From the IMG/VR virus record IMGVR_UViG_3300032163_000009, positions 1 through 64,000 of that record: a DNA stretch of 64,000 nucleotides; one strand, 5' to 3'. Below the pieces are notes generated by a model. That model did not search any database, was not told the origin of the DNA, and saw nothing but the letters and a program-made list of their open reading frames with translations. The position numbers and the translations under genes were made by a program. The DNA is from a virus. This document shows, piece by piece, positions 1 to 64,000 of the stretch; position 1 is the stretch's first letter, and the number at the start of each line of letters is the position of its first letter.

Positions 1-1
1 A

Positions 2-97
2 GCCTTCACGCTTTTAGCCGGAACGCCAGTTGAAAACAGTATTCGCTTTTGTCCATTTTGCGGCGATGAAGTTTTGCAGACAGTGAGCGCAATCTAA
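2..97 (+). CDS. 3' end of small Zn-ribbon-like protein carried on attC cassette 1 (truncated by window edge)
   Basis: Frame 2 reads AFTLLAGTPVENSIRFCPFCGDEVLQTVSAI*. The stop TAA lies inside ATCTAAC, as is usual for cassettes. Similar to the 5329..5514 protein. Confidence 0.7.
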   Translation, partial: AFTLLAGTPVENSIRFCPFCGDEVLQTVSAI

Positions 98-185
98 CAC
101 CGGCTTGCACGCCGACTGTCTATCGTAGCGTCGATTATCGTAGTGGCTCGGCCATCGCCAGCGGGTGAAGCCGAGACCGTTCGAC
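92..185 (+). mobile_element. integron attC-like recombination site (cassette 1)
   Basis: Inverse core ATCTAAC 92-98; arms CGGCTT-G-CAC-G-CCG-A-CTG / CAG-CGG-GTG-AAGCCG with extrahelical bases; G|TTCGAC at 179-185. Confidence 0.8.
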
Positions 186-884
186 CCGAATACCTACGGT
201 GGGTTGGTGCAATTCATCCGCGACGATGAATTGATGCTGCCCCTGAATCGGCCAGGCTACAAGGCGTGGAAAGAAGAGATCAACGCCAAGATCGATCGCG
301 GCTCGCGGGTGGTGATCTGTCCGTCGTATGTTCGATATGACAGCAAGATCGAAGAGCAGACGGTCGTGTATCACCGCGAGCATTGTTACCCGCCGCGCCC
401 GCGCAATGGCGTCTACACGGTGCAGCGCGTGTTGGAGAAGTCCGATTATCATTCGCGCCGCTTTGTGATCTATCACAATCCACAAGACGAAGTTTACGGC
501 AATTGGTATCAGGACTCGCATACTCGCAAGCGCTCGATCGGCTATTACGTCTACGAACGCGACTGGTGGGTGTTGAACTACGATCGCATTTCGATCGACG
601 ATCTGGACTATTACATCGGATCACGCTTTGAGCGTGACGAATATCTCGACATTCTGCCACTGCTCTATACGCTGCGGCAGCATCGCTTGCAAGAAATCGA
701 ATGGGAAAAGAACTTCGTAAAATTGATCGGCAGCCGTCTGGCTTGCGACGAGGCGATCGTCTGGAAGGCGGTCAACTGGTGGAAGTTCAAAACATTAGTC
801 AAGCGGCCAGTGACTTCCGATGAGCCGAAGGCGCTGCGCATGATCGAACAGAAAATCAAACAGATCCAAAAGAGAGGTGAATAA
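165..884 (+). CDS. hypothetical phage protein, probably the C-terminal part of a gene split by cassette 1
   Basis: The GTG start lies inside attC with no RBS. Coding-like sequence begins at the crossover (FDPNTYGGLVQFIRDDELMLP). Confidence 0.6.
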   Translation: MKPRPFDPNTYGGLVQFIRDDELMLPLNRPGYKAWKEEINAKIDRGSRVVICPSYVRYDSKIEEQTVVYHREHCYPPRPRNGVYTVQRVLEKSDYHSRRFVIYHNPQDEVYGNWYQDSHTRKRSIGYYVYERDWWVLNYDRISIDDLDYYIGSRFERDEYLDILPLLYTLRQHRLQEIEWEKNFVKLIGSRLACDEAIVWKAVNWWKFKTLVKRPVTSDEPKALRMIEQKIKQIQKRGE

Positions 885-886
885 GA

Positions 887-1210
887 ATGTTGAGCAATGA
901 CTTGATGATGTTAGGCTTTACCGGCTTGATGCTGCTGGCCGCGTTCATGGGCATCTTGTTCGGCTGGTTTACGGCGGGTCGGTTTCATCGTTGGCGTGGC
1001 CGCAAAGTTTTGAACGAAGGTTCGGCTGATGATTTGAAGGAGCGCATTGAAATGCGGCGGGCGCTGCTCGGGCTGATTTATGAAAGAGCACACCCCGATC
1101 GAATACCGGCGAACAGTTTAATTCCACACTTGCACGACAGCACGCTGCGCCAATCGCTGCGGGCGATTCTCGATGAAGTGTGGCAAGACGAAATTCAATC
1201 GGAGGATTGA
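887..1210 (+). CDS. hypothetical protein with N-terminal TM helix
   Basis: GAGG RBS, hydrophobic N-terminus, operon spacing. Confidence 0.7.
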   Translation: MLSNDLMMLGFTGLMLLAAFMGILFGWFTAGRFHRWRGRKVLNEGSADDLKERIEMRRALLGLIYERAHPDRIPANSLIPHLHDSTLRQSLRAILDEVWQDEIQSED

Positions 1211-1212
1211 AC

Positions 1213-1737
1213 ATGATGCAAAGACCCCTATGCTTAAAATGCAATGTGGAAATGAAGCCAAAGAAAAACGGCGTGATGGTGGCGGAAACGGCCGGAGATT
1301 CATTGGCTGGCACGCTTCACTTCTATTGTTTGACGGCTGCCGACTTGCTGGAATGTCCGGTGTGCGGTTATGAGATCGTCGCCAATTATGCATCTCGACC
1401 GGCCTATCACGACGTCGGCGATCGAGCGCTGGAAGGCGTTGTCCGAAATTTACTCGATCACGATGTTCCGATCTATCTGTGCCATGAAATCAAAACGGCC
1501 CGCTTGATCGGGCTTGACTGGCCGGACTCGTTGCTGCCGTTGAAGGTGTGCAACAGATCGTATGACTGTCGCGCAGAAAAAGAAGGGCCGACAAATGCGC
1601 ACGGTTCACTGGACGAGACGCTGACACATCATCGCTATCACTGCCCGCGCTGCGACGTGCATCTCACCTCGTTGTTGTTGTGCTCCGGCTGCGGCACGCG
1701 CTATCGAATCGCTAAGCCGGTCGAGGAGCAAAGATGA
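1213..1737 (+). CDS. multi-CxxC zinc-finger hypothetical protein
   Basis: GGAGG RBS; CLKC, CPVC, CPRC and CSGC motifs. Confidence 0.7.
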   Translation: MMQRPLCLKCNVEMKPKKNGVMVAETAGDSLAGTLHFYCLTAADLLECPVCGYEIVANYASRPAYHDVGDRALEGVVRNLLDHDVPIYLCHEIKTARLIGLDWPDSLLPLKVCNRSYDCRAEKEGPTNAHGSLDETLTHHRYHCPRCDVHLTSLLLCSGCGTRYRIAKPVEEQR

Positions 1738-2123
1738 GCGGCGATCGACCGTATGCCCCGCTAAAAGTGCGTGACGCAATTGAGCAACGCGACAGCAAGA
1801 GGCCGTATCAGCCGATCGATCGAGACACCCAACAAAAAGTAGTGACGGCCTTTCATGTGCCGCTGCCGGGCAATCGCGGACCGAAAGGCTATTGCACCGA
1901 TAAGCAGCGCTATGATATTACGGCTTTCTTATGCGGTGGCAATGGGAGCAGCAAAAACATAAGTGAGGCGCAAGGTGTGGCGTTGATTGAGTGGTTAGCC
2001 AAGCCGGAGTTGGCCGCGCTGGAAATGTTAGCCATTCTCGACTTTGTGCAGACTGTCGCCAGTGCAGGCGCGTGGCCGACTGAGCCGCCGTTGCCGTTGG
2101 GAGCAGACGATGATCTATCTTAA
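1734..2123 (+). CDS. hypothetical protein
   Basis: ATGA overlap, GAGGAG RBS. Confidence 0.7.
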   Translation: MSGDRPYAPLKVRDAIEQRDSKRPYQPIDRDTQQKVVTAFHVPLPGNRGPKGYCTDKQRYDITAFLCGGNGSSKNISEAQGVALIEWLAKPELAALEMLAILDFVQTVASAGAWPTEPPLPLGADDDLS

Positions 2124-2277
2124 ATGCACTTGCCCGTTTTTAATCAGCAACGGGGTTGATGATCCACACCTGCCCGATTGTCCGCAGAGCCGCAACTATC
2201 AAGCCGCAACTCAAGCGTCAGTCGAGCAACCAACGCAATTACCTTTGTTGCAAGGAGCAGATGATGAGCAAGTCTAA
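2110..2277 (+). CDS. small hypothetical protein (CxC...HxxxC)
   Basis: GGAG RBS; fills the operon gap. Confidence 0.55.
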   Translation: MIYLKCTCPFLISNGVDDPHLPDCPQSRNYQAATQASVEQPTQLPLLQGADDEQV

Positions 2278-3202
2278 AAACAAGCCGATGCCGATTGAAC
2301 CGAAGGCTGCCGCTAAAGAGATCATCAACATCTTGGGAAGAATTTTGTCCAGCGGCCATCGCCCTAGCGAAATCTTTGACGACTGGATTGAGCAAGTGCA
2401 AGCCAGTCTCAAGCGGCTGCCGCATTTGGCTCAAGCGTCAGCGGAAGGCAAGTCGCTGCCACCTGACCCGCCCGATATACAAAAGATGTTCGAGCGAATG
2501 CACAGTAAATATACGCCAGTGTGTCACGAGACGTTTAGCAAGGCGCTGGCTCAATTAGTCATTGCAGCGGAGGCCAGTTGGGAAGACATCTTAGGCGATG
2601 TCTATATGCAGTGGGGCGCACCGTCGAACGGCCTCGGTCAATTCTTTACGCCGTGGTCAGTGGCCTCGATGATGGCGCACATGACGATGGGCGACATCGA
2701 GCAGCAAATCCATGAGCGCATCAAAGCCGCTGCAACGAAAACGATCGTCGGCCAAGCCTTACTGATGAGCAGTTTGATCATCGATACACCCGCAGACGCG
2801 CAGGAATTTTTCTTCACGCGCTTGCTGCCGGCCGTGCTTCAAGACGTGGAGCCGATTACGATCTGCGATCCAACGGTGGGCAGTGGGGTGATGTTGTTAG
2901 CCGCGGCGGAATGTGTGCCAACCTGGGCGCTGCAATTGGGCTTGGTGCAATTCTTTGGCATGGACATTGATCAGACGTGTGTCACGATGGCGAAGATCAA
3001 CGTCATGCTTCACGGCTTGAACGGCTACGGGCTGGAATGCGCCGATGCACTGACGAACCCGTTGCTGCTGGCAATGCCGATCGCTGAGGAAGTTTACGCG
3101 CCGCTGAAAGATGCGCCGGTGGAAGTGAAGCAAGAAGTTTCGCGCCAATTGCGAACCGGCCAATACCAAATGAATTTGTTCGAGACGGAGGCAAAGACCT
3201 AA
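2261..3202 (+). CDS. N-6 DNA methylase-family (HsdM-like) protein
   Basis: DILGDVYM, GQFFTP, DPTVGSGVML and GMDID motifs; no NPPY seen; C-terminal QMNLF. Confidence 0.8.
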   Translation: MMSKSKNKPMPIEPKAAAKEIINILGRILSSGHRPSEIFDDWIEQVQASLKRLPHLAQASAEGKSLPPDPPDIQKMFERMHSKYTPVCHETFSKALAQLVIAAEASWEDILGDVYMQWGAPSNGLGQFFTPWSVASMMAHMTMGDIEQQIHERIKAAATKTIVGQALLMSSLIIDTPADAQEFFFTRLLPAVLQDVEPITICDPTVGSGVMLLAAAECVPTWALQLGLVQFFGMDIDQTCVTMAKINVMLHGLNGYGLECADALTNPLLLAMPIAEEVYAPLKDAPVEVKQEVSRQLRTGQYQMNLFETEAKT

Positions 3203-3909
3203 TGGCAAGTAGTCAAATCGTCCGATATAATCGGCATGAATTTGATCTGCGCGAAACCGATCAAGTCAAGGCCCTGACCAACTCGTTGCGCACGTCGTTG
3301 AAATTTCCTGAGAAATTGGATCAGTTTATCGAATCCTCAGCGGCGGAGCGCGACCGCATGAAGTGGCAAATGGCGCGAGCGCTGGTCAAATATCTCGACG
3401 CCTTCCCGAAGAACCTGCGCTCGATCGTGCGACCATTGATCGTGGAGCACTACGCGCCGATCATGCGCAACGAAGAAACAACGGTGCGCGAAATGCTCCA
3501 CACCGCCGAGGTCATCCCGATCGGGCTGGAGCAAGACGATCGCTTGTCGATGTTAGGCTTCTCGCACTGGACACGGTTGGCCCGCGTCGGGGATGTCAAA
3601 CTTATCAAGCAGATGCTCGATCAAATTGTTCGAGAAGCCAGCGAAGCCACGCGCATTACATGCGAGTATATCGATCGCCTAAACATCTCGAACAAATTGC
3701 AAAGTGAAGGCTTCGGCAAGCCGGAGATCAACGCGCTGCTGCCGACGCTGGCACCGGCGCAGCCGTCCCACAGTCGTATTCAAGGTCAGGTCGAAGTTTA
3801 TCAAAACGGTCAAGGGCCGCGCAAAGTGATTTGGTTGCCGGTCGATGATCTACAATTTGCCGAAGGCGATCAAGTGATCGTCATTCGGCGCAAAGTGAGC
3901 GAGGAATAA
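3202..3909 (+). CDS. hypothetical protein
   Basis: TAATG overlap, 235 aa. Confidence 0.75.
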   Translation: MASSQIVRYNRHEFDLRETDQVKALTNSLRTSLKFPEKLDQFIESSAAERDRMKWQMARALVKYLDAFPKNLRSIVRPLIVEHYAPIMRNEETTVREMLHTAEVIPIGLEQDDRLSMLGFSHWTRLARVGDVKLIKQMLDQIVREASEATRITCEYIDRLNISNKLQSEGFGKPEINALLPTLAPAQPSHSRIQGQVEVYQNGQGPRKVIWLPVDDLQFAEGDQVIVIRRKVSEE

Positions 3910-3910
3910 C

Positions 3911-4171
3911 ATGGCAGAAAATAAATTGCCTTTGCAGGTGTGGTTTGACGATCACGATTGGGTCGTGGCGGAGACTGCGGCCGATGCTACCGACATCATG
4001 CACGAAGTCTACGGCAATGACAGTTCGGCGCAGCCGGAAGATTTCAGTCAGTTAAGCAGCGACGAATCTATCTCGATCTTCGACGGCGAGACAGAAGAAA
4101 CAGTCAAGCACACGGCCGCTGAATGGATTGCAAGCAATGGGCGAGGCTTACTGGCCTCGGTCGATTTCTAG
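3911..4171 (+). CDS. small acidic hypothetical protein
   Basis: GAGGA RBS, operon position. Confidence 0.7.
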   Translation: MAENKLPLQVWFDDHDWVVAETAADATDIMHEVYGNDSSAQPEDFSQLSSDESISIFDGETEETVKHTAAEWIASNGRGLLASVDF

Positions 4172-4179
4172 GCGCAGAG

Positions 4180-4869
4180 ATGAATACAGACGATCCGCAG
4201 ATCAAAGAACTACAAGAACGCGCGGCGCAGCATCGAGCGCGAGCAGCCGCACTGCGCCAGCGACGCGAGCACCGCTTCGACAATGCGCCCGGCTCATTCG
4301 TGACTGGTAGCAGCGGCCGCCGTCGATCGGGACTTGCCAAGCGCAGCGAACGCGCAATGGCCGGCGCACTGAACGACAGTCGCAAGGCGAGCTGGCACGA
4401 TGATCGAGCAGCGCATTTGGAATATCGAGTCAAGTGGCTGCTCGGCGAAGAACAACGATCAATCGATCGGCTTAAAGCGCAAGCCGATCAAAAAGCAAGC
4501 CGAGCAGCGGCTACCCGGCAACGGCGAGCGATGACTGCGCAAGAAAAATTGTTTGCCTATCACTGCGCCACAGGCTGGGCCTATGCTGATAAGAGCCGCT
4601 GGCAAGACAATGATTACACTTTGATCGCCATTCTCTTTGCCAGCGATTTGACGGTGAGTATTCACAATCCGTGCGCGCCTGACCTCATGGCTTTGATCGA
4701 GGCGGACATAGCGAAAATAAAAGCGCGAGTCGGTGAGAAGGTTGGGTATAACGGTGGCAGCACCTATTTTAGAATCGGTTACAAGTTGCCTGAATCAAAG
4801 GCACTGGACGAAGAAGAAGACCAACAATCTCGAAAGGCTGTGGAGGCATTGTATGCACAGATGGCTTGA
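4180..4869 (+). CDS. hypothetical protein
   Basis: Long ORF within the operon. Confidence 0.65.
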   Translation: MNTDDPQIKELQERAAQHRARAAALRQRREHRFDNAPGSFVTGSSGRRRSGLAKRSERAMAGALNDSRKASWHDDRAAHLEYRVKWLLGEEQRSIDRLKAQADQKASRAAATRQRRAMTAQEKLFAYHCATGWAYADKSRWQDNDYTLIAILFASDLTVSIHNPCAPDLMALIEADIAKIKARVGEKVGYNGGSTYFRIGYKLPESKALDEEEDQQSRKAVEALYAQMA

Positions 4870-5065
4870 CTGGTATGTAGCCCTGTCGGCTTTGTTCGGA
4901 GGCGGAGCAGCGGCTTTCTTTATGCTCGGCGCAATTAGCGCAGCGACTTATCCAGTCGATGCCCTATTCTGCATCTTGGCCGCGCTGGTGCTATTGCTGC
5001 TCGTTGCGATCGGCGGCATTGGGCTGATCTTGATGAGAGTGGCGGGCTTGAACAATGATCGTTAA
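4853..5065 (+). CDS. small membrane protein (2 TM)
   Basis: GGAGG RBS, two hydrophobic stretches. Confidence 0.6.
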   Translation: MHRWLDWYVALSALFGGGAAAFFMLGAISAATYPVDALFCILAALVLLLLVAIGGIGLILMRVAGLNNDR

Positions 5066-5309
5066 CCCTAGCCCGCCGTTTGCGGTTGAGCATGTGCTGC
5101 CGATCATGCGCGATGAAAAGACGCAGACGCGGCGCGTAGTTTGGCCTCAATCGAGTTACGCGTCAGCCGATTGGAAACCGAAGCACGGCCCAGTTGGCAC
5201 GCGCTGGTATCTGCGCGAAGCATTGGCGCGACACGACGGCGAGTCCGGTCGATGGATTTTGTACGCGGCCGATCACGCCTTCGCTAAAAACGACGCAGGT
5301 CAAGCGTTG

Positions 5310-5547
5310 TTAGGCGTTTGGGGGTCAAATGGAAAACACTTGTGAATGGGGTTATTTGGAAGATGACGATGTTTGGGAAACATCCTGCGATGAGATGCAC
5401 TATCTCAATAGTGGTGATCCCGAAACAAATCGGTATAAGTTCTGTCCGTATTGTGGGCAACGCCTAACAATGCGTGCAGTGGACGCTGCGCCGATTGAGG
5501 CGGATGAAGAATAAAGTTATGGCGGCTTGCGCCACTAACGCAAGCCG
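5310..5547 (+). mobile_element. integron-type gene cassette 2 (238 bp), attC at 5462-5547
   Basis: Starts TTAGGC (G|TTAGGC 5309-5315). Matching inverse core GCCTAAC 5462-5468. Arms GCGT-G-CAGTGG-A-CGC / GCG-CCACTA-ACGC. Ends AAGCCG. Confidence 0.85.
5329..5514 (+). CDS. cassette-borne small Zn-ribbon-like protein
   Basis: C..W, WETSC, GDPETNRYKFCPYCG; the C-terminus reads into attC. Confidence 0.75.
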   Translation: MENTCEWGYLEDDDVWETSCDEMHYLNSGDPETNRYKFCPYCGQRLTMRAVDAAPIEADEE

Positions 5548-6017
5548 AAATGGCGTTGGAAGAAAAGTAAACTGGCGTCGCTGTATATGCCAGCCAACTG
5601 CGCTCGAACGCGCCTGCTCGTCGTCGGGGTTCGAGTCGAACGCTTGCACGACCTCAGCGCAACGGATTGCCGCGCTGAGGGCTATAGCGCTCGAACCGAT
5701 TACTTTTCGGAATGGGACAAGATGAACGCCGATCGCGGCCACGCGGCTGAAACAAATCCAGTGGTATGTGCTTATACGTTTCTGCGAGAGCGGCCAACTT
5801 TTGTTGAGCGCTGGCGGACAGAATCAGAAGCACTAGGCATTCCGCTTTATAATCGCGCGACGATCGCCCAAATGAAAAGCGGCAAGGCGCGAGTGTTTCG
5901 GCCTGGTCATATCAACCCTGATAATTTCTTGCCGGAACCGCAAGAGTTCGACACCTACTATGCGGCCTTCGATTACTTGCAAGCCTATCTGCTGGCCGTT
6001 AAGGAGAAGATGCAGCG

Positions 6018-6485
6018 ATGAAAGTTCTATCTATTCAGCAGCCGTGGGCTTCTTTGATTATGGCCGGAGTGAAGCACGCCGAAACGCGATCGTGGTCAAC
6101 GCTGCATCGCGGGGAGTTAGGCATCCACAGCAGCGCCTCGATCGCAGGCTACATGCGCAACATTTACGAAGAAGATAGTTTGTTCTGCGCGTTGCTCAAA
6201 GATATTGGCGTGCTGAAATGGCCTGACATTTTCAAATTGCCGTTAGGCAAATTGCTTGGCACCGTCAACCTGATCAATTGCGTCTCCACGACCAGCGGCG
6301 ATCACTACTGGTCAACCGTTGAACGGGCGCTCGGAGATTTTTCGCGCGGGCGCTTCGCCTGGCTCTTTGACAAAGAGCGCACGGTGTACGCGCAACCGAT
6401 TCCGCTGCGCGGTTCACTGAGTCTGTGGACTTATAATCCGCCGACTAGCGCGACAAATGAGGTTGATCTAACGTGCCGAAATTGA
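6018..6485 (+). CDS. ASCH domain protein
   Basis: MKVLSIQQPWASLI..G.K..ETRSW.T.HRG.L.IH and PIPLRGSLSLW signature. Confidence 0.9.
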   Translation: MKVLSIQQPWASLIMAGVKHAETRSWSTLHRGELGIHSSASIAGYMRNIYEEDSLFCALLKDIGVLKWPDIFKLPLGKLLGTVNLINCVSTTSGDHYWSTVERALGDFSRGRFAWLFDKERTVYAQPIPLRGSLSLWTYNPPTSATNEVDLTCRN

Positions 6486-6958
6486 TCGCCGTTCCAATCA
6501 CACTCAGAGAAGCAAATAATTTTGTGTCTGAATACCACAGACACAATGGCCGTACAGCGCGTGACGGTGGAAAGTTTGCGATCGGCGCATCAACTGGAGC
6601 GGAATTAGTTGGAGTTGCAATAGTTGGTAACCCACTGTCTGCAACATATATGGACGGATTTACGGCAGAGGTTTTACGAGTTTGTGTTTCGCCCGCTTCA
6701 CCAAAGGGTACAAACTCGTTTTTATATTCTCGATGCTGGAAAGCATATCGAGCGATGGGCGGATTAAGATTGATCACTTATACACTCACTTCTGAAAGTG
6801 GCGCATCATTGCGCGGCGCTGGCTGGACTGTTCTGCATAAAACACAAGGACATGATGCTTGGGCGGCTAAATCTCGAATGGATGGCAAAGAGCGCCAATG
6901 GCAAAGTGTTTACGGCCAGCAAAAGATATGCTGGATTGTTGAAGAGGTGAAACCATGA
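6473..6958 (+). CDS. XF1762-family / Mom-like GNAT-fold protein
   Basis: PITLREAN.FV..HRH, VGVAIVG.P, EVLRVC, SFLY, ITYTL.SESGASLRGAGW. Confidence 0.8.
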   Translation: MPKLIAVPITLREANNFVSEYHRHNGRTARDGGKFAIGASTGAELVGVAIVGNPLSATYMDGFTAEVLRVCVSPASPKGTNSFLYSRCWKAYRAMGGLRLITYTLTSESGASLRGAGWTVLHKTQGHDAWAAKSRMDGKERQWQSVYGQQKICWIVEEVKP

Positions 6959-7074
6959 GACAAGAATCAGAGTTAGATAAATTCAAAGCCGCCCTTAAGA
7001 TCATTGTAAATGCTCCAAAGGAAAAGAAGCGCAAACCAAAGAAACCGAATAAGAAAAAGCGAGTAACGAAATGA
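6955..7074 (+). CDS. small basic ORF of the kind that follows IS1595-family transposases
   Basis: MRQESELDKFKAALKIIVNAPKEKKRKPKK; recalled resemblance only. Confidence 0.5.
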   Translation: MRQESELDKFKAALKIIVNAPKEKKRKPKKPNKKKRVTK

Positions 7075-7229
7075 AGTTCAGATTCTTTTTCGCGTGGTTC
7101 GATTTCTGGATCGGATTCTATTATGACGTTGGACATCGAACCCTGTATATAAATCCGTTACCGATGTGCGTATTTCGGTTTGAGTTCACGGGAAAAATTG
7201 ACGAATCGAAACACCGAACCGATCGCTAG
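7071..7229 (+). CDS. small hydrophobic phage protein
   Basis: MKFRFFFAWFDFWIGFYYD..RTLYINPLP; ATGA overlap. Confidence 0.6.
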   Translation: MKFRFFFAWFDFWIGFYYDVGHRTLYINPLPMCVFRFEFTGKIDESKHRTDR

Positions 7230-7232
7230 TGG

Positions 7233-7257
7233 TTTATGCGTCAAGTATATTATTGCC
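7233..7257 (-). mobile_element. solitary IS1595-family-like terminal inverted repeat
   Basis: Reverse complement is GGCAATAATATACTTGACGCATAAA; no partner end or transposase in the window. Confidence 0.5.
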
Positions 7258-7261
7258 CAAT

Positions 7262-7310
7262 AATTCGCAGACTTATCCCAGTTGTGATAAGTCTGCGAAT
7301 TTGGTATAAT
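7262..7310 (+). promoter_or_regulatory. 16-bp perfect inverted repeat followed by an extended -10 element
   Basis: AATTCGCAGACTTATC-N8-GATAAGTCTGCGAATT, then TGGTATAAT. Confidence 0.6.
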
Positions 7311-7443
7311 GCACAGCGGAGGCGCGCAAACTATGTTAGACGGTAACGATCGTCAAAGTGTTTTACCCGACTGGTAGCGCCGATCCCGCAAGGTGAATCG
7401 GCCTTTAGCAAAAACTGGTCGGTTCGCTATTATTCTTGAAATG

Positions 7444-7482
7444 AAAAGGCCGCGTTGATCATGATCAACGCGGCCTTTTTTG
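7444..7482. terminator. bidirectional intrinsic terminator where early and late units converge
   Basis: 36-bp perfect palindrome AAAAGGCCGCGTTGATCATGATCAACGCGGCCTTTT. Confidence 0.9.
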
Positions 7483-7489
7483 TTGTCTA

Positions 7490-7786
7490 TTACACTTCAA
7501 TCAACTTGCCGTCTGTTAAGAATCCGTGCCAACGATCGGGCTGGTCTTTCGCACCATGAACCAAGATCGACGGCGTGAGCGTCGGCACTTCTTTGTTGCC
7601 GTTCCACTGCCACACCGGATATTTTTTCGGCGCTAATTCTTTATCCAGATACAAGGCAGCCACCTCAAGCATTGCATCAGCGCCAAACCGGACAATAACC
7701 ATTAAGCCGTTTAGATCGGTGTTCATGAAACACCAATCGCCTTTTGCGCCATTGGTGTTTAGATCGCCCCAATCTTTTCTTAACAT
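7490..7786 (-). CDS. DUF6527-like protein
   Basis: WQWNGNKEVPTLTPSILV...WHGFLTDGKL motif; TGATG coupling to the upstream gene. Confidence 0.7.
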   Translation of the reverse strand: MLRKDWGDLNTNGAKGDWCFMNTDLNGLMVIVRFGADAMLEVAALYLDKELAPKKYPVWQWNGNKEVPTLTPSILVHGAKDQPDRWHGFLTDGKLIEV

Positions 7787-7938
7787 CAGCAACCCGCACT
7801 CGGTAGCAACGCTGCAATTATCAACAAACACACTGCCAGCAGGATCAACGTGATGCCGAAAATAATCAAGCGGCGACGGCGGCGATCGATCCCTTGATCA
7901 AAGAACGGCTGCAATTTCGGCGGCACGGGATCGGGCAT
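7786..7938 (-). CDS. 50-aa membrane peptide
   Basis: MPDPVPP...RRRRRLIIFGITLILLAVCLLIIAALLP; GGAGG RBS. Confidence 0.6.
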   Translation of the reverse strand: MPDPVPPKLQPFFDQGIDRRRRRLIIFGITLILLAVCLLIIAALLPSAGC

Positions 7939-7939
7939 G

Positions 7940-8221
7940 TCAATCCTCCGGCACAGGTGCATTGAAATCCAACTCGATCGAGCCGTTGACCGCTTTCAAC
8001 GTCATGCCGATCTCAGGATGTTCACGCAAATGCTTTTCGCGCTGCGGCCAGCGGGCCAACACATTCGCCGCTTGCTGCATATCTTTTATGAAATCGGGGT
8101 CGCGCAATTGCAAGGCGTCGCGCACGGTTTGACTCAACGGCACGACGAGCTGCGCATAGGGCTCAGGCTGTGAAGCAACGCGGGCGGAAATAAAACGCGG
8201 GTCTTCGATCGAGGCATTCAT
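7940..8221 (-). CDS. hypothetical protein
   Basis: AGGAG RBS. Confidence 0.65.
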   Translation of the reverse strand: MNASIEDPRFISARVASQPEPYAQLVVPLSQTVRDALQLRDPDFIKDMQQAANVLARWPQREKHLREHPEIGMTLKAVNGSIELDFNAPVPED

Positions 8222-8234
8222 TATTCGACTCCTG

Positions 8235-9086
8235 TCACTTGAGGGTAGGATTGCAATTTACACCGATTTCGGTCCACAGATGATCGGGGGATGAAAAAGT
8301 ATAACTCACTTTCAGATTGTCTTTCAGATGCGATAAGTCATTGTCTAGCCGCAGGGCTGATGGCAGCCAACGCCCGATCAAATCGTTCCAAGTGCCGACG
8401 TATAGGCAAGGCGGATAGGTCTTCCCCCCGTCTGCGATTGACCACTGGACTGCATCAACAAAAACCTGCTTAACTGATTCAGTCTGTGTCACATTCCTAT
8501 TTCCGTACCAAACGCTTTCGAGATAACTATTGCCGCTCGATGCACACTTGGTCAGCCTGGCCGTATAGAGAATTTCTGATGCGACGAAACGATAGGCCGA
8601 CGTGTCGCTGATGACTTCGGCTTCGCCTTGCAGAATCCTCGCCATTCTGGTTAGACAGCCATTGATCTTGAGATCATCAGGAATATCCAGCGCGGGCAAG
8701 TTGGCATTTTCAGGCGTCGGCGCCGGTAAGGCTATCGAGGCAACTTCGATCGGTGTCGCGGTAACGATCGGCGTCACCTTTATAATCGGAGCCGAATCAC
8801 TCTTTTTGATTTCGGCAACGGCGGCAGATGGCGTCACCAGCACCGCCGAATGTGCGGCGACTGGAAAGAACACAGACAGCCCAAAGATAGACACAGCAGC
8901 AATCGCCAATATCGCCACCAGAAGCGGAATGATGTTGAGGCTGATCTTTTCTTTGGCCTGCGTCGCGCTGCGATCGGTTCGAGCGCGCCACTCTGTTATC
9001 TTTCGATCGGTTTTGGCGGCACGATACGGATCGATTGAAGGATCGGCGGGTACGGCATGGGTAAGTCGATCGAGGGGTTGAAGCAT
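8235..9086 (-). CDS. membrane-anchored protein, possibly with a SleB/Hydrolase_2-like domain
   Basis: TM helix, P/T-rich linker, CLTRMARILQGEA segment. Confidence 0.5.
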   Translation of the reverse strand: MLQPLDRLTHAVPADPSIDPYRAAKTDRKITEWRARTDRSATQAKEKISLNIIPLLVAILAIAAVSIFGLSVFFPVAAHSAVLVTPSAAVAEIKKSDSAPIIKVTPIVTATPIEVASIALPAPTPENANLPALDIPDDLKINGCLTRMARILQGEAEVISDTSAYRFVASEILYTARLTKCASSGNSYLESVWYGNRNVTQTESVKQVFVDAVQWSIADGGKTYPPCLYVGTWNDLIGRWLPSALRLDNDLSHLKDNLKVSYTFSSPDHLWTEIGVNCNPTLK

Positions 9087-9162
9087 AAGGAAAGTGTATC
9101 ACTGTTTTACTCGCTTGATTCGCCGTCTAACATTTTCTAATCTTTCCAGTTATGTCATACTT

Positions 9163-9203
9163 AAAAGGGCGCGAAGATCATACGATCTTCGCGCCCTCTT
9201 TTT
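9163..9203. terminator. intrinsic terminator after the lysis genes
   Basis: AGGGCGCGAAGATC-ATAC-GATCTTCGCGCCCT flanked by A/T runs. Confidence 0.85.
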
Positions 9204-9298
9204 GTTGTTTTGAGCGGGTCGCGCTGCTATCTGCGGCAGCCCACTGCTCGGGTGTGTTTGCACTGCTAAAACACACCCGCAAGCAGACTTGCAGGCAT

Positions 9299-9856
9299 TC
9301 ATGTAGTCTTTATCGTTTTGGCTGGAATAGCCTCGTCTTGCATGGCTTCCGATTCGGCTTTAATCAGGGTCAGCGCTGCCGCTTGCTTGACAGCGGCCGC
9401 TTGAATCCCCGCGTCCTCTTTAGCGAAGGTATAGATCACTAGCACGACGATCGGCTGCAATGCGCCAATGGCAAACTTGACTGACTCGACTAAATCCGCC
9501 GTGCCGGATTTGGCGACGAAATAAGACACGAGGCTGATCGCATCGTTCACCAGCAGGGTGAGGAACTTGCGCGAATGCAGCAAGCTGACGATCACTGAAC
9601 CGATCGAGCCTTCGAAGGCGTCTACGTCGCCGCTGGCAACATTCTCAATCGAGACGGCATAGATCAACACCAAGAAAGTTGGCTGCAAGGCAGCGATGAG
9701 AAAATTAACATCGGCCTGCAACTCGATCGAACCAGACTTGCCGACGACGAACAGCGCGATCGAGATAATCAGATCGAGCAACATCAGCAAAAACTTTTGG
9801 GAGCGAAGCAGTAAACCGAACGTCGATATTTTTTGGGTGTTCTTTTGAGTGTTCAT
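9299..9856 (-). CDS. holin-like 4-TM protein with internal duplication
   Basis: Two copies of LL.S.KFL.LL..ALQP..LV.IY; lies in the lysis module. Confidence 0.65.
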   Translation of the reverse strand: MNTQKNTQKISTFGLLLRSQKFLLMLLDLIISIALFVVGKSGSIELQADVNFLIAALQPTFLVLIYAVSIENVASGDVDAFEGSIGSVIVSLLHSRKFLTLLVNDAISLVSYFVAKSGTADLVESVKFAIGALQPIVVLVIYTFAKEDAGIQAAAVKQAAALTLIKAESEAMQDEAIPAKTIKTT

Positions 9857-9879
9857 GGTTCTCCTGTTTTAGATAAGCG

Positions 9880-10341
9880 TCAAGTATTCGCGTGACTTAA
9901 TCTTGAAATTTCTTCATCGCGTGCGCGGATGATCTCGCCTAGCCTAACAATTTCAAGTCCCAGTCGCGTCACTTCATTACGACTTTCTTGCAACTTAGTT
10001 GACAGTTCAGAAATGCTTTTGGCGTGTGCACGAATCTCAATGCCCAGCGCCTCGGTGTCGCTGAGGTAGTTTGCCGCCAGCGCCTCATTTTCTTTCTTAT
10101 ACTCTTTCGCGTCAAGCAGAATGGAAGCCCGCAGCGACTCATTGTCCTTGCGGTACTCTTCAATTTGATCGGATAAATGCTCAGCCGTTTCAGTCAGTGT
10201 CTTGATCGCCATAGCATTGTTAAGATTACCTTGAGATCGATCGACGCCCGGTTTATTGCGAGCATTGATCTGCCCCCAAATGGCGGCCAGAGCTGTGATG
10301 AAGCTGCCGATTGCTACCAGTGCAACAAGATCGATGTTCAT
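9880..10341 (-). CDS. TM + coiled-coil lysis-module protein
   Basis: N-terminal TM followed by coiled coil; ATGA overlap. Confidence 0.6.
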   Translation of the reverse strand: MNIDLVALVAIGSFITALAAIWGQINARNKPGVDRSQGNLNNAMAIKTLTETAEHLSDQIEEYRKDNESLRASILLDAKEYKKENEALAANYLSDTEALGIEIRAHAKSISELSTKLQESRNEVTRLGLEIVRLGEIIRARDEEISRLSHANT

Positions 10342-10739
10342 GATTGATTCCTGAAAATCAAAAGGTATAAATTTGTTAGCGCCATCAGCGAGTAAACCGG
10401 CACGGCGGTTACATTTGCGTTTGCAATGGTAATCGTGACTGCGACGCATATCCAAAAAAACGCAGATAGGGCCAGGCTCACCTTCCTGACTACCTTGAAG
10501 CCGTAAGCAACACTCAAGAATGATAGTAAGCCCGCAAACGCTCCCAGACTGCCCCAGACGATCTCGCTATCGGCGGGTGTTGTCATTAGCTGACGCATAA
10601 TGGCAAATGAACTAGACTCAAAAGTGTTCCACCACGGCGATAGAATCCACATGCTGAATAGCGTCAAGATCAACGCTAGAAATAATTCTAGCGCTGACAC
10701 CTCGGATTGACTAAGGATGTATTTTAAGTTGTGCTTCAT
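10338..10739 (-). CDS. 4-TM membrane protein (holin-like)
   Basis: Start MKHNLK overlaps the lysin stop; four hydrophobic segments. Confidence 0.6.
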   Translation of the reverse strand: MKHNLKYILSQSEVSALELFLALILTLFSMWILSPWWNTFESSSFAIMRQLMTTPADSEIVWGSLGAFAGLLSFLSVAYGFKVVRKVSLALSAFFWICVAVTITIANANVTAVPVYSLMALTNLYLLIFRNQS

Positions 10740-13330
10740 ACCGCCTCGATGAAACTGCGTATAGCCCGCAAAATCGCGGGCTGATTCTGCAATGCCCAGT
10801 CGTCGTCTTGCCAGCGATAGAATGCCACGCCCGCGATCGGTTGATGCGCTTGATCGATATTCCATTGATGCAGGTATTTGACGCAGTGATCAATCCAAAC
10901 CGCCCCGGTGTCTTTCGACCAGCCTAACTTCGTTGAGTTGTCCAACCGCTGCGGGTTGGCCTCGGTAATATAGACCGGCAGATGCTTGAAGCGCAGCGGC
11001 ACTTCGGCGAGTGCGGTTTCTACCGCGCGGAAGTGCAGGAACTGCCAGCGCAGCGGATCGTCGCTGAACTTGGCATCGGACGTGATCAAAGTCGGGACGT
11101 TGGCTTGCGTCTTGCTGTGCAAGAACAGCGCACCGGCTCCGCTGATGCCGGTCAATATCTTCCGCCACCAGATTCGATTATCGGCTGGACACGCGGCTGG
11201 CAGCCACGCAAACTGCGGCCCGAAATAAGGATCAAGCGGTGCGGGTCCAAAAGCAACCGCGCGGGTCAGGGCTGCCCACACTCGATTGTAGGAAGCAATA
11301 TAACTTTCGGGCGTGATCGGTTGAATGTCCGCGCCTGGCTTGCCTATATCCGAATCGAAGCCCGGCCATTCTTGCGGGTTGTTAATCTCGTTGCCGTAGA
11401 TAAACGCCGCCGCGCCGGACGCGGGGTTGGCGTTGATCGTCTTGACGATCGCTTGTTCGAAGGCCGCTAGCCGATTCGGGGGCGGCAACGTGCCTGTGCC
11501 GTCGGCATAACCGTAGCCGAGTCGAACGACAACCTTGATTCCGGCTTGGGCGAATTTTGAAAAGTCTAGCGCAACCGGTTGATCGCTCACCTGCACCAGC
11601 GCCACGCACAACCCTTTCAAGTTGTTCTGCTGCATCCAGTCGCCACCGGCTGCATCATGCACGCCAATCAACAGCGGCGCAGCGAGGGGCTGAGGCGGTG
11701 TAATCGGCACAGGCTTTTGAATCTCCATGATCGACATGGGATCGATGACATCGGCCACAGAATAACCGCTCAAGCCATGACCGAGGGCTTGGATATTCAA
11801 ATGCAAATGAACCGCAGTGGTGCCAGTCAGTCCGGCTACACCGATATGCTGGCCGCGCTTAACGACTTGCCCGACCCTCACGTTGAAACTATTGAGATGG
11901 CAGTACCATGAGCGCCAAACTCGATCGGCGACCCGATGCTCGATGATCACATGCTGACCATAGTTTAGCGCTGGCGGTGACGCAAATCTGTCTGTCGCCA
12001 AAACGACCGTGCCATCGGCCACAGCGTAAACCGGCACGCTGGCGTGTTTCACATCGTCAAAGGCATCGAAGTCCGTGCCTTCGTGTAAGTGATTGGCATA
12101 CGCGGCCGGTGCGTTGAAAGGATTGGTCACGCGCAGCGGGATCGTCTCGATCGGCGACGAGATCACAAACGGAACAGGGGCGGGCGGCGGCTGAACCGTT
12201 GAGCCAAATTCTCTGAACTCGATATTGCGCACGCCGCGCGCCCGCAGCCAAGTCTCGATGTTGTCCGTCCAGCCTGATCGCTTGTAGACCACGACCAAAC
12301 TGTCGCTGCCTACTTTGGCCGAAGTGTTAATCACCACGGCATCATCAGCGCTTTGAGAGGCGGTGCCTTTGACTTTATCGCGCAGCGCGTCAAACTCTTT
12401 GACTTCGGCCTCGGTCAATTTCTGCGGAGCGAGATAGAAGATGGAGCGATACAAAGTGGAGGCCGGACTTGGAATCGGCGCAGGCACAGGCACGGTCACG
12501 GGTTGCTTGATGATTGCGGCGGCATACGCTGGCAGAATGGCTTTCAAGTTGGATTCCGAGCCGCCTAACTGAAAGCCGCACGCGCCGATCACATCAGCGT
12601 CGAGAATCAACTGGCTGTCGTATTTAACCATGCTGTCGATCCACTGCGAGCCGTTAGACGTGCCACCTGTGCCGAAACCATTGCCCGATGAAGCCTCGCT
12701 AATGATGATCGGTAACTGTGCATCGATCGGCAGCGCAGCCTTGATTTGTCGATAGCGCAGCGCGTTGTCAAAGTCGAGGCGCGGATCAGCATCTTCCCAA
12801 TAGGCATGCAGCGACAAAATCGCCCCCAACTCTTTGGCGCGACGCAGCGAAGGCAGCAAGTAGGGCAGGACGGATATTTCCGGCGCGCCGGTCGTGAATG
12901 ATCCGTAAGCCAGTTTGAAACCGTTTTGATAGGCGATTTCAAGCGCGGTCAGCATCCACACGTTAAACCATTCGGCTTTGGCCGGAACATCCGGCACAGG
13001 TTCATTCAACGGATCAAACCAATCAGCCGGATTCAAGCGCCAGTTTTGCATGAGCGTTCGCTTGTGCGAGTCGCGTGTCTTGGTCATCCACTCAAGGCAA
13101 TTGGCAACGGGATCGCCTTCGAGAAAACCGGGCGGTGTCCGATTGAACTCATCGGTTTGATAACGATATACCCATTTAGTCGTTGGGCTGAATTGGGCAA
13201 TGTCGCCGCTGATGTCTTCATCGACGGAGTAGATGATGCCGATCGGCCTTCCGCCGTTGGCACACGCTGCCAGCCAGTCTCCGAACCCGTCGCGCTTGCC
13301 GCTTGAAATATGGACGCTGAGTTTGCTCAT
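10736..13330 (-). CDS. multidomain endolysin: GH-like barrel + M23 peptidase + GH-like barrel
   Basis: M23 motifs HEGTDF, YGQHVII, YCHL and HLH. Flanking domains have NEP/LHAY/ISEA and GNEINN/LHSK/ITEA. Confidence 0.85.
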   Translation of the reverse strand: MSKLSVHISSGKRDGFGDWLAACANGGRPIGIIYSVDEDISGDIAQFSPTTKWVYRYQTDEFNRTPPGFLEGDPVANCLEWMTKTRDSHKRTLMQNWRLNPADWFDPLNEPVPDVPAKAEWFNVWMLTALEIAYQNGFKLAYGSFTTGAPEISVLPYLLPSLRRAKELGAILSLHAYWEDADPRLDFDNALRYRQIKAALPIDAQLPIIISEASSGNGFGTGGTSNGSQWIDSMVKYDSQLILDADVIGACGFQLGGSESNLKAILPAYAAAIIKQPVTVPVPAPIPSPASTLYRSIFYLAPQKLTEAEVKEFDALRDKVKGTASQSADDAVVINTSAKVGSDSLVVVYKRSGWTDNIETWLRARGVRNIEFREFGSTVQPPPAPVPFVISSPIETIPLRVTNPFNAPAAYANHLHEGTDFDAFDDVKHASVPVYAVADGTVVLATDRFASPPALNYGQHVIIEHRVADRVWRSWYCHLNSFNVRVGQVVKRGQHIGVAGLTGTTAVHLHLNIQALGHGLSGYSVADVIDPMSIMEIQKPVPITPPQPLAAPLLIGVHDAAGGDWMQQNNLKGLCVALVQVSDQPVALDFSKFAQAGIKVVVRLGYGYADGTGTLPPPNRLAAFEQAIVKTINANPASGAAAFIYGNEINNPQEWPGFDSDIGKPGADIQPITPESYIASYNRVWAALTRAVAFGPAPLDPYFGPQFAWLPAACPADNRIWWRKILTGISGAGALFLHSKTQANVPTLITSDAKFSDDPLRWQFLHFRAVETALAEVPLRFKHLPVYITEANPQRLDNSTKLGWSKDTGAVWIDHCVKYLHQWNIDQAHQPIAGVAFYRWQDDDWALQNQPAILRAIRSFIEAV

Positions 13331-13348
13331 GGTGCTCCGGTTGCCGCT

Positions 13349-13617
13349 TTACTTTTCTTTGGTGTGTGCGGCCTTGGGTGTGACAATCTCGAAATCGACC
13401 AGCACTTCTTGATTGGCATTTTCGGTCATGAACATTGGTGTAGTGAGGCCGCCAAGGTGAATATCCCGCTATTGTTGCCAGCGGCGGCCATGCCTAATGT
13501 TTCTTTCGCGTCTTGCACCAGCGACAGATTGGCACTATAGATAAACGGATTGGTGTCTTTGTCGGCGTTGGTGTTCGGTGTGCGCGAAACAGCGGTGACT
13601 TTGAATTTTGCTTGCAT
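13349..13617 (-). pseudogene. small phage protein with an apparent 1-nt frameshift
   Basis: MQAKFKVT..NNSG continues in another frame as IHLGGLTTPMFMTENANQEVLVDFEIVTPKAAHTKEK*. Confidence 0.55.
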
Positions 13618-13638
13618 GATATATTCTCCTGTGAAAAA

Positions 13639-14073
13639 TTAAGGACGCCTCGCGCTTCGCCGCGCGGCAGCGGGTTGTGCTTTCGGTTGATCCACTACCT
13701 GCACGTCTTCGGATTCAAAGACGATGCCTAGCTGCTCATAGAGATCGGCAATCTCTTTTCGCATTTGAAGCCATTGACCTTTCGGCCACACATATTCTTT
13801 GACGAGGCCGATTAGAAATTCGACCAAGTTGCGGTCCTTGATCTCTACCTTGAAGCGGTGTTCCTTGTCTTTCCACGAATACGCGGTGATGTCACGCCCA
13901 TCGGTGAGACGGGTTTCAGTTTGAGACCACCCGACCAAATCCCGATCCCGATCACTGAGTTCAATCAAATCCAGCAATCGACTGGCCTTGTGCATGATAC
14001 GGGCGGACGGTGCAATGTCGCCAACAATCGTAGCCAGGTTCACGCGCTGCCAAGTATTCAAAAGCAATTCCAT
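13639..14073 (-). CDS. hypothetical protein
   Basis: GAGG RBS, behind a promoter. Confidence 0.7.
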   Translation of the reverse strand: MELLLNTWQRVNLATIVGDIAPSARIMHKASRLLDLIELSDRDRDLVGWSQTETRLTDGRDITAYSWKDKEHRFKVEIKDRNLVEFLIGLVKEYVWPKGQWLQMRKEIADLYEQLGIVFESEDVQVVDQPKAQPAAARRSARRP

Positions 14074-14113
14074 TATTTTCCCTCACTGAAATTTAGGATA
14101 GACTGCCGCTTAG

Positions 14114-14142
14114 ATTCTATGCCTAATTCTGTGCGGTGTCAA
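14114..14142 (-). promoter_or_regulatory. sigma70-type promoter for the lysis module
   Basis: TTGACA-17-TAGAAT. Confidence 0.8.
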
Positions 14143-14150
14143 TCGGCTGG

Positions 14151-17100
14151 TTACGAACCCAAATTCCACACCCTCACCGTGCAATGCCAGGTCACGTTGT
14201 TGTTAAGCGCCCCAGTAATTCTTACCCGCGCCGTCGCCCCCGTCACATCGATCGTAGCATCCCAACCCGCCTGACTTTCTCCGAGAACGGTGGTTGTTGC
14301 CGAACCAACAATTGCCGTAGTCGGCGTACTGTTGCACTTGATAACGGCATAGACCACATATCCGGCGCTGTCATTGGGTGCGCCACTACTGCCGCCAGTT
14401 CTGCGCGCGGTTATCACTGCTTCAATTACACACGTCGTTGATGCGGCCACAGTGACAGTATGAAGCGTTGTTACAGTGGCATCGGTGGTCGCCGCCCGAT
14501 TCTGGTAGATGTTCTCAGTTGGATCATCATTGGTTGCCGTTGAAATATAAGTTTGAACAGCATTCCCCAGTGTGTCTTGCTGCACCTTGATCTCGCCGGT
14601 GCCTGCGCCAGTGGCTGAGCCGATATTAAGGCCACCCGTAATAATGCTGCTGCCTCGGACATCGAGCATTGCCGCTGGTGTGTCGAGTGCACCAATAACC
14701 AACCCGTCAAAAGTGCCTGCACTGGAATACAATTGTGCGCGGCTAGTGCTTGACCCGTTGCTGGTAAGATTAAAAAATGCTTGCACCGTTCCAGTTATAT
14801 TCGTGGTTTCAATAACAACGGTGGCAGATTCGGTAGCGGTCTTACTTAGTGCTTCAATAACTATCTGCGCATTTGTTCCGGCATACGTTGTCAGTACACG
14901 ACTTATATTCACTCCCCCATTGAACCAATGGACACCGTGAGTTGTTCCAGTTGCCGATGTAGCCGCGATTGATATTCCGGTAGAGTTCAGCGTAACATCT
15001 CCGCCACCTGCCGAGATTGAACCATCCGTATCCACATACGCCTGCACCGTCGTATTCCCTCGAAACTCCAACCGGTTATTCGACGTATTCCAATAAGCAT
15101 TTCCTTTCGATGCACCCACCACGCCCAGCGTCACATTGCCGCTTGTATCGACCGAAAAGTAAGTAGCGTCCACCGCGCCAGCCGATCGCGCAATAATGCT
15201 GATTGCACCGGCTGACACCTCCACGCGGCTTTGCGAATTTGCCACTTGCCCGACGATCACTTTGCCGCTCGTGTCCAGTTGCATATTGACCGTCGTATTG
15301 GTGCGGAACTGCGCCGCGCCGGCCGTGATCAAAATGTTGGACAACGACGCCCCCACCGCGCCGATGGTGATCACGCCCGCCGTGCTCATACTCATCTGCG
15401 TCGTATCCACCCCGCCGCCGCTGCGTGAAATGAAATTGACTGCGCCGGCTGTAATCTCAACCCGACTCAGTGAATTGGCGACTGTGCCCACCACAATGTT
15501 GCCGCTGGTGTCCAATGACAAATTAACGGTGGTGTTCGTGCGCAACTGCACCGCGCCCGCCGTGATGTATACATTGCTCAGTGATGCGCCGACTGCACCG
15601 ACAGTGATGTTCCCGCTGCCGTCCCACTGGCCGATCGTGGTGACGTTGTTAATAATCCGCAGCCCGTTCGTCGTGTCGAGCGTGATCGACGTTTGACCCG
15701 CTACTCCATACGAACCAAACCCTACGCCATAAGTATTTACGACATAGCCATAAGCCCCGTTTAAGTTACCGAGCCGCGTCAGCAAGGTCGTCGTGCTCCA
15801 CGGTGAACCGGCATGCGTGCCCATCGAGATATTCGGCGCAGAGCCAATCGTTCCATCGCTGCTCAACGAAATCCAAGATGAGCCACTTGCGCCGTAATCC
15901 ACCACTGCCGCACCTGCGGGAAAAGTCGCTGAACTGCCATTCATCAACGAGACATTGTAGGTGTAATACGTCACGCCGTTGCTGGTATTGATCGCATTGT
16001 CCACGCGCAACCAATTGTCTACCACGGCTGAACCGGTGAACGCCTTGAGGCGCAGAATATCACCGGCTGCGAATAAAGGCAGATGACCAGTTGGTGAATC
16101 TTTCACTTGAATCTGAGCGCCCGAACCATCTTGTAATGAACCAAGCCAGCGATGCTCGTTGTTCGTTCCACGCGGCCAGATCGTCAGGTTGTCAAATGTG
16201 TTGCTGGTATTAGTGCTATACAGGCCATGCAATGTGTAAGTCGAAGCAGGCACAGTGACAACGCCGAGCGCGACCTTAACATTATTGTAATAAAGTAACC
16301 CATTGGTGCCGTCGATAATCAACCGCAGCACCGCTCCCGCACTGTAAGTGGCCGCCGCACTGATCAAATTGGTTGTGACGCCCGCGACCACCTTATCCAA
16401 CTTCGCGTTCGTGCCATCATGATAGGCGATTAGATAGTTGCTTGTATCCTGCCAACGTGCCACGATCCCAGCCACGCCACCAGCACGAGTAACCGCCACA
16501 TCAATAATCGCGTCAGCGCACAGTGAATTAACGGTCGCAAAGCCATTGCCGCCACTCAACGTTGGACAATAAGCTGCATTCGTTGAAATTCCCCATGTGC
16601 CAACTTGTGCCGTATAGGCCAGTGCACTGATTATCTGCGAGTCCGGCCCGCTCGTTTCGGTGCTCGTCAGAGTGACCGCGCTATTCGCGCGCGCGAACGT
16701 ATCGTAGGCGCACGGCGCTGGAATATACAACTGAGTCGGGATTCGGAAATCATCAAAGGTCGCCACGCCGGTGTTGCCTTCATCCTGAATGGTTGGATAC
16801 AAATTCGCAGTGCCCGCCGACGACACCCAAACCAATGACCAATTCGTGTAAATGCCACCTTTGATGAAATACCATGCACCTGTTGATCGCAACACGACTG
16901 CCATTTGATAATCTGTGCCCGAAGACAGATTTGCACCCACCGCCTTTCCCGACGAATTGTCGCGTATGCTTAGTCCACCGCCACCACCAGAATTTTGATA
17001 AATAGTCGCAATAGGTGAAGTCGATGCAGTTTGATCACTATCCCAACCCATTGAGAGTGATCCGGCTGTCGTGAAATTATAGGTTCCTAATATGGCCAAA

Positions 17101-19328
17101 CCCGCTTGTCGCGTCCGCTGCGCATACCACAAACCGGTCACCGCTGAACCCGCTGCGATCGTGATCTTATTTGAAGCGATCGACAATCGGCTATTGGTGT
17201 CCACGACTACGCGCGTGCCGCCGCCCGGTTCTGCCGCAGTGCCGTTGACCGCACCCGCTGCCAAGTTAGTGGTGAATGAATCGCTGATGGTGTAAGCCGT
17301 GGCCGTGGTAACCGCTGCATACAAATTTCCTGCGGATAAAATCATAGCCGTGCCGCCAACCGCATGAATTTCACCGACCGTAAATACCGATGTGCGCATT
17401 TCGCCGCGCGCCGAAATGTTATTGAATTCCGCATTGCCAGTGTCGTTGATTGCCCAGCCGGTCAACCCTGATGTGAATGACGCGGATTGCACCGCATCAC
17501 CAGCGCCAAAGGCCAACACATTCGCAGCCTTGCGATTGATGGCCGCATCCGTGCCAAACACCACATTCGCCGTCGCCCCCAGATTAACCGTCGCGCCGGC
17601 CGCGCCCATATTGATCGTCGTACTTGCACCGGCGAAATTCAAAGTGGTGACCGTGGTGTTTAAGAGTGCGACCGTGGTTTGTGTGGACGTAATCGCAGAC
17701 GCACCTAATGCGAGCGTGGCATTATTGATCGTGGTTGTGCCCGTCGCCGCTCCCATGTTCAACGCCGTAGCCGCACCAGCGAAATTAACAGTCGTAGCCG
17801 TGGTATTCACCAAGGCGAAAGTCGTCGTGTTTGCCAGTAGGTTCACCAACGTCAGTTGTCCGCTTGCATCCGAAGCCAACAGCGAAGCCGCCGCGCCGGG
17901 ATTACTGGACGAAGTAATTGCGTGGCTGTGCGTTGTGCCGCTCACGCTATTGGTCGTTGAAACGGTCAAGGTGGTCGGCGTGCCGACCGCGATCACCTTG
18001 CTGGTAATCGTCAACCCCGCACCCGCCACCGCATCGGCTAACATCAGACCCGTTGAAATCTGCAAGCCCGATGTCGCGGCAAGTCGAACTTGAATGCTGT
18101 CTGCATTGATCGTCATTGATGTATCAGCCGTCGCCACATCGATCGTCCGGTTAGCCGATAGATCACCGCCGCCCGTTAAGCCTGCCCCCGCCGTAATCGT
18201 AATCGCAGCGCGTGCAATCGTTGAATCGATCGCGTGGGTGTGATTAACCACCGTGAAATCATTGGTTGATGAAGCCGTGAGCGACCCCGCGCCTAATGAA
18301 ATTGTGCCGGTAAGATCGGGCAAGGTGATGGTCTTGCCGCTGCTCGTCGGTGTCCACGTCAGTGTGCCGGTCACGCCGCCCGATTGCAGAATAATTTGAT
18401 TTGTAGTCGAGGCTAATTTCAAATGTTGCAGCGTCAGATCACCGGAAGAATCCGAAGCCAACAATGAAGCCGCTGCGCCCGGCGCGCTGGATGAAGTAAT
18501 CGCGTGACTATGAGTCGTGCCGCTGACGCTGTTGGTCGTGGCGACTGTTAAAGTGGTCGGCGTGCCGATAGCGATCACTTTACTCGTGATGGTCAGCCCG
18601 ACACCGGCCACCGTATCAGCCAACATCAAACCCGATGAAATCTGCAAACCGGAGGTCGAGGCCAATCTGACTTGCATCGAATCCGCGTTGATCGTGAGTG
18701 AAGTATCAGCGGTGACCACATCTAATACACCCGCCGTGTGAGTGAGTCCGGCACCGGCGAGAGTTGAAATCGATCGCCACGTCGCTGTCCACGGCGTAGT
18801 GCTTGAGCCGATGTACCCGTAGTCTGCTGCGCCGGAAGTGATACCGATCGAATCCGCTGCGACCGTGATCAGTGTGCCTGCCCCCACATCGATCGTTCGG
18901 TTCGCCGACAGATCTCCGCCTCCGGTTAAACCTGCACCGGACGTAATAGTGATCGCACTCCGCGCGAGCGTGCTGTCGATCGCGTGCGTGTGCGTGGAAG
19001 TTGTAACTGAATTGGTGGAGATCGAAGTGATCGAGGAGGGCGTGCCTAGTTGCAAGCCGCTGGAGATCGTCATACCGCTATTCGTGTTCAGGTTCACACC
19101 AACGCCCGACCCATCGCTCGTGATCGAGGAGTCACGCGTCGTCACCCGCACGGCTTGATAGGCGACGCGAGTGCCGCTGCCATCGGCGGAAGCATATTGA
19201 AGATGATCGTCGGCATTGAGATCGGTCAGCAGACTATGATCGTTGGTGCCGCCGCCCTGGCTGCCGCCGCTGACCGACATCATCTTCAGCCCTTCGTAAT
19301 TATCTTCGCCTCTGCCTAGTCTGCTCAT
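14151..19328 (-). CDS. tail fibre / receptor-binding protein
   Basis: 1725 aa, G/S/T/A-rich; AGAGLTGGGDLSANRT repeats; HxH motifs; after the tail-tip genes. Confidence 0.85.
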   Translation of the reverse strand: MSRLGRGEDNYEGLKMMSVSGGSQGGGTNDHSLLTDLNADDHLQYASADGSGTRVAYQAVRVTTRDSSITSDGSGVGVNLNTNSGMTISSGLQLGTPSSITSISTNSVTTSTHTHAIDSTLARSAITITSGAGLTGGGDLSANRTIDVGAGTLITVAADSIGITSGAADYGYIGSSTTPWTATWRSISTLAGAGLTHTAGVLDVVTADTSLTINADSMQVRLASTSGLQISSGLMLADTVAGVGLTITSKVIAIGTPTTLTVATTNSVSGTTHSHAITSSSAPGAAASLLASDSSGDLTLQHLKLASTTNQIILQSGGVTGTLTWTPTSSGKTITLPDLTGTISLGAGSLTASSTNDFTVVNHTHAIDSTIARAAITITAGAGLTGGGDLSANRTIDVATADTSMTINADSIQVRLAATSGLQISTGLMLADAVAGAGLTITSKVIAVGTPTTLTVSTTNSVSGTTHSHAITSSSNPGAAASLLASDASGQLTLVNLLANTTTFALVNTTATTVNFAGAATALNMGAATGTTTINNATLALGASAITSTQTTVALLNTTVTTLNFAGASTTINMGAAGATVNLGATANVVFGTDAAINRKAANVLAFGAGDAVQSASFTSGLTGWAINDTGNAEFNNISARGEMRTSVFTVGEIHAVGGTAMILSAGNLYAAVTTATAYTISDSFTTNLAAGAVNGTAAEPGGGTRVVVDTNSRLSIASNKITIAAGSAVTGLWYAQRTRQAGLAILGTYNFTTAGSLSMGWDSDQTASTSPIATIYQNSGGGGGLSIRDNSSGKAVGANLSSGTDYQMAVVLRSTGAWYFIKGGIYTNWSLVWVSSAGTANLYPTIQDEGNTGVATFDDFRIPTQLYIPAPCAYDTFARANSAVTLTSTETSGPDSQIISALAYTAQVGTWGISTNAAYCPTLSGGNGFATVNSLCADAIIDVAVTRAGGVAGIVARWQDTSNYLIAYHDGTNAKLDKVVAGVTTNLISAAATYSAGAVLRLIIDGTNGLLYYNNVKVALGVVTVPASTYTLHGLYSTNTSNTFDNLTIWPRGTNNEHRWLGSLQDGSGAQIQVKDSPTGHLPLFAAGDILRLKAFTGSAVVDNWLRVDNAINTSNGVTYYTYNVSLMNGSSATFPAGAAVVDYGASGSSWISLSSDGTIGSAPNISMGTHAGSPWSTTTLLTRLGNLNGAYGYVVNTYGVGFGSYGVAGQTSITLDTTNGLRIINNVTTIGQWDGSGNITVGAVGASLSNVYITAGAVQLRTNTTVNLSLDTSGNIVVGTVANSLSRVEITAGAVNFISRSGGGVDTTQMSMSTAGVITIGAVGASLSNILITAGAAQFRTNTTVNMQLDTSGKVIVGQVANSQSRVEVSAGAISIIARSAGAVDATYFSVDTSGNVTLGVVGASKGNAYWNTSNNRLEFRGNTTVQAYVDTDGSISAGGGDVTLNSTGISIAATSATGTTHGVHWFNGGVNISRVLTTYAGTNAQIVIEALSKTATESATVVIETTNITGTVQAFFNLTSNGSSTSRAQLYSSAGTFDGLVIGALDTPAAMLDVRGSSIITGGLNIGSATGAGTGEIKVQQDTLGNAVQTYISTATNDDPTENIYQNRAATTDATVTTLHTVTVAASTTCVIEAVITARRTGGSSGAPNDSAGYVVYAVIKCNSTPTTAIVGSATTTVLGESQAGWDATIDVTGATARVRITGALNNNVTWHCTVRVWNLGS

Positions 19329-20848
19329 GTGATCGTGTGCCTCATCACCAGCGTACCCATCGGGAATTCCGGCGTCGCTGGCCCCATCTCAACCTCTGCC
19401 ACAAATTGAATTCGCGGATCGTCTTCATCATGCCCGCTGATCTGCGTCGGCCCCACCGGCGCATCATCCAGTTGCAAGTTGTAGCCCGGCACCACGAAAT
19501 ACGGTTCTAGTTCGCCGCCGCTGGCATCATAATAGCGGCCCTGCCGATAATGGTAAGCGATAGTCCCCGGCGCAGGCTGATAGTCGAATAGCCGGCCGCC
19601 GTACACGCCCCCGATCCATTTTTGACCCGTATCATCGCCCGCATCGATGATGTCATTGATCGCTTGCCACGCTCGAATCGGCGCGCGATCGTCCACCAGA
19701 AAATCGGTTGAATTGGTTTCGATTTTGCCCGCTGTCACAAATTCAGATTGAGCGATCAGCGTGCTGATATGGGCGCTCATGGTCGCTGTGCTGCCGGCTG
19801 CCAGACAATATTTGTTCGCCAGCGTCTGTGAATAACCGTGCCACAAAATCGACAGATGATCGGGCTGACCCTGCGCCAGGCTCATATCGAAAGTAGACAA
19901 ATCATTGGGCGAGTGCGTGCGCGGCCATGCCGATTGCACCAGCAGTGTTTTGGCGCGAGCAATCGCTGCCGCCGCCGTGCTGCCCACCATCAGCGCGGCC
20001 AATTCAATTCGACCGAATTCACTCATCGAGCCGCTGTCGGTATACCAGCCCGTTTGCACACCGGGCAGCGGTTCATGGCGAGCCGTGAAGCCGTCACCAT
20101 ACACGCTGCCCGCCACGCTATCGGACAGTAATTTGATGTTGACCGTTCCACTGTAGGTGTTGCCAATGGGGATGCTGAATCTGATCCTATATTCACCGAC
20201 CACTAAATAAGTCCCTTCCGAAGCCAGTGATGCGCCTGTATCCGATCGCTGCGCGCTCACCCGCCAAGCGCCGCTGACAATGTTCAGTTTGCCTTCGATG
20301 TTGTAAGTGCGTCCAGCCACCACCGTGATTGCGCCAATCAACGCGCCGCGCACCGTCGTATCCGCCACCACCACCTTGCCCGAATAAGTCCCTTCATTCA
20401 CCCAATCCGTTGCTTGCGTGACGGTTGCCCCGTTGATCACCGTCCACGCCCCGGACTCGGCCCCGCCGTTCGTCAGCAGGTTGTCGAACAGCCGTGTGTA
20501 AATGGTTTTCGTCGCATTGTACACATTGATGATCGAGCGCGTGTACGTCACCCCGTCCAGTGTAAGATCGATCGAGGCTGCCAAGCCTTGCCACGTGATC
20601 AAGCCGCCGACTGTTTCTTTAATTTCACGCGCCAGCCCCTCCAAAAACATTTCCATCATTTCATCGCGAGTCCATCCGTGGCGCGGATCAGCCAGCAGGC
20701 TCTGGTCGTCGGACGTGCCCAGCCAGTAGCCGCCTTTGGCCCGAATCGAGCGCCGCCATGTCGGGCGCAGCGTCTCAGTCACGTCCCACAGCGGAGCGCC
20801 GCCACGCTTGATGGAATTGTGCAGAGTCAGCGCGTAATCTTGACTCAT
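19325..20848 (-). CDS. tail tip / hub protein with carbohydrate-binding-like insert
   Basis: Synteny; NLLTNGGAESG CBM4/9-like start. Confidence 0.65.
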   Translation of the reverse strand: MSQDYALTLHNSIKRGGAPLWDVTETLRPTWRRSIRAKGGYWLGTSDDQSLLADPRHGWTRDEMMEMFLEGLAREIKETVGGLITWQGLAASIDLTLDGVTYTRSIINVYNATKTIYTRLFDNLLTNGGAESGAWTVINGATVTQATDWVNEGTYSGKVVVADTTVRGALIGAITVVAGRTYNIEGKLNIVSGAWRVSAQRSDTGASLASEGTYLVVGEYRIRFSIPIGNTYSGTVNIKLLSDSVAGSVYGDGFTARHEPLPGVQTGWYTDSGSMSEFGRIELAALMVGSTAAAAIARAKTLLVQSAWPRTHSPNDLSTFDMSLAQGQPDHLSILWHGYSQTLANKYCLAAGSTATMSAHISTLIAQSEFVTAGKIETNSTDFLVDDRAPIRAWQAINDIIDAGDDTGQKWIGGVYGGRLFDYQPAPGTIAYHYRQGRYYDASGGELEPYFVVPGYNLQLDDAPVGPTQISGHDEDDPRIQFVAEVEMGPATPEFPMGTLVMRHTIT

Positions 20849-20849
20849 A

Positions 20850-22256
20850 TTAAGTTTCGTTGCCGCGCAGTGTGCGCCAGCGCGGTATATAGGTGTAAGA
20901 CATGTTGACCAGCTTACCCTTGACACTGCCGGCCGTCACGTCCTGCGCGGCCACCACCAAGACGGGGCTATCATCGTATGCCGGCAGCGCCCATTTGCCT
21001 GTCGGTTTGACGATTACAGAGTACAGAACGTTGCCACCTTCTTCAAATAAGGCGCCGAGGTCGTCCGTCACACGCTGAAAGACGTTAATTGATTTGCCGG
21101 TGGTCGTGACCCCGATCGGGGCGGATAACTTAACCATACCGTCGTCAACTGGAATGAGAATAAAACAGTCAACGTCGAGATAGCCAGCTCCGCTTAGCCG
21201 CTCGGCATCCAGCTGAATGGCGAAGTTTGTTAAAGTGTGCGTGGCATAGATGCGAGTCGGCGGAATAGACACATTCCCCACTTCGTACAGCCGCCAAGCA
21301 GTGCCGCTGACCACCTGCCGGGATCGAATGACGGGATTATAGAGAGTAATGCCCGGCGCGAAACCTGCTTCAATCCGGACCCGCGCCACACTAGCATCGC
21401 TCATTTTAGCGCGAAGCAAGACGGTGTAGCTTCCGCGCTGGTCTGCGTCGACCCCGGTTGAACCCCCTAACTGATTGATGCAGCGCGCCAGAAAAGTCGC
21501 TCCCGAAGCGAAAGTGCATTGCAGCTTATTGGTTCCGTAGGCTGTTCCGTCTGCCACTTGGGCCGTATCTGCGATAAGCGGCAAACCAGAATCGCCAATC
21601 GACCACACCGGCTGAAAATTAGCGGCCACTCCAAATCGATTGGTTTTCCAGCCCAGCCAATAATCAGACATCGGACTTACGGCATCCGGTGGCGTTAATG
21701 AAACCTTAGCAAGTCGGGCCGGCACATCGCCCCTAATCGTTTCACTCAACGTCGCCAGGCCGCCGATTGAATTGATATTCGTCTTGGCCGTCGTCGTCGG
21801 ATAGGCATACGGGTCTTCCCACCACGGCGTTCGCTCGATCGCAACTTGATAATCTTCAACGTCACTATCCAATTGCGCTTCAAGCGCCTGCACGGCGATC
21901 GCTGTACCGCGAATCGATTTGACCATCGCCTGCCGTTCCAGCGTCTCGTTGTTCATCTTCACCCGCAGCCAGACTTGATAGCGCTCCACGCCCGGATTCT
22001 TCAGCCAATCATTCACCTGCCTGATCTTGGTGTCTAATGCTTGCACCTGCGTAGCCAGGTTGTCGCTCGACGAACCTTTGATTCTGAATGTGAACACTTC
22101 CTGCACGCTGGTGTCGCTATCGCTCGCGATCGCCTGCACCCAGCCGTCGCGCTTCAACACGAAGCCCGTGGCCGCGCCCAGCCCGCCCATCAGATCGAGC
22201 GAATCGATATCAGCGGCCATATCGTCCAGCCACACCAGTTTGATCGTTGCCGTCAT
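20850..22256 (-). CDS. distal tail (Dit-like) protein
   Basis: Directly after the tape measure; GDVPA motif and YIPRW C-terminus. Confidence 0.65.
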   Translation of the reverse strand: MTATIKLVWLDDMAADIDSLDLMGGLGAATGFVLKRDGWVQAIASDSDTSVQEVFTFRIKGSSSDNLATQVQALDTKIRQVNDWLKNPGVERYQVWLRVKMNNETLERQAMVKSIRGTAIAVQALEAQLDSDVEDYQVAIERTPWWEDPYAYPTTTAKTNINSIGGLATLSETIRGDVPARLAKVSLTPPDAVSPMSDYWLGWKTNRFGVAANFQPVWSIGDSGLPLIADTAQVADGTAYGTNKLQCTFASGATFLARCINQLGGSTGVDADQRGSYTVLLRAKMSDASVARVRIEAGFAPGITLYNPVIRSRQVVSGTAWRLYEVGNVSIPPTRIYATHTLTNFAIQLDAERLSGAGYLDVDCFILIPVDDGMVKLSAPIGVTTTGKSINVFQRVTDDLGALFEEGGNVLYSVIVKPTGKWALPAYDDSPVLVVAAQDVTAGSVKGKLVNMSYTYIPRWRTLRGNET

Positions 22257-22257
22257 A

Positions 22258-25200
22258 TCAGCCGCCCATCCGCGCGTTCGAATAATCGATCAAGCGCCGC
22301 CGCTTCTGCTCATATACCTGCGCCAGCGCCAACCGATCGTTGATCACGATCGTGTCACCACCAAAACTATTCTGTGTCGAAGATGATTGACCGCCGCCCA
22401 ATGCCAATTTCTCCATCGCTTGAATCAAGCGCATCGAATCGGAATTGGTCATCACGAAGCCGCGCTGCGATGGGAAAATCAACTCCGGCCCGCCTTCACC
22501 GACCAGCGACGGCCTGTACGCCTCCGCCACCCCGCCGAATTGATGCGGCGTCGCAGTGGGATCAACGCCTCCGTTCGGCGTCGGATCAACATGCACCGCA
22601 TAATGAATCGTCCGCTCGATGTTCGGCAACTCCGATAATTTGGTGGTCAATAGAACCACTTTGCCCATTGTCGTTGTTGCGTGGCTGTCGATGCTGATGA
22701 GTCCGGCCACTGGCCCGCCGCCGCCTTTGCCGCCACGTCCGCCGCGTTCACCGGATGAATCGGTCTCGCCTGTTTCTTGAATTTTCAAACCGAGATTGCC
22801 CATCAGTCCGGTGGTGTTGTCAATGTGCGTTTGAACGCGCCCCAACGCCTCGCCGATGGCCGTTGCCAAGACCGGCGCAGTGGCTTGCCCGGTATGGTTC
22901 ATCGACGCATCGACGTCTTGCATCCCCGCGTTCACGTGCGGCAGGGTAACGGTTGCGACTGTTGATAAGGCGCCGTCAGCGCCCAACGTCGCGTCTCGAA
23001 TGCCCCACAGGGCCAACTGGAAATCTTTGCCGGATGAATTTGGATCAGCTAACACTTTTTGAAACTCGGCCGTATGGATCGCAGCGGTCAACTGACTTTG
23101 ATCAAACAGGCCAAAAGTGTAATTGATATTGCTCATGCGGCTTTCAAAGTCGGCCGCAGAAATCGCGCCATCTGCGAATTGCTTTTGCACGATGTCATAG
23201 GCTTTACTGCCGGCCGCCTGCACGTCGGCCGCCTTCATGGCTTCGATGGTGTCTAAAATTGCCTGGCGTTGTTCCAGTTGCTTGACCGTCGCTCCGCCTA
23301 AAGCTGCGGCGTGCGAACCCAAAGCGGCGGTGAGGGAGGCTACTTTGTTTCTGGCGTCCGCCACCTTCACGGCGTAATCAGCATCCGTGTCGCCTTTCTT
23401 CCGTTCGGTCGTCGTTAAATCTTCAAGCGCTTGCGCCAACTTCGCCTCAGCTAAGGCGCGACCTTCAGTCGTGAACTTTTTATTTTGCGCAATGCCGATT
23501 TGAGCCGAGCCAGCGGCCGCGATCGTTGCTTCTATGTCGGCCAACTTCTTTTGCTCGGTCGCCATCTTGGAAGCTTGATCGGTATAAGCAATGGCAATAT
23601 CGTAAGCCGTGGCAAAGATTGCGCCCTGGGCTTGCTGCGCAGCGGCATTCGCTTTCAGCGCGACCGTCATACTGTCATACTCGTTGACCGTGCCTGCAAT
23701 GGCCCGCGCTTGCTGCTGAGCAATTCGGTTTGTTTCGTCCAGTGCGCCACCTAAGCCATAAGCGCCCTGCATGGCTTCGTATTGCGCTCGCGTGTAGAGA
23801 TCGGTTTGCTTGGAAGCGTCATTCAGGATAACGATGTGATCGCCGATTTTTCGGTACACGACTGAATAACCGGCTGTGACTTTATCTAGCGAGCCGTCCA
23901 GTTCCAATTGTTTCTTGGTGGTGGCGTCGGTGATTTCGTTGAACTGCCCGGCGGCTACGCCTGTACTGACAATCCCGTTGGCATATTCGTCGTACGATTT
24001 TGAGGTCTTGAGGATTTGCTGCGCGTTGCCTTGAAAAGCCGAGGTCAGCCGATTGTTCCATGTAAATAGCAGATCCAGCGTGCCGAGTCCGGTGGTTAAG
24101 GTGTTGAAGAAATCGCCCAACACGGGCAGCAACCGATCGCCCAAGGCAATCTTGACGGCATCGAAAGAGGCTTCGGTTTTCTTGAGCTTGAAGTTGAAAG
24201 TGTCGCTGACGGTTGTAAAAGCCTTATCAGTTGCACCGGCAGCATGATTCATGGAGTCGAGCACCTGCGCGTAGGCTTCGCCTTGCGTTCCGGCTGTAGC
24301 GAGCACGCCGGTGAGGGCGCGGACATTTGGCACGATGTCGCCGAGCGTTTCAATGTTGCCTTGCGTGCGCTCCATCAAATCTTTTAGGGTGGTGAGCAGC
24401 CCTTTGTCTCGAATAGAGTTGCGGACTTCATCCGTAGACAAGCCCAATGAATGTAAAGTCTCCGTGGCTTGCCTGCTTGGATTGAGCAGGCTATTTAACA
24501 CACCGCGCAGCGCGGTGGCCGCCTCATCGGCCGATAGACCGATGCGCGTCATGGTCGCCATGCTCGCGCCCACTTGCTCGAACGACACGCCTAAAGCCGA
24601 CGCGATCGGCAGCACGCGACCGAGCGCACCAGCGAACGCTTCCGGCTCGCCTTTGCCTTCCTTGACGATCTGGATCAAGATGTCGGTGTAATGACCAGCC
24701 CGCTCAACAGGTTCTTGGTAAGCGTTCATCGCCGAGGTCAAGGCATCTGCGACAATTTTAGTTTGGCCCAATCCGGCAGCGCTGGCCTTCGCTGCTGCAT
24801 TGAGAATGGTCAAGCCTTTAGCACCGGCATAGCCCGATGAAGCAATAAAATATAAACCGTTGGCAAGTTCCTGCGGAGCCTTGCCGGTGCGCACACCCAT
24901 TTCGACAACGGCCTCCGTCATGCCGCCGATTTCAGCCTTGGAGGTATCCGTCAAGGCTTCGATGCGGTTCATGGCCGATTCGAAATCGGCCGCAGCCTTG
25001 ACCGATTCCAGCAAGCCAACGGCAAAAGCCATGGCCGCGACTTTCGCTAAGCCTAAGGCAACTTGCAACGCCTGCGCCCCGCGCTCCGAGGCAGCCAGTT
25101 CGGCTTGCACTTGTTTCAAGCCTGAGGTGTAGGCTTGCACATCGCCTGTCTTGGTATATTCGGCGTTGAGTCTGTTAAGTGAAGTAGCCGCTTGCAGCGC

Positions 25201-25506
25201 GGACGGTGAAACCAAACGTGCCTGCAATAAAGAGGCTTCGGACGCTCTGGTATAAGTCTCCGTCGAAATGCGGCCCGCGTTCAGTTCTTCGCGCAGACCA
25301 ATTTGAGATTGCTTGGTGACGTTGGCTAGACTGCTATTCTTGGTGAGCGATAGCGCGAGGGTGTTGTGCGCAATAGCCGACCTCACCGCTGCGGCTTGAT
25401 CTTGATCGAGACTGCGATTCAGTTCAGCTAATTCGCGCTTGGCGTCCGCCACGCCGGAGCCGGTTTTACTTGCGCGTAAAATGAGATTCAAAACTGAGTC
25501 AGACAC
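22258..25506 (-). CDS. tail tape measure protein (TP901-family core)
   Basis: AADFESAM..I.ALT, ELANGLY.IASSG and GLSADEAATALR; C-terminal GG..LVGEGGPEL. Confidence 0.95.
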   Translation of the reverse strand: MSDSVLNLILRASKTGSGVADAKRELAELNRSLDQDQAAAVRSAIAHNTLALSLTKNSSLANVTKQSQIGLREELNAGRISTETYTRASEASLLQARLVSPSALQAATSLNRLNAEYTKTGDVQAYTSGLKQVQAELAASERGAQALQVALGLAKVAAMAFAVGLLESVKAAADFESAMNRIEALTDTSKAEIGGMTEAVVEMGVRTGKAPQELANGLYFIASSGYAGAKGLTILNAAAKASAAGLGQTKIVADALTSAMNAYQEPVERAGHYTDILIQIVKEGKGEPEAFAGALGRVLPIASALGVSFEQVGASMATMTRIGLSADEAATALRGVLNSLLNPSRQATETLHSLGLSTDEVRNSIRDKGLLTTLKDLMERTQGNIETLGDIVPNVRALTGVLATAGTQGEAYAQVLDSMNHAAGATDKAFTTVSDTFNFKLKKTEASFDAVKIALGDRLLPVLGDFFNTLTTGLGTLDLLFTWNNRLTSAFQGNAQQILKTSKSYDEYANGIVSTGVAAGQFNEITDATTKKQLELDGSLDKVTAGYSVVYRKIGDHIVILNDASKQTDLYTRAQYEAMQGAYGLGGALDETNRIAQQQARAIAGTVNEYDSMTVALKANAAAQQAQGAIFATAYDIAIAYTDQASKMATEQKKLADIEATIAAAGSAQIGIAQNKKFTTEGRALAEAKLAQALEDLTTTERKKGDTDADYAVKVADARNKVASLTAALGSHAAALGGATVKQLEQRQAILDTIEAMKAADVQAAGSKAYDIVQKQFADGAISAADFESRMSNINYTFGLFDQSQLTAAIHTAEFQKVLADPNSSGKDFQLALWGIRDATLGADGALSTVATVTLPHVNAGMQDVDASMNHTGQATAPVLATAIGEALGRVQTHIDNTTGLMGNLGLKIQETGETDSSGERGGRGGKGGGGPVAGLISIDSHATTTMGKVVLLTTKLSELPNIERTIHYAVHVDPTPNGGVDPTATPHQFGGVAEAYRPSLVGEGGPELIFPSQRGFVMTNSDSMRLIQAMEKLALGGGQSSSTQNSFGGDTIVINDRLALAQVYEQKRRRLIDYSNARMGG

Positions 25507-25507
25507 G

Positions 25508-26079
25508 TTATTGTCCTAAGCGCCGATAGTAGGCGGTCTTGATCAGCTGACGGGCTTGAGCAATGGCTGGATGGGTAGGCAGTTTAGGCGGCGGCTGGTA
25601 GTGTTTCAAAAGAAGATCGATAATCGAGATGAAGGTGTCATCCAGTTGATCGATCTCCCATGGCCCTAGCGTTGTGCCTAAGTAGGTATTTATTTTTCGG
25701 GCAAGCAAGATCGTTGCCAGCAGCGGGTCATCGGTTAGATCGCCGCCGATGACCCGATCGGTTTTTTCAGCATGTCTGCCCGGTAGTCATCAACCAGCGC
25801 CCAGGCCCGGATCACGATCCAATCCCACAGTGCCGGATCGGTTTCGCTTATCTCTTGCAGCTCGTCGGCTGTCCAGTGCGTTTCAGGATCGTCGGCTTGC
25901 GATAGCCATTCCGCATACCAAGCCAGTGTCAGAACCTCATCGGCCAGCAGGGCGGCGTTGTGCCGAGCCGCAAAGGCGCGCGGCATGTTGACCCAAATTT
26001 GCAGCACTGCCTCAGCCAGTTGCGGCGAGTAGTCAGCGAGTGATAGCGGCTTCAATATTTTGACAAGTTTTATTTTCAT
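25508..26079 (-). CDS. tail assembly chaperone G (25735-26079) plus -1 frameshift extension GT
   Basis: Between tube and tape measure. Slippery CTG AAA AAA C at 25761-25770; the -1 frame stays open into LARKINTYLG. Confidence 0.8.
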
Positions 26080-26082
26080 GGC

Positions 26083-27096
26083 TTAGACCGTGTTGGTGTT
26101 GGTCACGACCGTTACGGCCAGCGCGTTGGCAAGATCGGTCGAGATCAAACCGTGAAAGAGAGCCTGATGTAGATTGTTGTTTTGCGATTCAGCATTCAGC
26201 GGCACCACTTTCTCCCACTGGCCCCAAATGTTGGTGGTCAGCGCGTGCGTGGAGTTGGTGTTGACAATGGCATCGCCCAACATTTTCAGTTGGATGGCGC
26301 GGAAAGTCTGCGCGTCACATTCATCGTAAATGACACCGGCTGCGGCATTGCCTTCCAGCGTCAAGGTCAGCATGGCTTGCACAAAGCCTTCGCCGTAAGA
26401 CGAGAAATACAGATTGGCGTCGCCAAAGAATTTCGGATGGTTGCCGTTCAGGATTTCCAGTTCAAAGCCGCGCAAGGTCGCCGTGACTTCGGTGTTGCCG
26501 GCTGCGGCCCACGTGCTGTCGTCATACAGTCGCGTTTTCTTGGCGCTCATGCTGGTCACGGCCGCTGCGACTAAGGACGCGGTAAAATTTTGCTTGGCAA
26601 CTTGCCGCGCAAAATAATTGGCCTCGATCTTGATCGGACTTTCGCTGCCGTCTTGCGCAATCTCCCCTGAGATTTTGATGTCCTTGAACATGCAATATTC
26701 TCGGACATACGCCTGCATGTCGTCACCGGCTTCCAGCGTGAACGTGTTGGGATTGTTAGCCGCGTTCAACGTCGGCGAGAACGTCCACAGGTAATCTGTT
26801 TGATTGGCCGTCACCGGCGCGGCTGTGACGCCGCCTTTCAAACCGTGCTTGAAGAAAAACGGCAACACTTGAAAATAGGCGTGGGGAATGCCGATGCTGT
26901 CTTCCACGAACAATTCCGATTTCAAACTGCGCCCGGACTCGATGCGCACGCCGAGATTGTCAGCGGGATAAACAGGCTTCCAATCCATCGGGATCGGCTT
27001 CTGCTCCGCCCCAATTAAGATTTTAGTCGCAGGCACAATTGTCCCGCGCGTTGCCTCAGGCCCATATTGATACTTAGAGAAAATTCTTTCACCCAT
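26083..27096 (-). CDS. major tail tube protein
   Basis: Position; YGPEATRGT, TFTLEAGD and GFELEI..G features. Confidence 0.8.
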   Translation of the reverse strand: MGERIFSKYQYGPEATRGTIVPATKILIGAEQKPIPMDWKPVYPADNLGVRIESGRSLKSELFVEDSIGIPHAYFQVLPFFFKHGLKGGVTAAPVTANQTDYLWTFSPTLNAANNPNTFTLEAGDDMQAYVREYCMFKDIKISGEIAQDGSESPIKIEANYFARQVAKQNFTASLVAAAVTSMSAKKTRLYDDSTWAAAGNTEVTATLRGFELEILNGNHPKFFGDANLYFSSYGEGFVQAMLTLTLEGNAAAGVIYDECDAQTFRAIQLKMLGDAIVNTNSTHALTTNIWGQWEKVVPLNAESQNNNLHQALFHGLISTDLANALAVTVVTNTNTV

Positions 27097-27129
27097 GATC
27101 ATTTACTCCTTCATTGAACAGGCTCAGCG

Positions 27130-27603
27130 TTAGGCGGCGACGGTTAACCCGACTGCGCCGCCGACGTCTTGCTTAACTTCCCACTGGACAACAATGCCCA
27201 AATGCGGTTCTTCGCTGCCATACTGCAATTTCACTGGACCGCGCACCGGAAAGGCAATGTCGCTGCGCGGCAGAAAATGCGAGACCTTGTTGTGTAAAGA
27301 CATATTCGCCGCCATTGCATTTCTGATCCGCGCAAACATCAGCATCAACTCTGGATAATGCGATCGGCTGGTGTCATCGTACAAATGCAATTCGGTAACG
27401 CCCGTCCAGAAATCAATCAGCGGCCCGCCAAAACTAAAGTTCGGCTTATAGCCTTCGGTGAACGTCAGGGCGCATGGAAAACTATTGATAGCGTCTGGAA
27501 ATTCGGCCTTGTCGTAAACGTGAAAGGCTTTTATCTTCTTGCCACCTGGTCCCACTAGCGCAAAGACATCAGCCACAGCATCGATCCAATCTTCCACGGC
27601 CAT
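27130..27603 (-). CDS. tail terminator-like protein
   Basis: Synteny and size. Confidence 0.6.
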   Translation of the reverse strand: MAVEDWIDAVADVFALVGPGGKKIKAFHVYDKAEFPDAINSFPCALTFTEGYKPNFSFGGPLIDFWTGVTELHLYDDTSRSHYPELMLMFARIRNAMAANMSLHNKVSHFLPRSDIAFPVRGPVKLQYGSEEPHLGIVVQWEVKQDVGGAVGLTVAA

Positions 27604-28094
27604 TAGCTGCCCCCGATGGCAAGCAAGTCCGTCAGCCGATCGGCGGCTACTTTGAACAAGGTCAAAATGTTCGGGATGTTTTTTTCATAGGCGCGCTTTA
27701 GAAACCAGTGCCCCTTGATGCCTTTGCGCCCAATGCTGCGAGCCACTACAAAAGCCAGCCCCGGCCCTAACACGGCATCGCTCCACACGCGGATCGCTTC
27801 GATCGGTGGCATCCGTGCGCCAGGCCGCCGCCCGGCTTCCATGACCAGCGGATAAATAGGATTACTCATCGAGGAGTAGACCTCACCAGTGATATAAGTA
27901 ACTTCGTTCATTACTCTCGAAGTCATGCTGCCAGCGAGTTCGCCGGTGAATCTAGGGGCAAGTGTTTGGGCATCAGCCGCGATCGAGGCCACGCTGGAGC
28001 GCATGGCGCTGTCGAGCTGCGTGTCCGACAATCGATCGTAGTTGTCCAACCTCGAAAGTTGTTCCGGCAGTCCCAAGATTTCCACTTCGTACAT
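27603..28094 (-). CDS. HK97 gp10-like neck/tail completion protein
   Basis: APRFTGELAGS, YPLVMEAGRRPG, PP..I..W, G.KGHWFLKRA. Confidence 0.85.
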   Translation of the reverse strand: MYEVEILGLPEQLSRLDNYDRLSDTQLDSAMRSSVASIAADAQTLAPRFTGELAGSMTSRVMNEVTYITGEVYSSMSNPIYPLVMEAGRRPGARMPPIEAIRVWSDAVLGPGLAFVVARSIGRKGIKGHWFLKRAYEKNIPNILTLFKVAADRLTDLLAIGGS

Positions 28095-28095
28095 A

Positions 28096-29088
28096 TTAGA
28101 GGCTCACGATTCGATAGTTCTTCATAATTCTTTCAAGCGGGTCTTTCGGAAATTCCTGATTGTAAAAGACTTCGCCTGTTTCGGGATTGCCGGTTTTGCC
28201 TGCAAAGCCGGTCTGCGACTTTTTGATCATCAGGGCGGCAATTTGTTCGGTCAAGTATCGGATGTCGTAAGGCGGCAGCACTCGCAACACATCAGCCGTG
28301 TTGTGAGCAGCGGCGCTCGTTCCGTTCACTGCGCGAGTGACATTGAACAGGCGGTAGGCTTCGAGTGCGGTGTTGGCACTGTGCTCCTGCCGCTGCGTGC
28401 CATTCCAACCGCGCAGCGCTGAACAACTATTCCCGTTGAGACTTTGCACGCGCAGCTGCTCGTGTTCCAGCCGGATGATTTCATTTACCTGAATGAGCGA
28501 GCCGTCAGAGATATTGAAGTCATTTTGAGAATCCGAAATAGTCTCAGTCAAGCGCAGCGTGCCAACGGTCAGGGGGGCCGCATAGGCTTCGACAACTTCC
28601 TGCTCGTCATCCAGCAGCAAGACCACGCCCGGACTGATTTGCGCGGCAGTGCTGACTTCAACGGTCGAGACGGTTGCATTCTGCACTACCGTCGTGCCGA
28701 GATCGATCGCGTCATCGTAAAGCGACCAGCGACCCGTGATCACGACCGTCGCCCGATTGCTTGACCACGAACTCAAATCTCGGAGTTCAAGCGAATTGTA
28801 GGGGCCGAGTGTCCAGTGGCGATTGAACGGCATCAAGAAGTAATCATCAGTCGAGAGCGTCCGACCATCGACTTCAAGGCTGATCAACTCCACCAGACTA
28901 TCGATCCAAAGCGTGCGCTGCCCGTAGCCGTCAAACGTGCGCGACTCTGTTTCCGCAATAAAGCGGCCTCGCCGGTCGATGACTTGCGAGGCCGCGCGAA
29001 TGAAGCGCAAAGGCTTGTCTACAAAGCGCGTGCCGTCAATCTCCAAATCATCGAAGATGTCGAGCAGTGAGCAGTAAGGTCGATTCAC
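28096..29088 (-). CDS. head-tail adaptor with inserted duplicated beta domains
   Basis: YCSL, IRAASQVID and ESRTFDG; two RG.NGT...H repeats. Confidence 0.75.
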   Translation of the reverse strand: MNRPYCSLLDIFDDLEIDGTRFVDKPLRFIRAASQVIDRRGRFIAETESRTFDGYGQRTLWIDSLVELISLEVDGRTLSTDDYFLMPFNRHWTLGPYNSLELRDLSSWSSNRATVVITGRWSLYDDAIDLGTTVVQNATVSTVEVSTAAQISPGVVLLLDDEQEVVEAYAAPLTVGTLRLTETISDSQNDFNISDGSLIQVNEIIRLEHEQLRVQSLNGNSCSALRGWNGTQRQEHSANTALEAYRLFNVTRAVNGTSAAAHNTADVLRVLPPYDIRYLTEQIAALMIKKSQTGFAGKTGNPETGEVFYNQEFPKDPLERIMKNYRIVSL

Positions 29089-29090
29089 GC

Positions 29091-29531
29091 TCAGGCGTCC
29101 TTCAATTCTTCGTCTTCGGCTGCATCTTTAGCCGCTTGGCGATCGGCCTTATCTTGCGCCTTCTTTTCCTTCGTGGTCAAGATGGCGGTCGTCAACGGCG
29201 CAGCGTCGAATGCAGCGGTGAGGGGCTGATGAGTCAACACTCGCTCGTTCGCGGCCAGCGCCTCGGCTTCCGCTGCGGCTTTATCCAACCGCGCCTGCTT
29301 CGCTTCGGCAACGGCTTGCGCGTCAAGCTCGGCCTTGTCTTTCGCAGCCTGCGCGTCGATCGCCTGCTTGGCTAACGCAACTTTATCCGACACCTTTACC
29401 TCATCGAAGGTGTCGGGCGCGTCGGTCTGCAAGAAAGCCGCGATGGAATCTTCGACTTCAATCACTCCGGCTTCAAAGTGCAGGTTGCGAGGCGGGTTGT
29501 CGTACTGGCTCAGACAAATCAATTTCTTCAT
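29091..29531 (-). CDS. small head-associated hypothetical protein
   Basis: AGGAG RBS, position. Confidence 0.65.
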   Translation of the reverse strand: MKKLICLSQYDNPPRNLHFEAGVIEVEDSIAAFLQTDAPDTFDEVKVSDKVALAKQAIDAQAAKDKAELDAQAVAEAKQARLDKAAAEAEALAANERVLTHQPLTAAFDAAPLTTAILTTKEKKAQDKADRQAAKDAAEDEELKDA

Positions 29532-30315
29532 GGGAATCTCCTGTAGTGTCGTGATCTAAGGGTTTACCGGCCAGATCGTGGGACCACTCGCCCCACGCGC
29601 CGGTGTTTGGAAAATTCGCGCGCCCAACATGGGCGGCCATTACCTTTTGAGTCGCACAGACTCGCGCACCGGCTGCCGCTGCCAGTCGTGAGAAGTGCCA
29701 GTCTTCCGGCTCGACGTCCGCGTACCACAGGCCGTCGTCTCGTTTGAAAATCGCGTCGTTTATTTCAAACCAGCAGCGCTCAATCCACGGCTTGCGAACA
29801 TCAATGAGCAGCAAGCCCGTATTCACTAGCAGCGTGGGCGACGTGGATTGATCTTCGAACACGCGCTGAAGGTCGAGGGCATCAAACGTCGGTGGCAGGC
29901 TGGCGGCTTCTTTGAGAGTCAAGCGCTGTCGCCGGAACTCACGGCGACCAACGGGATCGGCTTCCCCCGTTACATCCGGCAGCAAGGCGGTTGAAGTCAA
30001 GCCCTTGCCGTCTTTGATTGCCAGCACTGTGCCCAACACATCGGCCTGACTGCGTACCATCTCCTCCCACAAAACCGCTAAGAAGCCCGGCTGTGGAATC
30101 ACGTCGGCATGCCAAATGAGCAGGTGCGTGATCTCCGGCCGATTGTTCAGCGCGATACAGAGCAAGGCATTGTGGGCATAGGCCAACAGTGAAGCCGTCT
30201 TGAAGGCGACGGTGTAAGGCGGGCAGTGGGGTTGTCGGCTTTCACTGAGCAACAAGCCGCACGCCGCCGCCTTCACCGTGTCATCGTAAGTCGGGACGCC
30301 GATTAAGATGGTCAT
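29473..30315 (-). CDS. GT-A fold glycosyltransferase within the head genes
   Basis: ILIGVPTY, THLLIWHADV, NTGLLLID, EDWHFSR and H.G motifs. Confidence 0.8.
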   Translation of the reverse strand: MTILIGVPTYDDTVKAAACGLLLSESRQPHCPPYTVAFKTASLLAYAHNALLCIALNNRPEITHLLIWHADVIPQPGFLAVLWEEMVRSQADVLGTVLAIKDGKGLTSTALLPDVTGEADPVGRREFRRQRLTLKEAASLPPTFDALDLQRVFEDQSTSPTLLVNTGLLLIDVRKPWIERCWFEINDAIFKRDDGLWYADVEPEDWHFSRLAAAAGARVCATQKVMAAHVGRANFPNTGAWGEWSHDLAGKPLDHDTTGDSHEEIDLSEPVRQPASQPAL

Positions 30316-30725
30316 GCTGGCAGCAAAATTCCAACCAGAATCACGTCCATGTCGATCGTGTTGGCGGCAAAGTTCGCATCAGCTACGATGTCCACGCCCA
30401 CGATCTTGCCCGCCGCGATTGAGCCGACATTCGGGCGTTGCGTGGTGCTCCCGACTTGCGTGCCAGCGGCAATCGCTACGGTTGGGCCAACGGTCACGGC
30501 CACGGCATTGGCCGTTACCTTGAACGTCGCATTGCCCGCGCCGGGATTGGCGTTCGCTTCGCCGTGGAGCAGCATCGGGTGAAAATTATAGCCGGATGGC
30601 ACCTTTAAGCCTGCGCCACCGTTGGGCATGATCAAGTGAGTGTCTGCATTGGCCGCCACATTTTGAGCGCCGAAATGCAAAGTGATCGGCAACCCGAAAT
30701 CGTAAGTCAAATCATCTGCTGACAT
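30312..30725 (-). CDS. capsid decoration/cement-like protein
   Basis: Directly after the capsid gene; small, A/G/V-rich. Confidence 0.55.
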   Translation of the reverse strand: MSADDLTYDFGLPITLHFGAQNVAANADTHLIMPNGGAGLKVPSGYNFHPMLLHGEANANPGAGNATFKVTANAVAVTVGPTVAIAAGTQVGSTTQRPNVGSIAAGKIVGVDIVADANFAANTIDMDVILVGILLPA

Positions 30726-30786
30726 GATAGTTCTCCTATAGGTGTGTGAGTGTTCGACAGTGCTGACTCAAGCGTTCAAAATTCTC

Positions 30787-32151
30787 TTAGGAGCGCTTGA
30801 TATAATGGATGCCGCTGGTGTGAGTGGCGGTGCTGCGCACGCCACGGCAAGCTACGGCAATGCGGAACGAAGCCACCATCACGAACTGACGCTTCTGAAT
30901 CAAGCGATCCATTTCGATGAGCAACTGGCGGCGGAAGCCGACGCGCCAATCGTTGCGATGATAGATGGCGATCGTGCCATACACATCATTGGTCGCAGGT
31001 GACGTGGTGGTGTATTTGCCGTCCGTGTCCGTTTCGGCCATCGCGCCGGTCACAATCAACGGGATGTTGGCATACTTCGCCAGCTCGCCGCTGAGGATCG
31101 TGGCGTTGGGACCGAACTTGTCCATGGTGGCGACATTGGGCAGCCCCAACATGCCGATATAGGTTTTGGCATCCATTGCCATTGCCAGTTGTCCGACGTT
31201 CGCGCCGTAGCGCCCCATGCGCCCTAAACCCGCCAGCGTCAAGCTGTCGGTCAAGGTGGTGTTCAACGCCACGCCTTGCGCGGTGTTGTCCACGAGGAAC
31301 AAGTGACGGATGCCGTCCTGCCCGTTGGACAGATAGTAGGAATCGTCGGGCGGATTCGCGTCGTCACTGTTGATGTTGCCGGTGTTGGCGTCCGTCGAAT
31401 CGGCGTTCAAGATGAAGCGATCGATCTGTTCCGCGCCGTCTGCCACCAGTGAGGCGCGCAGTGACGGCAGGACAGCGATGATCGAATCTTCATCGAGATC
31501 GTAACTCCAATCGACTTCGTACACCTGCTCAGTGCTGGTCAGCGTCGCCTTGGCGGTCGTCGCATTCTGCGGTGTGATCGCCGTGTTCTGCGTGCCTTTG
31601 CGCCACGCGCCAGTGACCCAGCCTAACGGGATGTCGAACGGGTCGGTCGGCATGGGAATGACAGAGATCGTGCTGGCAACCTTCGCGGCCAAGAACATAT
31701 CCTGCCACAGTTCAGCCGCCATGCCCGTTGGCACAAACTCATCGCCGCTGCCAGGCGTAACGGTGTCCAGCGCCTTGTCCACAACGGCCTTTAAGTCTTT
31801 TGACGGCGGCTTCACGCTGTCGCGTCGAACTTGACCGGCGCGTTCCAACAGCCAGTGCGTGAAGATCAAGTCATCGACCTTCTGGCCGTCGAACTTGCCG
31901 CCTTGCACCAACCCCTTGCTGCGGGCTTGTGCGCCGGGCAGCCCGACTAGCTCGCCGCGCCGAATCGGGCGGTTGGCTTGCTGCTCGCTCAGTCGTTTTT
32001 GAACTTGGGCATCGACTAAGCCGGTTAAATGATCGGCCAGTCGATCGATGTCCAAGGTAGCCTTGTCGGTTTGATGATCTTTCACCGTCGCCGTTAAGGC
32101 GGCTACTTCCGTTTTGATTTCTTCCAACGTGGTGGGATTTTGAGCACTCAT
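30787..32151 (-). CDS. major capsid protein (HK97 fold)
   Basis: KALDT..G.G.EFVPT, LDEDSII and EQIDRFILNAD; N-terminal delta-like domain. Confidence 0.92.
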   Translation of the reverse strand: MSAQNPTTLEEIKTEVAALTATVKDHQTDKATLDIDRLADHLTGLVDAQVQKRLSEQQANRPIRRGELVGLPGAQARSKGLVQGGKFDGQKVDDLIFTHWLLERAGQVRRDSVKPPSKDLKAVVDKALDTVTPGSGDEFVPTGMAAELWQDMFLAAKVASTISVIPMPTDPFDIPLGWVTGAWRKGTQNTAITPQNATTAKATLTSTEQVYEVDWSYDLDEDSIIAVLPSLRASLVADGAEQIDRFILNADSTDANTGNINSDDANPPDDSYYLSNGQDGIRHLFLVDNTAQGVALNTTLTDSLTLAGLGRMGRYGANVGQLAMAMDAKTYIGMLGLPNVATMDKFGPNATILSGELAKYANIPLIVTGAMAETDTDGKYTTTSPATNDVYGTIAIYHRNDWRVGFRRQLLIEMDRLIQKRQFVMVASFRIAVACRGVRSTATHTSGIHYIKRS

Positions 32152-33641
32152 TTTGCGTATGCCTCCATGACAATTTGCCTAAGTTCGATAAGTAAAGCGC
32201 TCAGCTCTTTAACATCTGGCTGCTCGCCTTCGTTCACAGGTTTTGAGAAAAGCGTCTCCGCTGCGGGTGACAGCGCGACCGTCAATGGCTCACCCGCTTC
32301 ATGCGTCAACACGGTAGACACCGCATCGGTTACGGTTTCGGCCTCGACTTGCTTGAGAACTTCACCGACTTTATCAGCAGCGCTCTGCGCGTCCTGCTGC
32401 GCTGACTTCAATTTGCTTTCGTTGGTGGCGCTGAGCACGCGCCCGCGTTTGGTCTGCAAGGTGTCCGGCGCAGCGGCCAGTTCGATCGGATCGCCTGCGC
32501 CTCGATCAACGGTTGCTTGGGGCGAGGCGTCGGCTGACAAGTGCGCAGCTTGACGGTGCTGCAAGGCTTTCAGCATCTTCACCGCACTGGCTAACGACTT
32601 GCGCGTAACGATGTCGATCGGCAGGCCGGTCGCATGGACTTGCCAGCCTTTGACGATCTCGACAGGCGGCAAGGTGGCAAGCACCTCGCTCAACTCGATC
32701 GACTTCCAATAGTCGGCAGCCAGCAAATCATTATCGGAACAATCGCGGCGCTCGATTGCATACACTGCATCGCCATCAGCCAAGAGCAGCGGCGGTGTGA
32801 ACATGACTGTTTTGAAAGTGACTGTTTGACCGGCTTCGGGGTGGGGGACTTCGCGGCATTCGCCTAAAGTGAAATCCATTTGCAACAGCGTTGCGTCAGC
32901 CGGTACGCTGATGGCGTTCTGCATGAAGCACGCAAACAATTCTTGGTGTTGATCGGTTTCAACCGTGAAGCGGCGCAGCCAAGCCCGCGCGATCGGCTCA
33001 GGCGCAGCCGGTTCGTCGGTTGGCGACACGCTGGCCGCGGGCATCTCGCTTGAACCTGTTTCGGAGGTAGCGAGCAAGGCGTCTTTGTTCGAGGCGACGA
33101 TCACGATCGGCAAGGCCGCCGGAGCGACTAAGCCGCCGAGCGCGTAGTGTGGAATCTCTAGGCTTTTAACGGCCAAGCGCAAGGCTTCCGCATTGGATGG
33201 AATCGGCACCAACGACCACTCCAGCAATTCCCATTCGGTGTAATCGTGTCCGCCAATATTGTTGGGCTTGCCTGCCAGCGGAATGAAACCGATCGAGGAA
33301 GTTTTGATCCATTCGCCGTCCCACAAAAGCCGGACGATGTTTTGAGGATCGGCTTCATTGGCGGCGGGTCGCAATTCAAAGTCAGCGACCAAGCCATCGG
33401 CGGCGCGAATGAGGGTCAATGTGCGGCCGATCGTGGCGAATGGGTCTTTGTAGTTGTGACCCCATTGCACGACCGGATTCTTGAGGTAATTGTCGAACCG
33501 CCCGCCCGCGGGAAAGACGTGATCGCTATCGCGGTCAGCCGCAGCGGTATTGATCACGATGCGTCCGCCGTCTTTGCGTTTGTCTAAAATCTTGATCTCG
33601 AACGTCTTGTGGGTCAGGGCAGGATCAAATTGGATCGGCAT
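32148..33641 (-). CDS. HK97-type prohead protease with long C-terminal extension
   Basis: DRDSD, NPVVQWGH, SSIGF and ELLEWSLVPIPSN; KRGRVLSATNE motif. Confidence 0.9.
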   Translation of the reverse strand: MPIQFDPALTHKTFEIKILDKRKDGGRIVINTAAADRDSDHVFPAGGRFDNYLKNPVVQWGHNYKDPFATIGRTLTLIRAADGLVADFELRPAANEADPQNIVRLLWDGEWIKTSSIGFIPLAGKPNNIGGHDYTEWELLEWSLVPIPSNAEALRLAVKSLEIPHYALGGLVAPAALPIVIVASNKDALLATSETGSSEMPAASVSPTDEPAAPEPIARAWLRRFTVETDQHQELFACFMQNAISVPADATLLQMDFTLGECREVPHPEAGQTVTFKTVMFTPPLLLADGDAVYAIERRDCSDNDLLAADYWKSIELSEVLATLPPVEIVKGWQVHATGLPIDIVTRKSLASAVKMLKALQHRQAAHLSADASPQATVDRGAGDPIELAAAPDTLQTKRGRVLSATNESKLKSAQQDAQSAADKVGEVLKQVEAETVTDAVSTVLTHEAGEPLTVALSPAAETLFSKPVNEGEQPDVKELSALLIELRQIVMEAYAK

Positions 33642-33656
33642 AATGGCCTCATCGGG

Positions 33657-33753
33657 CAAACAAAAAGCGCCCGCTCGACATGATCGAGGGGGCGCTGCGT
33701 AATATGTCAGCCTTAACATGGATTATTTTACATCGGTTGACGGTCGATTGTCA
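33657..33753 (-). promoter_or_regulatory. promoter + short leader + terminator upstream of the protease
   Basis: TTGACA-18-TAAAAT; AGCGCCC..GGGCGCT-TTTTGTTT hairpin. Confidence 0.7.
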
Positions 33754-34097
33754 ATAGGCAATTTCTTTTCCTTGTCGGGGGCCTTGTGCAGCTCAACGAA
33801 TTCAACCTCAATCGTCAAGCCAGCCGCCAAGGCAATAGTCGGGACGTGCGGCTCGTGACTGTCGTCCGCAGACTGTCCAGCCGCAACGATCGACCCGCCC
33901 ATCACTTCGCTCAAAAGGGTCAACAAGGCCTTGTGCGAGACGTGGGCCTTGTCGGTGGCTGACTCCGGCAACGGTCGGGCTTGCACCTTGAGCACCGGCG
34001 CTAGTTCGTCTTGATCTTCAACAACTTTTAAGGCATAGCCTGCCTCGTGGGCGGCCGATTTCAATTCAGTCCAGCGGGTAGCGAATGGATATTGCAT
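33723..34097 (-). CDS. hypothetical protein
   Basis: GAGGAG RBS. Confidence 0.65.
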   Translation of the reverse strand: MQYPFATRWTELKSAAHEAGYALKVVEDQDELAPVLKVQARPLPESATDKAHVSHKALLTLLSEVMGGSIVAAGQSADDSHEPHVPTIALAAGLTIEVEFVELHKAPDKEKKLPIDNRPSTDVK

Positions 34098-34321
34098 GAT
34101 GAACTCTCCTCGTCAAGTATTGGGTAACCACTTCAAGCGTACATCTTCACTGACCGTGAAGTTATTGCCGTTGAAATAAACGACGATCGCGCCAGGCTGC
34201 TGCCGTCGTTCCATCGAACGCATCAGCTCCACCACGCTCATTTCGTCTGTGCCTAAAGCCGAGGCCGTCGAACTGGCCGCGCTTTTACCGCGCCGTAGTG
34301 AGGGGCTGTCAGTTGATAGTG

Positions 34322-35686
34322 TCATGCGCTAATCGTTTCCAGCGTGCCGTGTCCGTTTTGCTTAGCTGGTGTCGCGGCCGGTGCAGCCACTGGTGCAGGA
34401 TTCGGATTGATTTGAGGCGCAGGCTTAGGCAAGGCCGCGACGGGCACTTCCGGCCCCGAGATTGGCATGAGGGTTTTACTCATCCAAGCCACGTCGCCCC
34501 ATGGCTTCGGCTTTTGTCCGCGAGCAGTCAGCCAATCGTTGACGGTCAAAACACCCCGATCAATCTTTTCCCGATCGCGCTTCCACTCGTCATTTTCTTC
34601 CTCGCCTAATTCAGTCACTCCGCTGTAATCGGTGTGCAGGAATTCGTCGTCGCGCATCGCATTGTTTCGCTGAAAGAACTCCGTCAGGTGGGTGTCACGA
34701 TAAGCGAGCAGCGGCTTGATGGTCAAGGTGTATAAGGCTTCCACGGCGGCCGACCGTTTCTCCGACGTGTCGTAACTGTCGTTGCCGAAGCCCATCAAAA
34801 TATCCGGCACGCCGAAGCCACCGGCCACTTCGTCGCGGCTCATTTGGCGCAGCGGAATGCCGCTCAAATCTTTAGGCTTCCACGAGAGAATCTTGATGTC
34901 GGTAATAGACTCCTCAAGGACAATCGGTTTGCCGACGTTGCGAGATCCGCCATATTTGAGTGTAATCTTTTTCTCGATGTCGTCGCGTTCGCGCTGCGTC
35001 GTGCCTTGCGGCGTCACGATCGCATACTCGGGGCGAGCGTTGTTTTGATAAAGATACTTCTCCCAAGATTGCGCAAACACGTCTACGGCGATTGCCAATT
35101 GCAGCGCTATCAAGACCGGCAAGCCGCGCCACGGGTTGCGCGGATTATAAAATTTGAAGTGAATAAACTCATCAGGTGGTAGAAAATAAGGCTCGCCTTG
35201 CTTGTCGTCAATCTCGTATTTTGCCACTTCAAGGTAGCGGCGGCGCGCAGGATTAGGATAGACGTTGAAGATGTTAGGTTGACGCGGCCAAATTTCAGTG
35301 TACTGGCCGCGCCCGCTGCGCACCAATTCAAAACCGACTTCACCGCCGAGCAGTTGATCGATCGTCCACTGCCGCCACAGATCGCCGGAGGACATGGCGT
35401 CGTTGACATCGGTTAGCAAGTTGACGACCTCATGCTGCTCTAACCGCTCTTTGCCGCGCGTGCAATACACCGGCAGCGAAGCCACTGCATCCGAAATAAC
35501 CTTGATTGCTTTTTGAACCCACACATAGGTTTCGTAGGTAACAATGGCGGAGAGATAAGTATACGGAGCAGCCGCTTGCATGTCGGAGCGAATGCTAAAC
35601 AAGTGCTCGCGCTCCGTCATCTCTGGATGTTGATCGATCAGCGCCTTGCCACTGACTCTCGATTGAATGCGATCTCGAAGATTCAT
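34322..35686 (-). CDS. portal protein (HK97 family)
   Basis: VASLP, IHFKFYNP..WRGLP, NNARP, FGVP and LTVNDW..RG..P..WGD. Confidence 0.95.
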   Translation of the reverse strand: MNLRDRIQSRVSGKALIDQHPEMTEREHLFSIRSDMQAAAPYTYLSAIVTYETYVWVQKAIKVISDAVASLPVYCTRGKERLEQHEVVNLLTDVNDAMSSGDLWRQWTIDQLLGGEVGFELVRSGRGQYTEIWPRQPNIFNVYPNPARRRYLEVAKYEIDDKQGEPYFLPPDEFIHFKFYNPRNPWRGLPVLIALQLAIAVDVFAQSWEKYLYQNNARPEYAIVTPQGTTQRERDDIEKKITLKYGGSRNVGKPIVLEESITDIKILSWKPKDLSGIPLRQMSRDEVAGGFGVPDILMGFGNDSYDTSEKRSAAVEALYTLTIKPLLAYRDTHLTEFFQRNNAMRDDEFLHTDYSGVTELGEEENDEWKRDREKIDRGVLTVNDWLTARGQKPKPWGDVAWMSKTLMPISGPEVPVAALPKPAPQINPNPAPVAAPAATPAKQNGHGTLETISA

Positions 35687-35693
35687 AATGACC

Positions 35694-35939
35694 TCAATTC
35701 AACCCGCTGCGCAGGTGTACTATCAAATAAAAGTTTTGGTGGCCGAGGCGTTGAACTCGCCGCCGCAAAGATTCATCAGCCTTGAAGCGCTCAGCAATCT
35801 CAGCCACCTGCTGCCCGAAAGCGAGTTGCAGCGCGAGGTCAAAGGTGTTGGAATTCTCCAGCATATACTTACCGAGACGATCGAGCGTTCGACGGATTTC
35901 TTCGGCTTCAAGTTGTAACTGATGATCACTTGTTGACAA
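35694..35939 (-). CDS. hypothetical protein
   Basis: AGGAG RBS. Confidence 0.5.
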   Translation of the reverse strand: MSTSDHQLQLEAEEIRRTLDRLGKYMLENSNTFDLALQLAFGQQVAEIAERFKADESLRRRVQRLGHQNFYLIVHLRSGLN

Positions 35940-36225
35940 GCTGATCTCCTGCTTTGAAACTTTCGATCAAGCCAACGACCAGCCGATGTAAAATGCCATA
36001 CACGATGCCCGCGCCGCCGCCGACGACAATTGAAAACAGATCGAGGCCTAAGATAAAGAGACTGCGGAGAGCAGCCAGCAACCACACCATGGCCCCAATC
36101 ACCCAATGCCATTCCTGCTGCGCGGCTGAGTTCAGCCGATCAAGTTCAACGCGCAGCCACTTGCGAGCGCTGCGCAAAATTAACTGAACGGCCGTCTGTA
36201 GTCGGAGGAAGGTGGAAGTCGGCAT
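35926..36225 (-). CDS. small 2-TM membrane protein
   Basis: Hydrophobic segments; upstream of the portal. Confidence 0.55.
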   Translation of the reverse strand: MPTSTFLRLQTAVQLILRSARKWLRVELDRLNSAAQQEWHWVIGAMVWLLAALRSLFILGLDLFSIVVGGGAGIVYGILHRLVVGLIESFKAGDQLVNK

Positions 36226-36229
36226 GGAA

Positions 36230-36349
36230 TATAAAAGGATACCGAAGCAGGCATCGGTATCCTTATCCTTGAAATGAAGCACAGCATTCGACGGTGGGTC
36301 TTGGCTGCGCCAACGGTTCTAATATACGCCGATTATTTGCGCGTGTCAA
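36230..36349 (-). promoter_or_regulatory. promoter + short leader + terminator upstream of the portal unit
   Basis: TTGACA-17-TATATT; AAGGATACCGA/TCGGTATCCTT-TT hairpin. Confidence 0.7.
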
Positions 36350-36674
36350 TAGGCAGCACTTCGATCGAATCAATTTGGCCTGTCAGCAAGTCTAGCAGCG
36401 CGTGCGGTTTGATCGCATGTGCTCGCGCCTTGTGCCGTAGTTGCTGATAAGTATTCAGGAAACGGGCATCGTCTTTCGTAACGAATAGACGCACTAAACT
36501 AGGGGCTGACTGCGGCACAGGCGCAAGACAATCCAGCAACACCGCAGAACAATTCCGGCAAAGGTCGTTGGCATCCGTCACCCATTCGGCGCCGACGTGT
36601 TCTAGTTCAAGCCACGGCAAGCCGCACAAGGATTCTTGATCGTTCAAAGAACGTCGCAAGTGGCGATCAGACAT
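36333..36674 (-). CDS. hypothetical protein with Cys motifs
   Basis: H..SLCG and CRNC. Confidence 0.55.
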   Translation of the reverse strand: MSDRHLRRSLNDQESLCGLPWLELEHVGAEWVTDANDLCRNCSAVLLDCLAPVPQSAPSLVRLFVTKDDARFLNTYQQLRHKARAHAIKPHALLDLLTGQIDSIEVLPIDTRK

Positions 36675-36755
36675 CTAAGTCTCCAGCCCGCTAATTTCAA
36701 AACGTCCGAGTTGTCTTGGCTCATCAGCTGTCCTTGTGGCGAGTATCTGCTTGCC

Positions 36756-38204
36756 TTAATTCTTTGCCCGTGCCCACACCCATGTGCGAAAGGCATCCGC
36801 CGCATGGTTGTTTTCGTCCAATGGTTCTTCTTCGTCGCGACGGCTGCCTTCCGGCGCATACCGATAGCCAGCCGTGACTTCCTCGATGATATTCTTGCAG
36901 CGACGATGAACTGCCACGGCCCGATAGCCTTGACCATCGCAAAATAATTGGCGCACGATCGGGATGCCGTCGATAATCTTATGCACACCGACCCGCGCCG
37001 GGATGTTGGCATTCCGAAAGCGCCGGTGCAGCGCAGGCGCTTCATGCGACACGATCGCAATTTCCGGCAACTGCGTGGAGCGACTCCAACCGGCTTGCAA
37101 GCGCTGCTCGGCTTCCTCTGGGCTCGGGGCAGGCACGACCTCATACTTATCATTCAGCCACTGCCAGCCGTAATGCTTGCCGAACAACTCGATCGCTTCT
37201 CGAATGCAGACTTCTTCAAGGTGCTTGCGGTGATACAGTTCATCGAAAATTAAAATGCGCGTCGGCTGACGCTGAATGAGCAAGATAGCCCGTGGATCAA
37301 TAAAGCCGTCGTCGCACGCCAATTCAAACGGCAGCGTCAGATCAGGTTCGTCGTCGGTCAAGTTACCGATCGGCCAATCCTCGGCGCTGAAATTATCGTA
37401 GACCATACCCTCGAAAGCGGCTGACTCGCCTAAGAACAAACGCGCCCGCAAATTGCCAACCAACGAACTGAGTGTGTCGTAAACTTGTAGCCCTTCGACT
37501 GTCCACTGCCCGTTCTGCCACCAGCGCGGATTGTCGATCAACTGCGCTCGATGAATGACGAGTTTGCCCTCCTGCTGGCGCTTCCACGTCCAGTGCGACG
37601 GCGGCGGCGGATTCATGTCGCCAATGATTTGCGAGTAGCCTAACTTGAAGCGTGTCAGCCGCGTGGTAAGTTTTTGCCATTCATCCAGCGACAACTCCGG
37701 CGCTTCGTTGACGTAGATCAAGTCCCATTCCGTGGACATGATCTTCTCAGTTTGATCCTTGCCGCTCTGCCGAAAGCCACCTACCACAATTTGGCTGCCG
37801 TTCTCGTATAAATAAACATCGCGGTTCTTGCGCTGCGGTGCGCCTTGCAAGACAAAATGATCGGCGGGAATGACATCGAGTTCGAACGTCGCCAGCGCAG
37901 ACTCCGACAATGATTCACGCGTCTTGCGCAGAATGAGAAAGCGGCAACCGGGGATCGTCTCGGCTAAGTGATGCAGCTTATACAGAATGCCGAACGTCTT
38001 AGCCGCGCGGGCTGGCCCGCTCAAGATCACTTCGCGGCGCTGCTCCGTTTGAACGGTCAGCGCTGCGCCGCGCAACTCCGGCACAACCTCAGCCGTCAAC
38101 GAGGTTGCTGTCAGTTGTGTCGCTTGCTCGAAGTGCCGATTGACGCGGCTGATCAAGTAATCGATTCCAGTCGGCTTGGATGGCGGCAAGAGTGGGTTTA
38201 TCAC
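36756..38204 (-). CDS. terL: terminase large subunit
   Basis: Walker A variant GPARAAKT, IYVNEA and GDMNP; nuclease ACDDGF and NNHAADAFR. Confidence 0.93.
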   Translation of the reverse strand: MINPLLPPSKPTGIDYLISRVNRHFEQATQLTATSLTAEVVPELRGAALTVQTEQRREVILSGPARAAKTFGILYKLHHLAETIPGCRFLILRKTRESLSESALATFELDVIPADHFVLQGAPQRKNRDVYLYENGSQIVVGGFRQSGKDQTEKIMSTEWDLIYVNEAPELSLDEWQKLTTRLTRFKLGYSQIIGDMNPPPPSHWTWKRQQEGKLVIHRAQLIDNPRWWQNGQWTVEGLQVYDTLSSLVGNLRARLFLGESAAFEGMVYDNFSAEDWPIGNLTDDEPDLTLPFELACDDGFIDPRAILLIQRQPTRILIFDELYHRKHLEEVCIREAIELFGKHYGWQWLNDKYEVVPAPSPEEAEQRLQAGWSRSTQLPEIAIVSHEAPALHRRFRNANIPARVGVHKIIDGIPIVRQLFCDGQGYRAVAVHRRCKNIIEEVTAGYRYAPEGSRRDEEEPLDENNHAADAFRTWVWARAKN

Positions 38205-38922
38205 TTATATGCTCGAACACGGCGCGGGTGAGGGCGTCGTATAGAATGGCAACTTGCGTGAGACTGACATACGTTTGAGCGTCCAACTCACGCTTGGACT
38301 CCGTTTGAACCAACTTGCGTTTCAATTCGATCAAACGATTCAACTCATCAAACAGCGCCCCTTCACGATTGCCTTGCTCTAACACACTTTGCAGCGCGAC
38401 TACGGCTTGGCCTTGCGCTTGAGCGATGGCGAAACTTTCTGTTTTGAATTCAGCACTGTCGGGATCGGGATTGATCGGCTTGCGCTGCAAAGTGAGCAGC
38501 AGCTCGCGCAAATTTCCTCGGGCTTGCTGCCAGGCCGTCATGCCTGCGCCGGTGGTGCTTAGGCGCTGCATCACACCGATAATTTGAGCGTCGAGCAAAG
38601 CGATGTCGGGGCGCAGGCCGATCAAAGACGGATCACTCAGCGCGTCGTCAAAGGGAATCTTCCACCGCGCAGGCAGGTGCGGCAGATAGCGGCTGCTCCC
38701 TTTGCCTTCGTATTGCGGGCTGGCAATGCCGCTCGGTGTCTTGCCGCCGTGTCGATCGCAGCGGTGATTCAGCATCGGCGTCTTGAGACACGGCCCCGCT
38801 GCGCCGGACGACTTCTTGGCTCCGCAGACCCGCTTGCCTTTTTTTGTGCCTTCAACGCCCAGGCAATAACCGTCGGCATCCAGCGGCAGGTTAAACAGAT
38901 TCCCGAAGGGCTGATTAGGCAT
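38089..38922 (-). CDS. terminase small subunit-like (HGGxSTG-type)
   Basis: CGAK..C..RC.RHGGKTP; upstream of terL. Confidence 0.8.
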   Translation of the reverse strand: MPNQPFGNLFNLPLDADGYCLGVEGTKKGKRVCGAKKSSGAAGPCLKTPMLNHRCDRHGGKTPSGIASPQYEGKGSSRYLPHLPARWKIPFDDALSDPSLIGLRPDIALLDAQIIGVMQRLSTTGAGMTAWQQARGNLRELLLTLQRKPINPDPDSAEFKTESFAIAQAQGQAVVALQSVLEQGNREGALFDELNRLIELKRKLVQTESKRELDAQTYVSLTQVAILYDALTRAVFEHISDKPTLAAIQADWNRLLDQPRQSALRASDTTDSNLVDG

Positions 38923-39388
38923 CGATGACCTTGCGGCGACGCGCGACGCGGCGCTGGCGGCCTTGCCTGCGGCCTGTCTCGTAAATGGTAATGCCGTGCA
39001 AGGCTTTCATGAGCTTCGCCTTGAGGATATACAGGCGTGTTCGAACGCCCTTGAAATCTTCTACAACCTTTTGACCGTTCTCGATATAAACGAAATCGGC
39101 CATGTAGGTTGCGATGTGGAGGCCGTTCACGTCCAGCGAATACTCGACTTGCAATTCCAGATCGGTAATCTCACCGGCGCGCTCCCGTATCTTCAACTGG
39201 CTGTACCGAGTCGCTTCGCCTTGACTGGCAAACCGGATGCCATCTACCCAGGTAACCTTAGCCTTGAACTTGTTTTGTTTTTTCGGGGCGTGCTGGATCA
39301 GCGCTTGGTATTCTTCGGACGTGTATTCTTCGATCGGTTGATCGGCAACACGCGGCAAGAGCAGCGCTGTCGAAATAGAGCGCTTCAT
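38915..39388 (-). CDS. DUF1064 family (PD-(D/E)xK) nuclease-like protein
   Basis: NKFKAK..VDGIRFAS..EA.RY, YMADFVY, VVEDFKG. Confidence 0.9.
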   Translation of the reverse strand: MKRSISTALLLPRVADQPIEEYTSEEYQALIQHAPKKQNKFKAKVTWVDGIRFASQGEATRYSQLKIRERAGEITDLELQVEYSLDVNGLHIATYMADFVYIENGQKVVEDFKGVRTRLYILKAKLMKALHGITIYETGRRQGRQRRVARRRKVIDA

Positions 39389-39921
39389 AGTTGGACCAGC
39401 CAGACGCGGCCAGCGACGAGAAAGGTCGGTTCGCGTTCCGGCCAGTATTCTGAAAAGGCGCGGACCACGCCTTCCTCCCAATAATCATCACCGCAGACAA
39501 GGCCTCCCGGCTTCACCTTTGGCACCCACAATTTCAAATCTTGGATCACCGCTTCGTAGAAATGGCTGCCGTCGATAAACAGCAGGTCTAACGATCTGTC
39601 GCGGAACAACGGCGCGGCGTCAGCACTACTTTTGAAAATAGGCACGATGCGGTGTAGCACACCGGCGCTCTGCACATTAGACAGGAACGATTGATAGAGC
39701 TTTAAGGGTTCATCCACAAGGCCTGTGCCGCTGTCGCTGCCTTGCCAGTGATCGATACAATACACCACGCCTGCGCTGTGCTGCGCCAGCGCAATAGCCG
39801 AATGGCCCAGCCACGAGCCAACTTCGGCAATAGCCGATTTGCCTTGCGCGACGTTAGCCAAAGCCTCAAGCATTTCTTTCGGATGCCAGTTGTCTGGCAC
39901 GGCAATTGTATTGGAGTTCAT
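39385..39921 (-). CDS. class I SAM methyltransferase (Methyltransf_24-like)
   Basis: EVGSWLGHS, CIDHW, LFIDGSH.YE, KPGGLVCGDDY. Confidence 0.9.
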   Translation of the reverse strand: MNSNTIAVPDNWHPKEMLEALANVAQGKSAIAEVGSWLGHSAIALAQHSAGVVYCIDHWQGSDSGTGLVDEPLKLYQSFLSNVQSAGVLHRIVPIFKSSADAAPLFRDRSLDLLFIDGSHFYEAVIQDLKLWVPKVKPGGLVCGDDYWEEGVVRAFSEYWPEREPTFLVAGRVWLVQL

Positions 39922-40796
39922 AACGACACCACCTTTAAGAATTCTGCACGAGTCGAAAGGTCTGTTCTAAACGCGCCACGCATGACAGATGTTTTCATGG
40001 TCAGCGGCGTCTTGATGCCGCGCATGGCTGCGCAGGTATGCACACCCTTGGCAAACACGGCGACATCAGGTGTGCCGGTGACTGCGCTGATGTCAGTCGC
40101 AATGTCAGCGACCAGCCGTTCTTGAATCTGCAACTTGTGCGCGTGCTTGTGGGCAATGCGGGCGAACTTCGACAAGCCTAAAACTTTTGAGCCGGTGAGC
40201 ACGCCGATCGACAAATCACACCAGAACGGCAAGAGGTGATGTTCGCACAAACTCCATACCCGAATGTCTTGCACGACAACCATTTGATCGGCTTCAACTA
40301 CTTCAAACGTGGAGTCTGCATTCGTTTCTTTATAGCGCATGAACTCCAGCCACGCGGCGGCGGCGCGACGCGGTGTCTCGATCAAGCCTTCGCGCTGCGG
40401 GTCTTCGCCAATCGTTTTCAGCAAGTCTCGATACAGGCGCTCCACCTTCGTGATAAATTTGGCATCAGTGAGCAGCGGCGCAGGCGGAGAGAGCAAGACG
40501 ATCGTCTCCGTGTGGCGAGTGGAATATAACTGATAACGCTGCTCGATCTTTTCCGCTGTTTCCATTTGCTGCGCGAACACATATAGCCCCAAGCCTGGCA
40601 GTTCGCCATCGATGACCGTGACTTTAACCGGCTGGCCTTCAAAGACAGCATCATCGGATAGTCCAAGCCGTTGCCCGGCGTTGACATCGCGGACAAAGGC
40701 GGCGGATTGATCGCCGCGCAGTTCGACGCCGTACGGATAGGTCTTCATCACTTGCAAACCGGCAAAGTGCATGTGTTGTGGATCAGTGAGTATCAT
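39918..40796 (-). CDS. folE: GTP cyclohydrolase I with ~110-aa N-terminal extension
   Basis: REGLIETPRR, SLCEHHLLPF, GLSKFAR, LQIQERL, HTC..MRG. Confidence 0.95.
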   Translation of the reverse strand: MILTDPQHMHFAGLQVMKTYPYGVELRGDQSAAFVRDVNAGQRLGLSDDAVFEGQPVKVTVIDGELPGLGLYVFAQQMETAEKIEQRYQLYSTRHTETIVLLSPPAPLLTDAKFITKVERLYRDLLKTIGEDPQREGLIETPRRAAAAWLEFMRYKETNADSTFEVVEADQMVVVQDIRVWSLCEHHLLPFWCDLSIGVLTGSKVLGLSKFARIAHKHAHKLQIQERLVADIATDISAVTGTPDVAVFAKGVHTCAAMRGIKTPLTMKTSVMRGAFRTDLSTRAEFLKVVSL

Positions 40797-40815
40797 TTTA
40801 CTTTTACCTTCGCCT

Positions 40816-41664
40816 TTACCTTCTGATTGGGATTTTTCTCGGCGCGGAACTCGACGCGAGGTAATCACCGGCCATGTATTCTAAAGCGCGGCCGCGTGCA
40901 TTCTTGCCGCCGACCTCAGCCGCGATAGCGTCGATCGCTTGATTGATCACGCCTTGCTGACTGGCATGCACTAGAAAGGACAGATAGCCCCAATCTTTTT
41001 GAGGCGGCGACACCTGCTTGGACACCAGCAGCATGATCGCCTGCTCATCTTCCGTGACACCGTGTTCCGCCTTGAGGCCGTCCAGCGCTGCTCTAAATTT
41101 TTGGGCTTCGCTGCGCGGCAGGGTGAACAGGAAATTGACGTGCGCAATCAGCGCACCTTTTGAATCAGCCGCCGCGCGGGCTTCACCTTCTCCGCCTGCG
41201 TTAGCGCCGTCCAATATCTTTTGCCAATCGACACCCGCTGTAAAGTTTGCGATATAGGCGGGGCTGAGTCCGGCATACTTGATCAGCACAGACGGATCGG
41301 GCAGCGAGCTAACCAGTGCGGCCATTTTGGTTACGTCATTGCCACCGCGCAGCGCATTCAAAGCAATGGTCAACGTCTTCGCTTCGTCGTCCGTGCCTTC
41401 CCATTCGATGACAGGAAACAATGGCTCAGTGGTTAGCAACAATTCTCGATAGCGTTGTTCACCGTCCACGATTCGCCAAAAGTCGTCACCGGCCTTGCGT
41501 CGCCCTGGAAACACATGCTGACATAGGATGCCACCGAACATGCCGTATTGATCCAAGGTGTTGCCCAACGACGCGTGAGTATCGGCATCCATTTCATTCG
41601 GATTCCACGGATTCGGTTTGATCTTGTCGCGCGGCACCATGATCACTTGATTGTAGAATTTCAT
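40816..41664 (-). CDS. ParB/Srx N-terminal domain protein
   Basis: PNPWNPNEM, IVDGEQR, TIALN.LRG. Confidence 0.9.
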   Translation of the reverse strand: MKFYNQVIMVPRDKIKPNPWNPNEMDADTHASLGNTLDQYGMFGGILCQHVFPGRRKAGDDFWRIVDGEQRYRELLLTTEPLFPVIEWEGTDDEAKTLTIALNALRGGNDVTKMAALVSSLPDPSVLIKYAGLSPAYIANFTAGVDWQKILDGANAGGEGEARAAADSKGALIAHVNFLFTLPRSEAQKFRAALDGLKAEHGVTEDEQAIMLLVSKQVSPPQKDWGYLSFLVHASQQGVINQAIDAIAAEVGGKNARGRALEYMAGDYLASSSAPRKIPIRR

Positions 41665-42617
41665 TGCCACACCACTCCCCGCGTGCGCCACAGGTCAGTC
41701 ATGTTGCGCTCTACCTGCCATAGCACTTTCAGGTTAGCCAAAAAGACTTTGCCTGTGACCGCTCGCTTCGAACCTGAATCAGATTGCGCATTGTCAAAGT
41801 CAAACCATTCACGGGATAGTCCTTGATGCAGCAGCTTGTCGATGTCCAGCGGGTCTTTGGCTTGATGCTGGCCGATGCGGGTAAAAGACATCTTGCCTTC
41901 GGCGGGCGAAAATAAAGACAAGCCCCACAGCGCGGCGGACTTCCACGAAATCGAATCGACGCTATACACGGGCAGCGCTTGCATGAGTGCGATCGAGGTC
42001 GCCTTGAATAAGTGCGTCTTGATCTGACGCTGGTAGGCATCGACCGCCACGCCTCTGATCAACGCTTGAGCAGCGGGCGTGCCGCTGCGCATGATCTCCG
42101 CACCGGCTGCGAGGCCGATATACTTCAAGCCTTTGCGCTTGATGAGACTTTGATAGCCAGCCCAGCCGTCTAACGGCGACCACACATATAAAATTTCAAT
42201 GCCAGTTTCTTGGGCGACGGCTTGCCACACTTCATCGCGCCATCGATCGATCACGTCGATCCCAAACTCCATTTGCAAATCCAACTCCACCATGTAGTTA
42301 GGCTTCAGCGGACAGGTCAAGACTGTTTCCACATATCGATCGCGGAAGCGGCGGGCTTCGTCAATCTTGATTCGTTCGCCGCGTCGAAAGCGCTGATGAA
42401 AAGAATGCGCGCCGGAGTCGAGGAGCACATCACACGGATCAAGCGCAGCGTGCATGGCTTCCAAACAGTTGCGCAGCGAGTTGGCGCCGCTGCTCTTGGT
42501 CTTATTGTGCTGAACGATCGAGGTGAGTAAATGGATCTTCGGCGGTCGCGCAGGTAAAGCCGTCTCGACCCACTTCACTTTCTGTTTGCTGTCTACACCG
42601 GCGAGTAAGACATTCAT
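41661..42617 (-). CDS. TGT-fold (DpdA-like) deazapurine DNA transglycosylase
   Basis: LLDSGAHSF, ELD, KTHLF and SVDSISW motifs; context. Confidence 0.75.
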   Translation of the reverse strand: MNVLLAGVDSKQKVKWVETALPARPPKIHLLTSIVQHNKTKSSGANSLRNCLEAMHAALDPCDVLLDSGAHSFHQRFRRGERIKIDEARRFRDRYVETVLTCPLKPNYMVELDLQMEFGIDVIDRWRDEVWQAVAQETGIEILYVWSPLDGWAGYQSLIKRKGLKYIGLAAGAEIMRSGTPAAQALIRGVAVDAYQRQIKTHLFKATSIALMQALPVYSVDSISWKSAALWGLSLFSPAEGKMSFTRIGQHQAKDPLDIDKLLHQGLSREWFDFDNAQSDSGSKRAVTGKVFLANLKVLWQVERNMTDLWRTRGVVWQ

Positions 42618-43624
42618 GTCCGCAGCCTCGTGACAATACCTTGCGCGTTGTCTGACCAGCGCGAAGTATAGGCTAAAGCGAGAGGTTCGAAGTCGCGGTG
42701 ATGCAGACGCTCGACTAATTGATCGAAGGTGGAGTAGAGGGCTTCACTTGAAACCATTTCGGGATAGCAAGCCCGATCAGGCACGAGGACTTCACAGCCG
42801 TACAAGATGGCTTCTTGCAGCGCGTAGCCGAATGTCTCTTGCTGCGCCGTGCTCAGAAACCAACGGGCGTGTTTGACGAGGCTGAGATATTCCGTTTTGG
42901 TTAAGCCTGCTTCATACGACACATTGAGCGGCAGGTTCGGCAGCGCTCGACCGTTGCCGCAAGAAGTGATCAAGAAATGCAAGTCGGGCACGGCCGCCGC
43001 AGCGGCGAGGAATTCGGCCAAGCCTTTTTCAGTTGCGGGGCGGTGCGGCCAAATGCAGTAATTCTGTTTAGCGTGCGGTGTTTGCCAACTGACTAATTGA
43101 TTGTACCAATTGATATTCCAGATCAAGCCGGTGACGCGCACCTTGCTGTCCGGCAGATCAAAATACTTTCGCACGCGCTGCGCATGGAACTCGCTGCCCA
43201 CATAAATTTCAGAGGCCAGTTGATGCCAGCTCCGTTCAGCGTTATCGCTCCAGCGGCGCAACTGCTGGACGAAATCTGTTTCATCGGCGCGTCCGGCATA
43301 GTTGAAGCCAACGATTCGGATAGTCAGTTGCTGCAATTCAGCGAGGTAGCCGATGGCTTCCAAGCCCGGAAAGAATAAGTCGCCAACGAGAAAGACGTCG
43401 CCGGAGTGAATGAATTTCTGCGCAAAGAGTTGCGTGACCATTTTGAGTTGTTCGGCCTTGAACGCAATGGTGTTGTTCACGTCCAGAAATTCACCTGACT
43501 GGATTAAGACGCGCTCAAAGCCGTCGGGGTAAAGCGTGACATCTATCAGCGGGCGCAGCGTCTCATTCATCATGACGGTGTAGCGATTGACGATGTTCTC
43601 GATCGGCAAATAATACAAAGTCAT
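42614..43624 (-). CDS. GT-B (GT4-like) glycosyltransferase
   Basis: WPHRPATEKG and STAQQETFGYALQEA..GC..P....YPE. Confidence 0.9.
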   Translation of the reverse strand: MTLYYLPIENIVNRYTVMMNETLRPLIDVTLYPDGFERVLIQSGEFLDVNNTIAFKAEQLKMVTQLFAQKFIHSGDVFLVGDLFFPGLEAIGYLAELQQLTIRIVGFNYAGRADETDFVQQLRRWSDNAERSWHQLASEIYVGSEFHAQRVRKYFDLPDSKVRVTGLIWNINWYNQLVSWQTPHAKQNYCIWPHRPATEKGLAEFLAAAAAVPDLHFLITSCGNGRALPNLPLNVSYEAGLTKTEYLSLVKHARWFLSTAQQETFGYALQEAILYGCEVLVPDRACYPEMVSSEALYSTFDQLVERLHHRDFEPLALAYTSRWSDNAQGIVTRLRT

Positions 43625-44634
43625 TTCTCGACCTCATTGCCCTTGAACATATTGACTTGAATGTGGCCTTGACTGCGGGCGTTGAACAAACGCCCTTCGG
43701 GGCAGTGCTGACACATCTCAGGCTTGTCCGTCGATTTCATGCGGCGGCGAAACTCGGCATACTTCGGCCCGTTCCAAATCTCCAACGGCGATTGCTCAAA
43801 GATGTTGCCCATCACATTCAAGCCAGCCCAATCCCGATCGCACGGCACGACATTGCCATTTACATGGATCGTCATGCCGTAAAACGCCTCGCGGCAAACG
43901 TCGTCCGGTTGCAGCCCGCCTTTGTCGGCGATCTCGCCTCGGAAAGAATCGAGGAACTTGTAACGCACTTCGTCAGCGTGCAAGCCGCCTGTCCAGTCAA
44001 TGAACTGCGCCTCGGTGTATTCCGGCACGCCATTCAGCATGATCGTTTGAGCCACGGCATACGGGCGCTGCTCGCGCGACAGGATATTGATCACGCGCTC
44101 CCGCAGCAAGTCCAGTCGACCGTTCACCCGCATACTCGCATACCGATCGGGATCGAGGCTATCCACATCCATCACAAGGAAATTCAAGCCAGCGGCAAAG
44201 GCGCGATCGAGTTTGTCGGGGGTAGCGGGCAGCAAGTTGGAAGCAATGACGGTATAGATATTGCGCTGCGTGCAAGCGGCAATGTAGTCGGCAATATCGT
44301 TCTGCATGAACGGCTCGCCAAAATGAAACAGTTCGAGCGACTTCACCCACGGCATTTGATCGAGGATCGATTCGAATTGACCAAGCGGCATCACTGCATT
44401 CAAGTCGCGTTGGCCGTGAACTTTGAGATCGGTGGTGCGCGGACAAAACGGACAGGCGAGATTGCAGCGCGAAGTCGTTTCAACTTGATACAAGCGCGGC
44501 AACGTCACCGGCTCGATCGTGAACCGATCCTGCTCTACTTCGGAGAGCAGCGCCGGAAAATCCATTTGCTCAAAAGTAAAATCGGGCAGGTTACTCAGCA
44601 CACCTTTCAAGCGTGGGTCGTGTTGATCGATCAT
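43621..44634 (-). CDS. radical SAM enzyme with SPASM/Twitch domain
   Basis: CNLACPFC and FGEP; C-terminal C..F..I..NG.V.PC..D..GNI..IWN..CQHC. Confidence 0.92.
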   Translation of the reverse strand: MIDQHDPRLKGVLSNLPDFTFEQMDFPALLSEVEQDRFTIEPVTLPRLYQVETTSRCNLACPFCPRTTDLKVHGQRDLNAVMPLGQFESILDQMPWVKSLELFHFGEPFMQNDIADYIAACTQRNIYTVIASNLLPATPDKLDRAFAAGLNFLVMDVDSLDPDRYASMRVNGRLDLLRERVINILSREQRPYAVAQTIMLNGVPEYTEAQFIDWTGGLHADEVRYKFLDSFRGEIADKGGLQPDDVCREAFYGMTIHVNGNVVPCDRDWAGLNVMGNIFEQSPLEIWNGPKYAEFRRRMKSTDKPEMCQHCPEGRLFNARSQGHIQVNMFKGNEVEK

Positions 44635-44981
44635 GCCGCTGCCTCCGTCTCAACCGTTGCGCCGTTCTCGCCGTCCTCACTGACTTCCACTTTGAACCAA
44701 CGCCCGGCATAATTCAATTCACACCATTTGAGCAGCGCGGTCGCCATGACTTCGCAACTCTCGTCGCCGATGAGCGTGGATTGGTAAGTGGCAAACCATT
44801 CGATGGCGTGACTTTGCAGCGCGTGGTATTCGACATCGCGCTCAGTGTGCGTTTGCTCGAAGTCAAGGCGCACTTTGAAAACGTGCCGATGCGGACTCCG
44901 CAGATAAGCGGTATCCAGCGGCGCGTCCGGCCAGCGATGGAAGCCGATTTGAGAAAAGGTTACGAAGCCGGTGAGTTTCAT
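44631..44981 (-). CDS. QueD-like T-fold protein (DpdL-like, putative CDG decarboxylase)
   Basis: H.WP, LRSPHRHVF (LxxxHRHxF), SCE.MA, VSEDGENGA. Confidence 0.8.
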   Translation of the reverse strand: MKLTGFVTFSQIGFHRWPDAPLDTAYLRSPHRHVFKVRLDFEQTHTERDVEYHALQSHAIEWFATYQSTLIGDESCEVMATALLKWCELNYAGRWFKVEVSEDGENGATVETEAAA

Positions 44982-45021
44982 AGACTGCTCCTGGTAAGGT
45001 TAATCAACGACAAGGGTTGAA

Positions 45022-45732
45022 TCACACGCCGCGTCGATTGCCGAACAGTTCAATGTGAAAGCGCGGCGTCAAATGATAACCACGCTGCAAGATAGCCGGC
45101 AATAGTTCTTGAGCGCGTCGTTGCAAGACTTGTTGATCGATGCCTTCCAACATGATGTAGACGTGGGGCAGTGGGATGGCGTGCGCCTTGACCAGCTCAT
45201 CGACTTCAAGCAAGTCTTGTTCGTTCATCACGACAAACTTAAACCACGCGATCGGTGAACGCGCAAACCAATCAAGCGTTTCAGGATGGTAGCGCTTCTT
45301 GAGTGCATTGCCGCTATTGATCAATTTTGGGCTGACGTTGTATTGATCGGCAAAGTAAGGCGTCGGGGGTGTGACGGTGCCAGCCGTTTCGATCTGGACA
45401 CGCCACTTCAGCACGCGCAGGCGGTCGATCAATTCTCCGAGGCTGCGCCATTGCAGCATCGGCTCGCCGCCCGTCACAACGAGGGACTTGATTAACGGAT
45501 TGTGTTGCCCTCTCTCTAATATCCTCTCAAGACAGTGTTCAACCGACATAGACTTGATCTCGACGTTGGGATCAAACTTTTCCCAATTCCAAGTATACGG
45601 GGTGTCGCAAAAAACGCATTTCAAATTGCAGCCCGCCAATCGAAGGAAGTATACCGGCTCTCCGATCGACACCCCTTCGCCTTGAATCGTTTCGCCGAAC
45701 ACCTCGGAAATCGCCAGCCGCTCATTCGACAT
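45022..45732 (-). CDS. queE: 7-carboxy-7-deazaguanine synthase
   Basis: TIQGEG, FLRLAGCNLKCVFCDT, TGGEP, ETAG, VSPK, KFVV. Confidence 0.95.
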   Translation of the reverse strand: MSNERLAISEVFGETIQGEGVSIGEPVYFLRLAGCNLKCVFCDTPYTWNWEKFDPNVEIKSMSVEHCLERILERGQHNPLIKSLVVTGGEPMLQWRSLGELIDRLRVLKWRVQIETAGTVTPPTPYFADQYNVSPKLINSGNALKKRYHPETLDWFARSPIAWFKFVVMNEQDLLEVDELVKAHAIPLPHVYIMLEGIDQQVLQRRAQELLPAILQRGYHLTPRFHIELFGNRRGV

Positions 45733-46204
45733 ACTGCACCTCGCACACGGCGGAAGTCTTCGGCGTCTCTTTCACTTCAACGCTGGACACCCACACCCCT
45801 TGCCCATCTAGCAAGCGGCTGGCAACTTGCTGAAAAAAGATCGCCAGACATTCAGCAGTAGTGTCGCCTACGTTCAGCAAGGCAACATCTTCAAGCGGCA
45901 AGCTATAAGACTTTTGATTGTGTTCAAACAAAACGAAGCGATCTTCAAACTCTTCCACCAAAGCTGCTGGTAGCAGCGTCCGGTGATCGAGGTGATCGTC
46001 CAGCCAATTTTTGAACACGCCGAGATCGGTGTAGTCTTTGATCCAATTCTGGTTAGTCAATGGGCCGGAGAGCGTGAGGCTGACCAACCAGTTGTGGCCG
46101 TGCAAGCGGCCGCACTTGTGATCAGGTGGAACGGTGAATAAAATATGCGCAGCGGAGAACTCAAATACTTTGGTGATCGTTAGTTTAGTTGAAAGCGCCG
46201 GCAT
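45722..46204 (-). CDS. queD: 6-carboxy-5,6,7,8-tetrahydropterin synthase
   Basis: FSAAH, CGRLHGHNW, LDH, TTAECLA, VKET. Confidence 0.95.
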   Translation of the reverse strand: MPALSTKLTITKVFEFSAAHILFTVPPDHKCGRLHGHNWLVSLTLSGPLTNQNWIKDYTDLGVFKNWLDDHLDHRTLLPAALVEEFEDRFVLFEHNQKSYSLPLEDVALLNVGDTTAECLAIFFQQVASRLLDGQGVWVSSVEVKETPKTSAVCEVQYVE

Positions 46205-46223
46205 CAGTTACTCCTTGCGCGTC

Positions 46224-46253
46224 ATTATGCCACGAATGGGCAAGCGCTGTCAA
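46224..46253 (-). promoter_or_regulatory. sigma70 promoter of the modification operon
   Basis: TTGACA-18-CATAAT with TG extension. Confidence 0.7.
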
Positions 46254-46259
46254 TTAGCT

Positions 46260-46418
46260 AAAACAAAACGACTCGAACTTCTGCGCAGAGTTCGAATCGC
46301 TTCGTGTCATCCGTAAGATGGACGTCGCTATTATAAAATTATGCCGATCGTGCGGCCTCGTCGGCGCGAAGCCGCACACTACAAAACAGCAACTCGATCG
46401 GAGGGATCGAAGAACACG
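46260..46418 (-). ncRNA. putative ~160-nt small RNA with an anti-SD (CCUCC) loop
   Basis: TGGTATGAT upstream; three hairpins with G-U pairs in the minus sense; terminator hairpin + TTTTGTTTT. Confidence 0.55.
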
Positions 46419-46535
46419 CTGGCATCATACCACACTTTGTCAATGGCCGTCGAAGGGCAGCTCAGTCAAGACATTTAAGAGATCAGTCAACAGGCAGTCC
46501 TGTCTAAGCATTTGCACCGGCAGTGTTAGGTGGGC

Positions 46536-47037
46536 TATATCTGCTCAAAGACAAACTGAGCAGGCAAGATATTACGGCACAAATAAATACTTTGAAAGGT
46601 ACAGCGTTGGAGAACCTGGCTTTTCTCTCATAATCAATGCGCTTGTCGAATACCATAATTTCAAACTTATTGGTGGACAGCAATTGAAAGCGAATTTTGC
46701 TATCAAATAAACCAGAGTCATTCAGTAGCATGGCAAACGGTTTTTGGAGTGCATACAATCTTTGAAGTATAGGCTCTCTTAGGCTATATGGCGGATTTGA
46801 AATAATCACGTCATATCTTTTTGGCTCATACCGAAAGAAATCTTGACCTGTTTCAATGTGCGAATTGGTTACGGTGAAACCGTGTGACCTGAACACACTG
46901 ACAAATTTACTATACTCTTTATCGAAGGGACACCAGACGATTGAACCGGTTTTTACATATTTCACAAGCGGCTCAATTGCATAAGCCTTTGTGTAGCTTT
47001 CATCGTGCCTGTTGAACTTGTATTGACGTGTGGACAT
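46536..47037 (-). pseudogene. AT-rich adenine DNA methyltransferase with a frameshift near the C-terminus
   Basis: VWCPFD, GQDFF and IISNPPYS. An alternative frame gives SIYLCRNILPAQFVFEQI*. Confidence 0.75.
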
Positions 47038-47266
47038 GTATCACCTATCTGATATTCGAGTGTGGCGGGCCGATCAATTCTCGCCAATCTGGATAGTCGT
47101 TGAATTCCATTTTATTTTCCTCACGGCAGAGCAGGGGGTTTGAATTGAGCATAATCCGGTAGCGTGTGAGTATTGAACTCAATACCCGTTTAGTCTGTTG
47201 CTCGTTGGACGTAATTTTCAATATGTTCAAAAGCCATTCAAGTGAAAAACATCTCCCCTGCCCTGC

Positions 47267-47872
47267 TCAGCGGTGCTTAATTGTTACCTCGTCTTCTTCA
47301 TCCAAGAAAACTGTTCGATCGCCGAAAGGCGTGCGCTGCTCTTTCGCTTTCAGTTGTGCGACAAGGTGTGCAGGCAGAGGACGCGGCGCACGCGGCTGAA
47401 TGGGTTGCAGCCAGCCGGAGCGCTTAAGCACCAAGGCCGTGATCACAATGACCGCCCCAGCGACGACGAGCAAGGTAACAATGGGGCCGAGGACTTGCCA
47501 TGCATCGGGCTTGGCGATCTTCACAAACTCCGGCACAGCGATCGGCGCGGCCACTGGCGCAGTGATCGGCTCAGCTACAGGTGCGGCGACTGGCACAGCC
47601 ACCGGCGCGGCGACCGGCACAGCGACATGACTAAGCAACGACACAGCGACGAAGCCCAACACCAAGACAGCGATGCCGATCAAGGCGAGGCCGCCGATCG
47701 CGCTGCGGCGTTCAGCCCCCTGCCCGCTTGTGTCACGCTCTGGCACTGACGCAGTCGCCGTGGCGTGGCCGCCTTGCATGGTGTAATGCTGCGGTCGCCC
47801 GACGATACGCGCCACGATGTAAACCGCCCCGACAAAAATGATCAACGCCCAACCTTCAAGTGTGATGTGCAT
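47267..47872 (-). CDS. 3-TM membrane protein with VAAP/VAVP repeats
   Basis: Hydrophobic segments; 12-nt repeat tract at ~47535-47625. Confidence 0.7.
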   Translation of the reverse strand: MHITLEGWALIIFVGAVYIVARIVGRPQHYTMQGGHATATASVPERDTSGQGAERRSAIGGLALIGIAVLVLGFVAVSLLSHVAVPVAAPVAVPVAAPVAEPITAPVAAPIAVPEFVKIAKPDAWQVLGPIVTLLVVAGAVIVITALVLKRSGWLQPIQPRAPRPLPAHLVAQLKAKEQRTPFGDRTVFLDEEDEVTIKHR

Positions 47873-48023
47873 TTAAGCCCCCTGCTCCATTGTTACCTTT
47901 GTTTTCATTGTTTCTGCCTTTGTTCTCTCTTGTACTCGAATGTTCTGTATTGTCTCCGAGCACAGACTTTGGGCGACCACTCCCCGCGCTTGGGGCAGGG
48001 GAGTGGTCGCCGCCTTGAAAAAT

Positions 48024-49217
48024 CTACAACCCGTTATCTCGGATGTGGCGGAACAGTTTGATCAAAGTGTCATGCTCGCCGACGAGATGGTTGCCGCCGT
48101 CCTCGCCCTGCCCCGGTTGGCTGATCACATAACCGGCACGCTGCAAAGGCTCAATCCAGTCCGACCATTTCTTGGAAGTATAGTTGGGCAACCAACGGAA
48201 GCCTGGGATCGTGTCGGAGTTTTCGGTCCATTGATACGGCAGTTTGTTGCGTTTGCCTTTGGCGCGCATGGCGGCACTGAGCAAGGCAACGACATGCTTG
48301 CGTTCAATGAATTTCTTTTGACGCTCTGCGAGTTCGGCTGGATCATCGGCGTAGAAAGTTTCGCGTCCGAGATTGCGGATCAACACACCGCTGGGCGTTG
48401 TCGGCAACGCGCCGGAAAAATTCTGACCTTGATGACTAACGACTTCGGCCTTTGGAGTTTCGGCGGCTGAATCCGCAGCCGGTGGTGTAAAGAATTCCTG
48501 TGGCTCACTTAGCCTCGAAGTCGGCGCAGCCAGCAAAAGAATTTCAGCGCCTTGCAACTCGCCCCAGCGGTTGTACCTCAATTTCAACCAGCCGCGATCC
48601 TTGTCCCAGAACGTGGTCGTTTTCGTGTTCAAGTGTCGCAGCAAGATCGCCAGTCCGATGATCGCCGCCAAGACACCCGCTGCCACTAAAAAGCCGATCG
48701 CCAATCGCCCGACGCCGTTGTTGTAATTGGATTGATCGATCGAGTCGTGCAAGTCTTGCGCGGTCTGCGTCGCTTGCACCATGGTATTGGTTTGCTGGAT
48801 GAGCGCGGCTTGCTGCGTCGCGCTCAGTGACACTTGCGACTCGATCGCCAGCGCGGTCGCGGTCGCTTTGACGATGGCCGATTTTTCTTGCAGCGCGATG
48901 GCCGTTGCTTGCAGGTTCAAGGCTTGCACCGTTGACGTGAAGATCAAGGCTTGGGCTTGCTGCGTCGCCATGATCGAGCGGCCTTGCGCATCGACTTGCG
49001 CCTGAACCTGCGCGGTCGCCTCGGCAATCCTCACATTCAAAGCTTGCTGCGTCGCGCGCAAATTATCTTGTTGGGAATTGATCGACACCGATTGACCCGC
49101 CAGACCGATCGACGGCGGTTCACTTTGATCAGCTGAACTCACCGCGAAGCAACCGGCCAAAATAAAACTAGACAGTCCGATCGCCGTCAGTGCCAATAAT
49201 TTTCGGTTAGTCATCAT
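48024..49217 (-). CDS. lipoprotein/membrane protein with ATQ/TA-rich coil
   Basis: Lipobox LAGC, ATQQA repeats, one TM. Confidence 0.75.
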   Translation of the reverse strand: MMTNRKLLALTAIGLSSFILAGCFAVSSADQSEPPSIGLAGQSVSINSQQDNLRATQQALNVRIAEATAQVQAQVDAQGRSIMATQQAQALIFTSTVQALNLQATAIALQEKSAIVKATATALAIESQVSLSATQQAALIQQTNTMVQATQTAQDLHDSIDQSNYNNGVGRLAIGFLVAAGVLAAIIGLAILLRHLNTKTTTFWDKDRGWLKLRYNRWGELQGAEILLLAAPTSRLSEPQEFFTPPAADSAAETPKAEVVSHQGQNFSGALPTTPSGVLIRNLGRETFYADDPAELAERQKKFIERKHVVALLSAAMRAKGKRNKLPYQWTENSDTIPGFRWLPNYTSKKWSDWIEPLQRAGYVISQPGQGEDGGNHLVGEHDTLIKLFRHIRDNGL

Positions 49218-49638
49218 CACTCTCCGTCGCCCGTCGTTCGTTCAAGATCATTTCCAATTGGGTAGCTGCTTCATCAATGCTCGTCCGATCAACGCTCGGC
49301 AAGAAATCGATCGTCGGTTGCGGCCATTCAATTTTCTCCGGCGTGTAATTCGGGCGGCTGCTTTGAACTCGATGCAAAAACATTCGAGCGCCTTCATCAC
49401 TGAATCCCATTTGTGTTTTGTGTTTCATGATCAAGCGGTCGAGCCATTGGCGCTGGCGGGGCGTGATACGATCCGACTTCGCCAACTGCTGAACAAATTT
49501 ATCGGCCTGATTGAACGCGCCAAATTTGCAGCGACTCAATTTCTTGATCGCCTCGCGCTCCGCGTCTGTCTGATCAAACCACACCACCGGCACTTTGGTT
49601 GTCATTCGCTGTCCCCTCACCTGCTTCATTTGCTTCAT
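49207..49638 (-). CDS. hypothetical protein
   Basis: Operon position. Confidence 0.6.
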   Translation of the reverse strand: MKQMKQVRGQRMTTKVPVVWFDQTDAEREAIKKLSRCKFGAFNQADKFVQQLAKSDRITPRQRQWLDRLIMKHKTQMGFSDEGARMFLHRVQSSRPNYTPEKIEWPQPTIDFLPSVDRTSIDEAATQLEMILNERRATESDDD

Positions 49639-49888
49639 CTATTTCTTGCCACCGCGCAGGTGGCACATATTGACTGCCCACAATTTTCAATTCATACCAA
49701 GTGCGCCCGACGATCACCAGTCCCTCTTTCGCCAAGGCGTTCAAAATATATTTCAAGTGACTGGCTGACGACACCTTGAACCGTTTGATCACCTCAGCCC
49801 GATCAGGCAACGCGCCTTGATGATCGATCAAGTATTGAACAAGGTAACGGTAGAGGGCGTGATAGTTTTTCTTGCGTGTGCCTGACAT
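49574..49888 (-). CDS. LexA-like winged-helix DNA-binding protein
   Basis: Y...H...P.RAEV...F.VSS.S.....L..L.KEGLV. Confidence 0.7.
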   Translation of the reverse strand: MSGTRKKNYHALYRYLVQYLIDHQGALPDRAEVIKRFKVSSASHLKYILNALAKEGLVIVGRTWYELKIVGSQYVPPARWQEIDEANEAGEGTANDNQSAGGVV

Positions 49889-50305
49889 GCCGGTATCTTA
49901 GTTCATAACGCCTAAAATGTCCAGTGGCAATTTTAAGCCGTGCGGTAGACACCGCAGCGATGCATTGGCGCAGCGCGGCAAAGAATAACGGCAACGCCTA
50001 CGGTTGAATTTCAACGCGGCTGGACTAAAATGATGTGGACTATGTGTTCGCATGTGCGACGCGCTGCTGTGTGCTTTTAGCACTGCAAACAATATACCCA
50101 AACTGCGCAGCGCGTCCTACCCGTTTTGGGGCGATTTTGGTCCCGCCGTCCAGCCCCTAAACTGCCCGCAGGACGCTTGAGAACCCAAAAGAGCGCCCCT
50201 ACAGCCCTATCTATATGTAGGAACAGCCCCAAATAAGCGCTGCGCAACGCTGCAAACAACCCCCAAAACTGACATTGTAGACCCCTCTTTTTGCCCAGTT
50301 GATAG

Positions 50306-50334
50306 TTGACATTTACTGTATAAACGTTTATACT
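50306..50334 (+). promoter_or_regulatory. consensus sigma70 early promoter with overlapping palindromic operator
   Basis: TTGACA-17-TATACT; 16-bp palindrome GTATAAACGTTTATAC at 50318-50333. Confidence 0.88.
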
Positions 50335-50340
50335 GTTTTT

Positions 50341-51095
50341 GCAACAAGCAATTGCAACGCGCAGATGGATAGCAAGACACACAACGGTTTGGGAACGTAA
50401 AAGGAATTTCTGCACAGGTTTCCCACCCGATCTAGGCGCGCAAAAAACAAAATGGAACGGTACTGCGTTTAAGAGTTTGTGTGTTGCGCAGTGCAGCAGG
50501 TTGAGGAATGTTTGTGAAGTGCAGATGGCGGTCGTTTTTTCGGGCAGCGCGCCAGCAAGTGCAAAGTAACAAAAAACATTCAACCTAAAGCACAGCGCGT
50601 AGAACGCTAAACAAACCACAGGCCACATTTTGAAATAGCAGTTGTGCAAATAGTGTGAGGAGTTGTTAGCATGTGCGAACGGGCTAACATGCGCAGCAGA
50701 AAATAATAGCTGCGCAGGATCGCTACACTTGGGGATGAACACGCTCCAGAAAATTGAGAACTGTTTGTGGACTGGGCTACATGCGCAGCAAACAAACTGA
50801 ACAGCAAATTGTTCGTAACCTCTCAAATCCATTTAGTCCACTCACTGCCGCACTTGTAGAAAGTTTACAAGGCGACAAACAAAACACCTACATCCGGCCA
50901 GACCGGTGACATACTTTGCAAATCGTTTGGACTAGAAAATTGTTAGGCGCTGCGGACTGCGAGCAGGTTTGCACACGTTGCAAAATAACTCCGCTGGACA
51001 GCTTCAACGTCCGTAACCCGCAGCGCCTAACCCAACGATTGAAAATAAATTTTGCAGCCCGTTCGACGCGCTGCAAAATTTGCGTTCAACCAAAT
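50341..51095 (+). ncRNA. putative large structured non-coding RNA / leader
   Basis: No credible ORF; at least 8 stems, several nested, with G-U pairs in the plus sense. Confidence 0.6.
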
Positions 51096-51124
51096 CCAAA
51101 ACGCAGAACACAGGAGAACAAAAA

Positions 51125-51811
51125 ATGGCACTGCAATCGAAACAAAGCGTGGTAAAGGAAATTACGAAATTGGAATTGAAACTGCGCGGCAAGTTTTTTC
51201 AAGAGCGAGGCCGGACGTGGTTTAGCAGCAAGTTGACTCGCAAGCAACGCGCTGACATTGAATGGCGGGTCGCAGTGCATCATCGTTGGTTCGAGATGCA
51301 CTTGACCGCAGCCGAATACAAAAAACTGAAAGCAGAGTACGGCTGTGAACGCAAAGGCTGCTATGTGTTCGTCACCGCGCAGTTAGAAACAGTGCGCGTG
51401 ACGATCCCGGCGGCTAAGTTCAGCGGCAAACAAACGCGCGAAAATTTCCAAATCGATTTTATCGAACGCGACTACATGGCAAAGCAAGTGCAACGCACAA
51501 GGAGCAATGACATGCACAACAAGGTAATTAAAACCGATCTTAAGACTTTTGAGCGCGACCGAGAAACTGCACTGAAAGAATTTTGCGTTTGGCACAATTT
51601 GAAAATTGTCAAACGCTATACGACGCGCACCGAATACGCCGTCCCCAAAGGCAACTTACTGCGCGGCGGCGACACAAACGATCGCGTGCTGATGGCATGT
51701 GGTTGCCGATTGCGCTACGAATATTTGAAAGGTTGGCGGTTTGCAGATAAACACGCAGCCCGACATGAAACAAACTGCGCTGACAATGAATTCAACGGTT
51801 ACGTTTGGTAA
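51125..51811 (+). CDS. hypothetical early protein
   Basis: AGGAG RBS. Confidence 0.7.
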   Translation: MALQSKQSVVKEITKLELKLRGKFFQERGRTWFSSKLTRKQRADIEWRVAVHHRWFEMHLTAAEYKKLKAEYGCERKGCYVFVTAQLETVRVTIPAAKFSGKQTRENFQIDFIERDYMAKQVQRTRSNDMHNKVIKTDLKTFERDRETALKEFCVWHNLKIVKRYTTRTEYAVPKGNLLRGGDTNDRVLMACGCRLRYEYLKGWRFADKHAARHETNCADNEFNGYVW

Positions 51812-51840
51812 CCACTCAATCACCTCAAGGAGAAAATAAA

Positions 51841-52413
51841 ATGTCCGACAAAAATTTGAATCAACTATTGAAGAAGGCCGACGAAGCCCGCAGTCAAGTG
51901 AACTACTTTACAGACGCCCAGTTAGCTTACCGGTTAATCGCCCGACGCGGCTCCAAAGGTTTTGTGCGCAGCGCGAAAGAAGGTCAAGTGTACGACCAGA
52001 TGGCGTGCGTGGCAGTGCAATTGAAGAAGGATGTGCTTGCCGGTGACACCACACACATTTCATTGAGCATCGGAGCAGCCAAAGAACTGCGCAGCCAATT
52101 GAACACCGCGATCGAGCAGTATGAATTTGCAACGCGACAAGATGACATTGAAACGCGAGCACGCGAGGACGCCAAGGCGGGCTTGAAGCCGCTGATGATT
52201 TGGACGGCGATTGTGGAATGGCGACTGTGCGGCAGCAACACTGTAGGCGGCAAAGAAGTGATCGAGCGCGAAGAAGTAGATTTGCAAATCCGCAGCGACG
52301 ATCGAACGATTGCGCGTGAGGCAATGAAAGAGGAACTGTCGCGCAATTACCGCGAGGGCGGCAAAATTATTTCGATGGGCAAGCGCGGCAACCTGTCCGT
52401 TTATCAACTGTAA
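51841..52413 (+). CDS. hypothetical early protein
   Basis: AAGGAG RBS. Confidence 0.7.
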   Translation: MSDKNLNQLLKKADEARSQVNYFTDAQLAYRLIARRGSKGFVRSAKEGQVYDQMACVAVQLKKDVLAGDTTHISLSIGAAKELRSQLNTAIEQYEFATRQDDIETRAREDAKAGLKPLMIWTAIVEWRLCGSNTVGGKEVIEREEVDLQIRSDDRTIAREAMKEELSRNYREGGKIISMGKRGNLSVYQL

Positions 52414-52423
52414 AAGATTCGAA

Positions 52424-52551
52424 CGCGCTGCGCAGTGCAACGCCCTCACCCACCGGCGAGGAGGCAAGACTTAGGCACTGCGCAGCGCGGGTTATTGTTT
52501 TGCCCGCGTGTGCGTTGGCAACGACGCATAGGCGGGCAAGCCGGTAACGGT
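52424..52551 (+). ncRNA. intergenic structured RNA element with GNRA tetraloops
   Basis: 15-bp perfect stem 52424-52438/52475-52489; GCAA- and GTAA-capped hairpins. Confidence 0.55.
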
Positions 52552-52581
52552 TTGACTACATTTTGATCGGAGAAAAATAAA

Positions 52582-52860
52582 ATGGCACACCTTGAAAATG
52601 AAATCGCTCCACTATCATCTAGCGTAAAAAAGGAAATCAGAAACAAACTCGACGGGCTGGCAGACAAAGTTACTTTCCACCGCGACGGCAGTATCGAGAT
52701 TCGCTTCGGCTTCTTTTATCGTCACGGCATGACGACCGAGACTTGCAAGAAAAATGTATTGGCCGTCGTGCCCGATGCAAAATTTGTCGAAGATGAATGC
52801 TTTGAGAATTGGCAGCCGTGGCCGCGTGACTCTTACTTCAAGATCACCTTCAAGATTTAA
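52582..52860 (+). CDS. hypothetical protein
   Basis: ATCGGAGA RBS. Confidence 0.7.
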   Translation: MAHLENEIAPLSSSVKKEIRNKLDGLADKVTFHRDGSIEIRFGFFYRHGMTTETCKKNVLAVVPDAKFVEDECFENWQPWPRDSYFKITFKI

Positions 52861-52893
52861 GATCAATTCCAAATTTCAATCGGAGGCAGTGAC

Positions 52894-53193
52894 ATGATTA
52901 AAACAATTCAATATACACTCAGGTTCACTGAGGGCATTGCTTCATCGATGAAGCACCATATAACAATAACGTGTGGGAGTGTAACTGGAAAGGCGACTGT
53001 CGAAATTACAGAAACAGATGACGGCCGGCTTGGTGATGGCTCTAAGGAAAATCCGTTCATTGGGCGACTGTTAGAAATGGCGGACGACCATGAAGTGAAT
53101 CTAAGCGGGCCGTATGACGCACGCGGGAATTTCAGAAACTTGAGCGGCGCACATGAATATGGTTCACCGCGCAATCTGGACATCGAGAAGTAA
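52894..53193 (+). CDS. hypothetical protein flanked by direct repeats
   Basis: AAATTTCAATCGGAGGCA on both sides. Confidence 0.65.
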   Translation: MIKTIQYTLRFTEGIASSMKHHITITCGSVTGKATVEITETDDGRLGDGSKENPFIGRLLEMADDHEVNLSGPYDARGNFRNLSGAHEYGSPRNLDIEK

Positions 53194-53215
53194 AATTTCA
53201 ATCGGAGGCAACGAC

Positions 53216-53485
53216 ATGCTCGCTTTACATCGCACGGCCAAGACGCAGCGTCAAACCAACAGCACATTGACGGACTGCGTCGTTAAGACTTTCCTGATCG
53301 AGATCGAAGACGCGCTGCGCACTTACTGTCAACAGCACGGCTTCACGATCGACCGGCGCCGGATCGTGTTCATCAAAGAGGCGCGCAACATCGGCGCGCT
53401 GACCGTCAACATCGCGCTGGTCAAGCGCGGAGGTCGGCACTTCACGCTATACGAACAAAACGCGCAATGGTGCAAAGTCAACTGA
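53216..53485 (+). CDS. hypothetical protein
   Basis: ATCGGAGG RBS. Confidence 0.65.
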   Translation: MLALHRTAKTQRQTNSTLTDCVVKTFLIEIEDALRTYCQQHGFTIDRRRIVFIKEARNIGALTVNIALVKRGGRHFTLYEQNAQWCKVN

Positions 53486-53514
53486 ACGACATTCAAATGA
53501 TCGGAGGATCAAAA

Positions 53515-53757
53515 ATGACTGAGCAAGAAGCAAATCAATTGAAAGCCGTGTTAGGCGGTGAGGTATTGCAAACGGGCGGCGGTGTGTATGTGCTGATCCT
53601 AAAAGAAGTCAACCGGCCATACTGCGACGACGCTCGCGTGTTGGTGTTTAGCGGTGAAGTGATTGCGGAATACTTTAGCCGCGAGTTCTTTGACGATGGT
53701 ATGCAACCAGCCGCAGAGTATGACTTAGACACGGTGGTTAATTATGACCAAAGTTAA
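53515..53757 (+). CDS. hypothetical protein
   Basis: ATCGGAGG RBS. Confidence 0.65.
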   Translation: MTEQEANQLKAVLGGEVLQTGGGVYVLILKEVNRPYCDDARVLVFSGEVIAEYFSREFFDDGMQPAAEYDLDTVVNYDQS

Positions 53758-54274
53758 TTACGATCGCACGGACGTTCGCGCGACGGTCGAAGCAGCGCAT
53801 CGCGTGATCGGCAGCATCGAAACTTCCAAAGTGAAGTTCGTGTATGCGACGGCCAACGGCTTTGTGGTGTCCGGCGTGAAGCCGCCGATCGCTCAAGACT
53901 ACTACCGAGTGACGTTCGACCAGCACGAATTGATCACGGCCAACCCGCAAGAGTATTATGCGTTTGGCTTCGTGATCGCCACGGCCAACAACGGCGCGAA
54001 AGACACCTGTACCTACATGGGCAATGAAGACACACTCGACAAAGCGATCGAACGGGTGACCGGCGCAGTCATTAGATACATGCGCGAGGGCGTGATTGTT
54101 TATCGCGCCGAAGTCAATCGCATGTGCAAGCGCTGTAATTTCACCGGCACGATCGGCAAGATCGGCCACGCGCAGACTTGCCCTAGTTGTCGGGGTGCGC
54201 CGTTGATGAAGGTTGAGCGCGTCTTGATCGACTTGCCTTTTACAGCGGGCAAGGTGTGGAATGTAAAGGATTAA
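53744..54274 (+). CDS. hypothetical protein with DnaJ-like CxxCxxxG zinc motifs
   Basis: CKRCNFTG and CPSCRG. Confidence 0.65.
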   Translation: MTKVNYDRTDVRATVEAAHRVIGSIETSKVKFVYATANGFVVSGVKPPIAQDYYRVTFDQHELITANPQEYYAFGFVIATANNGAKDTCTYMGNEDTLDKAIERVTGAVIRYMREGVIVYRAEVNRMCKRCNFTGTIGKIGHAQTCPSCRGAPLMKVERVLIDLPFTAGKVWNVKD

Positions 54275-54297
54275 ATCTGATTCGGAGAAATCGAAAA

Positions 54298-54567
54298 ATG
54301 AAACACTCTAAACGTCCAGCACTATTGGCCGCCGCTGAATATCTTGGCACTTACTGCCTGATGCAAATGCAGGTTGAACGCTTGATCGAATTGGTGCGCG
54401 AGCATCGGCACACCGACATCACGGCCATCCGTGATCAAAGCCAACCGCGCTGCTTCAAGGTGTCCGTCGCACACAACAATGATTGGGATCGCAATGACTA
54501 TTTGAATCTGGCCGCATTTGTAGCAAGGGCGGTTACGGTCTTGCCAGAGGCACAGCATGTCGCCTAA
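54298..54567 (+). CDS. hypothetical protein
   Basis: TTCGGAGA RBS. Confidence 0.6.
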   Translation: MKHSKRPALLAAAEYLGTYCLMQMQVERLIELVREHRHTDITAIRDQSQPRCFKVSVAHNNDWDRNDYLNLAAFVARAVTVLPEAQHVA

Positions 54568-54898
54568 AGTCAGAATCGTTCACGTCAAGCGCGGCATGAC
54601 CGCCGCGAATGTGATCAAGCACCTGCGCGTGATACTCGAAGCGCAGCGCCAGTCGTTGATCGACAACACTGCGCAGGAATGGGTGGAGTATTATCACAAC
54701 CAAGTCCAGCAAATGATCGCCGCGATCGGCGCACTGGATGGCGGCGCTGATATTGTGACGGTGTTGGCGCAGGTGAAGAAATTTATCAACGGCAACTACT
54801 TGAGTTCGATCGCGCGGCTGTATGAAGCCAATCGCTACGGCTTTAAGCCCGACGACAACTGGCAAGTCATTGACGGCGATCTCGTAAGGCAAACCTAA
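54557..54898 (+). CDS. hypothetical protein
   Basis: Overlapping operon gene. Confidence 0.6.
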   Translation: MSPKVRIVHVKRGMTAANVIKHLRVILEAQRQSLIDNTAQEWVEYYHNQVQQMIAAIGALDGGADIVTVLAQVKKFINGNYLSSIARLYEANRYGFKPDDNWQVIDGDLVRQT

Positions 54899-55302
54899 TG
54901 CCCAATCAAGAACTGTTTCAATGGCTAAGCCAATTTCGCAACACCAGCAACGGCGACACGTTTAGAATCGGTCAAGCCGACTTGATGATTCACTCGCAAC
55001 GCCACACCACTGATCGCGTGAACTTGGATGAGATCGTGACACGCGATCGAGGCCGCGGCTACGGCGGCACAGCACTGAAAGAATTTTGCACTGCGCTCGA
55101 TCGTTGCAAAGTGACTTGCGTGCTGGTGTGTGAACCGTTTTCAGTAACGTATCACACGCTTGACGGCGAGGAAGAAATCATCGCGCCGTCGCAGTCGTGG
55201 CGACAACTGCAAGCGTGGTATCGAAAGTTTGGCTTCAAGGGCAGCGGCAAGGTCATGATTCGCAGGCCGCAAAGCCAGTTCGCCGAAGGAGATAAAAGAT
55301 GA
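54898..55302 (+). CDS. GNAT-family acetyltransferase-like protein
   Basis: RGRGYG acetyl-CoA loop; L..WYRKFGF. Confidence 0.75.
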   Translation: MPNQELFQWLSQFRNTSNGDTFRIGQADLMIHSQRHTTDRVNLDEIVTRDRGRGYGGTALKEFCTALDRCKVTCVLVCEPFSVTYHTLDGEEEIIAPSQSWRQLQAWYRKFGFKGSGKVMIRRPQSQFAEGDKR

Positions 55303-55736
55303 CGGATGTCGAACAGGACTTGATGGACTATTTACGCAGTGTAAGCGAGATGACTCAAGGCCGATCGCTTGAAGGCGTGGTGTTGAAGCACGTCCGAATC
55401 TGCCTTGCACAGAAGTTACCGTCCGGCTGCAAGCGCGGGCCTAAAGGCATGTGCTTCATGAACGCCTACCATCTAGTTTGCTCCAAGCCGGAGTTGTCGT
55501 ATGTGGAAGGCTTCGCTATGACGGAGGTTGTGCCAATCGCTATTCGGCACGCTTGGGCGGTTGATAAACAAAATCAAGTCTACGACAACACTTGGAAGAC
55601 AGTCGGGGTGGCTTACTTCGGCATTGTAATGAAGTTGAATCAAGTCAACAAGATAATTTTTGAGACAAAGCGCTACGGCGTGCTGGATTTTTCCAGCGCA
55701 GCGTTCCGAAAGATGGTGGAGGTGAAGGATGCCTAA
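55299..55736 (+). CDS. hypothetical protein with C/H/D (transglutaminase-like) motifs
   Basis: CFMNA, YVEG, HAW, YDNTW, YFG. Confidence 0.6.
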   Translation: MTDVEQDLMDYLRSVSEMTQGRSLEGVVLKHVRICLAQKLPSGCKRGPKGMCFMNAYHLVCSKPELSYVEGFAMTEVVPIAIRHAWAVDKQNQVYDNTWKTVGVAYFGIVMKLNQVNKIIFETKRYGVLDFSSAAFRKMVEVKDA

Positions 55737-55935
55737 GACGCTTGTTTCATCCCCGCAAGTGGTGCGCTATCAGAAAGAATTTGTCAATCGCACCTGGCGC
55801 GTTGTGCCGCACATTTTCGACAACGGCGAAAAGGCTGACGAATGGGCGGCGAGTCACCGCTGGCTGCACTGGGTTGTCCCCGCTGATTTTGGCGGCCACA
55901 AAGTTCTCGACGCGATCGATCATCGCGGCGAATAG
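55729..55935 (+). CDS. hypothetical protein
   Basis: GGAGG RBS. Confidence 0.5.
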   Translation: MPKTLVSSPQVVRYQKEFVNRTWRVVPHIFDNGEKADEWAASHRWLHWVVPADFGGHKVLDAIDHRGE

Positions 55936-55944
55936 GAGCCTGAC

Positions 55945-56358
55945 ATGAAAAACAAATCAACGCGATCGAGTCCAACGATCGGCGCTTCGACACTGCCGAT
56001 TAAATATGCCGTGAAAGACGCCGGGCGCGTGCTGCCCTCGACGGTGGCGGCGAAAGTGCAATTGCTGGCTGAGGCGTTCAATCAATCAGCGCGTGAACGC
56101 AATGCCAACACGACCGGCTCGATCGTTCCATTGATTGTCAAGTTTCGGTTGCATACAGTGATGGCGCCGATTGTTGGCTACGCAGATGTGCCACTTGACG
56201 CCATGCTGTTTCAAGACAATCGAGAAATTAAGCCGATGACCAAAAATCTCGACAGTCGGCGCGGCGACACTTATGCCGTGCGGCTGATGGCGCATGAAGG
56301 CAATCACTTTTTGGAAGTGTATCACTACACATGGCAAGCGGAGGTTGAACATGCCTGA
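55945..56358 (+). CDS. hypothetical protein
   Basis: AGGAG RBS. Confidence 0.6.
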   Translation: MKNKSTRSSPTIGASTLPIKYAVKDAGRVLPSTVAAKVQLLAEAFNQSARERNANTTGSIVPLIVKFRLHTVMAPIVGYADVPLDAMLFQDNREIKPMTKNLDSRRGDTYAVRLMAHEGNHFLEVYHYTWQAEVEHA

Positions 56359-56620
56359 TCAATTGCGCAAAATAAAAACGATCATCGGCTATACCGCCGA
56401 CGCCCGCTTTTACGCAGAAGCGAGCGACGAGATTGTCGGCTTCGTCAAACGGCGTTCTGAAATTCCTTCACCGTACCGTTACTCACCAACGCATGAAGTG
56501 CTGCTATTCAAGGGCTTGAAAGTCATTCACGTTGAAACGGCACATCGCCGCTATGAAATTTTCGACGTGAGCGATCTGCAAATCTTCGCAACCGAAGACG
56601 AAGCGATGAATAGCGCTTGA
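56351..56620 (+). CDS. hypothetical protein
   Basis: GGAGG RBS. Confidence 0.6.
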   Translation: MPDQLRKIKTIIGYTADARFYAEASDEIVGFVKRRSEIPSPYRYSPTHEVLLFKGLKVIHVETAHRRYEIFDVSDLQIFATEDEAMNSA

Positions 56621-56624
56621 TTGA

Positions 56625-56653
56625 TTGTCAAGAATTGTATAACCATTTATAAT
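56625..56653 (+). promoter_or_regulatory. sigma70 promoter
   Basis: TTGTCA-17-TATAAT. Confidence 0.75.
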
Positions 56654-56674
56654 AATCCTCGGAGGCATTCCAAT

Positions 56675-57136
56675 ATGGACGAAAAATTGTTAGGCACGAA
56701 TGTAAGCGATCGGCGGATCGGATTTTGTTTGGTCTGCGGCGAGGTCGGCGCAGTGGCGATCGAGATTGGCGGCACACTGATCATCTCGACCAATTATCAA
56801 AACATCACCGGCGCAGAACATCCTAACGCGCTGCGCTCGATCGATGTTGATCACGGCAACGGCCAAGCGCATTGTCGGGCCGAAGACTTGGGCTTGCTGG
56901 AAATTCACCAGACGGCACAGCTCTCCGGTAGCCACGATCAAACGATCTACAAGGCGATTCAACGCAAGCGACTGAGCGCGACAACTTTGCCGTTCACCGG
57001 CAACCGGCAATTTATTGATCCGATCGACTTGCCGCACTACTGGCTGACCGCGAAAGCGGGCCGCCCGAAAGGGCCACGCAGCAAGCCGTATCAATACAAA
57101 AAGAAAGAACCGGAGGCTGCTATCGCCAATAAATAA
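56675..57136 (+). CDS. DNA-binding protein (excisionase-like HTH + GRP hook)
   Basis: LLEIHQTAQLSG...TIYKAIQRKRL.A; KAGRPKG. Confidence 0.6.
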   Translation: MDEKLLGTNVSDRRIGFCLVCGEVGAVAIEIGGTLIISTNYQNITGAEHPNALRSIDVDHGNGQAHCRAEDLGLLEIHQTAQLSGSHDQTIYKAIQRKRLSATTLPFTGNRQFIDPIDLPHYWLTAKAGRPKGPRSKPYQYKKKEPEAAIANK

Positions 57137-57188
57137 TATCGACGCGTTCAAAAAAAGAGTTCTACTATCTGATTCGGAGGAATCGAAA

Positions 57189-58715
57189 ATGTTATCAACA
57201 AAATCTGCTCGGCAGGCAGGCGTCCCCCTCATTGTCGTTGAAACCAACGACAGCGCCCAATCGGTTAAAACATTTCGCGCGGAGTTAAATGGTCGGGCTG
57301 ACACCAGTCCGATGATTTCGCACGATCTAGGCAGCGGCGTGCAAGCCTACAACGACGTTGGCGGAGAATTGCTGCAAACCTTGTGCGGCGACGAAGATCG
57401 CACCGGCATGAATCCAGCCACGTTCTTAATCAATGTAGCGAAGCTGCGCAGCCTGGAAGTTGAGCAACCGGTCTATGTGTTGCTGTTCAATCCGCAGTTG
57501 TATTGGAACTTGGAGTCCGGCATCACCATTCAGCAAGCGGTCTGGAATCTGCGCGACGTACTCAAGCCCTCGAAATCTCAACTGCTCATGTTCGTGCCGA
57601 CTGGCACGCAATTGCCCGACGTGTTGAAGTCGGACGTGCTGGTGTTGAAAGACACGCTGCCCACGCCTGCGGAGTTGACCGAGATCATCGAACGCACGCT
57701 GAACAGCGCAGTCAAAGCCGGATTGGATGCCAAGAAAATCCCTGATCGCGTGACCATTCTCAAGACACTGACGGGCTTGCCTGCGTTTCCAGCGGAGCAG
57801 GTGTTAGCGATGTCCATTAGTCGTGAGGGCGTTGACACGAAAAATTTGTGGGAGCGCAAGCGCCAAGCGATCGAACAAACGCCCGGCCTCAGCGTGTGGC
57901 GCGGCGGCGAATCGTTTAACGACATTGGCGGCTACGAGAACGTCAAAGAGTTCATGCGGCGCATTATCGGCGGCCGTGACGCGCCGAACGCGATCGTTTA
58001 TCAAGACGAGATGGAAAAGTTTTTCGGCGCGAACGTGACCGGCGACAATACCGGTGTCACGCAAGATCAGTTAGGCGTGCAATTGGCTTACATGCAAGAC
58101 ACCAACGCGCTCGGCTGCATGTTCCTCGGTGTGCGCGGCAGTGGCAAGAGCGCGATTGCCAAAGCGATCGGCAACGAAGCTGGCATCCCCACGATCGCGC
58201 TAGACTTGGGCGGCATGAAGGCGGGCATCGTGGGATCTTCGGAAGCGCGGCTGCGCAGCGCATTCGATGTCGTTAGTTCAATCTCGCAGGGCCGTGTGTT
58301 GTTCATTGCCACCTGCAACTCGGTCGCCACGCTGCCACCGGAATTGCGACGGCGTTACAACTACGGCACTTTCTTCTTCGACATCCCCGACAGCGCCTCG
58401 CGCAAAAAGATTTGGGACATTTACAAAAAGAAGTATCCTGAACTGGCGAAAGAAAAAACGCCATCGGACGAAGGCTGGACGGGCAGCGAGATTCGAAACT
58501 GCGTGATGATTGCGTGGAACTTGAAGATCACGCTGCTGGACGCGGCCAAGTACATTGTGCCGGTGACCGTTAGCGACGCAGTGGCGACCACGCGCCTGTT
58601 AGAGAGCGCCAACAATCGGTATTTGGATGCGTCGAGCGCGGGACTATTCCAATACAAGTCGAAGTCAAAGAGCAGCGCAGCCAATTCGGGCGAGCGCAAA
58701 ATGGAGTTGGATTAA
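57189..58715 (+). CDS. Ycf46-like AAA+ ATPase with permuted Walker B/Walker A order
   Basis: FNDIGG, then IVYQDEMEK, then GVRGSGKS, VGSSE and IATCN..LPPELRR. Confidence 0.88.
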   Translation: MLSTKSARQAGVPLIVVETNDSAQSVKTFRAELNGRADTSPMISHDLGSGVQAYNDVGGELLQTLCGDEDRTGMNPATFLINVAKLRSLEVEQPVYVLLFNPQLYWNLESGITIQQAVWNLRDVLKPSKSQLLMFVPTGTQLPDVLKSDVLVLKDTLPTPAELTEIIERTLNSAVKAGLDAKKIPDRVTILKTLTGLPAFPAEQVLAMSISREGVDTKNLWERKRQAIEQTPGLSVWRGGESFNDIGGYENVKEFMRRIIGGRDAPNAIVYQDEMEKFFGANVTGDNTGVTQDQLGVQLAYMQDTNALGCMFLGVRGSGKSAIAKAIGNEAGIPTIALDLGGMKAGIVGSSEARLRSAFDVVSSISQGRVLFIATCNSVATLPPELRRRYNYGTFFFDIPDSASRKKIWDIYKKKYPELAKEKTPSDEGWTGSEIRNCVMIAWNLKITLLDAAKYIVPVTVSDAVATTRLLESANNRYLDASSAGLFQYKSKSKSSAANSGERKMELD

Positions 58716-58716
58716 C

Positions 58717-58989
58717 ATGCCTTGCGATACAGTTCAAATCACGGGAATTCAATTAGGCAAAGTCGATGCCGCGCTGCTGGAAGCAGCGATGGCGAGTTTG
58801 GACTATCAACGCTATCAATGGAAGTTGATCGGCGAAGAAGTGCAAGTGCGCGGCCAGCGGCTGACCGATGAAGATATTTCAGCGGTCAAGGTGGCGTATT
58901 CGCAGCAGGTGGTGAAGCAGACGGCTAATAAGTTTGGCTGGCAGTTGAAGCAGATTAGCCCGACGCAGTTTGTGGCGGTGAAGCGATGA
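58717..58989 (+). CDS. DUF1257-like protein
   Basis: LL.AA...L; AYSQQVV...A.KFGW; follows the AAA gene. Confidence 0.7.
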   Translation: MPCDTVQITGIQLGKVDAALLEAAMASLDYQRYQWKLIGEEVQVRGQRLTDEDISAVKVAYSQQVVKQTANKFGWQLKQISPTQFVAVKR

Positions 58990-59198
58990 ACGGCGACGAA
59001 ATCAAGATTGAGATTCTCGCAGACGGCACGATCAAGATCGAAACCGATCGCATCGGCCCCGCCAATCACTTGAGCGCCGAACGCTTCATCAAAGAAGCGC
59101 AGCGCTTGGCAGGCGGTGCGACTAAAATCACCCGCAAGGTTGGCAAATTCTTGCGCGGTCAACACGATCATTCACATACTCAAACCGGAGGGCATTGA
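58986..59198 (+). CDS. DUF2997-like protein
   Basis: IKIEILADGTIKIET; context. Confidence 0.7.
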   Translation: MNGDEIKIEILADGTIKIETDRIGPANHLSAERFIKEAQRLAGGATKITRKVGKFLRGQHDHSHTQTGGH

Positions 59199-59202
59199 GA
59201 GC

Positions 59203-60228
59203 ATGGCAAACAAAACAGCAACACCTAAGAAATTGAGTCGGCAGGTTATCCGCAGCGTGGAGCAGGCTTTTGGCGAAGCCGACAAACCAAGCGGCAGTCA
59301 AACGATCGGTCTCGACGTGTTAGCGAACGCGGCGTTATTCACGTTCACTTTTCACCGCTGGGGCAATCGGCGCAAAGCCGACACCACGCCCGAAGGCGCG
59401 ATCGATGACGAAGACAAGGCGAAGAAGCGCGTGCGATCGACGCTGCGCTTAATTGAGAGCGAAGCGTACGATACCATCAATAGTTATATCAACGAAGCGC
59501 GGCAGTGGCTATTGGGGCGGTGTATGCCGTCCTACATGGTCAAGGGCGTGTTTTTCGTTAAGTTGGATCAAGTCGAAACGTTTGAGGCGAAGATCGCGGA
59601 AGTGAAAGAATGGATGTCCAAGACCGGCTTGCCGGATTTGCTGAGCGACTATGAGCGCGCCATTGATCAAGCGGAAGTAGACTTGCGGGCGGTGTCTCGC
59701 ACACTGCGCAGCGCGGAGTTATTCAATCGCGCCGATTATCCCAAGCCAAACGACTTGCGGTCGCGCTATTATGTGACGCACAACTGGATGAGCTTCGGCG
59801 TGCCGCAGAACTTGCCGCTGAAGATACGCGAGCAGGAAGAGACGAAGATCAAAGCCAAGTTCGAAGACGCAGCCGCCGAAATTACCGAAGCGCTGCGGGC
59901 GGCTTTCAACGAACTGCTCACCACGGCGACGGCGCGACTGACCGCCAACCCCAACGGCAAGAAGATGATCATTCGATCGGCGCTGGTCGACAACTTCAAC
60001 GAGTTCATCGAGACGTTCAACGCGCGGAACTTGACCGACGATCGACAGTTGGAACAACTGGTTGAGCAAGCGCGAGCATTGATGAAGGGGGTCAGCGCCG
60101 AAACACTGCGCACGCGCCCGACGGTGCGGCGCAGCGTGGCCGCGCAGTTGTTAAACTTGCAAGCGGCCGCAAAAGAACTGGTCATCGAGCGACCGGATCG
60201 AAAATTCGACTTTGATGATGAGGAATAA
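59203..60228 (+). CDS. DUF3150-like protein
   Basis: WG..RK, FNRADYP, F...NLTDD.QL..LV.QAR. Confidence 0.65.
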   Translation: MANKTATPKKLSRQVIRSVEQAFGEADKPSGSQTIGLDVLANAALFTFTFHRWGNRRKADTTPEGAIDDEDKAKKRVRSTLRLIESEAYDTINSYINEARQWLLGRCMPSYMVKGVFFVKLDQVETFEAKIAEVKEWMSKTGLPDLLSDYERAIDQAEVDLRAVSRTLRSAELFNRADYPKPNDLRSRYYVTHNWMSFGVPQNLPLKIREQEETKIKAKFEDAAAEITEALRAAFNELLTTATARLTANPNGKKMIIRSALVDNFNEFIETFNARNLTDDRQLEQLVEQARALMKGVSAETLRTRPTVRRSVAAQLLNLQAAAKELVIERPDRKFDFDDEE

Positions 60229-60230
60229 AC

Positions 60231-60581
60231 ATGCCAACTGTCAGTGACGCCAAACAAGATGAAGTCTGGCAGCACTTGATGCAGTTGCCTGCGTCACACC
60301 GCCCTAACGGTGTGACGCAGGCCAGGCTGGAACGCATCAAGGCGCAGGTCTACCAATACCCGTTCTTCTGGCAAGATGTCGTCGTGCGACATGGCTTGCT
60401 CGATCGAACGCCGGAGCAACTGAAAGCCGCTGATCTCGCGGCCTACGAACACATGCTCGGCAATGCGTGGGGCATGATAGCGACGCTGGTGCAGCAAATG
60501 CTGCTCGCGCCGGAGCAGCCCGAGGTGATTAAGGAGCAGCATGAGCAAAGAGATAGTGCGCAGTGTGCGGCTTTGGAATAA
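60231..60581 (+). CDS. hypothetical protein
   Basis: GAGGA RBS. Confidence 0.6.
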   Translation: MPTVSDAKQDEVWQHLMQLPASHRPNGVTQARLERIKAQVYQYPFFWQDVVVRHGLLDRTPEQLKAADLAAYEHMLGNAWGMIATLVQQMLLAPEQPEVIKEQHEQRDSAQCAALE

Positions 60582-61092
60582 CACCGATCGGCACGACAAG
60601 GTGTACGAGATCGATCTGGTGCAGCCTGACGGATCGAAAAATCTGTATGAAGTGCAATTCCGTTACGGGCGGCGCGGCACCAATTTGCAAGTCGGTGTGA
60701 AGGTGCGCGACGTGTCGCTGCTGAAAGCCGAAGCCGTTTACGCTGACCTGTTAGCAACAAAGCGCGGGCGCGGATATGAAATCTTGGCTTACCAATCGGT
60801 ATCCAGCCTCGGAGAAGCCCGCGCTGAGCGAGTTGAATGGACAGGCGAAACGCTGGCAGATAAATCCGAGAAAGCCGCACGCGAAATCTTGGCACAACGG
60901 CAGCGTGAGAGAATCACTGAAATAAACCGGCGCGGAATCAAGCGCTCATTAAGCGACGAAGACATTCTTCTGCGGCGCGTCACGCAAACAACGCAGGCCA
61001 AGCCAGCCGCCAAGCCACCCGCAGGCAAATCGAACACGACTAAACCGATCGGGCCGACCGAGCGGAAATTTACTTTTGACGACGAGGAGTAG
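60541..61092 (+). CDS. WGR domain protein
   Basis: HDKVYEI, V.FRYGRRG, K..RGY. Confidence 0.85.
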   Translation: MSKEIVRSVRLWNNTDRHDKVYEIDLVQPDGSKNLYEVQFRYGRRGTNLQVGVKVRDVSLLKAEAVYADLLATKRGRGYEILAYQSVSSLGEARAERVEWTGETLADKSEKAAREILAQRQRERITEINRRGIKRSLSDEDILLRRVTQTTQAKPAAKPPAGKSNTTKPIGPTERKFTFDDEE

Positions 61093-61095
61093 GAC

Positions 61096-61590
61096 ATGGA
61101 TCAAGAACAATTGATAGAAGAAATTAGAGTGTTGGCACTGGCCCGCGAAGAACTCGCCAAAGCCAAAGATAAAGCCAAAGCGCAGCGCGAGGCGTTCGAT
61201 CAATCGCTTGAGCGGCAGGCAATGCTTGCACAGCAAACCATACTGGAAGCCAGTGTGACAAACATCGAAGCCGAGTTGCGCAATGAAATGGCGCGGCACT
61301 ATCAAGCCACCGGCTTCAAGTCGTTGGCGGATGGCGCGTTAGGGATTCGCGTGTCGAAGGCGTTTCACTATACGCCCGACGAAGCGACGGCGTGGGCCAA
61401 GTCAAACGCGCCGGTGCTGCTGGTGTTGGATCAAAAGGCGTTCGAGAAAATGATCGGCAGTCTGGAGCACAAGCCCGCTTTCGTGATCGAGACGCCGGAC
61501 GTGAAGGCGACGATCGCTACCGATTTGAGCAAGTATCTTAAACCCGAAGGAGGTGAGGCTGGCACGAACACGCAAGCAACGAGCGACTAA
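61096..61590 (+). CDS. Gp157/Gam-like coiled-coil protein
   Basis: Coiled coil; G.KSL..G.LGIR; LDQKAFEK. Confidence 0.55.
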   Translation: MDQEQLIEEIRVLALAREELAKAKDKAKAQREAFDQSLERQAMLAQQTILEASVTNIEAELRNEMARHYQATGFKSLADGALGIRVSKAFHYTPDEATAWAKSNAPVLLVLDQKAFEKMIGSLEHKPAFVIETPDVKATIATDLSKYLKPEGGEAGTNTQATSD

Positions 61591-61612
61591 TTGATACCGA
61601 TCGGAGGATAGT

Positions 61613-62014
61613 ATGGCAAGAACTTATGTGCAAGACAGAACCAAAAAGCGTCGCGTGAGTGTGTGGCAAGACGACGGTCGCACGGCCTCAGCGCATGCCG
61701 CCCAGTGGTGTGTGTGTGGTTACTGTTGGGGGCCGGTGGTGGAACGCTACGACGAGGAATTGAAGCGTTGGTATGCGTCCTGTTCGAATGAACTGCATCG
61801 CGGCTTTCACCACTTCGTCTTTGTCGAGCGCACGAAATCGGCGCACGCGCTGGAGGTGCTGGAAGTCAAGCACTTCTATTCGCGGACGCCGCTGGCCGCT
61901 GCGCTCGGCTTTGAACCACCGCTGACCGGCGACGCGCTTCAAGCCCGATTGAAGCAGAACAAACAAGTATTGGGCCAAAGTGATCTCAACCTAGGAGCAA
62001 ATATAAATGAGTAA
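61613..62014 (+). CDS. hypothetical zinc-binding protein
   Basis: CGYC and C....H. Confidence 0.6.
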   Translation: MARTYVQDRTKKRRVSVWQDDGRTASAHAAQWCVCGYCWGPVVERYDEELKRWYASCSNELHRGFHHFVFVERTKSAHALEVLEVKHFYSRTPLAAALGFEPPLTGDALQARLKQNKQVLGQSDLNLGANINE

Positions 62015-63257
62015 AGGACCCGTAAGAATGGCGCTGCGCGGAGAACGGCAAGTCGGTGATCCGTTTCCAACGTTCGCTAATATCCGCAAAGGCGCGCCTA
62101 AGATCGATCGTGTAGATGGGGCCAGCGGCCGCGGGTATCAAGTGGTCGGGCCGAACTTGAAGCACTTTCGATTCACCGCGTTCAATGAAACGAACGAGCG
62201 ACTGGTCGCGTTCATCAAGTCGTTGGGCGATGAACCCAATCACATCCCGTTCTACTTTCCAGCGCGGGCGATCGACAACAACTTCATGTTCCGCAATGAA
62301 GGCTATCGCGGCAGCGTGATGATTCACCGCTGCATGCCGGACGAATCGCGCTTGGTGCTAACGGACTTGAATCCCAAGACGTTTGCGCAGCGCGTCAAGC
62401 AAGGCAAAAGTGTCGAGACTGGGCAGCCGGTGCAGTGCGAATGTCCTGAGCAGCCGTTGTATCTGGATGGCAAACAGAAGCCGGTCAATTGCAGTCCGGT
62501 GGTGCGAATGCGAATCATGATTCCAGGCCAAGGCGAGATCGGCGAGCCCGGCTGCTTTCAGGTGTTGAGCACGTCGGCGTATGACGGTATCTACCTCACG
62601 CGCCAACTTGAAGGCTTCTACGAACTGTTGACGATGAACGCGCAGATGGAAGCCAACGGGCTGCGCGGCGTGCCGTTCTACTTGAATCGCTCGATGCGCC
62701 CGATCAAATATCGGGACGACAGCGGCAAGCTGATCAGCCGCGAAGAGTCTTTGCTGTGGCTGGAAATCGATCCCAAGTTCGGCGCGACGCTGCTCGATCG
62801 CATGGTGCAAGAAACACTGGCCGCTGTGAAAGATCAGCCGGTGTTGATGCCTGCTTCAATCGCCGACGAACTGCCCGAAGGGGGCGGACACACCGACAAC
62901 GAAGAACTGTTGAGCATCGTTAGCGGCAGCACAGACAGCGCCGACAGTGCGCCTGATCTGGATTTGACGACGCCGCCCGCTGAGCCGCAACAAACCAAGC
63001 CGCCGACCACGCAAGCGGTCGCAGTGCGCAGTCCGCAGCCCCCGCCCGTCGAAACGGCCTATGCCGCTGATGACTTACCGGGCAACGGTCAAGGCTTTCT
63101 CGACTGGCTCAAGGAAAAGAAGTTCAAAGGGGAGTGGGTGGTCAAGGTGTTAGGCATGGATGCCAAGAAGTATCAGCGCGAGCTGCAAGTCGATTGGCGC
63201 ACGATCGCGCAAATCTTAGTCGACGCGAAAGCGAAGGAAGCGACCACGCCGAAGTAA
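62007..63257 (+). CDS. Gp3-like / recombination-directionality-factor-like protein
   Basis: FP....IRKGAPK, HFRF, ST.AYD and GVPF.L.R; recalled family resemblance. Confidence 0.65.
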   Translation: MSKGPVRMALRGERQVGDPFPTFANIRKGAPKIDRVDGASGRGYQVVGPNLKHFRFTAFNETNERLVAFIKSLGDEPNHIPFYFPARAIDNNFMFRNEGYRGSVMIHRCMPDESRLVLTDLNPKTFAQRVKQGKSVETGQPVQCECPEQPLYLDGKQKPVNCSPVVRMRIMIPGQGEIGEPGCFQVLSTSAYDGIYLTRQLEGFYELLTMNAQMEANGLRGVPFYLNRSMRPIKYRDDSGKLISREESLLWLEIDPKFGATLLDRMVQETLAAVKDQPVLMPASIADELPEGGGHTDNEELLSIVSGSTDSADSAPDLDLTTPPAEPQQTKPPTTQAVAVRSPQPPPVETAYAADDLPGNGQGFLDWLKEKKFKGEWVVKVLGMDAKKYQRELQVDWRTIAQILVDAKAKEATTPK

Positions 63258-63351
63258 GCCGCAGGATGAGGTTGCCGGAACACATTTCAACGCAGCCGAT
63301 CGACGGCAACTCGATCGGCTGCATCAAATTTAATCGGAGAACAATAAACGC

Positions 63352-63711
63352 ATGGAAAAGAAAATGGAAAAGAAAAAGGTAGTAGTGAAGCAGGTAGTGA
63401 AGCAAGCGCCGAACTTCTTGACTGTCGATCAGATTCAAACGACCGGCGATCAAGTTTACTCGCGCTGGTGCAAAGGCGTGATCGACGGCACGCCGTTTGA
63501 TTTGCTGGCCGCGCAGTTGGCTGTGGAGTTTGTGCCGCAAGTCAAGAAGGGTCAAAAGGCGACGGCGATCGAACAACTGCGCGACGCCTTCAAAGAGATG
63601 TGGCAGGCGCGCAATCGCAGCGACCGTGCCGTGTACGATCTCGTGTTGGAAGAATGCGTGTTGGTGCAGTTGAATCCGGCACTGGCAATGGAACTGGCAG
63701 GTGTGGCATGA
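63352..63711 (+). CDS. hypothetical protein
   Basis: ATCGGAGA RBS. Confidence 0.6.
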   Translation: MEKKMEKKKVVVKQVVKQAPNFLTVDQIQTTGDQVYSRWCKGVIDGTPFDLLAAQLAVEFVPQVKKGQKATAIEQLRDAFKEMWQARNRSDRAVYDLVLEECVLVQLNPALAMELAGVA

Positions 63712-64000
63712 CGGCCAGCAAACAAGGCACACTGACTGACATTCGGCGCGAGTTGATCGATCGCAACCCCGACAACATGCGCAAGATTTTCGATGAAGCG
63801 AAGTTGCAGGAACTAGCGCAGTCGATCAAAGAGCACGGCTTGAATACGCCAATCGTGGTCGCCGAGCGCGGCGATCGGTACATGCTGATCGCCGGTGAAC
63901 GGCGCTTCCGCGCGGCCACACTCATTGACCTCGACGTGCTGCCTGCTTTCGTGAAGGTGGGGCTGGACGATAAGCAAATCGCTATCGCATCAGCGGTAGA
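63708..64000 (+). CDS. ParB/Spo0J-family protein (truncated by window edge)
   Basis: MTASK..NPDNMRKIFDEAKLQELAQSIKEHGLNTPIVV...LIAGERRFRA. Confidence 0.9.
   Translation, partial: MTASKQGTLTDIRRELIDRNPDNMRKIFDEAKLQELAQSIKEHGLNTPIVVAERGDRYMLIAGERRFRAATLIDLDVLPAFVKVGLDDKQIAIASAV

Follow-up and report, generated by a model that had tools for sequence, protein, structure and literature searches.

An open gene interrupted in a tailed phage

The 64,000-nucleotide stretch analysed here (the window) belongs to a 77,735-base virus record from an uncultured tailed phage with portal, tape measure, head protease and peptidase genes. Close to its start, two open half-genes flank a 238-bp insert that is single-copy in the record (Table 1). 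The insert begins with TTAGGC at 5310 and ends with a G at 5547. The frame that starts at ATG 5055 remains open until a stop at 5343-5345, 12 codons inside the insert, and the frame of the downstream half is closed by a TAA at 5536-5538 and open from 5539 to 6021. When 5310-5547 was deleted, TTG (5307-5309) came to lie next to AAA (5548-5550) and the two halves joined in a 242-codon frame without a stop. The first-pass annotation of this DNA had described an insert starting with TTAGGC and carrying one 61-amino-acid ORF, whose removal restores a phage ORF, and each of these features was recovered, the ORF at 5329-5514.

Table 1 Features of the interrupted gene, the cassette and the attC sites, in window positions.
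Feature	Position	Strand	Details
attC of the last cassette of the array (second copy of cassette b)	92..179	+	ends GAGACCG|TTC; 13.2 bits with model R1, filters off; nearly identical to L170 12361-12540
5' half of interrupted phage gene, predicted ASCH fold	5055..5309	+	85 codons; K-T-Q-T-R-R, G..W-Y-L-R-E and Y-A-A-D motifs; phrog_874
Integron gene cassette, linear integrated form TTAGGC...ORF...attC...G	5310..5547	+	238 bp; ends at predicted G|TT crossover position
Cassette-borne 3' portion of R' core site, TTAGGCGTT	5310..5318	+	joined to G5547 in the circular form, giving GTTAGGC
Cassette cargo, 61-aa four-cysteine zinc-ribbon protein	5329..5514	+	last ~16 codons within attC; GGGGG just upstream of ATG
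attC site	5462..5547	+	full-length R1 match 5462-5554, 39.3 bits, E 7e-8; family covariation
attC: R'' GCCTAAC	5462-5468	+	exact complement of rebuilt GTTAGGC
attC: spacer AAT	5469-5471	+	unpaired
attC: GCGT / ACGC	5472-5475 / 5538-5541	+	paired
attC: loop GCA	5476-5478	+	asymmetric GC/A loop; TA at 5536-5537
attC: GTGG / CCAC	5479-5482 / 5532-5535	+	paired
attC: extrahelical A	5483	+	followed by CGC/GCG stem
attC: variable region	5484-5531	+	
attC: spacer AAGCC	5542-5546	+	
attC: crossover G	5547	+	
3' half of interrupted gene, predicted ASCH fold	5548..6021	+	157 codons; starts K-W-R-W-K...M-P...A-R; first in-frame ATG 5587; phrog_874

Both halves derive from a single protein family. They match consecutive segments of the phrog_874 profile, the N-terminal half at positions 72-158 (E 5.7e-4) and the C-terminal half at 173-219 (E 8.7e-11), and the intact homologues P0008 and P0016 cover positions 64-260 in a single stretch. 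A phmmer search of 1.84 billion representatives with the C-terminal half returned 1,825 matches at E<=1e-3; the best 150 of these are mostly 140-260 residues long and align from about residue 60-180 onward. All 14 intact homologues that we aligned are contiguous. In this alignment the N-terminal half spans the K-T-Q-T-R-R, G..Y.R-E and Y.A-D motifs and the C-terminal half begins one residue ahead of a nearly invariant W-x-W-K ... M-P ... A-R ... E-G block.

Neither half alone has a Pfam match. Among the intact homologues, P0019 scores 23.0 bits against PF04266 (ASCH; cut-off 21.2) and P0008 scores 20.1. The AlphaFold model of P0008 (pLDDT 94.7) matched ASCH structures in Foldseek with E 1e-5 to 7e-5 and probability 1.00, namely 3s9x, E. 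coli YqfB (9kyf), EF3133 (1t62) and PH0355 (2z0t). A search of the PDB by sequence profile for the interrupted gene gave no match, and its predicted ASCH fold is transferred through homologues of 30-51% identity. The consecutive phrog_874 segments, the contiguous homologues and the fold of P0008 bear out the earlier proposal that a single ASCH/PUA-like ORF lies behind both halves. On the P0008 model the cassette maps to the loop between strand 59-62 and the segment leading to strand 101-111. Neither half alone is predicted to be able to form the ASCH fold, and the gene is probably inactivated unless the cassette is removed. The loop that bears the junction varies in length among homologues; a few bases may have been lost or gained at the junction. 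Directly downstream lies a second, intact ASCH gene (6018-6485, PF04266); hhalign of the homologue alignment against it was not significant.

We consider it very unlikely that the cassette landed in the spacer of an old, functional split gene. Such a gene could account for the open frames of both halves, for the in-frame ATG at 5587 and for the few database proteins of 78-124 residues that correspond to the C-terminal half only. However, the halves abut codon to codon with no spacer, the break falls inside the predicted ASCH fold, between strands, and the ATG at 5587 comes after the conserved W-R-W-K motif. No break was seen in the intact homologues that entered the alignment or the profile scan, two of which match phrog_874 in one stretch, and the short C-half-only matches may be fragments at contig ends.

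The ORF within the insert encodes a zinc-ribbon protein with weak Zn_ribbon Pfam matches and a match to phrog_10312. Four other metagenomic protein clusters contain its homologues. Their identity to it is 87-93% through ...C-G-Q-R-L-T-M-R, with conservation reaching the attC L'' arm and divergence from the start of the attC variable region. A second copy of the cassette, behind a different attC, was found on another IMG/VR contig, L002. The window and L002 are unrelated to the left of the G, and from G|TTAGGCG / TTAGGCGTTTGG onward they are ~87% identical, through the ORF and into the attC L'' arm. The insert is a discrete unit with one ORF and one attC, and its 5' end, TTAGGCGTTTGG.GGTCAAATG, and its ORF are common to the two copies in different contexts. 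A dN/dS of 0.23 between the two copies of the cargo indicates a real gene under purifying selection. Cassette b of the same phage encodes a C-terminal zinc ribbon with which the cargo protein aligns over 39 residues at 38% identity (E 7e-11). A search of 401 Anaerolineales genomes did not recover the cargo gene, a result that does not by itself show its absence from bacteria.

The attC site and its family

The 3' part of the insert is a palindrome that had been described as attC-like, with GCCTAAC complementary to the left GTTAGGC, an unpaired spacer and extrahelical bases, and all of these parts are present (Table 1). In the integrated form R' is a hybrid, G|AAATGG, as expected where a cassette attC meets target DNA. 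When G5547 is joined to TTAGGC at 5310-5315, the rebuilt GTTAGGC is a perfect 7-bp complement of R'' that extends to 10 bp. The minimum free energy structure of the bottom strand of this circular form, computed with DNA parameters, is the canonical attC hairpin with a 10-bp R box, and in the same folding the R box of the integrated form is not formed. The parts follow the order found in the aadA7 attC site: R'', a 5-nt spacer, L'' with an extra base, the extrahelical A, a variable stem, L', a spacer and R'.

From the palindromes of the window and L002 we derived the search motif CTAACANNGCGTGCANNGGACG. Exact matches were found in 37 stretches of IMG/VR contigs and in more than 120 bacterial-genome stretches; 59 of the 80 matches listed were labelled Chloroflexota, mostly Anaerolineales. 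Copies of the element in the bacterial genomes are spaced 600-900 bp apart on one strand. The integron integrase profile TIGR02249 scored 438-464 bits (curated cut-off 265) in four of five tested genomes and matched none of 14 control genomes. Three loci (L062, L162 and L163) show the arrangement typical of integrons, with the attC sites upstream of an intI gene that is read from the other strand; in L062 they are on the minus strand, upstream of a plus-strand intI (463 bits). In bacteria, the family is found in cassette arrays that adjoin an integron integrase.

We built a covariance model, R1, from 81 attC sites of Chloroflexota chromosomal arrays adjoining integron-integrase genes, using bacterial sites only. 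The 81 sites align to one structure with identical geometry throughout: a 7-bp R box, a spacer, GCGT/ACGC, an asymmetric loop, a 4-bp covarying box, the extrahelical A and a 6-bp covarying stem. Compensatory changes occur at 14 of 21 pairs. In the alignment 91.6% of the pair cells are paired, 210 of them changed on both sides, and none of 500 shuffles matched this; sliding the partners by 1-3 columns lowered pairing to 27-39%. With default filters and E<=10, a search with R1, an attC covariance test of the kind that the first-pass annotation had proposed as a check, gave one match in the whole window, the site at the end of the insert, and its mispairs are confined to R' (GAAA for GTTA; missing TT). 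With filters off, a search of positions 1-9000 returned the same site at 39.5 bits and a weak second site at 92-185. The palindrome has the R''/R' complementarity, an unpaired spacer, an L box with extrahelical bases and a covariance-model score. Judged by sequence and predicted structure, it is confirmed as a genuine attC site, and the insert as a complete integron gene cassette such as Chloroflexota bacteria stockpile.

Its strong structure (RNA fold z -3.5) and its precise, in-frame removal might also be expected of a self-splicing intron, an intein or a translational bypass element that leaves the ASCH protein intact, a reading to which we give almost no weight. The attC accounts fully for the structure. 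An Rfam search of 5000-6100 on both strands at E<=10 returned only a chance miRNA match outside the insert and no intron or ribozyme family, with nothing on the insert itself at E<10. An intein is at odds with the stop that the N-terminal frame meets 12 codons into the insert, and 238 nt far exceeds known bypass gaps.

Junctions, target site and the route of insertion

Across the attC family, the bases that follow ...CCG are TT in 88 of 99 viral and 206 of 219 bacterial sites (294/318). In the window the sequence reads ...AAGCCG|AAATGG, the remnant expected at the junction with target DNA after recombination between G and TT. The left and right ends of the insert coincide exactly with the predicted point of IntI crossover. 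A lone attC site is usually dropped as a possible false positive; we call this case unambiguous because its attC is family-specific, its boundaries fall exactly on the crossover, the ASCH-fold ORF can be restored and the cassette has a second copy elsewhere.

The target reads GCGTTG|AAATGGCGTTGG. At G|AA(A) the G and W of GWT fit and the third base is A, and the GWT consensus is a sequence logo for IntI1 in E. coli and no strict rule. Among the 318 family sites (99 viral, 219 bacterial) AA follows the crossover G only here, in keeping with the earlier description of G|AAA as a non-canonical target. The codons for the conserved W-R-W lie in the flank AAATGGCGTTGG, whose resemblance to TTAGGCGTTTGG of the cassette may have aided binding by the integrase.

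Entry of the cassette without IntI, by illegitimate or microhomology-mediated recombination or by homologous exchange with a phage that already carried the interrupted gene, is unlikely. GCGTT occurs at 5304-5308, 5314-5318 and 5553-5557, and GGCGTT(T)GG is common to the left end of the cassette and the right flank of the target. However, slippage between the GCGTTG repeats would delete 249 nt and break the frame, and both junctions fall on the exact IntI crossover nucleotide, conserved in 294 of 318 family sites, with the same left boundary in L002. The mosaicism of phage genomes and a record that lacks an integrase would sit well with entry without IntI, but exchange with an already interrupted gene merely moves the IntI event to an earlier time. 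A transposon with a GCGTTG target-site duplication (5304-5309 and 5553-5558) was considered separately and rejected: it needs the removal of 249 nt, after which the frame runs into a stop.

A metagenome assembly chimera might be suspected, since cassettes are repetitive and the contig itself ends within a repeated one; such a chimera is nevertheless highly improbable here. This cassette has one copy in the record, an independent Logan assembly contains an identical 4.6-kb contig over both junctions at a depth of 11.8, and a restored 242-codon frame is not expected of a chimera. A single public sediment run, possibly the source, holds this DNA, and its assembled contigs include one identical contig and no alternative joints, neither an empty site nor a circle junction, a result at contig level that is uninformative about such forms. 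No cassette-free allele of the target was found in protein, IMG/VR or phage collections, where the closest ASCH homologues are at most 51% identical. A scan of IMG/VR and a blastn search of 50,697 phage records detected no relatives of the ASCH region, and a word-index protein search with the C-terminal half found the window's own protein alone.

Together, these data argue that a circular 238-bp cassette was very probably inserted by the IntI of a Chloroflexota host or of a co-resident integron-bearing phage. In the proposed model, the cassette, carrying the zinc-ribbon gene and its attC, would have been a circle within a cell that expressed IntI from either source while phage DNA was present. 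The folded bottom strand of attC would recombine with a secondary, attG-like site within the ASCH-fold gene. One strand would be exchanged where the target corresponds to G|TT in the R' box of attC, with the junction then resolved by replication. The outcome would be target-G|TTAGGC at the left and attC-G|AAATGG at the right, and the product a single attC lacking integrase (SALIN) on a phage genome, with the ASCH domain cut in the loop ahead of W-x-W-K and the zinc-ribbon gene placed in sense orientation inside a phage operon. The insertion is probably recent, since neither half has lost its open frame and the attC remains intact. The first-pass annotation had proposed that a host integron integrase inserts cassettes into phage DNA; the attC identity and the crossover-exact junctions uphold the recombination product, and catalysis by IntI is what we infer from them. 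For the phage such an insertion might, as that annotation suggested, amount to gene capture, a knockout or a reversible switch.

Cassettes in this and other phages

The ASCH-fold gene is not the only gene of this phage that holds cassettes. The last 2.4 kb of the record carry an array of the same attC type (three R1 matches of 22.9-49.6 bits and a weak fourth of 8.8 bits, E 0.34) whose cargo includes a C-5 DNA methylase and probably a second one. A second copy of cassette b is cut by the end of the contig, and the last part of that cassette opens the window, from which we conclude that the ends of the record meet and that the array lies 5.1 kb upstream of the ASCH cassette. Five cassettes are inserted in frame in another gene, and the outer junctions of the array, AACTTG|TTGGGC and GAGACCG|TTCGAC, are on codon boundaries of one frame. 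The ASCH cassette is a separate and independent insertion, in a different gene and at a non-GTT site. With filters off, R1 had no match at 46.5 kb, where a candidate decayed cassette had been considered. The first-pass annotation had noted that no intI is in the window, and this holds for the full 77.7-kb record, which has no intI or any other tyrosine recombinase gene.

Beyond this phage, R1 identified 141 attC sites in 37 IMG/VR loci, in arrays of up to 12, and a portal gene was present in eight of 20 tested records of such loci. One viral contig, L024, is a complete record with terminal repeats that carries a portal gene, attC sites and an integron integrase (L024:233-1168, 370.9 bits). A script that looked for other ORF-restoring excisions in viral loci returned mostly false positives; its only useful by-product was the intI of L024.

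Classical integron secondary-site insertions, attributed to Francia (1993) and Recchia (1994), reportedly follow the consensus GWTMW or GTT. The insertion described here likewise represents capture outside attI at a short degenerate site, but its third base is A and not T. IntI has been found to insert cassettes at GWT genomic secondary sites (attG), disrupting genes and occasionally excising precisely, and the products were named SALINs (Loot et al., bioRxiv 10.1101/2022.09.11.507474). The window resembles these products in having one cassette and one attC with no integrase near, insertion at the crossover G, gene disruption and, in principle, excisability. It differs in that the replicon is a tailed phage and not a bacterial chromosome, the triplet is GAA and not GWT, the presumed enzyme is a Chloroflexota IntI and not IntI1 or VchIntIA, and the event is known from sequence alone. 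It can be regarded as a natural counterpart of the bench result on bacterial chromosomes, in which cassettes land in genes outside the integron, extended to a phage genome and a GAA target.

Chloroflexota were listed among the integron-bearing phyla (Cury et al. 2016, PMC4889954). Their sedentary chromosomal integrons share the attC sequence and structure family seen here, in arrays that adjoin TIGR02249 intI in Anaerolineales MAGs, whereas the site in the window is solitary and viral and has a hybrid R' box. A screen of 10,705 isolate phage genomes, with a threshold of at least two attC sites per 3 kb, described phage CALINs and integrons (Qi, Rajabal, Ghaly, Tetu, Gillings 2023, PMC9892861). 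Cassettes and attC sites borne by phages are common to that work and ours, and DNA methyltransferases recur as cargo in both. By contrast, solitary cassettes went unscored there, a cassette splitting a phage ORF with a restorable frame was not reported, and its phages were isolates, whereas the sites here are of the Chloroflexota type and in metagenomic phages. Thus Chloroflexi integrons (PMC4889954), phage CALINs and integrons (PMC9892861) and cassette insertion at attG sites (bioRxiv 10.1101/2022.09.11.507474) are already published; a solitary cassette precisely splitting a phage ORF, the GAA target and a large phage-borne attC family (141 sites in 37 IMG/VR loci) are new.

The ASCH cassette, the array in the same phage and the 141 attC sites of the same type in viral loci suggest that the Chloroflexota integron may be a gene-exchange channel shared by host and virus. 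Such a channel would be relevant to the acquisition of anti-restriction methyltransferases by phages and to the spread of cassettes. More speculatively, and with somewhat less than even confidence, we propose that the integron system of the host routinely uses Chloroflexota phages as substrates and is carried by them. IntI would write arrays and solitary cassettes, the latter inside genes, into many secondary sites of replicating phage DNA. Phages would thereby draw on the cassettes of the host, among which methyltransferases and small zinc-ribbon proteins recur as cargo, and ferry cassettes, and sometimes intI, between hosts. If this is true, the ASCH insertion is a snapshot of a high-flux and possibly reversible process that also inactivates phage genes. 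DNA methyltransferases are cassette cargo both in the array of this phage and in L002.

A five-cassette array in the same phage

The phage carries, besides the solitary cassette that splits the ASCH-fold gene, an array of five cassettes that lies in frame within a phage gene, with outer junctions AACTTG|TTGGGC and GAGACCG|TTCGAC (see table). Its cargo comprises a C-5 DNA methylase, a zinc-ribbon protein (cassette b), a probable second methylase and a 91-aa protein; the fifth cassette is a repeat of the zinc-ribbon one. The junction from cassette d to b shows that a cassette was duplicated or reshuffled.

At the end of the record, L170:13716-13835 repeats L170:12107-12226 within the copies of cassette b, and window positions 1-179 closely match L170:12361-12540. 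The end and the start of the contig thus both fall within two copies of cassette b, and ~134 nt are absent between the two. The record therefore probably represents a closed genome, not a 73% complete one. A decayed third cassette was sought at 46000-47500 of the window; with filters off, covariance model R1, built from 81 attC sites of Chloroflexota-type bacterial arrays, gave nothing above 5.5 bits in 45500-48500.

Integron features of the phage and of two other viral contigs
Feature	Location	Details
Five-cassette array	L170 (end of the phage record):11390-13835 (full record G000, 75290-77735) + window 1-179	attC type is that of the ASCH cassette
Integron integrase, full	L024:233-1168	TIGR02249, 370.9 bits; record IMGVR_UViG_3300025030_000031
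Two attC sites	L024:1857-1982, 2155-2267	type as in window; downstream of intI, same strand
Three scattered single attC sites	viral contig L028:1978-2105(-), 6585-6709(+), 13302-13424(+)	both strands

The attC family in viral contigs

Model R1 (E<=1e-3) identified 141 attC sites in 37 IMG/VR loci (L003-L039), the largest arrays having 12 (L030), 11 (L026), 10 (L020) and 9 sites (L007, L016 and L038 each). A portal gene was present in 8 of the 20 viral records tested. L024 looks like a phage-borne integron in which intI and cassettes are co-oriented: its record, a complete viral one of 41,024 bp (CheckV 100%) with direct terminal repeats, also has a phrog_12 portal gene. The single attC sites of L028 may likewise be solitary insertions; at one of them the junction, G|AT, is non-canonical.

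Relatives of the cassette and its attC site

The window's attC type also occurs in the complete genome of Candidatus Brocadia pituitae (AP021856.1, L073), in a Nitrosotenuis MAG (L054), and in L083, L112, L119 and other genomes. These genomes are labeled Planctomycetota, Thaumarchaeota, Deltaproteobacteria and Methylococcales, reflecting either cross-phylum spread of cassettes or MAG binning errors.

In L002, the IMG/VR contig with a second copy of the window's zinc-ribbon cassette, a stretch of ~45 nt occurs twice (4565-4613 and 5190-5236). The first copy lies at the 3' terminus of a 319-aa gene, where it encodes I-R-L-Y-D-A-Y-N-A-D-G-N-E-K-P, and the second, the 3' part of the zinc-ribbon cassette's attC, immediately precedes a Dam methylase cassette (PF05869). 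At L019:11736-11827, in another viral locus, the variable region of an attC is near-identical to that of the window's, but a different ORF precedes it; the cassette that follows likewise begins TTAGGCGTT.

Follow-up and report, generated by a model that had tools for sequence, protein, structure and literature searches.

Gene content and layout of the operon

The window, i.e., the whole stretch of DNA that was analysed, is 64,000 nucleotides long and belongs to a viral record of 77,735 b that is 73% complete (CheckV). A promoter-led operon runs along its minus strand from 46253 to 39385. The nine genes recognized in the earlier note, in the order queD-queE-dpdL-rSAM-GT-dpdA-ParB-fold gene-folE-MTase, were all recovered on the minus strand with family support, and are followed by a DUF1064 gene and terminase:

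46224..46253, minus strand: sigma-70-type promoter; TTGACA, 18 nt and a TG-extended CATAAT, followed by AAGGAG and the queD ATG
45722..46204, minus strand: queD, 6-carboxytetrahydropterin synthase, 160 aa; PF01242 (PTPS) 9.6e-24, TIGR03367 2.9e-17, phrog_2389 4.2e-24
45022..45732, minus strand: queE, 7-carboxy-7-deazaguanine (CDG) synthase, 236 aa; phrog_2076 2.2e-52, Radical_SAM 9e-13
44631..44981, minus strand: dpdL, T-fold protein and QueD paralog, 116 aa; LRSPHRHVF motif, phrog_17812 2.3e-17
43621..44634, minus strand: rSAM, BtrN-like "twitch" radical SAM enzyme, 337 aa; Pfam Radical_SAM 5.3e-13 and SPASM 9.4e-17
42614..43624, minus strand: GT, GT-B, GT4-like retaining glycosyltransferase, 336 aa; fold and EX7E (E263...E271), R195/K200
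41661..42617, minus strand: dpdA, divergent DNA guanine transglycosylase of the TGT superfamily, 318 aa; phrog_887 7.5e-12
40816..41664, minus strand: ParB-fold protein with DGEQR motif, 282 aa; phrog_2159 2e-11, weak Noc/Spo0J matches
39918..40796, minus strand: folE, GTP cyclohydrolase I, start inferred; PF01227 1.1e-50, NF006826 1.1e-48
39385..39921, minus strand: MTase, class I SAM-dependent methyltransferase (Methyltransf_24, TylF-like), 178 aa; PF13578 1.2e-22, TylF 1.9e-5
38915..39388, minus strand: DUF1064/Holliday-junction-resolvase-like gene; PF06356 5e-17, phrog_190 7.6e-32

The promoter (TTGACA-18-TGgCATAAT) is a strong one that lies just upstream of queD, has 11 of 12 consensus matches and is the best-scoring one in the region. 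Overlaps of 4 nt of the ATGA type are found at dpdL/rSAM, rSAM/GT, GT/dpdA, dpdA/ParB-fold gene, folE/MTase and MTase/DUF1064. For the ParB-fold gene the ATG at 41664 is the most likely start codon, and a start of the DUF1064 gene at M32 (39388) creates its overlap with the MTase stop. The DUF1064 gene is translationally coupled downstream context and stands outside the modification pathway; TerL comes after it.

FolE, QueD, and QueE are the enzymes that together convert GTP to CDG. The canonical CxxxHGH motif of QueD is present as CGRLHGH, and QueE matches TIGR03365 at 6.9e-29, which is under the model cut-off. The catalytic domain of FolE makes up its C-terminal 175 aa and is preceded by an extension of about 115 aa with no Pfam match. 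QueC (PF06508) and QueF (PF14489) gave no match across the whole 77.7-kb record, i.e., the absence of both genes first seen in the window extends to the record; QueC is also missing from four related viral genomes that are complete (DTR), and three of these carry the rSAM gene as well.

DpdL is 39% identical to the DpdL of Acidovorax phage ACP17 (5e-18) and 30% identical to CGPG_00067 of Cellulophaga phage phiST (3e-11), and L27, H31, R32, H33, F35, S75, C76, E77, and E102 are invariant across 20 homologs. The catalytic Cys found in PTPS and QueD is missing from it, and it has a PDB profile match to the PTPS homolog PH0634 (E 0.014). According to a published proposal DpdL is a CDG decarboxylase that generates 7-deazaguanine; ACP17 dpdL and dpdA expressed in E. 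coli gave no dDG. Taken as a whole, the gene content supports the assignment of the operon as a QueC-less, DpdL-type 7-deazaguanine DNA-modification operon.

A related cluster is found in phiST, for which dDG was measured at 100% of G (Cui, Hutinet et al., NAR 2023, PMC10516641). It is likewise QueC-less and combines FolE, QueD, QueE, a DpdL with the LxxxHRHxF motif and a TGT-superfamily transglycosylase. On the other hand it has no GT, second rSAM, ParB-fold gene or MTase, but MazG and a P-loop kinase instead, and its transglycosylase is DpdA3 whereas that of the window belongs to phrog_887. Both DpdL and the GT have homologs in the cultured phages Acidovorax ACP17, Pseudomonas PA5oct, Burkholderia BCSR5, Xanthomonas X1 and BUDD, and Sinorhizobium Phosso, with DpdL 30-42% and GT 25-29% identical to those of the window phage, from which they differ by lacking the BtrN-like rSAM and the MTase. 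QueC was absent from the four of them that were checked (ACP17, PA5oct, BCSR5, and Phosso). In ACP17, BCSR5, and PA5oct the GT is flanked by a longer protein read as DpdA3-like, with no adjacent ParB-fold gene; a weak TGT signal is present in this protein of BCSR5 and of an ACP17-like homolog.

The transglycosylase and its proposed ParB-fold partner

phrog_887 is the sole family match of DpdA, with no match in Pfam. All 24 homologs compared share the residues DSGA (D67-A70), D113, H202, and S219-x-D221-S222. The DpdA of a sibling locus (L004) matches those of Seuratvirus, Nonagvirus, and Iggy, and the gene at 41661-42617 falls in phrog_887 together with DpdA of the Seuratvirus/Nonagvirus type. 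Neither DpdA nor the ParB-fold protein of the window matched the NCBIfam DpdA or DGQHR/DndB-type models.

In each of the five loci (L003-L007) that the rSAM protein retrieved, the ParB-fold gene adjoins dpdA; it also neighbours dpdA in 18 of 66 GT loci, and is naturally fused to it in one phage (L027). Because of this conserved adjacency, the fusion and the DGEQR motif, which compares with DGQQR in DpdB (PMC10164549), we propose that the protein may be a DpdB-like NTPase partner of DpdA. In Salmonella Montevideo DpdB's ATPase activity is needed for inserting the base (Gedara et al., NAR 2023, PMC10164549). The bacterial Dpd system thus offers the same pairing of a TGT-like DNA transglycosylase with a ParB-fold DGxQR protein, but it inserts preQ0 made by QueC, which DpdC turns into ADG, and it lies in a restriction-modification island.

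The ParB-N domain and the neighbouring terminase had earlier been taken as a sign that base exchange is coupled to DNA packaging. This idea was not supported by the comparison and is considered very unlikely. Although the operon of the window continues unbroken into DUF1064 and TerL, seven other contigs have a TerL homolog just downstream of the cluster, and some relatives carry a DpdA with a fused XkdF-type capsid-protease domain, the ParB-fold protein follows DpdA and not terminase, and it fits the example set by DpdB, an NTPase that transglycosylation requires. The module is moreover located among replication genes (DNA polymerase, primase) rather than packaging genes in ACP17, PA5oct, Phosso, and L016. 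A DpdB-like role of the ParB-fold protein would therefore be the better reading.

The glycosyltransferase, radical SAM enzyme, and methyltransferase

The match of the GT to Pfam Glycos_transf_1 (5.6e-4) is below threshold, and its structural model (pLDDT 95.1) has a clear GT-B/GT4-like fold. Its structural matches (VIA Z 25.8-21) include sucrose-phosphate synthase, BshA, LmbT, PglA, and tetrahydrobiopterin glucosyltransferase. Judged from the model the enzyme looks catalytically competent, given the GT-B fold, Z values up to 25.8 and the invariant EX7E. The DNA glycosyltransferases T4 AGT (Z 17.7) and HY126 GT (Z 19.7) score below the small-molecule enzymes, a ranking that does not decide the acceptor; the matches are generic GT4 enzymes.

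Among 66 viral contigs that carry a GT homolog, DpdL and FolE are each present in 60 and QueE in 54, while DpdA is found in 36 and a DpdA3-like protein in 17. DpdL also accompanies the GT in 17 of 22 cultured-phage records (ACP17, PA5oct-like, BCSR5, X1/BUDD, and Phosso); in ACP17, PA5oct, and Phosso the GT gene lies next to dpdL. The GT family is nearly absent from 185,579 prokaryote genomes, with three matches, all on small MAG contigs. These counts support the view that the GT is a core partner of DpdL and part of the deazaguanine pathway, as the earlier note had supposed, and not a bystander.

The same counts bear on another explanation, i.e., that the phage makes plain dDG or dCDG, with the 7-deazaguanine left unglycosylated as in phiST and Vibrio phage VP1. 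The GT, rSAM, and MTase would then serve some other target, such as a glycan of the host envelope, a protein of the phage or a by-product among small molecules, or the GT would have a mere helper or salvage role in making the base. dDG is the sole product ever measured for a DpdL-containing phage, but phiST has no GT and is uninformative on GT-bearing clusters. It is true that 7-deazaguanine has no evident sugar acceptor, that GT4 enzymes mostly act on lipids, polysaccharides, and small metabolites and that the MTase is not conserved with the pathway. A bystander GT would nevertheless not be expected to follow the pathway so closely: the gene lies between dpdL and dpdA, is virus-restricted, and is found with at least one same-strand deazaguanine gene in 65 of the 66 contigs, across two DpdA subfamilies and many gene orders. 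Also, ACP17 dpdL and dpdA alone did not yield dDG. We therefore regard a plain dDG or dCDG system as rather unlikely.

Cyanobacterial tetrahydrobiopterin glucoside provides a precedent for a pteridine glycoside, and it could be imagined that FolE, a PTPS-like T-fold protein and a GT4 enzyme form a pterin branch beside a separate CDG/dCDG modification. UDP-glucose:tetrahydrobiopterin glucosyltransferase is indeed among the matches of the GT (5zer, Z 21.8, 17% identity; 9v0w in Foldseek), but a dozen other GT4 enzymes match at least as well. DpdL, a paralog of PTPS and QueD with the PH0634 profile match given above, is without their catalytic Cys. A sepiapterin-reductase-like gene is lacking, a pterin glycoside would be of no evident use to a phage, and QueE and a DpdA invariably accompany the DpdL-GT pair, which together make a pterin branch most improbable and leave the GT assigned to the deazaguanine pathway.

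The cysteines of the rSAM protein are arranged as CX3CX2C (C57/C61/C64) and a further set at C247/C265/C308/C311. As only four Cys are conserved in the C-terminal domain, a single auxiliary cluster of the twitch/BtrN-like type is indicated and not a seven-Cys SPASM domain; of the previous rSAM/SPASM label the radical SAM part stands and the full SPASM part does not. BtrN (2-deoxy-scyllo-inosamine dehydrogenase, 4m7s/4m7t) is the best PDB match by sequence (8e-12) and by structure (model pLDDT 93.7; Z 19.3, rmsd 2.7, 203/214 residues, 22% identity), and shares the rSAM core, the twitch and the one four-Cys auxiliary 4Fe-4S cluster with near-equal spacing. The phage enzyme differs from it by a 45-aa N-terminal extension. 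SuiB, DesII, SkfB, and BlsE all score within 1-2 Z units of BtrN, its lead over the peptide maturases being only about 1 Z unit (SuiB 18.1, SkfB 17.7), and the sugar-acting DesII and BlsE are in the top six.

At 48% identity or more, the rSAM protein has relatives in about 83 clusters besides its own (84 in all), and below that level there is a sharp drop. rSAM, GT, and DpdL occur together in 13 contigs, in each of which the rSAM gene lies between dpdL and GT, as it does in the window and in L005. This bears out the earlier note in tying the extra rSAM to the deazaguanine pathway.

It might be argued that rSAM rather than DpdL performs the key deazapurine chemistry, for instance by decarboxylating CDG in the manner of BlsE or by functionalising C7/C8 so that a sugar acceptor arises, with DpdL in a binding, carrier or other catalytic role. 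The radical SAM decarboxylase BlsE is among the top structural matches (Z 17.3), and the decarboxylase role of DpdL is a proposal. Other DpdL clusters have a different extra rSAM (viperin-like, L016) or PP-loop enzymes resembling PAPS reductase, by which the CDG carboxyl could be activated; this variety suggests that the carboxyl is not always simply lost. rSAM is however missing from 52 of the 66 viral GT contigs, and no record in the cultured-phage collection matched it, so that the core step of the class must lie with another enzyme. By sequence, Cys spacing and structure it is moreover closest to a sugar/cyclitol dehydrogenase. A core role of rSAM therefore appears improbable, and DpdL is kept as the enzyme acting on CDG.

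The MTase is not a conserved part of the pathway, contrary to what had been assumed, as it is found in none of the 66 related GT loci. It is specific to the operon of the window phage and is linked to the pathway by its position in that one operon. Homologs elsewhere, in mycobacteriophages and cyanophages, are listed without deazaguanine annotations. An identification with DpdM was rejected, DpdM being DUF3109.

The proposed pathway and its predicted product

We consider it probable that the genes form a glycosylated 7-deazaguanine DNA-hypermodification operon of the QueC-less DpdL class, with a pathway of six steps. First, FolE, QueD, and QueE would turn GTP into CDG. Second, DpdL would act on CDG, possibly by the proposed decarboxylation to 7-deazaguanine. 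Third, by analogy with Salmonella DpdA/DpdB, the basic DpdA and the DpdB-like NTPase would exchange guanine in DNA for the deazaguanine base. Fourth, the virus-specific GT4-like GT, the constant partner of DpdL in the class, would add a sugar from a host nucleotide-sugar; the donor is assigned to the host because no NDP-sugar genes are found in the record. Fifth, in the rSAM subclade, the BtrN-like enzyme may tailor the sugar by oxidation, decarboxylation or deamination. Sixth, in the window phage alone, the TylF-like MTase may methylate it. The end product predicted from gene content and co-occurrence is a sugar-bearing 7-deazaguanine in virion DNA, which, if true, would block restriction.

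The order of the steps may differ from this numbering. The GT, rSAM, and MTase are acidic (pI 5.0-5.6) and DpdA is basic (pI 9.35), which slightly favours tailoring of the free base, as with HuiG and HuiC in huimycin. In huimycin synthesis in Kutzneria albida, HuiG is a GT4-type enzyme using UDP-GlcNAc and HuiC an O-methyltransferase (PMC7439116; bioRxiv 10.64898/2026.04.15.718813). Compared by description, both pathways combine a GT4-type GT and a SAM MTase with FolE, QueD, and QueE, the two tailoring enzymes working in huimycin on a free 7-deazaguanine base, whereas huimycin is a secondary metabolite and not DNA, and its substrate is preQ0, for which QueC is needed. Decarboxylated 7-deazaguanine has no obvious O-acceptor for a sugar; candidate attachment points include N2, the site used in huimycin, a substituent at C7 and, should DpdL not be a decarboxylase, the carboxyl of CDG. 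T4 alpha- and beta-GT, acting on 5hmC, and the HY126 arabinosyltransferase, acting on 5-hydroxycytosine (PMC13326640), are likewise phage GT-B enzymes that add sugars to modified DNA bases against restriction, but on a pyrimidine with a hydroxyl acceptor, whereas the pathway of the window makes a purine analogue.

A literature search found no paper on such a sugar-bearing DNA deazaguanine or on the module. The earlier suggestion of an undescribed deazaguanine built by rSAM, GT, and MTase is supported for the first two enzymes, which co-occur with the pathway and for which no published product was found, and not for the MTase. Among the relatives, PA5oct has a modified G of unidentified chemistry (PMC12191111). 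Homologous GTs have sugar-related genes near them: PA5oct has an SDR/epimerase fragment there, PhiXhv-15 has GlmS and an LmbE-type deacetylase, and L016 has a second GT.

Operon layout, CDG synthesis and DpdL

The earlier note described a nine-gene operon leading into DUF1064 and the terminase, and coordinates and family matches confirm both its gene set and its gene order; corrections were needed for the gene starts of parB, folE and DUF1064 and for the 'SPASM' nature assigned to the radical SAM enzyme (see below). The gene string is unbroken on the minus strand from the promoter to the terminase, with 4-nt ATGA-type overlaps at six of its junctions.

Features of the operon, in order of transcription (window coordinates)
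46253-46224, minus strand: strong sigma-70-type promoter (TTGACA, 18 nt, TG-extended CATAAT; 11/12 matches)
45722-46204, minus strand: queD (PTPS, PF01242, 9.6e-24; canonical CxxxHGH present as CGRLHGH)
45022-45732, minus strand: queE (phrog_2076, 2.2e-52)
44631-44981, minus strand: dpdL, 116-aa QueD paralog (LRSPHRHVF)
43621-44634, minus strand: radical SAM enzyme
42614-43624, minus strand: glycosyltransferase
41661-42617, minus strand: TGT-like protein, dpdA (phrog_887, 7.5e-12)
40816-41664, minus strand: ParB-fold protein
39918-40796, minus strand: folE (PF01227, 1.1e-50)
39385-39921, minus strand: Methyltransf_24 methyltransferase (1.2e-22)
After the methyltransferase gene, in this order: DUF1064, a 277-aa ORF, TerL, portal

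Homologs of FolE, QueD and QueE, the core of phage 7-deazaguanine synthesis, thus stand together in one operon. The IMG/VR viral contig of which the window forms the first 64 kb has 77,735 b and a CheckV completeness of 73%, and neither QueC nor QueF was matched anywhere in that record, so that the preQ1 pathway is not present. QueC was likewise not found in four complete related viral genomes, nor in ACP17, PA5oct, BCSR5 and Phosso (the four checked) or in phiST.

Several minor features accompany the operon. FolE carries an N-terminal extension of about 115 aa (40464-40796, minus strand) with no Pfam match, and the FolE ORF of the related viral contig L007 is also long (302 aa). Just upstream of the operon, a 177-aa ORF (46504-47037, minus strand) matches only the middle of the DNA methyltransferase family phrog_799 (profile positions 204-349 of 458) and is probably a truncated or frameshifted gene. 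A short non-coding unit between this remnant and the queD promoter (46260-46460, minus strand) is delimited by another promoter-like site (46453-46424) and by a hairpin resembling a terminator (46411-46393).

The 116-aa QueD paralog is, judged by motif, homology and context, a true DpdL. Its LRSPHRHVF conforms to LxxxHRHxF, which replaces the CxxxHGH of QueD, and L27, H31, R32, H33, and F35 are invariant in 20 DpdL homologs, across which the LxxxHRHxF, SCE, and EDGEN motifs do not change. It is 39% identical to the protein of Acidovorax phage ACP17 called DpdL by Cui et al. (E 5e-18) and 30% identical to the founding member, CGPG_00067 of phiST (E 3e-11), and it is found in the expected context, i.e., with FolE, QueD, QueE, and DpdA present and QueC absent. 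A profile of the 20 DpdL sequences matches the PTPS homolog PH0634 (2dj6) over its full length, weakly (E 0.014); hhalign of this profile with the window's single QueD gave no relation, and the window DpdL has no Pfam match. Its assignment to the T-fold leans on that of phiST DpdL (HHpred 99.9%; Cui et al., 2023, PMC10516641). The same study proposed that DpdL is a CDG (7-carboxy-7-deazaguanine) decarboxylase giving 7-deazaguanine, and measured dDG, its DNA nucleoside, in place of all G in phiST. Long DpdL forms of 246-283 aa, with an N-terminal extension of about 130-150 aa that has no Pfam match, occur in the viral contigs L058, L059-L068, L073, and L074 (e.g., L066:6180-6926).

DpdA, its ParB-fold neighbor and packaging

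A DpdA of the TGT superfamily is what marks such a system as acting on DNA and not on tRNA. That of the window is basic (pI 9.35) and retains two Asp motifs, DSGA and SxDS, which do not vary across 24 homologs. It must be regarded as divergent, since it has no Pfam TGT match and a PDB sequence search returned noise only. Its PHROG membership and a sibling protein's matches put it provisionally with Seuratvirus/Nonagvirus-type DpdA; siblings encoded on related contigs match DpdA proteins annotated in Seurat-, 9g/JenK1- and Iggy-type phages.

The ParB-fold protein matches ParB-like PHROGs (2e-11 to 6e-8) and Spo0J (0.013) and carries VDGEQRY, which corresponds to the DGQQR-type nucleotide-binding motif, at ORF residues 75-81. 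In Salmonella the ParB-fold ATPase DpdB, which has DGQQR where the window protein has DGEQR, is required for DpdA-catalysed insertion (PMC10164549). The parB and dpdA genes overlap by 4 nt in the window, they adjoin, in either order, in each of the five contigs that an initial search with the radical SAM protein yielded (L003-L007), and they are neighbors in 18 of 66 further loci retrieved with the glycosyltransferase. A natural fusion was found on a related contig (L027:10993-12516), where one 507-aa ORF joins DpdA (residues 1-227) to a ParB fold (276-424), and this supports DpdA and ParB-fold proteins working together. From the adjacency, the fusion and the likeness of DGEQR to DGQQR the window protein is therefore read as a predicted DpdB-like partner of DpdA. 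As the NCBIfam models for DpdB, DGQHR, and DndB did not match it, the ParB fold may have been recruited independently of bacterial DpdB, i.e., the two may be analogous. Complex prediction of DpdA with the ParB-like protein returned a score of 0.00, which is no verdict and counts neither for nor against binding.

The linkage of the ParB-fold and terminase genes had been taken to mean that modification is coupled to packaging. A TerL homolog follows the cluster in seven other contigs, which points in that direction; in ACP17, PA5oct, Phosso, and the contig L016 the module has polymerase and primase genes around it, and the case for coupling is weak. In a more distant DpdL- and glycosyltransferase-bearing clade, DpdA-like proteins (L062:8004-9620 and L066:8515-10548) end in an XkdF-type phage serine protease domain (PF14550, 3e-25 to 7e-30), which suggests capsid targeting or packaging of the putative transglycosylase. 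A 329-aa ORF downstream of the glycosyltransferase gene on L058 (L058:12167-13156) likewise has the XkdF-type domain (3.7e-26), and no DpdA match was found in it.

Glycosyltransferase, radical SAM enzyme and methyltransferase

The glycosyltransferase (GT) looks like a competent GT4-like enzyme in both its sequence and its model. The AlphaFold model (pLDDT 95.1) has the two Rossmann domains of the GT-B fold and matches GT4-type retaining enzymes, among them sucrose-phosphate synthase, BshA, LmbT, PglA, and BH4 glucosyltransferase, with Z 25.8-21 over about 300 (290-320) residues and Foldseek E down to 6e-12, as compared to Z 19.7 and 17.7 for the phage DNA glycosyltransferases of HY126 and T4. 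Across 37 homologs neither the EX7E motif (E263, E271) nor R195/K200, the basic pair expected to serve the nucleotide-sugar diphosphate, varies. Against Pfam Glycos_transf_1 the window protein reaches 19.9 bits (cut-off 26.4), and many family members have a precomputed PF00534 match.

That the GT belongs to the pathway is upheld by its distribution. Sixty-six loci with a homolog were retrieved by scanning IMG/VR with a profile, and partner genes were counted in them on the same strand: DpdL and FolE were each found in 60, QueE in 54, a phrog_887-type DpdA in 36 and a longer DpdA3-like protein in 17, and a single locus was without any of the DpdL, FolE, QueE and DpdA genes. Among 50,697 cultured-phage records the GT was present in 22, DpdL in 24 and both in 17, namely in ACP17, eleven PA5oct-like phages, BCSR5, X1, BUDD, and Phosso; the two genes are adjacent in ACP17, PA5oct, and Phosso. 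phiST, the only DpdL phage for which a product was measured, makes plain dDG and lacks the GT. PA5oct withstands restriction at sites containing G, and nucleases specific for modified G act on it (PMC12191111). The family is nearly absent from 185,579 prokaryote genomes, and because its three matches were all small MAG contigs, a cultivable lysogen carrying the GT was not found.

No genes for NDP-sugar synthesis (Epimerase, NTP_transferase) were found in the window's record, and the donor would therefore be a host nucleotide sugar. Sugar metabolism is hinted at by genes beside homologous GTs: PA5oct has an SDR/epimerase fragment, PhiXhv-15 has GlmS and an LmbE-type deacetylase, and L016 has a second GT. 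The PA5oct ORF, EST35_0320 (L008:8800-9318), is a 172-aa NAD-dependent epimerase/dehydratase-like protein encoded between DpdL and QueE. NeoA and BtrN form a pair in which an SDR is the counterpart of a radical SAM enzyme, and by analogy EST35_0320 could be the SDR counterpart of a radical SAM sugar dehydrogenase.

The gene called rSAM/SPASM in the earlier note does encode a radical SAM enzyme; the full SPASM architecture did not stand. A SPASM peptide or cofactor maturase has seven Cys and two auxiliary clusters, and in 36 of 36 sequences the conserved residues are CX3CX2C (C57, C61, C64) and C247, C265, C308, and C311. With only these four further conserved Cys and no others in the 36 sequences, the enzyme would hold one auxiliary cluster, in a shortened SPASM domain; NCBIfam maturase models all scored far below cut-off. 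The auxiliary Cys spacing of 18/43/3 is close to the 19/44/3 of the BtrN ligands. BtrN was the best PDB match both by sequence (phmmer, 8e-12) and by structure (VIA-align, Z 19.3, rmsd 2.7 A, 203/214 aligned, 22% identity), with SuiB, DesII, SkfB, ChlB, and BlsE within two Z units of it; three of these six top structural matches (BtrN, DesII, BlsE) act on sugars or cyclitols. The enzyme thus resembles the BtrN-like twitch enzymes, and like BtrN it may oxidise a secondary alcohol of a sugar or cyclitol.

About 83 further 90%-identity clusters (84 including that of the window) fall at 48% identity or more, below which relatives drop sharply to 41% and then to 34% or less. Almost all of the family lies on metagenomic contigs of at most 89 kb; tblastn gave no match to the radical SAM enzyme in the 50,697 cultured-phage records, nor did a nucleotide search with the whole operon. 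The co-occurrence of this enzyme with GT and DpdL in other phages was borne out on 13 viral contigs with all three genes, on each of which it lies between dpdL and the GT gene (13/13), as it also does on L005 and in the window; on a 14th contig dpdL is cut off by the contig start. We infer that in this subclade it assists the GT by tailoring the sugar.

The methyltransferase (METHYLTRANSFERASE) is TylF/Methyltransf_24-like and translationally coupled to folE. The proposal that it is a conserved part of the pathway did not hold, as it was found in none of the 66 related GT loci; close viral relatives were not found, and its distant homologs are in mycobacteriophages and cyanophages, listed without deazaguanine annotations. 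It was also considered as DpdM, the preQ1 N-methyltransferase, and rejected, DpdM being DUF3109 and the preQ1 pathway missing. Its position in the operon makes a role in the pathway possible, i.e., O-methylation of the sugar or HuiC-like O-methylation of the base.

Proposed product and diversity of DpdL clusters

By homology the operon makes CDG and encodes DpdL, DpdA and its ParB-fold partner, along with a GT4-like enzyme that looks competent and a radical SAM enzyme of BtrN type. In the route that we propose DpdL would act on CDG, the GT would add a sugar that the radical SAM enzyme, and perhaps the methyltransferase, would remodel, and DpdA with the ParB-fold protein would insert the base into DNA. 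It is an evenly balanced proposition, to judge from these genes, that virion DNA of this uncultured phage and of other members of the DpdL and GT class (including the cultured ACP17, PA5oct, BCSR5, X1/BUDD, and Phosso) contains a glycosylated 7-deazaguanine, whose sugar the virus-specific GT4-like enzyme attaches and the BtrN-like enzyme of this subclade remodels. Tailoring of the free base before insertion is weakly favored, because GT, radical SAM enzyme and methyltransferase are acidic (pI 5.0-5.6) as opposed to the basic DpdA, and because in huimycin synthesis a GT4-type glycosyltransferase and an O-methyltransferase (HuiC) work on the free deazaguanine base; the finished bulky base might then be swapped in by DpdA and the ParB-fold NTPase. 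The main difficulty for sugar attachment is that decarboxylated 7-deazaguanine has no obvious O-acceptor.

Full-text literature searches (DpdL, glycosylated hypermodification, deazaguanine with a glycosyltransferase or radical SAM enzyme) found no description of the module or its product, and a glycosyltransferase goes unmentioned by Cui et al. (2023, PMC10516641). The system is a variant within 7-deazaguanine DNA modification, of which the BtrN-like enzyme is a subclade-specific feature, and the methyltransferase and the N-terminally extended FolE are phage-specific ones. The natural DNA glycosylations that we know of are all on pyrimidines (5hmC, 5hmU, 5-hydroxycytosine), and the eight 7-deazaguanine DNA bases known to us have small C7 groups only. 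A glycosylated 7-deazaguanine, if true, would to our knowledge be the first sugar-bearing purine in natural DNA, and a deazapurine with a sugar would form a DNA base class that is chemically new. Three points would find an explanation in it: the failure of DpdL and DpdA alone to reconstitute dDG, the modified G of jumbo phages like PA5oct, which serve in therapy research, and what modification-dependent nucleases and glycosylases target. New enzymes for DNA labelling would be gained as well, namely a GT directed at purines and a radical SAM enzyme that tailors sugars. As the DpdL-GT pair occurs in several cultured phages, the prediction is directly testable.

Chemically, the DpdL and GT class is varied, and the carboxyl of CDG may sometimes be kept. 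Its more distant clusters have other extra components. One is a PAPS-reductase-like PP-loop protein, encoded between the GT and a radical SAM enzyme of shorter length on L058 and L062, and also in BCSR5.

PAPS-reductase-like genes (flanked by a shortened radical SAM gene on one side and the GT gene on the other, or near DpdL)
L058:9037-9477
L062:5884-6399
L002:9258-9905 (BCSR5)

By analogy to QueC these proteins could adenylate the CDG carboxyl, and there are hints that some DpdL clusters conjugate this carboxyl instead of removing it. On L016, which has a DpdA3-type cluster, the extra component is a viperin-like radical SAM enzyme; gene order there (L016:8567-17494) is second GT (463 aa), family GT, B-family DNA polymerase, DpdL, a 333-aa unknown, the viperin-like enzyme, a DpdA3-like protein with a weak NCBIfam DpdA match (3.5e-4) and GroEL, with GroES upstream. 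From weak TGT/DpdA matches of its homologs we infer that the 424-aa protein of ACP17 is the DpdA so named by Cui et al. In phiST a P-loop kinase (AAA_18; CGPG_00066, L077:46381-46860) is encoded between DpdL and DpdA3, with MazG and a phosphoribosyltransferase nearby (CGPG_00068, CGPG_00045), and these three are compatible with a nucleotide-pool route to 100% dDG replacement.

Follow-up and report, generated by a model that had tools for sequence, protein, structure and literature searches.

A candidate long untranslated leader ahead of the rightward early operon of a phage

The stretch of about 785 nt that lies ahead of the rightward early operon of the phage described here is best explained as a long, cis-acting and untranslated 5′ leader, transcribed under the control of an operator-regulated promoter. 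We give this tentative reading a probability of roughly 45%. Taken by itself, the DNA is most economically, and plausibly, read as a template for a plus-strand RNA that is non-coding and partly structured, because it combines a strong promoter, nested stems and an absence of coding signal with an A-over-T skew like that of the downstream operon. We would class the stretch as a phage early leader/control region of unusual length.

Should it be functional, all the early genes of a relative-less phage lineage would be preceded by a cis-regulatory RNA of unusual length. The leader would also offer a compact test case for immediate-early gating, in which a repressor and its operator act together with a second layer of control, exerted on RNA elongation, processing or translation. 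At present the value of the leader is that of a lead to be taken up when relatives or the host turn up, rather than that of a discovery.

Genomic context

The source record (IMG/VR) is linear, 77,735 bp in length and about 73% complete by estimate. Its first 64 kb make up the window, by which we mean the whole 64,000-nt stretch of DNA that was analysed, and all coordinates are counted from its first nucleotide. The single public run that contains the stretch is a sediment metagenome, which is probably its source. An independent assembly of the source run places 48000–53500 within one 35-kb contig, with zero differences, variants or joints, and the gap is therefore not an artefact of joining.

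The genome is tightly packed, with genes oriented rightward from 165 to 6958, leftward from 7490 to 49888 and, from 51125 up to its end, rightward once more. Two transcription units diverge from the largest non-coding gap of the genome (49889–51124; 1,236 bp), and both the minimum of the cumulative GC skew and the switch in gene orientation fall at 50–51 kb. Within the gap, GC content drops below 0.40 solely at the promoter (0.38–0.39). The A-over-T skew is the same in the putative leader and in the downstream operon, which was counted in favour of the leader reading.

Several short words are distributed unevenly. The recurrence of TGCGCA and the absence of CGATCG, both remarked on in the preliminary description, are real: there are six copies of the former where 1.0 would be expected, and zero copies of the latter between 49313 and 51679. 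The tetranucleotide GATC is found twice in the gap against an expectation of 11.8. Across the genome GATC is abundant (745 copies, about 2.4 times the random number), yet it is nearly missing from the gap. CTGCAG and CTCGAG have zero copies genome-wide against about 21 and 25, respectively, expected from their sub-words, which suggests restriction avoidance. A cyanobacterial host was considered and rejected: CGATCG is frequent, but GCGATCGC occurs just three times and the count of CGATCG matches the sub-word expectation. Protelomerase or parS-type sites were also considered and set aside, since a perfect long palindrome is missing and no such enzyme was recognised.

Coding potential of the stretch

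It had been proposed from the outset that no credible open reading frame (ORF) lies between about 50341 and the ATG at 51125, and this was borne out, since all six frames score as non-coding. The ORF-free stretch (50341–51124, plus strand; about 784 nt) is what we take to be the early operon's untranslated leader. A three-periodic Markov model served to score coding potential. Trained on 28 of the phage's long genes, it gives true genes 0 to +0.25 per codon, small untrained neighbours included, and the ORFs of the gap −0.1 to −0.3 in all six frames. The 3-base periodicity of the gap is 0.6–1.1 versus 2–20 for genes, and its GC content is level across codon positions.

Promoter and candidate operator

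The main rightward early promoter (TTGACA, a 17-nt spacer and TATACT; 50306–50334, plus strand) has a predicted start near 50341. The preliminary description had called it a consensus promoter, and it does match at 11 of 12 positions; the consensus is of the sigma-70 type. Sites that match at 11 or more of the 12 positions number seven in 77.7 kb, the main early promoter included. The other strong promoters of the genome stand some 20–50 nt from their genes, whereas this one is 784 nt away.

The spacer and −10 element of the promoter are overlapped by a 22-bp palindrome (ACTGTATAAAC/GTTTATACTGT; 50315–50336) with agreement at 10 of 11 arm positions, which we regard as a candidate operator. No second copy of the palindrome occurs in the window at up to three mismatches. 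Three copies of its half-site core, TGTATAA, are present on the genomic plus strand (77.7 kb). Two of them occupy spacer positions 6–12, in the same register, of two strong rightward promoters, P50306 (50306–50334) and P56625 (56625–56653), and this shared element suggests that one regulator serves both.

The divergent gene on the other side of the gap (49574–49888, minus strand) has a positive coding score and encodes a 104-aa protein that consists of a LexA-type DNA-binding domain (LexA-DBD) only; it is a candidate repressor of the early promoter. Its match to the Pfam family LexA_DNA_bind has an E value of 0.0028, which is weaker than the curated cut-off. The nearest clusters in the ESM Atlas are LexA_DNA_bind-only proteins of 80–108 aa, many of them viral, with scores of 0.90–0.93 and structural TM values of 0.55–0.61. 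A promoter-like site for this gene (TGGACA, a 17-nt spacer and TAAGAT; 49895–49923, minus strand) is a pattern match only, at 9 of 12 positions. Because its −10 element ends 6 nt ahead of the ATG, the mRNA may be leaderless. A palindrome over the −10 element together with a divergent LexA-DBD gene suggests an operator-controlled early promoter. A palindrome overlapping a promoter beside a divergent gene for a DNA-binding protein is the layout of LexA/CI-like repressor–operator pairs, and binding of the one to the other is presumed here.

Folding of the stretch

The stretch folds above chance. On the plus strand, its minimum free energy is −246.5 kcal/mol, which corresponds to a z-score of −3.85 against 45 dinucleotide shuffles. 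Thirteen genome controls of the same size, folded in sense orientation, have a mean z of −0.22 (sd 1.28; minimum −2.84), and the value for the leader is thus lower than all 13, which was counted in support of the leader reading. The minus strand reaches a z of −3.26; since both strands fold well, the fold gives no call on the strand.

Above-chance structure is concentrated in four modules, termed A to D. In 150-nt windows, the genome background has a mean z of −0.16 (sd 1.24), with one of 88 windows below −3. Inside the transcript just two such windows fall below −3 (50651–50800 and 50901–51050), while most of 50301–50650 and of 50701–50900 lies between +0.9 and −1.7, like shuffled sequence. 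The modules themselves have z-scores of −3.1 to −5.2, which, set against the single background window in 88, was likewise counted for the leader. The initial characterization of the stretch as densely structured is overstated: modules A–D account for about 43% of it and more than half folds like shuffled sequence, so that ‘modular’ is the accurate term.

All eight stems that had been listed do pair where they had been placed, the first with a bulge. Two are perfect, namely the 14-bp stem 50942–50955/51018–51031 and the 12-bp stem 51047–51058/51070–51081. The linkers are A-rich, as described, with 49% A among the unpaired bases of the predicted fold. The statement that G-U pairs work in the plus sense did not hold up as a strand argument: the eight stems have five G-U pairs versus one A-C, three of the five are found together where a single stem is weak, at its end, and the minus strand folds equally.

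Module A (50484–50600, plus strand; z −3.1 on both the plus and the minus strand) is a long, imperfectly paired hairpin that has further stems nested inside; its arms are 30 nt long and 70% complementary. Module B (50664–50716, plus strand; z −4.8 plus, −4.5 minus) consists of two abutting hairpins, the first with 7+3 bp and a GCGA loop, the second with 8 bp and an 11-nt A-rich loop. It contains an 11-codon upstream ORF (uORF; 50671–50706) with AGGAG 8 nt upstream. Between modules B and C lies a C-rich, G-poor and weakly structured segment (50781–50898, plus strand; C/G about 2.1; z −0.9 to −1.7), which is rut-like by composition only. Module C (50921–51041, plus strand; z −4.3 plus, −3.7 minus) is a three-way junction with a 14-bp closing stem and an outer extension of 7–9 bp. 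Module D (51039–51089, plus strand; z −5.2 plus, −5.9 minus) is a 51-nt near-palindrome that forms a hairpin of roughly 20 bp with a perfect 12-bp core. It is the longest inverted repeat of the 64-kb window and ends 23 nt ahead of the ribosome-binding site (RBS) of the first early gene. Of the twelve long inverted repeats in the window, the gap contains three, and a fourth falls in the small gap that comes next. In modules A and C the stems are nested and their arms lie 53–62 nt apart, an arrangement more in keeping with the folding of a single strand than with protein-binding sites on duplex DNA.

Strand and 3′ end

The plus sense is favoured because the only good promoter reads rightward, because no leftward promoter was found in the gap and because the A-over-T skew runs on into the operon; in addition, the GNRA tetraloop (GCGA) of hairpin 1 of module B exists on the plus strand only. 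No intrinsic terminator, in the form of a stem followed by a U-run, was found on the plus strand of 50341–51125, and the sequence after modules C and D is A-rich or mixed. With no terminator before 51125, a transcript from 50341 should enter the first gene, which makes it a 5′ leader and not a separate RNA gene. The preliminary description had envisaged a free-standing non-coding RNA (ncRNA); such an RNA would have its own promoter here, but a terminator of its own was not found in 50341–51125.

The first early gene, p228 (51112–51811 including its RBS, AGGAGA; plus strand), begins with the ATG at 51125, encodes 228 aa and has a positive coding score. Its RBS is free in the predicted folds, a modelled feature that was counted against the leader reading.

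The upstream half of the gap

A further module, U (50036–50146, plus strand), consists of a perfect 10-bp inverted repeat (50058–50067/50107–50116) followed by a small, terminator-like T-run hairpin (50113–50140). A transcript begun at the main promoter would not include this module, which is preceded by a weak promoter-like site at 50004–50031. The 150-nt windows of 50001–50250 have z-scores of −5.3, −3.4 and −3.9 on the plus strand and −3.0, −2.1 and −2.8 on the minus strand, and the 111-nt piece of module U folded alone has a z of −2.2. The value of −5.3 (50001–50150) is the most negative local z of the gap and is found upstream of the promoter, which was counted against the leader reading.

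Words of 10–15 nt recur on both sides of the promoter. The gap holds three of the eight genomic copies of GACGCGCTGC, four of the nine of TGGACTA and both copies of GCATGTGCGA, and it is enriched in TGCGCAGC, with five copies versus 31 in the whole window. The structure had been taken to belong to the transcript, a restriction that does not stand given the local z of −5.3 and the same words upstream of the promoter. The upstream fold and the shared words may mean that part of the signal acts on DNA, or that some RNA starts at 50004–50031. The same half of the gap has a C-rich tract (50095–50275) upstream of the promoter with CCCAAA and CCCTAAACTG-type words, in four and three copies, which may be a cluster of binding sites or an upstream promoter element.

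Relatives and known RNA families

The comparison with Rfam that the preliminary description had recommended yielded zero matches in the whole window at gathering scores (cmscan, Rfam 15). At E values up to 10, 49700–52700 gave two irrelevant weak matches, both outside the stretch, and the covariance models of ROOL and GOLLD left the stretch unmatched even at this level. ARAGORN detected neither tRNA nor tmRNA genes anywhere in the 64-kb window. The suggestion of a new class of large ncRNA is accordingly not upheld: the stretch has no Rfam match and no terminator, and its structure takes up less than half of it and is strand-neutral.

The early region has likewise proved isolated. Searched by blastn against 50,697 phage records, the gap has no relative, and none was found in IMG/VR for p228, the LexA-DBD protein or the ERF-like protein. 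Only self-hits were obtained for p228 and the translation of a 251-codon open frame of the gap among 5.8 billion proteins, and a self-hit only for the 398-aa neighbour among 1.84 billion protein representatives; p228 found nothing in the ESM Atlas. The JGI metagenome contigs gave no relative with the 251-aa frame and p190 as queries, and the GTDB genome contigs gave only a partial LexA-DBD match of 34 residues in an Ekhidna metagenome-assembled genome, which is uninformative. Searched for as exact patterns, the promoter/operator and module D have no second copy in IMG/VR. Among phages, the nearest relative, at 61% identity in the portal, is a contig of 17 kb that stops short of the early region. 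The closest homologues of the AAA-ATPase have 52% identity. Among 80 phage loci whose AAA-ATPase is at most 48% identical, the AAA module alone is common and there is no similarity to the gap or the early genes. On the sequences searched, this would be a phage lineage without sequenced relatives of its early region.

Alternative explanations

An unlikely alternative is that the gap is a control or replication region at the level of DNA, such as a transcription-activated origin, an array of regulator binding sites or a partition site, and that its inverted repeats matter as DNA. The coincidence of GC-skew minimum and orientation switch at 50–51 kb speaks for it, as do the repeated words that flank the promoter on both sides, the enrichment of TGCGCAGC, the strongly folding module upstream of the promoter and the stems, which are pure Watson–Crick and strand-neutral; the phage also encodes a 699-aa ParB-like protein. 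However, the repeat array, DnaA boxes and AT-rich unwinding element that would mark an iteron or DnaA-type origin are missing from the gap: no tandem repeats or iteron array were found by TRF, the direct repeats being two to four loose copies, there is no DnaA box at up to one mismatch, and the AT-rich part is the promoter alone. No replication initiator gene was recognised beside the gap, GATC is depleted in it, and nested stems with arms 53–62 nt apart would make poor targets for dimeric proteins and costly cruciforms. Hidden coding, whether as small genes for early proteins or as what is left of a decayed gene, is hardly probable at all. Its largest candidate is the 251-codon open frame on the minus strand (50077–50832), an open run that dinucleotide shuffling of the gap seldom produces (P about 0.002) and that is annotated as a gene in a public protein collection, with itself as the only hit; three short ORFs with an RBS, of 24, 11 and 23 codons, are present on the plus strand. 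Yet the long frame scores −0.14 per codon, has a periodicity of 1.1 and flat GC over codon positions, would encode 7.1% cysteine versus 0.6% in the proteins of the phage, crosses the strong opposing promoter and has no homologue in the protein collection or in metagenome and genome contigs, while the short ORFs jointly cover less than 25% of the stretch. We treat the 251-codon frame as non-coding.

The remaining alternatives keep the RNA and change its role. That the stretch specifies a free-standing large ncRNA of a new class, similar to ROOL or GOLLD, which would be the first of the early transcripts and work in trans, is improbable. Its length, lack of ORFs, multi-branch module and 49% A among unpaired bases are what such an RNA might have, and its fold lies below those of all 13 same-size controls; against this, there is no 3′ end signal ahead of the first gene, no Rfam match at gathering score or at E up to 10 and no tRNA gene nearby, above-chance structure is limited to about 43% of the stretch, and no second copy or relative turned up in the collections searched, where at least one would be expected of a widespread class. 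A still bolder version holds that the 0.8-kb stretch, or a 1.1-kb RNA from about 50031 that includes module U, represents a new class of large structured phage RNA which is made first in infection and has effects outside its own operon, for instance by modifying polymerase for antitermination or by serving as an anti-defence decoy, with this phage as the only sequenced carrier so far; we think this very improbable. Equally slight are the chances of a processive antitermination RNA, in which a module of the leader, likeliest B, would by analogy with put of phage HK022 bind RNA polymerase and have it read through terminators. Put RNAs have two stem-loops in about 70 nt, and putR is situated about 270 nt past the PR start (PMC9378689); module B has 53 nt in two abutting hairpins and lies about 323 nt past the predicted start, and the second early gene is followed by a terminator-like element with a 15-bp stem and a U-rich run (52424–52500). 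The resemblance is nevertheless architectural only, terminator-like sites occur in the operon at the frequency of shuffles (22 versus 21.2) and no boxA or ops motif is present. For a lambda-type nut site, CGCTCTTA was not found in 50341–51125 at up to one mismatch, and for an rrn-type boxA at up to three mismatches the same interval has one chance match only, on the minus strand.

Proposed mode of action of the leader

Under the preferred reading, that of a cis-acting untranslated leader, the LexA-DBD-only protein would bind the palindrome and repress the early promoter. Once the promoter fires, the leader would work in cis on its own operon. Being long and untranslated, such a leader would be an obvious target for Rho, and the C-rich unstructured segment (50781–50898) would expose the untranslated RNA to it. 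Module B, with its short uORF, may modulate elongation and could couple translation to elongation. Modules C and D, as long helices near the RBS, may be sites of processing, stability or translation control.

Comparison with known systems

In the pL–N leader of lambda, nutL and an RNase III-sensitive hairpin precede the start of N, and the early leader of T7 has the RNase III site R0.3 before gene 0.3. The leader proposed here shares with the lambda N and T7 leaders a strong host-type early promoter, the lack of translation and an irregular helix of about 20 bp (module D) near the RBS of the first gene; the divergent repressor gene, here a candidate, is common to lambdoid switches. Unlike these leaders, it is two to three times longer, and unlike that of lambda it has no boxA or nut-like motif that we could find. 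There is no sequence similarity to either leader, and the likeness of modules C and D to RNase III sites is one of predicted helices only.

The immunity RNAs of P4 (CI RNA) and P1/P7 (c4) are encoded in the leaders of early operons. Like them, the present stretch would be an untranslated early leader with structured RNA and internal complementary segments, but its internal complementarities are at chance level for its length. Intergenic origins of phages and the RNA II primer of ColE1 combine inverted repeats with a promoter that reads into non-coding DNA. Such a promoter and inverted repeats are also seen here, along with the largest gap, divergent units and a GC-skew minimum; unlike those origins, the gap has no iterons, DnaA boxes, AT-rich unwinding element other than the promoter or adjacent initiator gene that could be found.

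The put RNA of HK022 forms a triplex in stem I and contacts the zinc-binding domain of the β′ subunit of RNA polymerase (PMC9378689). A two-stem-loop element downstream of an early promoter is common to both systems, at 323 nt for module B and 270 nt for putR; in contrast to put, module B measures 53 nt rather than about 70 nt and is one module among several. ROOL and GOLLD, for which Rfam models exist, typically occur near tRNA islands in phages and prophages (PMC12286853). The stretch resembles these RNAs in being phage-borne, hundreds of nucleotides long, free of ORFs and A-rich in its unpaired bases (PMC12286853). It differs from them, whose extensive structure has the support of covariation, in having no Rfam match, no tRNA island and no 3′ end, and in being structured above chance over less than half of its length.

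Other structured elements of the genome

A second structured element (52424–52552) follows the second early gene, whose stop is at 52413, and precedes the next start at 52582. The element comprises a perfect 15-bp stem around 36 nt, a U-rich run (GGUUAUUGUUUU) and then a hairpin of about 25 bp, and has an RNAfold z of −6.3. It could be a terminator or attenuator, or a processing site, that parts the immediate-early gene pair from the rest.

The most structured of the genome controls is 69200–69500, which lies within an ORF (68974–70008) and has z-scores of −5.8 (150 nt, 69350) and −2.8 (784 nt, 69200). The word CCCGTTTTG occurs twice in the genome, at 50120–50128, within upstream module U, and at 68673, in a short 5′ UTR after a perfect 12/12 promoter at 68613. 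Both copies form a small CCC/GGG hairpin.
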